Shown one piece after another: positions 1 to 32,000 of a stretch of 32,000 bases of DNA (position 1 is its first letter; every line of letters starts with the position of its first letter). Source of the DNA: Acidothermus cellulolyticus 11B (GTDB taxonomy: Bacteria; Actinomycetota; Actinomycetes; Acidothermales; Acidothermaceae); the NCBI RefSeq assembly GCF_000015025.1, contig NC_008578.1:1560001-1592000 (forward strand). Direction: 5' to 3'. The translations under genes were made by a program, and so were the position numbers. The notes beneath the pieces are model-generated. The model was not told the DNA's origin. It saw only the letters and a program-made list of their open reading frames with translations, and did not search any database.

Positions 1-195
1 CGGCGACGGGTCCAGGACGTCGATCACGTCAGCCCGGGCGAATCGCGACCGGACGTCGATGAGGCGCGCGACGACCCGTTCGCCGGGCAGCGTGTGCCGG
101 ACGAAGACCACGCGCCCCTGATGGCGGGCGACGCAGACCCCGCCGTGAGCGACCGGACCGATCGTGAGCTCGAGGCGGTCTCCGACAGCGCTCAC
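1..195 (-). CDS. TRAM-domain class I SAM-dependent RNA (uracil-5) methyltransferase, N-terminal fragment; the gene runs off the window
   Basis: Own minus-strand translation from GTG at 195 gives VSAVGDRLELTIGPVAHGGVCVARHQGRVVFVRHTLPGERVVARLIDV..., a TRAM-like N-terminus of RumA/TrmA-type enzymes. It occupies the Rv2689c-equivalent position. Its GTG overlaps the permease stop (GTGA). It is absent from the ORF track because it is truncated by the window edge. Confidence 0.6.
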   Translation of the reverse strand, partial: MSAVGDRLELTIGPVAHGGVCVARHQGRVVFVRHTLPGERVVARLIDVRSRFARADVIDVLDPSP

Positions 196-2216
196 GATTC
201 GGGCGGGCCGGGACGAGTCGGAAGCTCCACCGGGGGCCTGCCGTCGGCCGGTAGGTCGGTGGGCGATGCGGTGGCCGTGTGCCACCAGGTCGCGGCGTCC
301 TCCAGTTGCGCCGTCAGCCGTTCCGACGACTTGAGCTGGTACGGCACGCTCACCACCATCACCCCCGGGGTGAAGAGCAACCGGCCCTTGAGACGCAACG
401 CGGTCTGATTGTGCAGAAGCTGCTCCCACCACCGGCCGACGATGTATTCGGGGATGAACACGGTGATGACGTCCCGCGGGCTGCGGCGCCGGATGCTCCG
501 TAGATATTCCACGATGGGCCGGGTGATTTCGCGGTACGGCGAGGCAAGCACTTTGAGCGGCACGGGAATGCCCCGCTGCTCCCACTCCTGAACAAGCGCC
601 GCAGTCTCTTCGGGATCGACGTCGACGATGACCGCCTCCAGGACCGACGGGCGGGTCGCCCGCGCATAGGCAAGAGCCCGCAGCGCCGGCTTGTGCAGCT
701 TCGACAGCAGCACGATCGCGTGCACCCGCGCCGGCAGCGCCGTTTCGGCGTCCAGATTCGCGAAGAGCTCCCGGCTCACCGCGTCGTAATGACCGCGGAT
801 GCCGCGCATCGTCAGGAAAATCACCGACATCGCGGCGACCGAAATCCACGCCCCGGCGAGGAATTTGGTGACGAGCACGACGAAGAGCACGATCCCGGTC
901 ATCGTGGCGCCGAACGCGTTGATGGCGCGAGAGCGAATCATCCGGCGCCGTTCCGCCGCGTCCGTGACCGTGCGCAAGTGCCGGTTCCAATGCCGCACCA
1001 TGCCGATCTGGCTCGCGGTGAACGACACGAACACGCCGACGATGTACAGCTGAATGAGCCGGGTGGTCTGCGCGTCGAAGACGACGATGAGCAGGACGGC
1101 GAACCCAGCCAGCAAGATGATGCCGTTGCTGAATGCCAGCCGGTCCCCACGGTTCTGCAACTGCCGGGGCAAATACCCGTGTTTGGCGAGGATCGACCCA
1201 AGCACCGGGAAACCGTTGAACGCGGTGTTGGCCGCCATTACGAGGACGACGCCCGTCGCGGTCGCGACGAAATAGAAGCCCGGCGAAAATCCGCTGAACG
1301 CCGCCTTGGCCAGTTGGCTGATGATCGGATCCTGCCGGGCGGCGAAGCGGTGAACGTCGGTGATCCGAGCCAGCACGACGACCGAGAACATCATGGTGAC
1401 GGCGATGGTCCCGAGCAGGAGCAGCGTCGTGGCGGCGTTCTTGGACTTCGGTTCGCGGAAATTCGGTACGCCGTTGGAAATCGCTTCGACACCGGTGAGC
1501 GCGGCGCTGCCCGAAGAGAAAGCCTTGAGGATGAGGAACGCCCCCAGCAGGCCGGTCAGACCGTGCGGAAATTCCGTCGACGGCGGCACGGGTATCCGCG
1601 CCGTCTCCGCCTGCGGCAGGGTGCCGAGCGCGGCCCGGACGAAGCCGACCAGCGCCATGCCTAGGACACCGATCATGTACGCGTACGTCGGAATGGCGAA
1701 TGCCGTACCGGATTCCCGTATCCCCCGCAGGTTCATGGCCATCAGAACGACGACAAGGCCGACAGCCAGCGCCGCCGTATGCCCCTTGAGCAAAGGAATC
1801 GCCGAGGCGGCGTAGTCAGCCCCGGAGGAGATGGAGACGGCGACGGTCAGCACGTAGTCGACCATCAGCGCGCTTGCCACCACCAACCCGACGGTCGCGC
1901 CGAGGTTGTGGCTGGTGACCTCGTAGTCGCCGCCGCCGTTCGGGTAGGCCCGGACGGTCTGTCGATAGGACGCGACGACAGTCACCATGACCACCGCCAC
2001 CGCAATCGCGATCTTCCACGAGAAGGCGTACGCCGCGAAGCCGGCCGCCGAGAGGGTCAGGAAGATTTCATCGGGTGCGTACGCGACTGAGGAGAGTGCG
2101 TCGCTGGCGAAGACGGGCAGCGCGATCCGCTTCGGCAGCAGGGTTTCGCCGAGCCGGTCACTGCGGAGGGCACGGCCGACGAGGAGCCGTTTGAGGACGC
2201 CGCCGGGAAAGGGCAC
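192..2216 (-). CDS. APC-family amino acid/polyamine permease with a long soluble C-terminal domain (Rv2690c-like)
   Basis: From ORF 192..2465. The conserved N-terminus is LKRLLVGRALRSDRLGETLLPKRIALPVFASDALSSVAYAPDEI. Many hydrophobic segments are followed by about 250 aa of soluble sequence. The gene is divergent from the trkA pair, as in mycobacteria. I trimmed the start to the in-frame GTG at 2216, because the upstream 83 codons are Ala/Pro/Arg-rich and cross the divergent leader. The start remains uncertain. Confidence 0.85.
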   Translation of the reverse strand: MPFPGGVLKRLLVGRALRSDRLGETLLPKRIALPVFASDALSSVAYAPDEIFLTLSAAGFAAYAFSWKIAIAVAVVMVTVVASYRQTVRAYPNGGGDYEVTSHNLGATVGLVVASALMVDYVLTVAVSISSGADYAASAIPLLKGHTAALAVGLVVVLMAMNLRGIRESGTAFAIPTYAYMIGVLGMALVGFVRAALGTLPQAETARIPVPPSTEFPHGLTGLLGAFLILKAFSSGSAALTGVEAISNGVPNFREPKSKNAATTLLLLGTIAVTMMFSVVVLARITDVHRFAARQDPIISQLAKAAFSGFSPGFYFVATATGVVLVMAANTAFNGFPVLGSILAKHGYLPRQLQNRGDRLAFSNGIILLAGFAVLLIVVFDAQTTRLIQLYIVGVFVSFTASQIGMVRHWNRHLRTVTDAAERRRMIRSRAINAFGATMTGIVLFVVLVTKFLAGAWISVAAMSVIFLTMRGIRGHYDAVSRELFANLDAETALPARVHAIVLLSKLHKPALRALAYARATRPSVLEAVIVDVDPEETAALVQEWEQRGIPVPLKVLASPYREITRPIVEYLRSIRRRSPRDVITVFIPEYIVGRWWEQLLHNQTALRLKGRLLFTPGVMVVSVPYQLKSSERLTAQLEDAATWWHTATASPTDLPADGRPPVELPTRPGPPES

Positions 2217-2352
2217 GCGGACGATGGTAGCGAGCGGTCTCCGCGCGCAGTGCGCGGCAGCTCCAGAACATCGGGGTCTTGCCGACCTCCGGCCCAGCGC
2301 GTGCCACGATGGACCCGGTTCGCGACACGCCGGCACCCCGAAGGAGTCCACC

Positions 2353-2475
2353 ATGTCAGGCGGCCATCCGATGACGGTCGACGGCGGCGGCGCAACGGCA
2401 CCCGTGAGCGCGGGTTGCGTCATCCGACCTGTGAGCGCGGGTTGCGCCATCCTGAAAGAGAGCACCGGAAAGTAG
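2353..2475 (+). CDS. Candidate 40-aa upstream small ORF (MSGGHPMTVDGGGATAPVSAGCVIRPVSAGCAILKESTGK)
   Basis: AAGGAG at 2341-2346 lies 6 nt upstream of ATG 2353. TAG at 2473-2475 lies 13 nt before the trkA GTG. The ORF contains the 27-bp tandem repeat read in frame as PVSAGC(V/A)I(R/L). Codon-position GC bias is only weak. Confidence 0.25.
   Translation: MSGGHPMTVDGGGATAPVSAGCVIRPVSAGCAILKESTGK
2401..2454. repeat. 27-bp tandem direct repeat x2 in the permease/trkA divergent spacer
   Basis: The two units are cccgtgagcgcgggttgcgtcatccga and cctgtgagcgcgggttgcgccatcctg, matching at 23 of 27 positions. Confidence 0.9.
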
Positions 2476-2488
2476 GCGACAAGACACC

Positions 2489-3163
2489 GTGCACGTGGTA
2501 ATCCTCGGGTGCGGCCGGGTAGGCGCCACCCTCGCCAACAGCCTGGAACGGCTGGGTCACTCGGTCGCCATCATCGACCAGGACGCCCACGCTTTTCGCC
2601 GATTGCCGCCGGATTTCCGCGGGCGGAAAGTCCACGGTTTCGGCTTGCACCGAAGCGTGCTCGAAGAATCCGGCATCCGGCACGCGAGCGCATTCGCCGC
2701 CGTGAGCAACGGCGACAACTCGAACATCATTTCGGCCCGGTTGGCGCGTGAGGTCTTCGGCGTCGAGAACGTGGTCGCCCGCATCTACGACATCCGGCGC
2801 GCCGAGATTTACCAGCGGCTCGGCATTCCTACCGTCGCGACGGTCAAGTGGACCGCCGACCAGATCCTGCGCCGACTGCTGCCCTCCGGTCTGCAGACCG
2901 TGTGGCGGGACCCGACCGGCACGATGGCGCTCGGCGAAGTCCACGTCGATCCCTCGTGGATCGGCCGTCCGCTGACCGAATTGGAAGGGGCCGCCGGCGC
3001 CCGGATCGCATTTGTCACCCGATTCGGCGCCGGGGTTCTGCCGACGCCGGAGACCGTGCTGCAAGAGGGCGACCTCGTCTACCTGCTGGCCCCGGAGACC
3101 CACCTCCGCGAGGCGGCCGAGATCCTGGGCCGGCCACGGGAAGCAGAGCGGGAACATGCGTAA
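2489..3163 (+). CDS. trkA: TrkA-family K+ uptake regulatory protein (TrkA-N/TrkA-C; CeoB-like)
   Basis: GTG start at 2489. The Rossmann motif VVILGCGRVGATLANSLERLGHSVAIIDQD is present, followed by a C-terminal TrkA-C-like region. It is paired with a second TrkA gene, as ceoB/ceoC are in M. tuberculosis. Confidence 0.9.
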   Translation: MHVVILGCGRVGATLANSLERLGHSVAIIDQDAHAFRRLPPDFRGRKVHGFGLHRSVLEESGIRHASAFAAVSNGDNSNIISARLAREVFGVENVVARIYDIRRAEIYQRLGIPTVATVKWTADQILRRLLPSGLQTVWRDPTGTMALGEVHVDPSWIGRPLTELEGAAGARIAFVTRFGAGVLPTPETVLQEGDLVYLLAPETHLREAAEILGRPREAEREHA

Positions 3164-3238
3164 TCGTCCGCAGGCCAGCGCAGGGCGTAATCGTCCGCAC
3201 GCCAACGCCGGGCAGAATCGCCCACACACCAACCCAGA
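3158..3238. repeat. 27-bp tandem repeat x3 (decaying) filling the trkA1-trkA2 spacer
   Basis: The units are gcgtaatcgtccgcaggccagcgcagg, gcgtaatcgtccgcacgccaacgccgg and gcagaatcgcccacacaccaacccaga. Identity is 24/27 for the first pair and 19/27 for the second. Unit 1 contains the trkA1 TAA stop, and unit 2 carries a second in-frame TAA. Confidence 0.9.
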
Positions 3239-3253
3239 ACCGAGGTGTCCCCG

Positions 3254-3955
3254 ATGCGAGTAGCGATTGCCGGCGCGGGAGCTGTCGGCCGGTCCATCGC
3301 CGCGGAACTGGTGGAGAACGGCCACGAAGTACTCCTCATCGACAAGGACAGCAAGGCCATCGACGTCGACGCCATCCCCCGCGCGGAGTGGATGCTCGCC
3401 GACGCGTGCGAAATCGCCAGCCTCGACGAAGTCGGACTCGACCGGTGCCATGTCGTGGTCGCCGCCACCGGCGACGACAAGGTGAATCTGGTGGTGTCAC
3501 TGCTGGCGAAGACGGAGTACGGCGTCCCCCGGGTGGTTGCGCGCGTCAACGACCCGGTCAATGAATGGCTCTTTGACGAGTCCTGGGGGGTGGATGTCGC
3601 GGTGTCCACCCCGCGTCTGCTCTCCGCACTGGTCGAGGAAGCCGTGAGCGTTGGAGATCTCGTACGGCTCATGACCTTCCGCCGCGGCCAGGCGAACCTC
3701 GTCGAGTGGACCCTGCCGCCAAGCGCACCGTTGATCGGCAAGAGGGTCGGCTCCGTTTCGTGGCCGCCGGACACCGCGCTCGTCGTCATCCTCCGCGACG
3801 GACGGGTCATCGTACCCAGCCCGGACGATCCACTCGAGGGCGGCGACGAGCTGCTCTTCGTCGCCGCCCCGGAAGTGGAGGAACAGCTCCGTGCCTTGCT
3901 GCTCCGTGGTTCGCAGCCCCCGTCCGACCAGGCGGCCGCCGCCGGCGCACGGTAA
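3254..3955 (+). CDS. trkA: TrkA-family K+ uptake regulatory protein, second paralogue (CeoC-like)
   Basis: The N-terminus reads MRVAIAGAGAVGRSIAAELVENGHEVLLIDKD. GAGGTG lies 6 nt upstream of ATG 3254. The track ORF starts 9 nt earlier, at 3245. Confidence 0.9.
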   Translation: MRVAIAGAGAVGRSIAAELVENGHEVLLIDKDSKAIDVDAIPRAEWMLADACEIASLDEVGLDRCHVVVAATGDDKVNLVVSLLAKTEYGVPRVVARVNDPVNEWLFDESWGVDVAVSTPRLLSALVEEAVSVGDLVRLMTFRRGQANLVEWTLPPSAPLIGKRVGSVSWPPDTALVVILRDGRVIVPSPDDPLEGGDELLFVAAPEVEEQLRALLLRGSQPPSDQAAAAGAR

Positions 3956-4005
3956 GCGTCACCGTCGCGTGCGCCACACCGCCGCTCGTCGGCACGTCGT
4001 GCTGA

Positions 4006-4407
4006 TCAGCTGCGGAGTGCGTGCGCGGAGAGCAATTCGTACCGCGGATTGAAGATCACTCGACGGCCGTCCTCGCGACGGGTGATCCGCCCTTCGACTT
4101 TCAGACTCCGCCCCGGCTCGATGCCCGGGATACGCCGCCGTCCGATCCAGACGATGTCCACACTGCCCGTACCGTCCCACAGCTCGGCTTGCAGCGCGGG
4201 TGCCTGCCCTTGCGGCTGAATGGTCACTGTCCGGAGCATGCCGACGAGGGTCACCGGAACCCGGTCCGGAGAGTCCCCGACGGGGGTGCAACCGGTTTCC
4301 CGGGCCAGTTCCTGATGCTCCTCGGCGTCCAGCTCCAACTCCGAGCTGGTCAAACGGTGCAGCACGCGGCGCAGGAGACCGCCGTCCCGATCATTCCGTG
4401 TTCCCAT
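4006..4407 (-). CDS. OB-fold nucleic-acid-binding domain protein (Rv2694c-like)
   Basis: 133 aa, with VTLVGMLRTVTIQPQGQAPALQAELWDGTGSVDIVWIGRRRIPGIEPGRSLKVEGR, typical of the conserved actinobacterial OB-fold protein located beside trkA and dut. Confidence 0.75.
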   Translation of the reverse strand: MGTRNDRDGGLLRRVLHRLTSSELELDAEEHQELARETGCTPVGDSPDRVPVTLVGMLRTVTIQPQGQAPALQAELWDGTGSVDIVWIGRRRIPGIEPGRSLKVEGRITRREDGRRVIFNPRYELLSAHALRS

Positions 4408-4482
4408 CAGGTATCAAGCCTACGCGCCCGCTGCGGACAGTCTCCGCAGGGTGAGATCGTTGATCGCGACAGTGCCTCACGC

Positions 4483-5172
4483 CTAGACATGCGGGGTGGG
4501 CGGCAGCCGAAGCGGCAGCGGATCCCGCGGCGCCATCGGTTCACCGCCCCGGACGACGACCACCCGCAGGACCAGCTGTTCCAGCAAATCCGCGGCACTC
4601 CGGTCGGTCGCCGCCGGTCCGCTGAACGTTGCCCGCAAGAACCATCGCGGACCGTCAAAACCAACGAACCGCACAGGCTGGGTCACCTCGCGGCCCTCCG
4701 GAGTCACCTGCCGGACGGTCGCAGCCAGTTCCGGTCCGAACGGGCCGGTGACCTCGCGGGCCGACCCACCGCCCTGCCGGACCAGTTCGGCGATTTCCCG
4801 CCGGACGTCGTCCCAGACCCCTTCCCCCCGCGGCGCGGCGAATGGGATGAGCTGTACGCCACCACGCGGTGACACGAGGCTGACGGCGATCGGCTGACGC
4901 TGCTCGTTCAGCTCGACCCGCACCTCGACACCGGGGACGACCGGGACCCGGAGCGCGCCGAGATCCAGCCGGGTGAGGGTGGCGTCGGCGTCCGGCCCCA
5001 CTTCGCCGGCGTCCAACGGACGGCGCATCGCATCGGGCGAGGTGGACGCTGTCCGCGCGTCGGACGAGCCGGCCGGTTCGCCGTCGGCCGGCCGTTCATC
5101 GGCCACCTCATCGCCCGGCTCAAGACTCGCCTCGAGATCCGGTTCGTCGCGGCGTCGCCGGAACAGCGCCAT
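4483..5172 (-). CDS. DUF3710-family protein (Rv2696c-like)
   Basis: 229 aa with an acidic, low-complexity N-terminus and a conserved C-terminal body. Its ATG overlaps the dut stop by one nucleotide (TGATG). Confidence 0.7.
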   Translation of the reverse strand: MALFRRRRDEPDLEASLEPGDEVADERPADGEPAGSSDARTASTSPDAMRRPLDAGEVGPDADATLTRLDLGALRVPVVPGVEVRVELNEQRQPIAVSLVSPRGGVQLIPFAAPRGEGVWDDVRREIAELVRQGGGSAREVTGPFGPELAATVRQVTPEGREVTQPVRFVGFDGPRWFLRATFSGPAATDRSAADLLEQLVLRVVVVRGGEPMAPRDPLPLRLPPTPHV

Positions 5173-5687
5173 CAGAGTCCTCCCGATGGGACCACGGTTG
5201 GGTCCGCTACGGAGCGGCGATCCTGGAATCCGCCGGTCGAACCGTGCCCGTCGGTGCCACGCTCCGAGCCCGGCAGGACCTCCGCTTCGACGAACCGGGC
5301 ACGTTCGACCCGCTGGATCACCAGCTGGGCAATCCGATCACCGCGGCGCAGCTGGATCGCCTCCCGTGGATCGAGATTGACCACGATCACCTTGATTTCC
5401 CCGCGGTACCCCGCGTCGATCGTGCCTGGAGCGTTCACCAGTCCGAGGCCGCAGCGGGCGGCCAACCCGGACCGCGGATGCACGAACGCGGCGTACCCGT
5501 CGGGAAGGGCAATCGCGATCCCGGTGGGGACGACGGCACGCTCGCCGGGTGCCAGTGCCACGTCGATCGTCGTGACCAGGTCCGCGCCGGCGTCCCCCGG
5601 GTGGGCGTACGCCGGAAGCGGAACCTCAGGGTCCAGCCGCTGGATCAGGACCGGAAGCACATCAGGAGACGGGCTCGGCTCATCCAT
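5172..5687 (-). CDS. dut: dUTP diphosphatase (dUTPase)
   Basis: Motifs seen: [30 protein letters not shown] and a C-terminal GHGSTGGF. I trimmed the start to ATG 5687, which is preceded by GGAGG. The track ORF extends to 5846. Confidence 0.93.
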
Positions 5688-5879
5688 CCTCCGGGTCCTC
5701 CTTCGCACCGTCGCATCACGCTCGACACCGCCGCGCTGCTGACCTGTTGCCGCGCTGCTGGCCTGCCGCCGCGAGAGCCGACGCTGACCGGTCTGCGCGG
5801 CCTGCAGCACACCCGGTGCCACGGCGCTCCTGCCGCTGCAGCGCACCCGGCGGCCGGCGCCGCTCGTAGCCTAGGGAGC

Positions 5880-6431
5880 ATGCCGGGCGAGTTCGCTTCC
5901 GACCCCGCTGCCGACGGCCGGCAGCATGCGCCACCCGGCGACGAGAGCCTGCGGTATCGAGAGCACCGACGGGTGCCGTGGTGGTGGTGGCTTGTCGGAG
6001 CGCTCTTCGTCGTACCAAGCGTGGAGATTGTCGTCGTCTTCGGCCCGGAGTTCTCGCGCCGGCCCACCGTCGGCATGGCCGTCGGCGGCCTCGTCGCGTC
6101 GTTTCTGCTGTTGGTTGTGATCTTCGGGACGGCGTCCCGCTCCACGATCGACGTCACTGCCGCCGGCCTGCGGGTCGGCCGGTCCACGCTCCCGGCCGCG
6201 CACATCGGCCGGGTCCGGGTGTTGGACCGGAACGCAATGCGGCTGATCACCGGCCCGCAGGCCCGCGCGGACGCCGTCCTTCGGCTCCTGCCGTGGCTGC
6301 ACGAGGCGGTACAGATCGAAACGCCCGGCCGGCCGGAGCCGTATTGGGTCGTCGCAACGAAGCGACCCGCGGCGTTGGCTGCAGCACTGACGCAGGTTCA
6401 GGCGGCCGCGCACTCCCGGCAGATCATCTGA
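5880..6431 (+). CDS. DUF3093-family membrane protein (Rv2698-like)
   Basis: The WWWWLVGALFVVPSVEIVVVF and VGGLVASFLLLVVIFG hydrophobic pair is followed by IDVTAAGLRVGRSTLPAAHIG. The start is taken at ATG 5880 inside the long track ORF 5244..6431. Confidence 0.7.
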   Translation: MPGEFASDPAADGRQHAPPGDESLRYREHRRVPWWWWLVGALFVVPSVEIVVVFGPEFSRRPTVGMAVGGLVASFLLLVVIFGTASRSTIDVTAAGLRVGRSTLPAAHIGRVRVLDRNAMRLITGPQARADAVLRLLPWLHEAVQIETPGRPEPYWVVATKRPAALAAALTQVQAAAHSRQII

Positions 6432-6700
6432 TTGCCGTCGCTGATCGCCAGCTGGCTGCGGTGATGAACGAGGAAGCACCGGGTGCAGGTGAACTCGTCG
6501 GCCTGCCGAGGCAGCACCCGGACGGTGAGCTCTTCGTTCGAAAGATCCGCGCCAGGAAGCTCAAATGACTCGGCCAGTTCGGCCTCGTCACCTTCGTACA
6601 GGCCGGTCTGCCGGTCGGCGCGCCGGGCCTTGAGCTCTTCCAGGCTGTCCTCGCCGAGGTCGTCGTCGACCTTACGAGGGGTGTCGTAGTCGGTCGCCAT
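6398..6700 (-). CDS. DUF4193-family protein (Rv2699c-like)
   Basis: The sequence is MATDYDTPRKVDDDLGEDSLEELKARR...FTCTRCFLVHHRSQL...ICRECAA. An acidic N-terminus is followed by a CxxC...CxxC zinc-ribbon-like end. GAGGA lies upstream of ATG 6700. Confidence 0.8.
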   Translation of the reverse strand: MATDYDTPRKVDDDLGEDSLEELKARRADRQTGLYEGDEAELAESFELPGADLSNEELTVRVLPRQADEFTCTRCFLVHHRSQLAISDGNQMICRECAAA

Positions 6701-6961
6701 AGCGGTCGTCCTCGCTTCTTTGGTCGTCTCGTGCCTACCGTGATGAGACGGTGGCGCGCAATGTAACGCCGAAACGGCTCGGGTTGTGCCCGATCCGAGG
6801 GGCAGATTCTGCCACGACTTCGCCGCCGACGGCGACTCGCCGCGCACTCCACACCTGCGTGAGACCGGTCACAGTCCGCTGGCCGGCGCGGATATGATCG
6901 CCGGGACTCATCGGACGGTTGCCTGTCTTCCTGAGAAAAGTCGCTGGTTTTCTGCAAAAAT

Positions 6962-7810
6962 CTACGCAAAGTAGCTGAGTGGCGACGCACTGTCGTGCGT
7001 CTCGACCTCATCGGCGCCCAGCGCCGCCAGCAGCTCCTGCAGCGCGTCGAAGATCCCTGGGGTGGCGGCCAGCACGAGCCGATTGGACGGCGGCGCGCCA
7101 CGGAGGCCGGCGACCCGGGCGCCGGCTTCGGCGGCGATGAGACCCGCTGCGGCGAAATCCCAGAGGTTGAGACCCTGCTCAAAATACGCGTCGAACCGGC
7201 CGCAGGCCACCGCACACAGGTCCAGCGCTGCGGAACCCAACCGACGAATGTCGCGGACGACGGGAAGGACGCCGGTCAGCACCTCCGCCTGCCGGGCGCG
7301 TCGGGAGGCCGCATACCCGAATCCGGTGCCCACCAACGCCTGCCCCAGCTCATGACACTCCCGGACCTGGACCGGCCGGTCGCCCAACCGGGCGCCCTCG
7401 CCACGGATCGCGGTGAAGAGCTCGTCCTTGCAAGGGTCGAAGACCACCCCTGCGACGATCACGCCGTCCACCTCAACGGCGATCGACACCGCCCACTGCG
7501 GGATGCCGTACAGGTAATTGACGGTGCCGTCGATGGGATCCACGATCCACCGGACACCGCCGGCTCCCGATGCGGCACCGCCCCCGCCCTCCTCGCCGAG
7601 GATGTCATCCGCGGGACGCCTTTCGTGAATGCGCCGGCGGATTAGCTGCTCGGCGGCGGTGTCCATTTCGGTGACCACGTCGGTCGGGCTCGACTTTGTC
7701 GCGATTTCCAGGGCGTGGTCCGATCCGGTGCGCAGAAATTCCCCGGCCTCCCGGGCGACGGCCACCGCGAGGGCGGCAAGCTCGGCGACGTCCGCGCCCA
7801 TCGCCGTCAC
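6962..7810 (-). CDS. suhB: Inositol monophosphatase family protein (SuhB/ImpA-like)
   Basis: Motifs seen: KSSPTDVVTEMD, WIVDPIDGT(V)NY and WDFAAG. It occupies the Rv2701c-equivalent position. Its GTG start forms a GTGA overlap with the S9 peptidase stop. ATG 7801 is an alternative start. Confidence 0.88.
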   Translation of the reverse strand: MTAMGADVAELAALAVAVAREAGEFLRTGSDHALEIATKSSPTDVVTEMDTAAEQLIRRRIHERRPADDILGEEGGGGAASGAGGVRWIVDPIDGTVNYLYGIPQWAVSIAVEVDGVIVAGVVFDPCKDELFTAIRGEGARLGDRPVQVRECHELGQALVGTGFGYAASRRARQAEVLTGVLPVVRDIRRLGSAALDLCAVACGRFDAYFEQGLNLWDFAAAGLIAAEAGARVAGLRGAPPSNRLVLAATPGIFDALQELLAALGADEVETHDSASPLSYFA

Positions 7811-9909
7811 ACCAACTCCGGACGCCGCCAGGGCAGGCCGCGGACGTAGTGGTCCAGAAATGCGAGTACCGTCGCGTACCAGGCCTTGACGTTTCCGGGT
7901 TTGAGAATCCAGTGATTTTCGTCCGGGAAATAGAGGAATTTCGCGTCACAACCGTGCCACACCAAGTCGGCCCACAATTTGAGGCCCTCCGCGATCGGCA
8001 CTCGATAATCCTTGTCACCGTGAATCACGAGCATCGGTGTGCGGATCGCCGCGATGTGTCGATGCGGACTGTTCCGCTCGTAACGCTCAGGTTCGTGCAC
8101 CGGATGACCCCATTCCCGGAGCCACTCCCCCGCGTGATCGGTGACGCCGGTGAAATAATCCAGCGCCCACAGGCTCGCATGGCTGACGATCGCCTTGAAT
8201 CGGTCGGTGTGCCCGGCGATCCAGTTGGCCATGAATCCGCCGTAGGAACCGCCCATTGCCGCGATCCGGGTTTCATCAATGTCAGCGCGGGCCGCCGCCG
8301 CATCGGTGATGGTCATGAGGTCCGCGAATGGCACCGGACCCCAGTCGCGCCACGCTCGGGTGATGAATTCTTGCCCATAGCCTTGCGACAACCCGGGATC
8401 GGGGAGCAGCACCGCATAGCCGCGCGCCGCGAGCAACCAAGGATTCCACCGCCAACTCCAGGAATTCCAACTCATGAGCGGGCCGCCGTGAATCCATAAT
8501 GCCAGCGGGGCTGGGTGCTCAGCGGTTGCTCCGTCCGGAAGGACGAGCCAGGCCCGCAACGGCACACCGTCGACGGCGGTCGCGGTAATCTCGGTCACCC
8601 GGCCGGGATAACTCAGTATTTCGCCCGGTGCGGGAATTTCCATCGGTTTCTGGTCGACGGCATCGACCTCCAGCCGCACCGGCCGCGGCGGCTCGTCGAT
8701 TCGACTCCGCAACGCATAGAGGTATTTGCCGTCCGGCGAGACGTTCACCTCCGAGTACGCGCCGTCCGATGCAAGCCGGCGCACCTGTCCGGTGGCGATG
8801 TCGACGCGAAAGACCGGACAGCGCCCCTGCTCATCGGCAACAAAGAAAACGGCGCTGCCGTCGGCGGAGAACCGGGGATTTGCTGGCCAGTAAGGAAACT
8901 CCGGCGCCAACGGCGTCACCGCGCCGCTGTGAAGATCAACGAGGCGGAGGCTGCACCGTGGCGGGTGGTCACGGTCGCCTTCCTCCTCGCAGACGCAGAC
9001 CACGTACCGGCCGTCCGGAGAGATCGCCGGCTGATCGAAGTTCTGCTTCACCGGTTCCGCGGTCGCGGCGAGCAGAACGCGTCGCTCCCCGCTGGTGGTG
9101 TCGATGGCCACCAGGGATACCCCTTCGACACCGCGACCGAGCGGGGTCCGCCAGCCGCAGACCGCGATCCGGCCGTCGTCGCTGACCGCCAGGCCGACCT
9201 CGTCGAGCGCCCGCCCAGGGTCCGGGGTGAGGTCGTGCAACCGACCGGAAACAGGCTGGGCCGAAGACACGGCCGTCCCGTCGAGATCGACACGAAGCAG
9301 CCGGGGAAAGTCGGGACCAATGTCCCGATCCCAGTGCCGTACCGGCGCTGATTCGTGCAGGACGGCGGAGACCCCCGCCTCACGGCGGGCTTTGCGCCGG
9401 GCGGCGTCCTCCTCGTACGGACCCGGCAGTGCGGGCGCCACGACCAGGACGACGCCGGCCGCCCGGGCGGCGAGCACCTTGGTGATGCCGGCCGACGGCG
9501 CGGCCACCTGATACGCCTCACCACCGGAAGCCGGCAATCGCCACAGCCCAGCTGTCGTCTCGGTCTCCGCACTCCCCGGTGACGGTGACGGACTGGACCG
9601 CTTGGAGACGAAGAGCAGGTCGCCGTCCGCGGTGAAGGCCGGCTGGGTCTCACCTTCCGCGGAGAAGGTGAGCCGACGCGGCGGCGCCTCCCCGGCGGGA
9701 TCGACCTCCCAGAGCGCAGACACGTAAGCGGAATTGTCCGCCGCCGGGGTCTGAACGACGCAGACCAGCCGGCGGCCGTCCGGCGCGAGGATGAGACCGG
9801 CGACCCGTGGGATGGCCACGTAGCGGTCGAGGTCGGCGAAGGGGTGGGCGGCGTCGGAATCGGTTGGTTTGGCGCGCACCTCACCGTCGGGGGGAAGTTG
9901 TGCGGGCAT
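7807..9909 (-). CDS. S9-family serine peptidase (prolyl oligopeptidase/acylaminoacyl peptidase type) with an N-terminal beta-propeller
   Basis: 700 aa. The N-terminal half shows TolB-like repeats (ISPDGRYVV, VSPDGKYLY). The nucleophile elbow is GGSYGGFMANW, and the C-terminal region reads GDKDYRVP...FPDENHW. Confidence 0.88.
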   Translation of the reverse strand: MPAQLPPDGEVRAKPTDSDAAHPFADLDRYVAIPRVAGLILAPDGRRLVCVVQTPAADNSAYVSALWEVDPAGEAPPRRLTFSAEGETQPAFTADGDLLFVSKRSSPSPSPGSAETETTAGLWRLPASGGEAYQVAAPSAGITKVLAARAAGVVLVVAPALPGPYEEDAARRKARREAGVSAVLHESAPVRHWDRDIGPDFPRLLRVDLDGTAVSSAQPVSGRLHDLTPDPGRALDEVGLAVSDDGRIAVCGWRTPLGRGVEGVSLVAIDTTSGERRVLLAATAEPVKQNFDQPAISPDGRYVVCVCEEEGDRDHPPRCSLRLVDLHSGAVTPLAPEFPYWPANPRFSADGSAVFFVADEQGRCPVFRVDIATGQVRRLASDGAYSEVNVSPDGKYLYALRSRIDEPPRPVRLEVDAVDQKPMEIPAPGEILSYPGRVTEITATAVDGVPLRAWLVLPDGATAEHPAPLALWIHGGPLMSWNSWSWRWNPWLLAARGYAVLLPDPGLSQGYGQEFITRAWRDWGPVPFADLMTITDAAAARADIDETRIAAMGGSYGGFMANWIAGHTDRFKAIVSHASLWALDYFTGVTDHAGEWLREWGHPVHEPERYERNSPHRHIAAIRTPMLVIHGDKDYRVPIAEGLKLWADLVWHGCDAKFLYFPDENHWILKPGNVKAWYATVLAFLDHYVRGLPWRRPELV

Positions 9910-9985
9910 ATGCCGACGATATCCGCGTGACTGATCCGGCAGGGCAGCGGCGGGCGGGAGCGCCGGGCGTTCCGCCCAAACCCGC

Positions 9986-11044
9986 CTAGGCCGGATGCGA
10001 GCGGGCGAAGCGGCAGCAGTTGTCCGGGCAGACGTCGTGAGCCGGGCTAGTTGGGCCGAGAGCGCGAGGTGCGGCGCGGCCGAGCCGTTCGAGAGCGAGC
10101 TCGCGGATCATCGCGACGAACCGCGGATCCGTCCCTGGGGTGGCGGCCCGGGCAAACCGGACGCCGAGGCGGGCTGCCAGCTCGGCCGCTTCGGTGTCCA
10201 GGTCGTAACGCACTTCCATGTGGTCGCTGACGAACCCGATCGGCACGACCACAACGGCCGGCGCGCCGTCCTCGGCCAATTCGGTGAGCACCTGCCCGAT
10301 CTCCGGCTCCAGCCACGGCACGGACGGCGATCCGCTCCGGCTGCAGTACGCAAGCCGCGACGGATGGCTGCCGTCCAGCGCCTCGTGCACCAGCCGTGCG
10401 GCCTCGGCGACCTGCCGCGCATACATGCCGCCAGCCGGGCCGCTCGCGGCATTCATCGCCTCGGGAATCGAATGGGCGACATACACGATCGGCGCGCCGG
10501 CCCGTACCTCAGGAGGCAGCGTCGCCAGCGCCGATTGGGTCGCATCCCGGAACGGTTCGATGAACCCCGGATGGTTGAAGTACTGCCGCAGCCGGTCGAT
10601 CCGCGGCGCCCGCGGACCGACCCGCCGGCGGGCCGCTTCGATCGCGTCCAGATACTGCCGGCAACTGGAGAAGCCGGCGTACGCCGAGGTGAGAAAGGCA
10701 AGCGCCCGCTCGATCCCGTCGTCCCGCATCTGAGCGACGACGTCGGCCAACCAAGGCTGCCAATGCCGGTTCGCCCAGTAGACGGCAAGGTTCACACCGG
10801 TTGCGGCGAAGTCCGCCCGGACCGCGGCCAGCAGGGCCCTGTTCTGCGCGTTGATCGGGCTGATTCCGCCGAAGTGGTAGTAATGTTGGGCGACTTCGGC
10901 GAGCCGCTCTTCCGGTACGCCGCGTCCCGCCGTAACGTCTCGCAGAAACGGCATGACGTCGTCCGGGCCCTCCGGTCCGCCGAAAGAGACGATGAGCAAC
11001 GCGTCGTACGTGGGCGGTTCGGTCTGCGAGGTGGTCACGGCCAC
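9986..11044 (-). CDS. cpfC: Ferrochelatase (coproporphyrin ferrochelatase type) with a C-terminal Cys cluster
   Basis: Motifs seen: LLIVSFGGPEGPDDVMPFL, YVAHSIPE and PIGFVSDHMEV. The C-terminal CPDNCC plus an internal Cys (SSCRQY) fits the actinobacterial [2Fe-2S] type. I trimmed the start to GTG 11044. The track ORF runs to 11245, across the divergent sepH start. Confidence 0.9.
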   Translation of the reverse strand: MAVTTSQTEPPTYDALLIVSFGGPEGPDDVMPFLRDVTAGRGVPEERLAEVAQHYYHFGGISPINAQNRALLAAVRADFAATGVNLAVYWANRHWQPWLADVVAQMRDDGIERALAFLTSAYAGFSSCRQYLDAIEAARRRVGPRAPRIDRLRQYFNHPGFIEPFRDATQSALATLPPEVRAGAPIVYVAHSIPEAMNAASGPAGGMYARQVAEAARLVHEALDGSHPSRLAYCSRSGSPSVPWLEPEIGQVLTELAEDGAPAVVVVPIGFVSDHMEVRYDLDTEAAELAARLGVRFARAATPGTDPRFVAMIRELALERLGRAAPRALGPTSPAHDVCPDNCCRFARSHPA

Positions 11045-11199
11045 GATCCTGCCTGGTGGCTGTTCCCGGCGATTCAGGGGTATCGCCTGGGCAGGCCGGC
11101 CGGCGGCGGTAGGGTCCAGGGCAGGGCGGGCGGTGTGACCGGGACGACACATCGAGACGTGACGGAAGGCGACCCACGCACGAGAGCGGGACGAGGGGA

Positions 11200-12141
11200 A
11201 TGGCGGAGCTGCGGTTAATCGGCGTAAGCGCGGACGGGCGATCACTCAGCTTGATCGACACCCACGGGAACGAGCACCGTCTGACCATCGATGACCGCCT
11301 TCGCGCCGCCGTCAACGGGCAACTCTCCCGGCTCGGTCAGCTCACGATGGCGCTGGAGAGCCGCATCTCGCCGCGCGAGATCCAGGAACGGATCCGTGCC
11401 GGGGAGTCCGCGGAAGAGGTGGCGGGTTCGGCCGGAGTTCCGCTGGAGCGCGTGCTGCGGTTCGTTGGGCCCGTCTTGCAGGAGCGTGAGCACGTCGCGG
11501 AGCGGGCACGCCGGGCGCGGATCGCCGTGCCTTCCGGGCCGAGCGTGCTCCTCGCCGACGTCGTCGAGCGGCACGCCATCCGGCAGGGCATGAGCCCCGA
11601 GGATGTCGTCTGGGATTCGGCCCGCCGGCCCGACCATACCTGGGAGGTACGCATCCGGTGGCCGGACGGCGCGACCGCCGCATGGGAATTGGATTTTGCG
11701 CACCAGCACGCCTCGCCGATCGATGGGTTGGCCAAGCGCCTCTCCGGCGGTGAGGAAGAGCCCCCGGCTGAGCAGAGCGCTACCGTGCATCGGCTGATGC
11801 GGGTCGTGCCCACACCCGACGACGTTGACCCGCTGCACCCTCGCGGAACGACAGAATCGACGGTGCTCCCTCAGGCAGCCGTTCCGGCTGCGCCGCCTCA
11901 GGCAACGGTCCCGGCGAGCTCGTCCACGGGCGCTCGGCCGGCGGCCGAGATGGCCTCGGCGCAACCGGTGACGGCGAGTGCGGCCTCGGCCAAGAGTGCC
12001 CCGTCCGACGAACCGATGCGCGACCCGACGGCGGCGGATGCCCAGCCTACGGCCACGCAGCCGGCAAAACGCGGACGTACCCGCGCCCGCGTCCCGAAGT
12101 GGGACGACATCATCTTCGGCATGAAACCAAAGACCGAATAG
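11200..12141 (+). CDS. sepH: DUF3071-family septation protein SepH (Rv1486c-like)
   Basis: The N-terminus reads MAELRLIGVSADGRSLSLIDTHGNEHRLTIDDRLRAAV...ISPREIQERIRAGESAEEVA. The C-terminus is Ala/Pro-rich and disordered, ending in a basic tail (KRGRTRARVPKWDDIIFG). The gene is divergent from ferrochelatase, as in mycobacteria. Confidence 0.85.
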   Translation: MAELRLIGVSADGRSLSLIDTHGNEHRLTIDDRLRAAVNGQLSRLGQLTMALESRISPREIQERIRAGESAEEVAGSAGVPLERVLRFVGPVLQEREHVAERARRARIAVPSGPSVLLADVVERHAIRQGMSPEDVVWDSARRPDHTWEVRIRWPDGATAAWELDFAHQHASPIDGLAKRLSGGEEEPPAEQSATVHRLMRVVPTPDDVDPLHPRGTTESTVLPQAAVPAAPPQATVPASSSTGARPAAEMASAQPVTASAASAKSAPSDEPMRDPTAADAQPTATQPAKRGRTRARVPKWDDIIFGMKPKTE

Positions 12142-12820
12142 CCGACCGCCGGCATCGGCAACCGGACCTCGTCGCTGCGGCGGCCGCTGCGTTACTGATC
12201 GAGCTGCCGCTTCCGTCGTCGGGCGGCCGCACCATCTCACTCAGGCGGCCGGACCCCGAGGCGGCCGGAAAAAATCTTCTGCTCGCCGGTATCAGGACGC
12301 CGGGCATCCGCTCTGGTAGGGCGTAACGTCCACGTGACCAAAGGCGCGCTGACGGGAGCGAGCATGCCGCAGCAGACATCCGGGGGGTGGCGTGAGGCCA
12401 ACGCTGCGGATCGGGCAACGCCGAGCTCGGTTATCGACCTGATGGACGCCCGTCGGCGCGTGGTCGGGCAGATCATGGCATGCCGCCGAAGGCGGCGACG
12501 TCGGGCGCTGATCCGGCGTCTGCCATGAGCGAGGGGCCGCACATTCGGGGGAGGCACGGCAGCCGGCATCGGAGTCCGTGCCTTGCGTGGGGTTGCGCAT
12601 CGACGTGGGGGACGCACAACTCCACGGCGGCGTCGGATCGTTCGACGGAGGCGGGCGATCCGGCGCCGCCGGCATTCCTCGTACCTCCGGCCCACGCAGG
12701 CGGGCGGTACTGCGCCGTCTTGCCGGGCGATGCGCCATCTTCGCCCCGCGACGTGGGTACTCTGCTGTCTCGCCCTGGCACTCGGGCGGTGCGCTGTTCT
12801 GCCCCGGTGCTCGGGTGCCA

Positions 12821-12888
12821 CGTCGTCCGCTCAGGAATTGCGGCACGTTGTCCGCTGAGGCAATAAACGTTGTCCGCTAGGGCAATAA
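12821..12888. repeat. Three direct copies of ACGTyGTCCGCTnrGG; the last two form a 22-bp tandem repeat abutting the S8 gene RBS
   Basis: The copies are cgtcgtccgctcagg (12821-12835), cgttgtccgctgagg (12846-12860) and cgttgtccgctaggg (12868-12882). The full tandem units are acgttgtccgctgaggcaataa and acgttgtccgctagggcaataa. AAGGAG and ATG 12899 follow directly. Confidence 0.9.
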
Positions 12889-12898
12889 GGAGCACGGA

Positions 12899-14086
12899 AT
12901 GCGGTTTGATTATCCGGCACGTAATGAACGGATGCTCGCGCGGCACCCGGACATTGAAGCCGTCAATGCTCAACGCGGCTTGGTCTTTCTGCGCCGCAAT
13001 GAGGTGCTCGCCGTTCAGTCCGACGCCACTGTGGTCGCCGACCGTGGCCGGCGGTGGATCGATGGACATGACGACCATCCGTCGGGAATCGTGCGGTTCC
13101 GGCTTCGGCCGGCGGCGAAGGTCGATGTCGCCGAGTGGACTGCCACCCTTGCCGGCGGAGCGCACAAGCGCATCGGCATCGGTCCGAATCATGTCTGTCT
13201 TGCTCAACCGCAGTGGCATCCAGGGCCTGCCGACGACCCGGAACCGATTGATCCCTTGCCGGCTCCGCCACCGGCCGGTCCATATCCGGCCGGGCCGACG
13301 CCCCGCGTCGCAATTCTTGACACCGGTATCGTCCCGCATCCGTGGTTCCTCAGCTGTCTGTGGTTCGCGACATGCCTGCCGCCCGATTACGAGGTCTTGG
13401 ACGCAAATCTGGATTTCCAGCTTGATTCCCTTGCCGGGCACGGTACATTCATCGCCGGCATATTCCGCAAATACGCGCCGACAGCAGAATTAGTCATCCG
13501 GCGGGTCATTGAAAGCGACGGCGTCACCGATGAATTCCGCCTTATTCACGCGCTGCACGCATTGCCGCGGGTCGACGTCATATCGCTCTCGCTTGGTTGC
13601 TACACCTACGACGACAAGCCGCCGCCCGCCCTGGCCCATGTGCTCGCCCGCATTCCGCGGGACGTCGTGATCGTGGCGTGCGCAGGCAATTGCAGCAGTG
13701 ACCGGCCGTTCTGGCCGGCAGCCATGAAGCGGGTCATCGGCGTGGGCGCGCTCAACGCGGCCGGCTCCGACCGGGCGGACTTCAGCAACTACGGGTGGTG
13801 GGTCGACGCCTGCGCCGTTGGGGAAGGTGTGACGAGCACCTTCGTCACGTTCAACGGACCGCAGCGACCCAGCGGAGATTACGACCCGGACCGCTTCGTC
13901 GGTTACGCGCGATGGAGCGGCACGTCGTTCGCCGCGCCGCGATTCGCCGCAGCGATCGCCGCACGCGTCACGGCCAAGAGTGAACCCGCAAGCCACGCCG
14001 CCGACGCGCTGCTTGATCCGACCGGACGACGCTCATTCCCCGACCTTGGTGTCGCTCTCGACGATGCGCCGGGCACCACACCGTGA
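12899..14086 (+). CDS. S8-family subtilisin-like serine peptidase, no signal peptide, with an uncharacterised N-terminal region of about 140 aa
   Basis: AAGGAG lies 6 nt upstream of the ATG. The triad is in subtilase order: VAILDTGI (Asp), LAGHGTFIAG (His), ACAGN (oxyanion Asn) and WSGTSFAAP (Ser). The N-terminus MRFDYPARNERMLARHPDIE has no hydrophobic stretch. Confidence 0.85.
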   Translation: MRFDYPARNERMLARHPDIEAVNAQRGLVFLRRNEVLAVQSDATVVADRGRRWIDGHDDHPSGIVRFRLRPAAKVDVAEWTATLAGGAHKRIGIGPNHVCLAQPQWHPGPADDPEPIDPLPAPPPAGPYPAGPTPRVAILDTGIVPHPWFLSCLWFATCLPPDYEVLDANLDFQLDSLAGHGTFIAGIFRKYAPTAELVIRRVIESDGVTDEFRLIHALHALPRVDVISLSLGCYTYDDKPPPALAHVLARIPRDVVIVACAGNCSSDRPFWPAAMKRVIGVGALNAAGSDRADFSNYGWWVDACAVGEGVTSTFVTFNGPQRPSGDYDPDRFVGYARWSGTSFAAPRFAAAIAARVTAKSEPASHAADALLDPTGRRSFPDLGVALDDAPGTTP

Positions 14087-14107
14087 CCGAGACAGGGCGA
14101 CACGCCG

Positions 14108-14129
14108 GGTATGCCGTCCGCGGCGTACC
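14108..14129 (+). terminator. GC-rich hairpin 22 nt downstream of the S8 stop (possible factor-independent terminator or attenuator, or an inverted-repeat operator)
   Basis: The sequence ggtatgccg-tccg-cggcgtacc gives a 9-bp stem (one G-U pair) and a 4-nt loop. There is no U-tract. Confidence 0.3.
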
Positions 14130-14215
14130 TCGCGATAGCGTGTCGTGGACTGCACCGCCATCGACGACCAGACGGCGGCGACGGGGGGTGACGGGCAGAG
14201 CGGGAGTTCCGGCTG

Positions 14216-14794
14216 GTGACCGACCAGAGCACCTCCACCTTGGTAGCGGCGGCGAGAGCGGGCAGCCGAGAGGCTTGGCATGCGCTCGTCGATCGCTATG
14301 CCCGCCTGGTCTGGGCGGTGATCCGCGGTCATGGCATCGGCGGCATGGATGCGGCGGACATCAGCCAGACCGCGTGGTTACGGCTGGTCGAACACCTGGA
14401 CCGGCTCCGCGACCCCGACCAGGTCGGCAGCTGGCTGGCGGCGACGACCCGACACGAGTGCCTCCGTTTTCTCAATCGCCGGGGCCGAGAGCACGTCACC
14501 GAGTCACTTCCCGATCACCCGTCCGTCGAGCCAACTCCAGAGGAACACGTCGTGGCAGCTGATCGCGACCGGCTCCTGGCCGCGGCGCTCGCCCAGCTGC
14601 CGCCTCGGTGCCGGGTGCTCCTCCGGGCGCTCACCAGCGACCCAACGCCCAGCTATGCCGAACTCGCCGCCGCACTCGACGTTCCGATCGGCAGTCTCGG
14701 CCCGACCCGCAGCCGCTGCCTCGCGCGGCTCCGCGAGCTTCTGGCCGCCCTCGGCCACGAGCCCGATGTCGAATCCGCCGGGAGCAACCGGTGA
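14216..14794 (+). CDS. ECF-type RNA polymerase sigma-70 family factor
   Basis: 192 aa. The region 2-like part reads WHALVDRYARLVWAVIRGHGIGGMDAADISQTAWLRLVEHL...SWLAATTRHECLRFL. The region 4-like part reads LPPRCRVLLRALTSDPTPSYAELAAALDVPIGSLGPTRSRCLARLR. GGGAG lies 9 nt upstream of GTG 14216. Confidence 0.88.
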   Translation: MTDQSTSTLVAAARAGSREAWHALVDRYARLVWAVIRGHGIGGMDAADISQTAWLRLVEHLDRLRDPDQVGSWLAATTRHECLRFLNRRGREHVTESLPDHPSVEPTPEEHVVAADRDRLLAAALAQLPPRCRVLLRALTSDPTPSYAELAAALDVPIGSLGPTRSRCLARLRELLAALGHEPDVESAGSNR

Positions 14795-15240
14795 GCACCG
14801 ACGAACAGCTGCTTCAGACGCTACGGGCGGCGCTCGACCGGACCGACCCAATGCCGGAGGCGATCCGTGCCGCAGCCTACGCTGCGTTCGCCTGGCGCGA
14901 CATCGACGCCGAACTGGCCGCTCTCATCGCAGACTCCGCGGAGACGCCCATACCGGCAGGCGTGCGCACGGCCGCAGATCATCGGCTGCTGACATTCCGG
15001 GCCCCGGGGACGGAAATTGAGATTGAAGTCGCCGGGGAGCGGCTGCGGCAGCTGACAGGCCAGCTTGTACCGCCAGGCCCGGCGAGCATCACGGTCTGCT
15101 GGCCGGCCGGGTCCCTCGCCGTGGAAGCCGACGACCTCGGTCGCTTCACCGCCGACAACGTTCCTCCCGGGCCGGTGAGCTTGCAGGTGCGGCGGCCCAG
15201 CGCAGCCCGTCCGGTTAGCACCGACTGGGTGGTCATCTGA
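14791..15240 (+). CDS. Sigma-coupled 149-aa protein of unknown function (candidate soluble anti-sigma/partner)
   Basis: GTG 14791 overlaps the sigma stop (GTGA), and GGGAG lies 6 nt upstream. The N-terminus is helical (LLQTLRAALDRTDPMPEAIRAAAYAAFAWRDIDAELAALIAD). The C-terminus resembles a carboxypeptidase-regulatory-like beta-sandwich (GRFTADNVPPGPVSLQV). There is no TM segment and no HxxxCxxC motif. Confidence 0.6.
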   Translation: MSTDEQLLQTLRAALDRTDPMPEAIRAAAYAAFAWRDIDAELAALIADSAETPIPAGVRTAADHRLLTFRAPGTEIEIEVAGERLRQLTGQLVPPGPASITVCWPAGSLAVEADDLGRFTADNVPPGPVSLQVRRPSAARPVSTDWVVI

Positions 15241-15252
15241 CACCCTGAGGGC

Positions 15253-17877
15253 GTGCCGCGCGCACGAACGCCACTCCCCGCGGAAGCGGCCGCCCCCGCA
15301 GCCGAAGCAGCGGCTGCGGCGTACGCGGCCAGCGGTACTGATCCGCACCGAGCACGTGCGCTTGCCGAGTCGGTGCTCAACGGTCCGGCGCAGCCAGCGG
15401 ACGCCGTCCTCGCCCTCCGTGCGCTCGCCTTGGCGACCCGGCGTCTCGCTGGACCACGGCCCGCTCTCCGGCATGCGGTCCGGGCCGTTCAGGTGGCTCG
15501 CCGCCACGGTCTGATTGAGCCGCTCGCGCACGCGCGGATGACGTACGCGGCGCTCCTCGCCGAGACGGGCCGGACCGCCCTCGGGTATGAGGAGTGCCTC
15601 CGGGCGGCGGCCGAGCTCCGCGGCGTCCAACGCGGCCCTGTCCTCGCGCAACTGGGCCTGCTCGCCGCCCGGATCGGGGACACCGAGGCGGCACTGCGGT
15701 ACTACGCCCGCGCGCTTCCCCTGCTGCGCCGGACCGCTGACGTCCACGGGCAATGCCGTCTCTATCTCAACCGGGCCAACACGCTGGCGTACGCCGGCCT
15801 ATGGGACGCCGCGGAGCGCGACCTGCGCCGCGCGGCGGAGGTTGCGAACTGCGCCGGGCTGGCCGAGTATCGGTCGACCATCGCGGAGAACCTCGGGTTC
15901 GTCCGGCTGCGCCGCGGGGACGTCCTCGGTGCACTGCGCCACCTCGACATCGCCATCGAGGACGCCGACCCGTACGGCCGGCTCGCCATCACCTGTGACC
16001 GCGCCGAGGCGCTGCTCGTGGCTGGACTCGCGGGCGAAGCACGCCGCGAGCTTGAGCAGGCCATCCCGCAGCTTGCCGCCGCCGGGTTCGCGATCGACGC
16101 CGCCGAGTGGCACCTGCTCGCGGCCCGGGCGGCCCTCGCGGAGGGCGACTGGACGGCGGCGGCGGACCGGGCCGCGCACGCGGCCGAAGCCTTCCGCCGC
16201 CAGCGACGCCGGAGCTGGGAGCTGCTCGCCCGCCACGTCCTGCTCGCGGCTCGGTTCGGCGGCGGGGAACGCAGCGGCCGGCTCCGTGCCGCCGCCCGGC
16301 GCTTAGCCGCCGAACTCGCCGGACGCTGGCCGGAGTCAGCAGCCCGTGCCCTGGTGATCTGCGGGGAGATCGAGGCGGCGCGACGGCGTGCTGACCAGGC
16401 CATCGGTTACTTCCACGACGCGGCCGCGCTCGTCGTCCGGCACCGCCACCCACCGGCGCAGTGGCGGGCGGCGGCCTATTACGCCAGGGCGCGGGCCCAC
16501 ACACTGAGCGGCAATCTGCCAGCCGCCCGGGCTTCGCTCCGCGCTGGTCTTCGGATCGTGCGGGAGTACGCCGCCTCTCTCGGGGCCACCGACCTGCGGA
16601 TCAGCGCTGCGGCATTCGGCCGCGACCTCGCGGAGGAAGGATTGCGGCTCGCCCTCCGTTCGGGCCGGCCGTCCGTCCTCCTCGAGTGGTCGGAGATCGC
16701 CCGGGCCACGGCGCTGCGCAGCCGACCGCTGCGGCCGCCGGCTGACCCCGAGCTTGCCGCCGATCTCGCCGAATTGCGCAGGGTGACCGGCCTGCTCGCT
16801 GACGCCATCGCGGTTGGAGAGGACGCCCGCCCGTTGCGGGCCCGGCAAACGGAACTGGAAAATCGCATCCGGCATCGGGCCAGATTGCTCGGGCAGCAGG
16901 TCTGGCGCGGCGAGCTCACCGCACCGTGCCGTACGCCGGTCCTGGCTGCGGCACTTGGTGATCGGACCCTTGTCGCCTATGTCGCCGTGGACGGGAACTT
17001 GTTCGCCGTCACCGTGCACGGCCGGAGGTGCCGGCTCACGGCGCTCCCCGGATACCGGGAAATTCGCGATGAACTGCGCTCACTGCGATTCAGCATGCAG
17101 CGGATCGCCCATCGGCACGGCTCCGCGGCAGCGCGGTCGGCCGCCGTCCTAGCCCGGGATCACGCAATCGACCGACTGCGTGCCCTTCTCCTTGCCCCGC
17201 TGCGTCTTCCTGACAGTGAACTCATCGTCATTCCCACGGGTGACTTGCACGCCGTCCCGTGGTCTGCGCTGGTTGACGATCGACCGGTGACCGTCGCCCC
17301 CGCCGCGCACCTATGGCTCGGCTCCGTCCGCTCATCCGCCGGACGCAATCACCGCGTCACCGTGGTGGCCGGTCCCCGCCTTGCCCATGCCGACACCGAA
17401 ATCCGCGCCGTCGCCGCCCGCTATCCACGCGCCCAGGTGCTCACCGCCGAGACGGCAACCGTCGGCGCCGTCCGTGCGGCGATGGACGGCGCCGACCTGG
17501 TGCACATCGCCGCACACGGCCGGTTCCGCAGCGACAACCCGTTATTCTCAGCCATCGAACTGGCCGACGGACCGCTCACCGTTTATGACGTCGAGGAATT
17601 ACGTCGTCCCCCGCGCGTTCTCGTTCTCTCGGCGTGCGAATCCGGATTGTCCGCCGTGCACCCGGGCGACGAGCTGATGGGACTCACCGCGGCGCTGCTT
17701 GGCATGGGGACACGGACGGTCATCGCCTCGGTCTGTCCGGTGCCGGACGACCTCACCGCCGACTTCATGACGGAATTTCACCGGCATTTCGCGGCACGGG
17801 CGGACGCCGCAGCGGCACTTTTCGCGGCTCGCAACGCAATTGCGTGTGACGGTTTTCTCTGCTTGGGTGCGGCGTAA
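15253..17877 (+). CDS. TPR-CHAT protein: about 560-aa Ala/Arg/Leu-rich TPR-like solenoid plus a C-terminal CHAT (caspase-fold) peptidase domain
   Basis: 874 aa. TPR-like repeats are present, for example EAALRYYARALPLLRR and LYLNRANTLAYAGLWDAAERDLRRAAEV. The CHAT dyad context is LVHIAAHGRF (His) and RVLVLSACESG (Cys). No P-loop was seen. The start lies 12 nt after the preceding stop, and the exact start is uncertain. Confidence 0.85.
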   Translation: MPRARTPLPAEAAAPAAEAAAAAYAASGTDPHRARALAESVLNGPAQPADAVLALRALALATRRLAGPRPALRHAVRAVQVARRHGLIEPLAHARMTYAALLAETGRTALGYEECLRAAAELRGVQRGPVLAQLGLLAARIGDTEAALRYYARALPLLRRTADVHGQCRLYLNRANTLAYAGLWDAAERDLRRAAEVANCAGLAEYRSTIAENLGFVRLRRGDVLGALRHLDIAIEDADPYGRLAITCDRAEALLVAGLAGEARRELEQAIPQLAAAGFAIDAAEWHLLAARAALAEGDWTAAADRAAHAAEAFRRQRRRSWELLARHVLLAARFGGGERSGRLRAAARRLAAELAGRWPESAARALVICGEIEAARRRADQAIGYFHDAAALVVRHRHPPAQWRAAAYYARARAHTLSGNLPAARASLRAGLRIVREYAASLGATDLRISAAAFGRDLAEEGLRLALRSGRPSVLLEWSEIARATALRSRPLRPPADPELAADLAELRRVTGLLADAIAVGEDARPLRARQTELENRIRHRARLLGQQVWRGELTAPCRTPVLAAALGDRTLVAYVAVDGNLFAVTVHGRRCRLTALPGYREIRDELRSLRFSMQRIAHRHGSAAARSAAVLARDHAIDRLRALLLAPLRLPDSELIVIPTGDLHAVPWSALVDDRPVTVAPAAHLWLGSVRSSAGRNHRVTVVAGPRLAHADTEIRAVAARYPRAQVLTAETATVGAVRAAMDGADLVHIAAHGRFRSDNPLFSAIELADGPLTVYDVEELRRPPRVLVLSACESGLSAVHPGDELMGLTAALLGMGTRTVIASVCPVPDDLTADFMTEFHRHFAARADAAAALFAARNAIACDGFLCLGAA

Positions 17878-17910
17878 CTGGATTCCCGGCGGTCGGCGCA
17901 GAACTTTTCG

Positions 17911-17970
17911 CGGCAGGCGCCGGCGAGGATTTCCCATCGGCGGCAGGCGCCGGCGAGAATCGTCCGCGGC
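17911..17970. repeat. 30-bp tandem direct repeat x2 downstream of the CHAT gene
   Basis: The units are cggcaggcgccggcgaggatttcccatcgg and cggcaggcgccggcgagaatcgtccgcggc. The first 17 nt are identical, and overall identity is about 22/30. Confidence 0.85.
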
Positions 17971-18020
17971 ACCCTGGTTTTCCCGGCGGACGGCACCGGC
18001 AAGCGAAACACGCCGCCCGC

Positions 18021-18049
18021 TTGACGACCCTACCCCGCGTTGGTACCCT
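18021..18049 (+). promoter_or_regulatory. Putative housekeeping-type promoter for the secreted-protein/ABC gene set
   Basis: TTGACG (18021-18026) is followed by a 17-nt spacer and TACCCT (18044-18049, fitting TAnnnT). This places the start site about 30 nt upstream of the SD-led ATG at 18087. Confidence 0.4.
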
Positions 18050-18086
18050 CCTGCTGTCCACGGAGATCGTCTCGGAGGTAGCAGAT

Positions 18087-18550
18087 ATGACGTTCGTCCG
18101 AAAGTTTCTGACACTCCCCCCCTCGCTGCCGTGGTCCTGACCGCAGCCGCGGGAATTGCCCGAGCCGCCACCAGCACATCCGTCACCTGGGGTCCTGTTT
18201 ACGCCTACTACAAGAACATCGCGCGCGCCATGGGTGCAGGTAGCACAAGTATCAGTGGGGATCGCACAAGTGTGTTGAACGCCTTCTACCTCGATGACCG
18301 CGCGGACGACGGCAACAACGTCTACGGGCATACGACATTCTCTTTTCTTATCGGCAATTACTTCTATGATGATGTAACGCGCTCAACCGGCGAATACTCG
18401 TACTGGACGACCCCTGTCACCCGGACGTTGACCGACCGGCTGCGGACGGACGCCCGTGCCGTGCGTGCAGCTAGTAAAGTCTGCGTTCAGCTCGGCTGGC
18501 CCGTGCCGGACAGCTGCTCGCCGCAGGCTATTACCACCCTCGGATACTGA
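18087..18550 (+). CDS. Small Tyr-rich secreted protein of unknown function; the reading frame is interrupted at a C7 tract (frameshift, sequencing error or pseudogene)
   Basis: GGAGG (18074-18078) lies 8 nt upstream of ATG 18087. That frame encodes MTFVRKFLTLPP and then stops at 18138-18140. The long ORF in the adjacent frame continues as LAAVVLTAAAGIARA/ATSTS..., which is an h-region plus an AxA cleavage site. The two frames join across C7 at 18116-18122; one extra C would restore a canonical signal peptide. The in-frame GTG at 18131 is a weaker alternative start. Confidence 0.55.
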
Positions 18551-18576
18551 AGCGCCCGGCGTTATCGGAGTTCGCG

Positions 18577-19368
18577 TTGACACTATCGGCATCTCACGTG
18601 GAGAGCAGCCGTACCGACCCTTCGGCTGCTCTCCGCAGCGTCACGGTGCGATTCGGAAAACTCACGGCACTCGACGAGGTGACACTTACCTTCCGCCCTG
18701 GAATCACCGCGGTCACCGGGCCGAATGGCGGCGGCAAATCCACTCTGCTGCGCGTTCTCGCGACACTTCACCAACCGGACGCCGGTGACGCCACCGTTGC
18801 GGGACATCCGGTGACGGCAACGGCGGGTCTCCGCACCGTGCGCCGCATCCTCGGATATCTTCCGCAAGAACCGACGTACTTCGACCATCTGCGCGTCGAC
18901 GAAGCGCTGCACTACGCGGGCTGGCTTCATGGGATGCACTACCGGGCGCGGGCAACGGCGATTGCCTCACTCGCCGAGAAATTCTCACTCACCGACCTGC
19001 TACCGCGTAAAGTCGCCCTCCTCTCCGGCGGCACCCGCCGGCGGGCGTATTTTGCTGCAACGCTCATGCACGATCCGCTGTTTGCCGTCTTCGACGAGCC
19101 GACCAGCGGTGTGGATCCCACGCGGCGGGTGGACATCCGCAATGCGTTGCGCGAGCTGGCCGCCGGGAGGACGGTCATTTTTTCGACGCAGTTGACCGAG
19201 GATATCGAGCTGCTTGCCGATCGGGTCATTGTGCTGAGCGCCGGGCGGGTGATTTTCGACGGCACACCGCAGGAACTCGCCGCCCTGGGCACGACCGAAC
19301 GCGGCGCCCGGAGAATCGAGACGGCGCTCCGCTCGCTGCTCGACCGGGAACGCGAGGAGTCGCGGTGA
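18577..19368 (+). CDS. ABC transporter ATP-binding protein
   Basis: Motifs seen: Walker A GPNGGGKST, Q-loop YLPQE, signature LSGGTRRR and Walker B LFAVFDEPTSGVD. TTG 18577 has GGAG 6 nt upstream. GTG 18598 is an alternative start. Confidence 0.9.
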   Translation: MTLSASHVESSRTDPSAALRSVTVRFGKLTALDEVTLTFRPGITAVTGPNGGGKSTLLRVLATLHQPDAGDATVAGHPVTATAGLRTVRRILGYLPQEPTYFDHLRVDEALHYAGWLHGMHYRARATAIASLAEKFSLTDLLPRKVALLSGGTRRRAYFAATLMHDPLFAVFDEPTSGVDPTRRVDIRNALRELAAGRTVIFSTQLTEDIELLADRVIVLSAGRVIFDGTPQELAALGTTERGARRIETALRSLLDREREESR

Positions 19369-20639
19369 GCGAAGCGGCTGTCGAGCGGCCAGTCGCCGAA
19401 GAAGGCCGCCAATCACAACGGCCCGTCCGCTTTCCCGTGCTCCGCGCCCACATCTGGCGTACGCCGCTCCGCTTCGCATTACCGCTTTTCGCCGCCGCAG
19501 TCGCTGCACATCTCGGCCTGCGCACCATGCCGTGGCGACACGAATGGTTCTGGGCGACGTACGAATATGACTTCGTCACCGTGCTCCTCGGCCCCTTGCT
19601 CAGCTGCGCCGCTGCTATCGAGGGATACCGGCTGCGGCGCACGCACGCGGCAATTGGAACGTCGACGCGCGTCCTGCGCGCGACAGCCGGCCGTTTTCTC
19701 GCTCCCGTATTCTGGGCATTGCTCGCCGGCGCCTGCGGTTTGCTCGCGGTCTGGATTCTCGTGCGTCTAGCCGGAACGCCCGGCCTGCCGGATCCCTCCT
19801 CCTGGGAAAGCGTCATCCCGGCAACCGCTCAACTTCTCGCGTACGCCGCCGCAGGATTCGGTCTCGCGTATGCGCTGCCGCATGTCGTCGTCATACCATT
19901 CTCCGGGATCGTGACCTTCGGCCTCACCCTGTTCCTCTACACGAGCAATCTTCCGGAATCCTTGATAGTCGTCGGCGGAGCAAGCGGCTCGACCGCTACG
20001 CTCCGGCCCCATGGCCCAACGGTCGCAGCCCAAACCTGCGCCTACGCGGCGTTCGCCGTTGCGATCGTCACGACGGTCGCCGCCTACGAAGGGTGGCCGA
20101 AGCGGTCACGGGTCTACGTCGCAGCCGCGGCCGCTGTTGCCGCTGTTGCCGCTGCCATACCACTTTTTTACGTCGGGCAGCCGCTCGAGCCGTTCCATCC
20201 GCGGCTGACCTGCATGGGAACAGCGCCGCGGCTCTGCGCCCTGCCGGGATATGCCCGTTTTCTTGCCACCACGCGGACCGACATCATGCGCTTCGCCGCA
20301 CCGCTGCACGAGCTCGGCGTTGATTTACCGGCAGTTTTTTCACAAGACCCCGGAGCAGGCGACGCGCCGCTCGACGCGCACACTTTGACCGCCACCCGCG
20401 CCGCAGATCGGCTGCTCGGAATTGACGTACTTCTGCGCAACAGACTGCTTTCCGGAGCCAAGAGCTGTCGGTTCACCATGTCCGCCTATACGGACATGAC
20501 GACCCTGGACAACTGGTTGCTCTACCGCGTCGATGCATCACTCCTTCCCTCCCTCACTGCGGATACCGACGCGGTACGCCGGCTCAGTCCGGCCGATGTC
20601 CGGGCCGCGTTGGATCGGCTGCGCCGTGAATGTGCCTGA
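19365..20639 (+). CDS. Polytopic membrane protein (about 7 hydrophobic segments) with a Cys-containing C-terminal domain of about 150 aa; putative ABC-associated permease
   Basis: GTGA overlap with the ATPase stop, with GAGGAG 5 nt upstream. Hydrophobic segments include LRFALPLFAAAVAAHLGL, FLAPVFWALLAGACGLLAVWILV and VVVIPFSGIVTFGLTLFLY. I did not recognise any family signature. Confidence 0.7.
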   Translation: MSEAAVERPVAEEGRQSQRPVRFPVLRAHIWRTPLRFALPLFAAAVAAHLGLRTMPWRHEWFWATYEYDFVTVLLGPLLSCAAAIEGYRLRRTHAAIGTSTRVLRATAGRFLAPVFWALLAGACGLLAVWILVRLAGTPGLPDPSSWESVIPATAQLLAYAAAGFGLAYALPHVVVIPFSGIVTFGLTLFLYTSNLPESLIVVGGASGSTATLRPHGPTVAAQTCAYAAFAVAIVTTVAAYEGWPKRSRVYVAAAAAVAAVAAAIPLFYVGQPLEPFHPRLTCMGTAPRLCALPGYARFLATTRTDIMRFAAPLHELGVDLPAVFSQDPGAGDAPLDAHTLTATRAADRLLGIDVLLRNRLLSGAKSCRFTMSAYTDMTTLDNWLLYRVDASLLPSLTADTDAVRRLSPADVRAALDRLRRECA

Positions 20640-20721
20640 CAATCCGCTGATGGCCCACCCGCAGGCTCACCCATCCCCCGCCTCGTCTCACCCACCATCA
20701 GCCGAACCACCGGAGCAGCGG

Positions 20722-21384
20722 ATGCGGCGCCGCTTGCTCGTGCGAAAACGCGTGCGCCCCCAGGTCCAACGCGGTCTGCCGGTACGCGACGCCGTCCGGT
20801 CAATGCGATGGACATTTCTGCTGGTGTTCCGGGCCTGGCACCTGCCGACACTCGCCTTGGCGGCAGTTGTTGCCGCCGTTGCGTGGTTGGTGATCCCTGG
20901 CACCGCTGTCGCCGTGCCGGCGCGGGACGGCGTGTCGTCCGTCATCTGGCCGCTGCTTCCGGCCCTCACCTGCTCGGTGATTCCCTTTATCGTTGAGGCC
21001 TTGCGATCCCCGGCGGTTGCGGCGTCCTCACGCCGGCACGCGGCGATAGCGGGCCGTCTGCTCCTCGCGCTCCTCGTACTTCTCGCCGCAGCGAACACCG
21101 CGAGCGTGCGTTTCGATACCGTCATCGTCGCGAGAAACACCGCTATCCTCTTCGGATTCGCCGCTGTCACGGCGCGGTATGCACCGAGTATGGTCGCCGC
21201 ATCCGCGACCGTTGGTGTGCCGATGGTGATGTGGCTCTTTGGCCCGGACATCCACGGCACGGTTCACAGCTGGGCGGTTCTGCTTGCCGGCCGGACGTCC
21301 TGGCTTGCTCTCGTGATTGCCTGCGCCGGGCTGGTGAGCGGCGCGGCGGCGATCCTCCGGCCACCCAAACACGCGTCGAGGTAG
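20722..21384 (+). CDS. Membrane protein of unknown function (4-6 hydrophobic segments)
   Basis: It has a basic N-terminus (MRRRLLVRKRVRPQVQR) followed by hydrophobic segments such as LPTLALAAVVAAVAWLVI and LLLALLVLLAAANTA. GGAG lies 6 nt upstream of ATG 20722. In-frame alternative starts exist at 20626, 20632 and 20650. Confidence 0.6.
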   Translation: MRRRLLVRKRVRPQVQRGLPVRDAVRSMRWTFLLVFRAWHLPTLALAAVVAAVAWLVIPGTAVAVPARDGVSSVIWPLLPALTCSVIPFIVEALRSPAVAASSRRHAAIAGRLLLALLVLLAAANTASVRFDTVIVARNTAILFGFAAVTARYAPSMVAASATVGVPMVMWLFGPDIHGTVHSWAVLLAGRTSWLALVIACAGLVSGAAAILRPPKHASR

Positions 21385-21386
21385 CC

Positions 21387-21405
21387 CCGGCGCGCCACGC
21401 GCCGG
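21387..21405. terminator. Perfect GC hairpin between convergent genes (possible bidirectional terminator without a U-tract)
   Basis: The sequence ccggcgcg-cca-cgcgccgg gives an 8-bp stem and a 3-nt loop, starting 2 nt after the TAG at 21382-21384. A second palindrome, aacggccggccgtt followed by tt, lies at about 21438-21453. Confidence 0.35.
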
Positions 21406-21483
21406 CACGTCGCCGCCTGTCAAGCGTCGCGGCCCGAACGGCCGGCCGTTTTCGCCGTCGGCACGGATGCGATGCGGGATGTC

Positions 21484-22362
21484 TCAATTGCCGCAGGATT
21501 CCACCAGCCGTTGGCTCTCCGCATCCCCGACGGCCACCGACCGACGGCGGTCCGCAACCCAATTCGACCACGACCCGATATACACCGGCGGGGTCGGCAA
21601 CCCGGCAAGCGTCATCGCGAACGCGGTGTGCGCCGCGTGAATACCGGAACCGCAGTACACGCCGACCGGCGCCGCGTCCGCCATTCCGGCCGCGGTGAAC
21701 CGATCGCGGAGTTCAACCGGATCGCGGAATCGCCCATCAGGCCTGATATTCCCCCCGCTCGGCACGTTTCGCGCCCCGGGAATGTGGCCGCCCACCGGGT
21801 CATAGGGCTCTACCTCGCCACGAAATCGCTCCGGCACCCGGACGTCGGCCAACACCCCGGACGCCGCGATCTCCGCCGCCCCGTCAGCGTCAAGAACCGG
21901 CATATTCCCCGGTCGTGCGACGAAATTCCCTGGCGGCGGCTGCGGAACATCCGTGGTCACCGGATATCCGGCCGCGACCCAGGCCGCGTATCCGCCGTTG
22001 AGCACCCGCACCCGCTCATGCCCGAAATACCGCAACGTCCACCACATCCGCGCGGCCGCCGTACTGTCGGCCGCGTCATACACGACAACGTCGGAATTCT
22101 CCGAGATTCCCGCGCGTCGTGCACATTCTTGGAAATCGTCCGGATGGGGAAGCGGATGACGTCCGCCGGTTCCCGGGCGGCCGCACACGTCGCCGTCGAT
22201 GTCAAGAAAAACCGCGCCGGGGAGGTGCCCGGCCCGGTAGGCAAGGACACCCGGGGGACCGGCGATGTTCCATCGGACGTCGATGAGCACGGGCGGCCGC
22301 GGCCCGTCCAGCCACTCCGCCAATTCGGCAACGTCGACGAGGAGGTCCGGCACTTGGCTCAC
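21484..22362 (-). CDS. Rhodanese-domain sulfurtransferase (thiosulfate/3-mercaptopyruvate type, two rhodanese domains)
   Basis: Motifs seen: VLIDVRW...AYRAGHLPGAVFLD, VVVYD, WWTLRYFGHERVRVLNGG and the active-site loop VYCGSGIHAAH. I trimmed the start to GTG 22362, and it is uncertain. Confidence 0.85.
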   Translation of the reverse strand: MSQVPDLLVDVAELAEWLDGPRPPVLIDVRWNIAGPPGVLAYRAGHLPGAVFLDIDGDVCGRPGTGGRHPLPHPDDFQECARRAGISENSDVVVYDAADSTAAARMWWTLRYFGHERVRVLNGGYAAWVAAGYPVTTDVPQPPPGNFVARPGNMPVLDADGAAEIAASGVLADVRVPERFRGEVEPYDPVGGHIPGARNVPSGGNIRPDGRFRDPVELRDRFTAAGMADAAPVGVYCGSGIHAAHTAFAMTLAGLPTPPVYIGSWSNWVADRRRSVAVGDAESQRLVESCGN

Positions 22363-22419
22363 GCCGCTCAGTCTGCCAGGACGCCATGCGCGGGGTGCGA
22401 CGAGACAGCCGTGGACCAA

Positions 22420-22457
22420 CGGCCGCAACCGGTAATCTCTCAGCCGGCCGCAACCGG
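22420..22457. repeat. 13-bp direct repeat x2 with a 25-bp period, upstream of the sulfurtransferase gene
   Basis: cggccgcaaccgg occurs at 22420-22432 and again at 22445-22457. Confidence 0.85.
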
Positions 22458-22473
22458 CGCGCGCAACGGCGAC

Positions 22474-23712
22474 TCAGCCGGCAGCGAATTCGAGCAGGGG
22501 AACCCACTGCTCGGCCGCGGTCAACGAACCATGGTGTCCGACCATGCGCGCCTCCCGGGGATGGGTCTGCCCGCAGACCAAGGCGAGGGTGCCGAGAGCC
22601 GCTACGATGACGTCCCCGATCCGCAGGGCCACGCGATCGTCCAGCTCGCCAAACCAGCCTGCTTCGATCGCCGCCGTCCGGGAGACGATCAGCGCCCGGT
22701 CACCGAGCCGGGCCCGCCACCGCCCGGCAACCTCCTCCGCGGCCCCGGCCTTGGTGTACAGGTACCGAACCCGAGCCTCCCCGCCGACCAACTCGACGTC
22801 CCGGAGCAGCTCCGGCTCGGCCTCGATGTCGATTCGCTCCGAGACGTCGACCATGCCGTGATCTCCCGTGAGGTACAGCCGGCACTCCGGCGGCAATCCG
22901 CTCACGATCGCCTCCACCAGCCGGTCGACGAAACGCAACTGCCACCGCCACGCGTCCGAATCGACCCCGTGGCCGTGACCCGCCCAGTCGAGATCGGACA
23001 CGTACGCGTAGATGAAGGTGGGCCGCGGCGAGCGCGCCGCCTCCCGCAGCACGTGATGCAGGCGGGCGACGATTTCGCCAAAGACGTCGGCCGGAAGATA
23101 CTCCCCGCCACGCAAGGCGGCGCGCGTCAGACCGCTCTCGCGGAAGTCACGTTTGGAGATCCGCACGACGCGCACCCCGGCGTCCACCGCCCGCTCGAAC
23201 AGGGTGCGCACCGGCTGCCAGGCGAGCGGGTCGACGGCGTCGTCCCAGTGCAGGGCGTTGAGCAGCCGGCCGGTCCCGGGGATGGCCGTCTGGTAACCGA
23301 CGATGCCGTGCCGGCCGGGCGGGATGCCGGTGCCGAGCGACGTCAGGCTGGTGGCGGTCGTGGACGGGAACCCGGCATGCAGCCGGCGGCCGCGTTGGAG
23401 CGCGGCGTGCAGGACCGGCGCGTCGGTCGGGTGGCCGGCAAGCTGCTCGGCGCCGAGGCCGTCGACGAGGAAGACGCACGCGACCTTTGTCGCGGGCAAG
23501 CCCAGCGGGTTCGTTCCGGCGTCGACGCCCAGCGAGGCGAGGACACTGCCGGCCAGGTCGGCAAGCGTCGATGTTCCGTACCGGGGAACGGCGACCGCTC
23601 CTGCGCCGCCGGAAAACCCGGCGACGCCGGCGGGACCGGATAAGCCGTCGGCGTGCACGACCGCCGCGACGGCTTCCGCACCCGGGCGATCCGTCGCCGC
23701 GCCCGTCGTCAC
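22474..23712 (-). CDS. Alkaline phosphatase superfamily protein (nucleotide pyrophosphatase/phosphodiesterase type)
   Basis: Motifs seen: FLVDGLGAEQL, FPSTTATSLTSLGTG (nucleophile Thr region), DWAGHGHG and LTGDHGMVD. GTGA overlap with the upstream gene stop. Confidence 0.8.
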   Translation of the reverse strand: MTTGAATDRPGAEAVAAVVHADGLSGPAGVAGFSGGAGAVAVPRYGTSTLADLAGSVLASLGVDAGTNPLGLPATKVACVFLVDGLGAEQLAGHPTDAPVLHAALQRGRRLHAGFPSTTATSLTSLGTGIPPGRHGIVGYQTAIPGTGRLLNALHWDDAVDPLAWQPVRTLFERAVDAGVRVVRISKRDFRESGLTRAALRGGEYLPADVFGEIVARLHHVLREAARSPRPTFIYAYVSDLDWAGHGHGVDSDAWRWQLRFVDRLVEAIVSGLPPECRLYLTGDHGMVDVSERIDIEAEPELLRDVELVGGEARVRYLYTKAGAAEEVAGRWRARLGDRALIVSRTAAIEAGWFGELDDRVALRIGDVIVAALGTLALVCGQTHPREARMVGHHGSLTAAEQWVPLLEFAAG

Positions 23713-24311
23713 GTCCGCGCCCTACTCGCCGCCTCCGAGACGACGCCGGCGAAATGCAGCACCTGGGCCACCACCGCGGGCCCGTCGCCGTCCTCGCTGA
23801 CCCGGAGTGACAGGTCGTCGGCGCTCATCGTCCCGGTGTAACCATGGTCGGCTTCGCAGTTCTCATCGCCGCACGACGCCGGCTCAAGGTCAAGGTGGCC
23901 GACCGCCCCCCAGCCGATCACCAAGGTGGCTTCCCGGCAGGCGGCACCGGGAACGTAGGCGGCGGGGTTGGCCACGGTGGTGGTGAGCGCCACGGATGTG
24001 ATCCGCGAGATCGGCACGACTTCGGTGGTCGTCGTCGCGTGCGGGTACGGGTGACCCTCGGCCGGCGGATGTTCGTCGGTGTGGCATACGACAAGCCGGG
24101 CCGGCGTCGCAACCAAGACGGTGACGTGGCGCCGAATCCCCATGTCGTCGTCGATCGTCGTCTCCTGGTGGACGACATGGGCGAGGATGTCGTCGGAGCC
24201 GATTGCCGCACGCAACGCGTCGGCCATGAGCTCCGGGTAGTAGCCGCTCCGTTCGACATCCGACCACAGGTCGGTGGCTGCCTGAGCGCTGCGGGCAGGG
24301 TTATCCGGCAT
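23709..24311 (-). CDS. Conserved actinobacterial protein (DUF5998-like; family name recalled from memory, not verified)
   Basis: The sequence reads LWSDVERSGYYPELMADALRAAIGSDDILAHVVHQETTIDDDMGIRRHVTVLVATPARLVVCHTDEH. ATG 24311 is preceded by GGAGG. The gene is translationally coupled to the phosphatase-family gene. Confidence 0.6.
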   Translation of the reverse strand: MPDNPARSAQAATDLWSDVERSGYYPELMADALRAAIGSDDILAHVVHQETTIDDDMGIRRHVTVLVATPARLVVCHTDEHPPAEGHPYPHATTTTEVVPISRITSVALTTTVANPAAYVPGAACREATLVIGWGAVGHLDLEPASCGDENCEADHGYTGTMSADDLSLRVSEDGDGPAVVAQVLHFAGVVSEAASRART

Positions 24312-24371
24312 GCCTCCATCCTCCACCACGAGCCGACCGCCGCGTGCCACCAGTGTGGAGACGGCGGCCGG

Positions 24372-26312
24372 TCAGGACGCGGACGACGGGCAGTGCGCGG
24401 GGAGCGTGTCGGCCGGCATCGGCTTCTGCAGCAGGAATCCCTGGCCGAGGCGGCAGCCGAGTTGGCGGAGAATTTCCAGCTGATCGTAGGTTTCGATCCC
24501 CTCCGCGACAAGATCGAGGTCGAGTTGCTGAGCCAGCCCGATGACGGCACGGGTGACGGCCTGATCCTGCGCCGTGCCCAGCAGACCGGCGATGAACGAC
24601 CGATCGAGCTTGAGGATGTCGACCGGGAACCGGCGTAGGTAGGACAGCGCCGAGTAGCCGGTACCGAAATCGTCAAGGGCGATCCGCACGCCTAAGTCGC
24701 GGAGGGCCCGCAGCACCGCGAGGGTCCCGGCCTCCTCATCGATGAAGACGCTCTCGGTCATCTCGAGGACAAGAACCTCCGGCGGTACGCCGCTCGCGGC
24801 AAGCGCGTCAGTGACCACATCGACGAAACCCGGTTCGGCAAGCTGGCGCACCGAGACGTTGACGGAGACGCAGAAGTCCTGCCGGCAATGGAGCCGCGGC
24901 GTCCACGCCACGCGGTGCTGCAGCGCCGTACGAAGCACCCACTCGCCGAGGGGGACCACCAGGCCGCTGTCTTCCGCGAGCGGGATGAAGTCCAGCGGAG
25001 GCACGAGACCCCGGGTCGGATGGGGCCAGCGGAGCAGTGCCTCGGCGCCGACCCACATGCCGGTGGCGAGTTCCACGATCGGCTGGAAGTCCAGCCGGAA
25101 CGCGCCGGCCTCGACGGCGGCGCGCAAATCCTCCTCCAAGGCGATCCGTTGCGCCGCGGCCCGCCGGAGCGCGGGCCGGAAGACGACGCACCGGCCCTTG
25201 CCGGTGTTCTTTGCTTCCGTCATGGCAAGGTCGGCGTCCGCGAGCAGCTCCGCCGGCTCGATGCCGCGGCTCGCCGAGGTCGCGACCCCGATGCTGGCGG
25301 AGAGGTGCACCGACCGGCCGTCCACCGCGAAGGGGGTGCGGAACGCATCCCGCAGCCGCAACGCGATCGCCTCGGCCTCGTTCGGCGCGGCAAGCCCGGT
25401 GACGAGGACGCCGAACTCGTCACCGCCGATGCGGGCCACCGTGTCAGTGGGACGCACGATCGCGGTCATGCGTTGAGCGATATCGCGGAGCAGCCGGTCG
25501 CCGTGCAGGTGACCGAGGGAATCGTTGACGCGTTTGAACCCGTCGATGTCCACCATGAGGACGCAGAGGTGGCCGCGGCCACGCTCGGCCTGTCCGACCG
25601 CGTCGGCAACCCGCGCGGCGAACGTCGTGCGGTTCACCAAGCCGGTGAGGGCGTCATGGCTTGCCAAGTGGTAACGCGCTGTTTCCGCCCGCCGCCGGGC
25701 ATGCACCGCACACACCACACTGCTGATGCTCCGCACGAAGCTGCGGTCCTCGGCTGTCAGGAGTTCGAGGACATCCCCCGCCCCTCCGAGCACCGCGGCG
25801 GCCCGATCCTCGCTCAACCCTAGGTGCTGGACGACGAGCAGCCGAGCTCGATCGACCAAATCGGCGGCTCCGGCGTCGTCGGTGACCGTCTGGCTGAACT
25901 CCCCGAGTTCCGCCAGTGCGGCAAGCCGCGCATTGTGCTCGGTGACGTCGATGTAGTGGCCGAGGACGAACGGCTCCTCGTCGGCCGCAGCAGTGAGAAT
26001 GCGGATGACGTGAATCTCGGTGCCGTCGGCACGGCACATCCGGACCTGCAGGCGCTGCGGCTCGCCGCCGATTCCCCAGTCCGCCCAATGGCGATCGTCG
26101 GGGCGGATGAACGTGGTCTCCTCGCTGCCGATCAGGGCATCGGCCTCGACGCCGACGAGCTCAGCGAACGCATCGTTGACCGCACGGAACCGTCCGGCGA
26201 CGTCGAGCAACGCCATGCCGATCGCGACACGCCGGTAGGTCTCGCCGAACCGCGCCTCGATCGCGTGCAGGTCAGCCGTCATGGAACCGATCCCATGGTC
26301 ATGCCACTCCAT
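24372..26312 (-). CDS. PAS-GGDEF-EAL signalling protein (diguanylate cyclase/c-di-GMP phosphodiesterase)
   Basis: The N-terminus is PAS-like. The intact cyclase motif RIGGDEFGVL is present. The EAL domain shows GAEALLRW, LVLEMTES, DDFGTGYS and EGIET. Confidence 0.9.
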   Translation of the reverse strand: MEWHDHGIGSMTADLHAIEARFGETYRRVAIGMALLDVAGRFRAVNDAFAELVGVEADALIGSEETTFIRPDDRHWADWGIGGEPQRLQVRMCRADGTEIHVIRILTAAADEEPFVLGHYIDVTEHNARLAALAELGEFSQTVTDDAGAADLVDRARLLVVQHLGLSEDRAAAVLGGAGDVLELLTAEDRSFVRSISSVVCAVHARRRAETARYHLASHDALTGLVNRTTFAARVADAVGQAERGRGHLCVLMVDIDGFKRVNDSLGHLHGDRLLRDIAQRMTAIVRPTDTVARIGGDEFGVLVTGLAAPNEAEAIALRLRDAFRTPFAVDGRSVHLSASIGVATSASRGIEPAELLADADLAMTEAKNTGKGRCVVFRPALRRAAAQRIALEEDLRAAVEAGAFRLDFQPIVELATGMWVGAEALLRWPHPTRGLVPPLDFIPLAEDSGLVVPLGEWVLRTALQHRVAWTPRLHCRQDFCVSVNVSVRQLAEPGFVDVVTDALAASGVPPEVLVLEMTESVFIDEEAGTLAVLRALRDLGVRIALDDFGTGYSALSYLRRFPVDILKLDRSFIAGLLGTAQDQAVTRAVIGLAQQLDLDLVAEGIETYDQLEILRQLGCRLGQGFLLQKPMPADTLPAHCPSSAS

Positions 26313-26410
26313 CGGCCGATCCGGTGCTTTCCCGAGGGAAAACGCCTAGAAAGGTCAAGACCACTCACGCCCCGCCGGGACCGCCGAGAGCCGACGGATC
26401 CGCCCGAGCG

Positions 26411-27562
26411 CTAGGCGTCCTCCGGTGGGTCGGTCGTGCGGTCGGACCGTGGGTCGGTCGTGCGGTCGGACCGTGGTGCCGCCGCACCGGTCATCCGGCG
26501 GATCTGCTCGGCAACCCAGCCCCCGACGTTCGCGGCGCCGGAGCCGATGTCGCGCAGCAACCGGAACAGGGGGTCCGGCGAGCGGTCGAAGGCCTCCTTG
26601 TACGCCGCTGCGGCGGCTTTCACCTCGTCGGTGAAGGAGGTGCGTGAATCATCCGCCCGCTTGGGATAGTCACCGGCGAGGATTCGCTCGTAGGCACCGG
26701 ATTCGACCCACCGCTTTATTTCCAACGCCCGGAGCACGGCGAACGGATGCGTTGCGTGCAGCAGGTTGAGCAGCCGGATGACGCCTTCGCGGATGTCCCC
26801 ACCCGCCTCGTACTCCTCCGCCTGGTCGAGGAAGGCGCGGAAATCCAGCTGGTCGAGGTGCGCGCCGCCCGCCAGCTTCATGTGCAGCCGGGTGAGCGCG
26901 GCCGGATCCTGGCAGACCAGCAGGCCGGCCCGATCGCAGGAGAGTTCGGCTTTGCGGTGCCACTCTTGCAGCGCCATGACGATCGCCCGCAGGCCGGCGG
27001 CGCCGAGCGGAAGGATCGCGACCCGCCCGATGCGCAGCAGCGTGAAGAGCACCGAACTGTATACCGCATGCCCGGAGAGGACGTGACCGAATTCGTGACC
27101 AATGACGGCGCGGAGCTCGTCCTCGTCAGCCAACTCAACCAATCCGCTGCTGACCACGACGAAGGGGTGATCCAAGCCGAGGGTCCACGCGTTGGCTGCC
27201 GGATTCTGCGTGACAAAAAGCTGCGGCACCTCCGGCAGGTCGAGAATTTCCGCGGCCTCGACGGCGATGCGATGCAGCGTAGGAAATTGCCGTTCATCAA
27301 CCCGCACCGATGACGCAAGAAAGAGCATGCGCAACCGGCGCTCGCTGAAGAAGCCGAACATTCCCTTGACGAGAGCGTCGAAGCCGGGTACGCCGCGCAG
27401 CGCCGCAAGGGCCGCCCGATCGGCGGGATGCTCGTAGCTGCGGGCGCTGATTCCGGGGAACCGGACGCGTTGGGCAGGATGCGACGCCGACCGGCCGGTG
27501 GACCGGGACGCCCGGCCGCGCGGTGCACGGGGTGGACGGCGCTCGACGGGTTCTTCTGTCAT
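26411..27562 (-). CDS. M48-family zinc metallopeptidase
   Basis: The HExxH motif appears as AVIGHEFGHVLSGH, with downstream ELSCDRAG. I trimmed the start to ATG 27562. The C-terminal tail holds the duplicated octapeptide TDPRSDRT. Confidence 0.82.
   Translation of the reverse strand: MTEEPVERRPPRAPRGRASRSTGRSASHPAQRVRFPGISARSYEHPADRAALAALRGVPGFDALVKGMFGFFSERRLRMLFLASSVRVDERQFPTLHRIAVEAAEILDLPEVPQLFVTQNPAANAWTLGLDHPFVVVSSGLVELADEDELRAVIGHEFGHVLSGHAVYSSVLFTLLRIGRVAILPLGAAGLRAIVMALQEWHRKAELSCDRAGLLVCQDPAALTRLHMKLAGGAHLDQLDFRAFLDQAEEYEAGGDIREGVIRLLNLLHATHPFAVLRALEIKRWVESGAYERILAGDYPKRADDSRTSFTDEVKAAAAAYKEAFDRSPDPLFRLLRDIGSGAANVGGWVAEQIRRMTGAAAPRSDRTTDPRSDRTTDPPEDA
26425..26476. repeat. Perfect 24-bp tandem duplication (plus 4 nt of a third copy) inside the 3' end of the M48 gene
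   Basis: gtgggtcggtcgtgcggtcggacc appears twice (26425-26448 and 26449-26472), followed by gtgg. On the minus strand it encodes ...PRSDRTTDPRSDRTTDPPEDA. Confidence 0.92.
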
Positions 27563-27600
27563 GCCGCCACGGTACGCCGCACGCATGGATCTCCGGCAGA

Positions 27601-30042
27601 ATGGCGGCCATGGCACGACGTACCCAGACCCCGCCGACCCCGCCGCCGGACGGGCGCGTCATCGACGTTGATGTCGCCGCCGAGATGCGCGGCAGCTACC
27701 TGGAATACGCCTATTCGGTCATTTACTCGCGCGCCCTGCCGGACGCACGGGACGGCCTGAAGCCGGTGCACCGGCGCATTCTTTATCAAATGCGCGAGAT
27801 GGGGTTACGGTCCGATCGTCCGCACGTGAAATGTGCACGCGTCGTCGGTGACGTGATGGGCAAACTGCACCCACACGGCGACATGGCCATCTACGACGCG
27901 CTGGTGCGCATGGCGCAGCCGTTTGCCATGTGGCTTCCCCTCGTCGACGGCCATGGGAATTTCGGGTCGCTCGGCGGCGACGATCCGCCGGCGGCGTATC
28001 GGTACACCGAGTGCCGGATGACCGCGGCCGCGGAGGCCATGACCGCGGACCTGGACGAGGACGTCGTCGATTTCGCCCCCAATTACGACGGGCAGGAGAC
28101 CGAGCCCGTCGTTTTGCCGGCCGCCTTTCCGAATTTGCTGGTGAACGGCGCCAGCGGAATTGCGGTGGGGATGGCGACGAACATGCCGCCGCACAACCTC
28201 GGCGAGGTGGTGGCGGCGGCCCGCTATTTGCTGGAGAACCCGCAGGCGTCGCTTGACGAGCTCATGCGCTGGGTGCCGGGCCCGGACCTGCCGACAGGCG
28301 GGGAAATTGTCGGCCTCGACGGCGTCCGGGAGGCGTACGCCACCGGGCGGGGAAGTTTCCGGATGCGCGCGACAGCGCGCATCGAAGAGGTCCGCGGCCG
28401 GCGAAAGGGCATCGTCGTCACCGAACTGCCGTACGGGGTCGGGCCGGAACGAGTGGTCGCCCGGATCAAAGACCTTGTGAGCGCGAAGAAACTGGCCGGC
28501 ATCGCCGACGTCCGGGACCTCACCGACCGCCATCACGGACTTCGGGTGGTCATCGAGGTGCGGCAGGGTTTCGACCCGCAGGCGGTCCTCGACCAGTTGT
28601 ACAAGCTCACGCCGCTCGAAGAGTCGTTCGCCGTCAACAACGTGGCACTCGTCGACGGGCAGCCGCGCACCCTCGGTCTCGCGGACCTGCTCCAGGTGTA
28701 CGTCGGCCATCGGATCGAGGTGACCCGGCGCCGGTCGGCATTCCGCAAAAAGCGACGCGAAGCCCAGCTGCACATTGTTGAAGGCCGGTTACGCGCCATC
28801 GTCGACATCGACCGGGTCATCGCCATCATCCGGGCCAGTGATGACACCGCACAGGCCCGTGACGCACTGATGGAAACATTTGGATTGACCGAGGTGCAGG
28901 CGAATGACATTCTCGACCTGCCGCTGCGCCGGCTCACAAAATTCTCGAAAATTGAATTAGAGGCCGAACGTGACGAGCTCCGCCGTGACATCGCGTCCCT
29001 TGGCGACATTCTCGGGTCCGAGCAGCGGCTGCGGGCGGTCGTCAGTGCCGAACTCGCAGCCGTCGCCGAGCAATTCGCGACACCACGGCGCACGCGGTTG
29101 ACGGCCGACGACGGGTCGCCGGTGACGAGCCGGCCACTGGAGATTCCCGACTCGCCGTGCTGCGTCGTCCTCTCCGCGACCGGCCTGCTGGCCCGGACCA
29201 CGGGGCCCGGATTTCCTTCCGGCGACGCCGACCGGGCCCGGCACGACGCGATTGCGGACGCCGTCGAGGTCACGACCCGCGGTGACGTCGGCCTCATCAC
29301 CAGTCAGGGCCGGGTGCTGCGCCTGCCTGTTCTCGACCTGCCGTCCCTCGATGACACTGGTCCGGTCAGCCTTGCCGGCGGTCTCCCGGTGAGCGAGGTT
29401 CTCGGGTTGGAGGCCGGGGAGGAGCTCGTCGGCCTCACCCCGGTGAGCGAGCAGTTGGACGTCGTCCTCGCGACCAGGTCAGGCGTGGTGAAGCGGGTCA
29501 GCGGGCGGATGCCGGAGCGGAAGCCGGACGCGTCGATCATTGCGCTGCGACCCGGTGACCGTGTCGTCGGTGCGCGCAGCGTGCGCACCGGCCGGGATGA
29601 GCTCGTCCTCATCACGTCGGACGCCCAGCTGCTGCACTTCCCGGTCGCCGAGCTGCGTCCGCAGGGCTTCGCCGCCGCCGGCGTGGCAGGCATCCACCTG
29701 AGCGACGGCGCATCGGTGATCTTCTTCTCGGCCGTTGACCCCGCGCGCCCGGCCGTCGTTGTGACGATCGCCGGCGCTTCGGCCGCGCTGCCTGGTACGC
29801 AGGCGGGGTCGGCGAAGGTCACGCGATTCAGCGAATTCCCCGGCAAGGGCCGGGGCACCCGGGGTGTCCGCTGTCACCGGTTCCTCCGCGGCGAAGACAC
29901 CCTGCTCCTCGGCTGGGCGGGTCCCGCGCCGGCCAAGGCTGTCACCGCATCCGGCCAGCCGGTCGAGCTGCCGCCAGCGAATGGGAAACGCGACGGCTCG
30001 GGCACTCCCCTGCCGACCCCGGTGGCGGCGGTCGGCTGGTAG
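27601..30042 (+). CDS. parC: Type IIA DNA topoisomerase subunit A (topoisomerase IV ParC/GyrA-like)
   Basis: Motifs seen: YLEYAYSVIYSRALPDARDGLKPVHRRILY, HPHGD and the catalytic Tyr context AAYRYTECRM. The C-terminal domain is beta-pinwheel-like. ATG 27601 or 27610 is the likely start. The track ORF begins at 27523. Confidence 0.9.
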   Translation: MAAMARRTQTPPTPPPDGRVIDVDVAAEMRGSYLEYAYSVIYSRALPDARDGLKPVHRRILYQMREMGLRSDRPHVKCARVVGDVMGKLHPHGDMAIYDALVRMAQPFAMWLPLVDGHGNFGSLGGDDPPAAYRYTECRMTAAAEAMTADLDEDVVDFAPNYDGQETEPVVLPAAFPNLLVNGASGIAVGMATNMPPHNLGEVVAAARYLLENPQASLDELMRWVPGPDLPTGGEIVGLDGVREAYATGRGSFRMRATARIEEVRGRRKGIVVTELPYGVGPERVVARIKDLVSAKKLAGIADVRDLTDRHHGLRVVIEVRQGFDPQAVLDQLYKLTPLEESFAVNNVALVDGQPRTLGLADLLQVYVGHRIEVTRRRSAFRKKRREAQLHIVEGRLRAIVDIDRVIAIIRASDDTAQARDALMETFGLTEVQANDILDLPLRRLTKFSKIELEAERDELRRDIASLGDILGSEQRLRAVVSAELAAVAEQFATPRRTRLTADDGSPVTSRPLEIPDSPCCVVLSATGLLARTTGPGFPSGDADRARHDAIADAVEVTTRGDVGLITSQGRVLRLPVLDLPSLDDTGPVSLAGGLPVSEVLGLEAGEELVGLTPVSEQLDVVLATRSGVVKRVSGRMPERKPDASIIALRPGDRVVGARSVRTGRDELVLITSDAQLLHFPVAELRPQGFAAAGVAGIHLSDGASVIFFSAVDPARPAVVVTIAGASAALPGTQAGSAKVTRFSEFPGKGRGTRGVRCHRFLRGEDTLLLGWAGPAPAKAVTASGQPVELPPANGKRDGSGTPLPTPVAAVGW

Positions 30043-30130
30043 GTCGGACCGGCGCCCGCTCCCGCCAGACCGCTGGCGACAAGCCTGACCCCAGCCCGGT
30101 GGACTACCTCGCGCCCGGTGTGCTGCACGC

Positions 30131-30169
30131 CCCTGCACGGCCCGTGGGATGCCCGCCCTGCGCGGCCCG
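30131..30169. repeat. 14-bp direct repeat x2 with a 25-bp period, in the parC-DLH spacer
   Basis: ccctgcacggcccg (30131-30144) and ccctgcgcggcccg (30156-30169) match at 13 of 14 positions. Confidence 0.8.
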
Positions 30170-30234
30170 GCGGACGCAGCCCGACGCCGTAGGGTAATGA
30201 ACATCGGTCAAGTAAAGAGGAACGAGGTGGGACG

Positions 30235-30987
30235 ATGCCGTACGACGCCTTTCTCGCTGAGACGGTGACGATCCACGGACACGGCGGCGATGCCATCGAA
30301 GCGTACGCCGCGCGGCCGTTGCGGCCGGAGCCGCGCGGTGGGGTCGTGGTCATCCACCACATGCCCGGCTACGACCGCGCCACCAAGGAAATCACCCGTC
30401 GGTTCGCCGAGGCCGGGTTCAATGCGATCTGCCCGAATCTCTACAGCCGCGAGGCACCCGGTGCTGCACCGGACGACGCGGCCGCCGCGGCGAGGGCACG
30501 CGGCGGCGTCCCCGACGACCGACTGGTCGGCGACGTCGCCGGCGCCGCCACATACCTACGGGAATTGTCCAACGCCAACGGCAAAGTCGGCGTCATCGGC
30601 TACTGCTCCGGCGGCCGGCAAGCGGTGCTCGCCGCGTGCAGCCTTGACATCAACGCGGCGGTCGACTGTTACGGCGCATTCGTCGTCTCCCCTCCCCCGC
30701 CGGGTGCGCCGCTCGCCGTCCGGCCGCTTACCGACGAATTACCGAAGCTCCGCTGTCCGCTGCTCGGCCTCTTCGGCGCGGACGACGCCCACCCAAGCCC
30801 CGCGGAAACCGCGGAATTCGAGAAAATTCTCGCCGAACACGGGAAGACGTACGAGTTTCACACGTACAACGGCGCAGGCCATGCGTTCTTCGCGGTGGAC
30901 CGGCCAAGCTACCGGCCGGAAGCCGCAAATGACGGTTGGCAACGCATTCTCGAGTGGTTCCAGCGGTACCTCGCGACCGGGGCATAG
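30235..30987 (+). CDS. Dienelactone hydrolase family protein
   Basis: The alpha/beta-hydrolase layout shows VVVIHHMPG, the nucleophile elbow GVIGYCSGG and YNGAGHAF. Confidence 0.85.
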   Translation: MPYDAFLAETVTIHGHGGDAIEAYAARPLRPEPRGGVVVIHHMPGYDRATKEITRRFAEAGFNAICPNLYSREAPGAAPDDAAAAARARGGVPDDRLVGDVAGAATYLRELSNANGKVGVIGYCSGGRQAVLAACSLDINAAVDCYGAFVVSPPPPGAPLAVRPLTDELPKLRCPLLGLFGADDAHPSPAETAEFEKILAEHGKTYEFHTYNGAGHAFFAVDRPSYRPEAANDGWQRILEWFQRYLATGA

Positions 30988-30990
30988 TCG

Positions 30991-31281
30991 ATGTGCACGT
31001 ACGTTACGAAATGCCTGCCCATTCACGGCAGTGCCAAAGGACCGCACGGCTGGTTCTCAGCCCGCACGGCCTCGGTGTATCTCGACCATCCCGTGCACGC
31101 GCCGGCCGATCACACGCTGAATATCGATGTGCTCAATCCCGAACGCGGTCCGGAATATCGGGTCGCGGTCGAACTCGATCCGGCGTCGGCGCGGGAACTG
31201 GCTTACGCCATCCTCGAACTCGTCGAGACCTTCGGGGATGGCGGCGGAAACATCGGAACCGGTCCCACCCGCGCGGGATAG
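30991..31281 (+). CDS. Small conserved hypothetical protein (96 aa)
   Basis: The ATG lies 3 nt after the DLH stop, which suggests coupling. The composition looks like real coding sequence (MCTYVTKCLPIHGSAKGPHGWFSARTASVYLDHPVHAPADHTLNIDVLNPERGPEYRVAVELD). I cannot name the family with confidence. Confidence 0.55.
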   Translation: MCTYVTKCLPIHGSAKGPHGWFSARTASVYLDHPVHAPADHTLNIDVLNPERGPEYRVAVELDPASARELAYAILELVETFGDGGGNIGTGPTRAG

Positions 31282-31295
31282 TCGCCGAGGCAGCC

Positions 31296-32000
31296 CTACC
31301 GCAGACGAGCGAGCGCCTGCTCGACGTCGGCGAGTAAATCCGCTGCGTCCTCGCAGCCGCAGCTGAACCGGATGAAGCCGGGTGGGACGTCGTCGCCGCC
31401 CCACCGCGCCCGCCGCTCCGCCGTGGAGTGAACGCCGCCGAAACTCGTCGCGACGGTGACGAGGCGCAGCGCGCCGAGAAATGCTTCGGCCTCGGCAGCG
31501 CCGGCGAGCTCGAACGAGACCAGCCCGCCCGGACGACGCATCTGGCGCACGGCGAGCGGGTACGCCGGATCCGACGGCAGCCACGGATAGCGCACCCGTC
31601 GGACGGCGGGGTGCGCGGCGAGCATTGCGGCCAGTTCGCGGGCGTTGTCAGCCTGCCGAGCCAGCCGCAGATCCAGGGTGGCCAAGGATCGATGCGCGAG
31701 CCAGGTCTCGAACGGTCCGGGAATCGCCCCGGTGCTGTTGCGCCAGCCGCGGATCCGCTCGGCGAGCTCGCCGGTGCGGCAAGCAACGTGTCCCAGCACG
31801 ATGTCGCTGTGGCCGGTCATCGCCTTGGTGTCACTCGCAACAGAGAAATCCGCACCAAGCAGAAGTGGCTGCTGGCCGAGTGGAGTGGCTGTCGTATTGT
31901 CGACGGCGAGCAGAGCGCCTTCGTCGCGGCATCGGCGCGCAAGCTCGGCGATATCGCAGACGTCGAGCCCTGGATTGCTCGGTGATTCGATCCACACCAG
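31296..32000 (-). CDS. Cys/Met-metabolism PLP-dependent enzyme (cystathionine gamma-synthase/lyase family), C-terminal part; the N-terminus lies beyond the window
   Basis: Motifs seen: ESPSNPGLDVCDI, the PLP-lysine region SDTKAMTGHSD and a C-terminal FGGVHS...GFIRFSCGCED. The ORF is open to the window edge. Confidence 0.85.
   Translation of the reverse strand: MVWIESPSNPGLDVCDIAELARRCRDEGALLAVDNTTATPLGQQPLLLGADFSVASDTKAMTGHSDIVLGHVACRTGELAERIRGWRNSTGAIPGPFETWLAHRSLATLDLRLARQADNARELAAMLAAHPAVRRVRYPWLPSDPAYPLAVRQMRRPGGLVSFELAGAAEAEAFLGALRLVTVATSFGGVHSTAERRARWGGDDVPPGFIRFSCGCEDAADLLADVEQALARLR

Follow-up and report, generated by a model that had tools for sequence, protein, structure and literature searches.

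Known systems and the place of the cassette

Among the described systems, the closest is ECF54, an actinobacterial group of ECF sigma factors which, in the available text of a review (PMC8999054, citing Huang 2015 and Casas-Pastor 2021), is presented without a canonical anti-sigma and with carboxypeptidase-regulatory-like, subtilase and CHAT domains as conserved neighbors, and for which proteolytic control has been proposed. A 4Fe-4S protein is also a neighbor of this group, as given in the available text of Casas-Pastor 2021. In the accessible literature, we found no experiment, promoter motif or partner structure for ECF54. The second system is DdvA, a characterized TPR-CHAT anti-sigma of Myxococcus xanthus that controls the ECF sigma DdvS, the DdvA-DdvS pair governing a defense island (PMC11506125). 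DdvA is a single transmembrane protein made of a zinc-binding anti-sigma domain, a TM helix and a periplasmic dimeric TPR-CHAT of the separase/Craspase type with a His-Cys dyad; it depends on RseP intramembrane proteolysis, and CHAT proteolysis has been proposed as the releasing step (PMC11506125). Finally, the type III-E Craspase combines Cas7-11/gRAMP, Csx29 (TPR-CHAT), Csx30, Csx31 and RpoE (PMC10028731, PMC9825189).

The cassette studied here lies in a window of 32,000 nucleotides (the whole stretch of Acidothermus cellulolyticus 11B DNA that was analyzed) and appears to be a further member of the described ECF54 neighborhood, an assignment made by context and taxonomy rather than with the group's own model. 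Its sigma factor, as in ECF54, is composed of the sigma2 and sigma4 regions only, the neighbor families are the same and nothing structural differs; no gene for the 4Fe-4S protein was seen in the window. The earlier note on this DNA had suggested a stand-alone, CRISPR-independent and protease-gated sigma: this suggestion fits the linkage, the active sites and the partner architecture reported below, but the novelty that it implied fails, since the cassette matches ECF54, for which proteolytic control was already proposed (PMC8999054). New here are the candidate promoter GTATCA-N16/17-CTCT, the structure model of the partner and the model of the TPR-CHAT protein. Unlike in DdvA, the TPR-CHAT protein of the cassette is separate and predicted to be cytoplasmic, the putative anti-sigma is a distinct 149-aa protein, and an S8 protease comes in addition. 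With Craspase, the cassette shares the output logic of a TPR-CHAT protease, a cleavable partner (putative here) and an ECF sigma, whereas it is devoid of Cas7-11 gene, CRISPR array and cas gene. Its activating signal cannot be a crRNA-target duplex.

Proteins encoded by the cassette

Four co-directional genes on the forward strand occupy positions 12899-17877 (Table 1), and every feature of the four-gene description in the earlier note was recovered in its place. Of the families that it had named for profile searches, Peptidase_S8, Sigma70_r2 and CHAT were matched, its reading of the S8 peptidase as lacking a signal was borne out by the lack of any hydrophobic segment in this protein, and the window contained neither a CRISPR-like array nor a cas-like gene, in agreement with its statement that no Cas7-11/gRAMP gene or CRISPR array was present. 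In all four proteins, the highest Kyte-Doolittle value over any 19-residue stretch was 1.45, i.e., below transmembrane level, and all four are thus predicted to be cytoplasmic. No nuclease or pore effector was found in the cassette. Note that the cassette is embedded in a conserved housekeeping neighborhood that is shared with an Acidothermus genome.

Table 1. Positions in the window of the cassette genes and of the features upstream of them
Feature	Position	Strand	Basis
Candidate cognate ECF promoter, GTATCA-16 nt-CTCT	12289..12314	+	PWM site, motif enrichment
Tentative Arg-rich small ORF, 54 aa	12364..12528	+	Similar ORFs in related loci
Three tandem 22-nt direct repeats, ACGTTGTCCGCTNRGGCAATAA	12820..12888	+	Unique repeat in window
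S8 peptidase, subtilisin-like serine protease, 395 aa	12899-14086	+	Pfam PF00082 Peptidase_S8
ECF sigma, 192 aa, ECF54 type	14216-14794	+	PF04542 Sigma70_r2, TIGR02937
Partner, 149 aa, probable anti-sigma	14791-15240	+	GTGA overlap with sigma stop, AlphaFold model
TPR-CHAT caspase-fold protease, 874 aa	15253-17877	+	Pfam PF12770 CHAT

The S8 protein matched Peptidase_S8 over residues 135-359 (E-value 2.3e-20, Pfam) and carries the motifs AILDTG, GHGT, AGN and GTSFAAP. Its N-terminal region of about 100 aa is poorly conserved, with a Pro-rich linker, and gave no family match; no support was obtained for the suggestion that it serves as a sensor. The sigma factor matched Sigma70_r2 (E-value 5e-13) and the sigma70-ECF model TIGR02937 (E-value 2e-22), while its homologues share the region-4 motif PIGSIGPTRARCL and, wherever the source was named, all came from Actinomycetota. 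The TPR-CHAT gene begins 12 nt past the partner stop, and its product matched CHAT over residues 642-863 (E-value 5e-41, Pfam), the TPR matches being weak and sub-threshold; the motifs HIAAHG and SACESG provide the dyad formed by His755 and Cys795. Catalytic residues are kept in essentially all orthologues rather than degenerate, since the Asp/His/Asn/Ser set of the S8 protease is intact in 47/47, the CHAT Cys in 47/47 and the CHAT His in 46/47. In a comparison of 47 homologues of the CHAT protein, both dyad residues were invariant.

The AlphaFold model of the TPR-CHAT protein (pLDDT 91.9, pTM 0.90) displays about 26 helices of a TPR-like solenoid followed by the CHAT domain, and its Foldseek matches were separase (the best, E-value 5e-16), Csx29 (3e-14) and DdvA (6e-13). 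The likeness of the model to the three is of about equal degree, and remote. Separase has the same succession of a helical solenoid and a CHAT/caspase-fold domain with a His-Cys dyad, but identity is about 14% and the global TM-score 0.3-0.45. It is a eukaryotic protease, with cohesin as substrate and regulation by securin and Cdk1, and differs from the cassette protein in kingdom, substrates and regulation. As for the Craspase likeness drawn in the earlier note, the distant fold match to Csx29 stands, but the CHAT protein falls outside the Csx29 family, membership being ruled out by its score of 22.9 bits, the cut-off of the Csx29 model being 300.

The GTG start of the partner gene overlaps the TGA of the sigma gene, forming GTGA. 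In the AlphaFold model of the partner (pLDDT 85.5), a two-helix hairpin (helices 3-18 and 23-49) is followed by a disordered linker at about residues 50-63, which carries the invariant Arg59, and by a seven-strand beta-sandwich from residue 65 onward. Pfam offers a weak CarboxypepD_reg match to the protein (E-value 0.0027). The conserved positions are WRxxDAELAxL...DS together with the invariant linker Arg. One homologue has the helical hairpin duplicated, which shows it to be a module of its own. Loci without protease have the conserved linker motif just as well, and the motif thus cannot be tied to proteases. The family comprises 4762 cluster representatives, and the best 150 of these 4762 are stand-alone proteins, mostly 145-170 aa long, a few of them reaching 254 aa. 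The partner has no zinc motif or TM helix, and profile searches detected no similarity to known anti-sigma domains or to Csx30. In addition, its profile gave nothing convincing against the PDB, including the Csx30-bearing complex 8eey, and the fold search returned generic beta-sandwiches only.

Genomic linkage and the upstream region

Linkage was assessed in 57 related sigma loci whose two flanks each extended over at least 5 kb; these loci are independent and spread over four classes of Actinomycetota, and co-occurrence was scored within 10 kb. All four families were found within 10 kb in 32/57 loci and in seven gene orders, in all of which sigma followed by partner remained constant; their linkage, which the earlier note had proposed to check, is thus beyond chance. 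The partner adjoins the sigma in 45/57 loci, among which 37 have at least one protease, whereas none of the 12 partner-less loci has an S8 or CHAT protease. The remaining partner-bearing loci (8/57) have sigma and partner with no protease within 10 kb, so that the proteases are either not obligatory or encoded elsewhere. CHAT homologues of only 31-35% identity are still located in the cassette, and the reverse look-up starting from distant CHAT homologues recovered the same cassette, which is found widely, and mostly in a single copy, among the Actinomycetota.

Upstream of the operon, the site at 12289 combines GTATCA (-35-like), a 16-nt spacer and CTCT (-10-like). With a PWM score of 23.3, it is the sole strong site in the window, as compared with at most 17.7 in 20 shuffles. 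Across related loci totaling about 1.5 Mb, the exact motif GTATCA-N15-18-CTCT occurs 70 times, whereas most control patterns gave 0-2 occurrences and TCTC, the control with a frame-shifted -10, gave 18; these exact motifs lie 5' of sigma (14), S8 (10) or partner (9) genes, and 42/70 are within 2 kb of a sigma start. The PWM found 117 sites in the related loci versus 10 in shuffles, with 16 upstream of sigma, 16 of partner, 13 of S8 and 0 directly of CHAT genes, a cassette gene being preceded by a motif site in only 38/86 loci. On this sequence pattern, GTATCA-N16/17-CTCT is a candidate for the cognate promoter of the cassette sigma. The candidate site at 12289 would drive the whole operon, so that sigma, partner and S8 would all be subject to feedback from the response.

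Between this site and the S8 gene sits the Arg-rich 54-aa ORF, MPQQ...RRRRRRRALIRRLP, which had no Pfam family match. In the related loci L001, L022, L029, L050, L056 and L087, similar ORFs separate the promoter motif from the S8 or sigma gene, and L034 and L014 offer weaker cases. The ORF remains tentative; a hairpin (GCCGCC-GAA-GGCGGC) overlaps the region, which could instead correspond to a structured leader RNA. Directly 5' of the S8 ribosome-binding site, the tandem repeats, a possible operator, occur nowhere else in the window (chance expectation, 0 matches) and are not conserved 5' of the S8 gene in L001.

Proposed mechanism and alternative readings

What is established here comprises the gene families and their linkage, the intactness of the active sites, the enrichment and position of the motif and, as a model, the partner architecture; we infer that the partner binds the sigma, that either protease cleaves the partner, that the proteases act in some order, and that the motif is the promoter of this sigma. 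An anti-sigma removed by proteases would be the best reading of the partner. We give an even chance to an ECF54-type operon in which the partner holds the sigma until the CHAT and/or S8 protease removes it. The sigma would be translationally coupled to this small cytoplasmic protein, whose two-helix hairpin most likely keeps it inactive, like a minimal class-II-like anti-sigma, while the beta-sandwich and flexible linker are most likely the handle and cleavage site for both cytoplasmic proteases. The long TPR solenoid that precedes the CHAT domain would probably serve to sense an intracellular signal; one or both proteases would then cut or degrade the partner, and the free sigma would transcribe from GTATCA-N16/17-CTCT promoters. 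DdvA and Craspase-Csx30-RpoE are precedents for a TPR-CHAT protein acting on ECF sigma control, and the CHAT model matches the folds of both. In the CalpL-CalpT-CalpS system of type III CRISPR, a signal-activated cytoplasmic protease also cuts a small anti-sigma and frees an ECF sigma. CalpL is a Lon/SAVED protease, CRISPR-associated and activated by cyclic oligoadenylate, so that, compared by description only, protease family, activation and CRISPR association all differ from the cassette.

It is possible, although unlikely, that the proteases are outputs, i.e., that the sigma, controlled by the partner through another signal, induces intracellular proteases, which would then remodel or destroy cellular proteins, for instance during stress, dormancy or programmed cell death. 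The candidate sigma-dependent promoter precedes S8 genes at 13 sites and is also found 5' of CHAT-containing operons and, with no nuclease or pore effector in the cassette, the proteases could be the effectors themselves. The location of S8 and partner behind this putative promoter fits an output role equally well. However, co-transcription with the cognate sigma is routine for anti-sigma factors, and this position therefore does not separate a regulator from an output. The divergent CHAT genes, never directly preceded by the motif (0/117), better fit a constitutive sensor, and the proteases are never found without the partner (0/12 partner-less loci).

We consider it rather improbable that the proteases degrade or mature the sigma directly, with the small protein as adaptor, chaperone or co-sigma. 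The statement on ECF54 proteolysis in the available text of the review (PMC8999054) and the lack of similarity between the partner and known anti-sigma domains would agree with direct action, but the sigma has the usual length and shows neither an extension nor an obvious pro-sequence, and the sigma-partner gene overlap is typical of sigma/anti-sigma pairs. By the same 0/12 count, the proteases go with the partner and not with the sigma.

An anti-phage module, a relative of Craspase or of DdvA-DdvS that lacks CRISPR and in which the TPR-CHAT protein senses a phage protein and releases the sigma toward defense genes, is doubtful. Besides the fold likeness to Csx29 and DdvA and the defense island under DdvA-DdvS (PMC11506125), mobile or phage-like genes are found in the vicinity of some loci (holin and endolysin in L008, an IS element in L089, Mrr and HopA1 in L005). 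Nevertheless, PADLOC matches were marginal (BovA, 21.5 bits; subtilase model, 28.8 bits), no defense genes are visible among the motif-linked neighbors in the window, the cassette has conserved housekeeping surroundings there, and its broad, mostly single-copy distribution is what one would rather expect of a core regulatory system. Finally, chance adjacency of four functionally unconnected genes in this genome, an a priori possibility and nothing more, is refuted by the linkage and gene-order counts across independent loci and by the distant CHAT homologues that lead back to the same cassette.

ECF54-type context of the four-gene cassette

The genes and motifs that the earlier note described were all borne out by Pfam and NCBIfam domain matches, a motif check and a hydrophobicity check, and the profile searches it had proposed matched the CHAT, Peptidase_S8 and sigma region 2 families (see table). 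The S8 peptidase carries the motifs AILDTG, GHGT, AGN and GTSFAAP, with the Asp-His-Ser order and the oxyanion Asn of peptidase family S8; the TPR-CHAT protein carries HIAAHG and SACESG, and no hydrophobic stretch sufficient for a signal peptide or membrane helix was found in the four cassette proteins. The remainder of the window consists of housekeeping genes, and our array and cas gene search agreed with the note in finding no cas gene, no Cas7-11/gRAMP gene and no CRISPR-like array in the 32-kb window, nor was a Cas7-11/gRAMP gene or CRISPR array seen in the related loci inspected. An Rfam scan found no RNA family in the window, and a sigma-70 promoter scan returned no site in the cassette region and one terminator-like match on the minus strand (~12132-12147), outside the cassette.

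Features of the cassette and of its candidate promoter in the window
Feature	Position	Strand	Description
Candidate promoter	12289-12314	+	Single strong window site; score 23.3 versus shuffle maximum of 17.7
S8 peptidase	12899-14086	+	395 aa; Pfam PF00082, E 2.3e-20
ECF sigma	14216-14794	+	192 aa; Sigma70_r2 and TIGR02937
Partner ORF	14791-15240	+	149 aa; GTG start overlaps sigma TGA
TPR-CHAT protein	15253-17877	+	874 aa; 12 nt past partner; PF12770, E 5e-41

The novelty of the cassette, implied in the earlier note, did not hold, as the cassette matches the published neighbourhood of the ECF54 group (PMC8999054). This review deals with non-canonical ECF sigma factors, and its section on ECF54 proposes proteolytic control from the conserved carboxypeptidase, subtilase and CHAT domain proteins in the genetic context, with Huang et al. 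2015 and Casas-Pastor et al. 2021 as its sources; the latter, in its part on this group, presents ECF54 as an actinobacterial group without a clear regulator. Indeed, the window cassette fits the ECF54 description point for point: the sigma contains sigma2 and sigma4 regions only (Sigma70_r2 and TIGR02937 span residues 19-176 of 192); its relatives are restricted to Actinobacteria (79/80 best loci); no canonical anti-sigma lies beside it, the partner having no Pfam or NCBIfam anti-sigma match and no PDB sequence match; and carboxypeptidase-regulatory-like, subtilase and CHAT neighbours are all three present, the CarboxypepD_reg match being weak (E 0.0027). Some UniRef entries for partner homologues are named CarboxypepD_reg. 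A Geodermatophilaceae sigma from the same cassette type shares 41% identity with the window sigma and is not the named ECF54 exemplar SFT86700.1, which is absent from the Geodermatophilaceae cluster examined. We infer ECF54 membership from architecture, taxonomy and context, and our confidence in this cassette identity is much higher than in the mechanism proposed below, which we hold at about an even level. The cassette is therefore not new, because its ECF54 context has been described and the proteolysis hypothesis is already in print; our literature search found no experimental test of ECF54 proteolytic control.

Two cysteines in region 4 of the sigma are conserved among 11 relatives, Cys132 (in ERC) in nearly all of them and Cys168 (in RARCL) in all; the Geodermatophilaceae relative carries R and S at these positions. 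The two cysteines may make up a redox or metal site. Casas-Pastor et al. 2021, in the part concerning ECF54, place a 4Fe-4S protein near ECF54 genes.

Linkage of the four families across Actinomycetota

Sigma relatives were searched in one genome per species using the sigma alignment as query, the 80 best loci were fetched, and their six-frame translations were scanned with profiles of the four cassette proteins. All but one of these loci are titled Actinomycetota, including Actinomycetes, Acidimicrobiia, Thermoleophilia and Nitriliruptorales, the sole exception being an unclassified 'uncultured bacterium' MAG (L064), and the named protein matches of the sigma are likewise all from Actinomycetota. 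Gene content was counted in those loci that extend 5 kb or more to either side of the sigma, 57 in all: partner, S8 and CHAT were found together near the sigma in 32 of them, partner and CHAT in 4, partner and S8 in 1, the partner alone in 8, and none of the three in 12. Thus, at least one protease accompanies 37 of the 45 sigma-partner pairs, and both S8 and CHAT were missing near all 12 sigmas that lack a partner. Seven orders or orientations of the four genes were seen, sigma followed by partner being constant in all, and the order seen in the window occurs in six loci, the window itself included. These counts bear out the neighbourhood linkage for which the earlier note had proposed a check and therefore argue against co-occurrence by chance.

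Moreover, the cassette is also recovered from a reverse start, using CHAT homologues of only 31-35% identity. A Geodermatophilaceae homologue with 39% identity likewise led to the cassette, on a short contig that carries CHAT, the sigma and the beginning of the partner but no S8 gene. The Asp, His, Asn and Ser residues of the S8 peptidase are kept in 47/47 orthologues, and for CHAT the catalytic His755 is kept in 46/47 and Cys795 in 47/47; the catalytic residues are therefore not degenerate among the orthologues of either protease.

Some loci deviate from the common pattern. Among the twelve partner-less sigma relatives (L013, L031 and L043 are examples), several are followed by a glycosyltransferase-like gene, and in three (L038, L055 and L081) GTATCA...CTCT stands upstream of an ORF resembling, by eye, a class-III aminotransferase, which suggests a sister subgroup that shares the promoter type but has another regulator. 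In Promicromonospora sp. (L089, CP163528.1, 2840-12371), the cassette has two tandem CHAT paralogues, adjoins an IS (rve) element and is placed within the ribosomal protein/rpoB cluster, where it separates rplA from rplJ, a context suggesting that the cassette is mobile as a unit.

The GTATCA...CTCT candidate promoter

GC-rich coding k-mers dominated a first bipartite k-mer search; once spaced k-mers from the regions upstream of the sigma genes were ordered by enrichment, the pattern GTATCA-N15-18-CTCT emerged. Exact matches amount to 70 sites in ~1.5 Mb of loci, against mostly 0-2 matches in the same sequence for control patterns (scrambled boxes, reverse-complemented -35 box and wrong spacings), with the frame-shifted -10 box TCTC as the sole exception (18 matches). 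The spacer is 16 or 17 nt long in 67/70 exact sites, the flanks are biased towards (T)GTATCA(G) and (G)CTCT(G)(T), and 42/70 lie less than 2 kb from a sigma start, the nearest downstream cassette gene being the sigma for 14, S8 for 10 and the partner for 9. At several loci, the sigma gene starts only ~10 nt past CTCT, implying leaderless transcripts. A position-weight scan returned 117 sites versus 10 in shuffled sequence. Of the 117, 16 stand before the sigma, a further 16 before the partner, 13 before S8 and none directly before CHAT; sites before unrelated neighbouring genes may mark regulon members. ECF sigmas generally autoregulate. Enrichment, position and this habit together point to GTATCA...CTCT as the sigma's own promoter, and as a candidate promoter the motif is new here: our literature search for GTATCA with ECF found no paper reporting it. 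The site in the window lies ~600 nt upstream of the S8 gene, and the operon probably runs from it through CHAT.

Several other features were observed around these sites. At two related loci with partner-less sigma genes (L018, ~8490-8565, and L025, ~11395-11471), GTATCA...CTCT occurs as divergent pairs less than 100 nt apart, ~1.4 kb downstream of the sigma gene, which may be divergent regulon promoters. Between the window site and the S8 gene lies a small Arg-rich ORF (12364-12528, +, ending in RRRRRRRALIRRLP), with no gene call in the public record and no Pfam match at E up to 10; similar Arg-rich ORFs of ~50-60 aa stand between the motif and the S8 or sigma gene at ~7-9 loci including the window (L001, about 6374-6523; L022, L029, L050, L056 and L087). 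Since this ORF overlaps a GC hairpin, it may be a leader RNA and not a protein. In addition, three tandem 22-nt direct repeats (ACGTTGTCCGCTNRGGCAATAA; 12820-12888, +), AT-rich for the genome and unique in the window, directly precede the S8 ribosome-binding site. The same position of the Acidothermus locus L001 lacks these repeats and has a GC-rich hairpin instead; they may act as an operator.

Partner, proteases and a proposed route to sigma release

The AlphaFold model of the partner, built from 38 homologues (mean pLDDT 85.5), places helices at residues 3-18 and 23-49, followed by a linker of low confidence (~50-63) and a seven-strand beta-sandwich. Conserved residues gather at the end of helix 2 (W35, R36, D39, A40, E41, L42, A43, L45, D48 and S49), Arg59 in the linker is invariant, and further conserved positions lie in the sandwich core; the conserved linker motif showed no dependence on the presence of nearby proteases. 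Beyond the weak CarboxypepD_reg match, no sequence library (Pfam, NCBIfam, PDB) recognises the protein: Pfam at E up to 10 gave no match for the hairpin, a sequence-profile search of PDB at E up to 10 gave nothing meaningful and no Csx30, and Foldseek against PDB returned generic beta-sandwiches only, with no anti-sigma and no Csx30. Note that Csx30 is larger than the 149-aa partner. With an E cut-off of 0.001, 4762 cluster representatives make up the family, and the best 150 of these are stand-alone proteins, most of them 145-170 aa long and a few reaching 254 aa. The partner is the best anti-sigma candidate because it is the only invariant neighbour of the sigma, is translationally coupled to it, and is predicted to have an exposed linker and a short helical hairpin of the minimal anti-sigma kind, such as CnrY and NepR use. 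In one 207-aa homologue (P0361), the N-terminal helical hairpin is duplicated in tandem before a single beta-sandwich, which shows the hairpin to be an independent module. An apparent sigma-partner fusion (P0400) was rejected as evidence since it looks like a frameshifted gene call.

The model of the TPR-CHAT protein (pLDDT 91.9, pTM 0.90) predicts ~26 solenoid helices followed by the CHAT domain. Its best Foldseek matches are human separase (E 5e-16), Csx29 (3e-14), DdvA (6e-13) and a Scalindua TPR-CHAT protein, all at ~14% identity and global TM-scores of 0.3-0.5. On this model, the protein belongs to the separase/Craspase-type architecture class (solenoid, caspase-fold CHAT, His-Cys dyad), with no member of the class closer than another. 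In a comparison of 47 homologues, His755 and Cys795 of the dyad were invariant. The window cassette has in common with DdvA-DdvS and Craspase-Csx30-RpoE the coupling of a TPR-CHAT protease to an ECF sigma, and belongs to neither. In DdvA, one protein chain combines a zinc-binding anti-sigma domain at its N-terminus with a TM helix and a TPR-CHAT part in the periplasm, whereas the window protein has neither membrane anchor nor fused zinc anti-sigma domain, its solenoid starting at residue 14 and thus leaving no room for such a domain, and the putative anti-sigma is a separate gene. As for the likeness to Craspase drawn in the earlier note, the TPR-CHAT/ECF sigma coupling and the structural match to Csx29 stood, but Csx29 family membership and a Csx30-type partner did not: with the Csx29 family model NF041237 the protein reaches 22.9 bits, far below the cut-off of 300, over the catalytic region only, no Csx30 homology was detected in the cassette, and, unlike in Craspase, the window holds neither a Cas7-11 gene nor a CRISPR array. 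Control of an ECF sigma by a caspase-fold protease was shown biochemically for Craspase (PMC10028731, PMC9825189), and for DdvA (PMC11506125) it has only been proposed. In the S8 peptidase, an N-terminal region of ~100 residues, found in most orthologues but poorly conserved and with no Pfam match at E up to 10, precedes a GPNHV motif of moderate conservation and a linker rich in Pro; this region may act much like a propeptide.

In the chain that we propose, a signal would act on the TPR-CHAT protein, the partner would then be cleaved with S8 as a second protease or amplifier, the sigma would be released, and transcription would follow from GTATCA...CTCT promoters. Since the proteases are never found without the partner, they seem tied to the partner and not to the sigma; the lack of a motif when CHAT is transcribed alone fits a constitutively present sensor, and S8 and partner behind the motif fit feedback. 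The four-step chain is therefore favoured, with our confidence in the whole of it evenly balanced. Its more specific form is tentative: a stand-alone cytoplasmic two-protease cascade, in which a TPR-CHAT sensor and S8 would cleave a large minimal anti-sigma family (~4,800 cluster representatives, with no Pfam model) at the conserved linker, releasing the sigma for GTATCA...CTCT. It is unlikely that the proteases are outputs and not regulators, a reading to be set beside the motif sites before S8 on the one hand and the constant protease-partner association on the other. Direct action of the proteases on the sigma is somewhat less likely still given their tie to the partner. A phage-defence role is improbable: some related loci adjoin phage-like or mobile genes, but PADLOC 2.0 gave marginal matches only (subtilase model 28.8 bits, BovA 21.5 bits; none for sigma or partner), and the chromosomal context speaks against a defence island. 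Indeed, the window and an Acidothermus MAG, the closest named relative (62% sigma identity), have in common the flanking order DUF3093, inositol monophosphatase, S9 peptidase, ferrochelatase, DUF3071, cassette, phosphodiesterase, DUF5998 and GGDEF-EAL, and the cassette therefore lies in the core chromosome of this lineage, not in an island.

ECF54 is one of the ECF groups without a recognised regulator, and a soluble four-protein cassette widespread in Actinomycetota would offer an easy test system for the activation and targets of bacterial caspase-like proteases. Such tests could start from the candidate promoter, from the exposed linker and invariant Arg of the modelled partner, and from the constant presence of the partner beside the proteases. 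If true, the two-protease cascade would give Actinobacteria a widespread equivalent of Craspase/Csx30 and DdvA signalling, independent of CRISPR and of a membrane, with a partner family previously unrecognised as anti-sigma and an unusual promoter.

Elsewhere in the window, the segment 17900-22400 has a G+C content of 0.62-0.66 versus ~0.69 elsewhere and encodes an ABC ATPase together with several ORFs that match no Pfam family; it is probably an insertion, because the syntenic Acidothermus locus L001 has a single rhodanese gene in its place. Distinct 27-nt tandem repeats stand at 2400-2463 and 3158-3237, with 2-3 copies each, in intergenic regions that flank the two TrkA-type genes.
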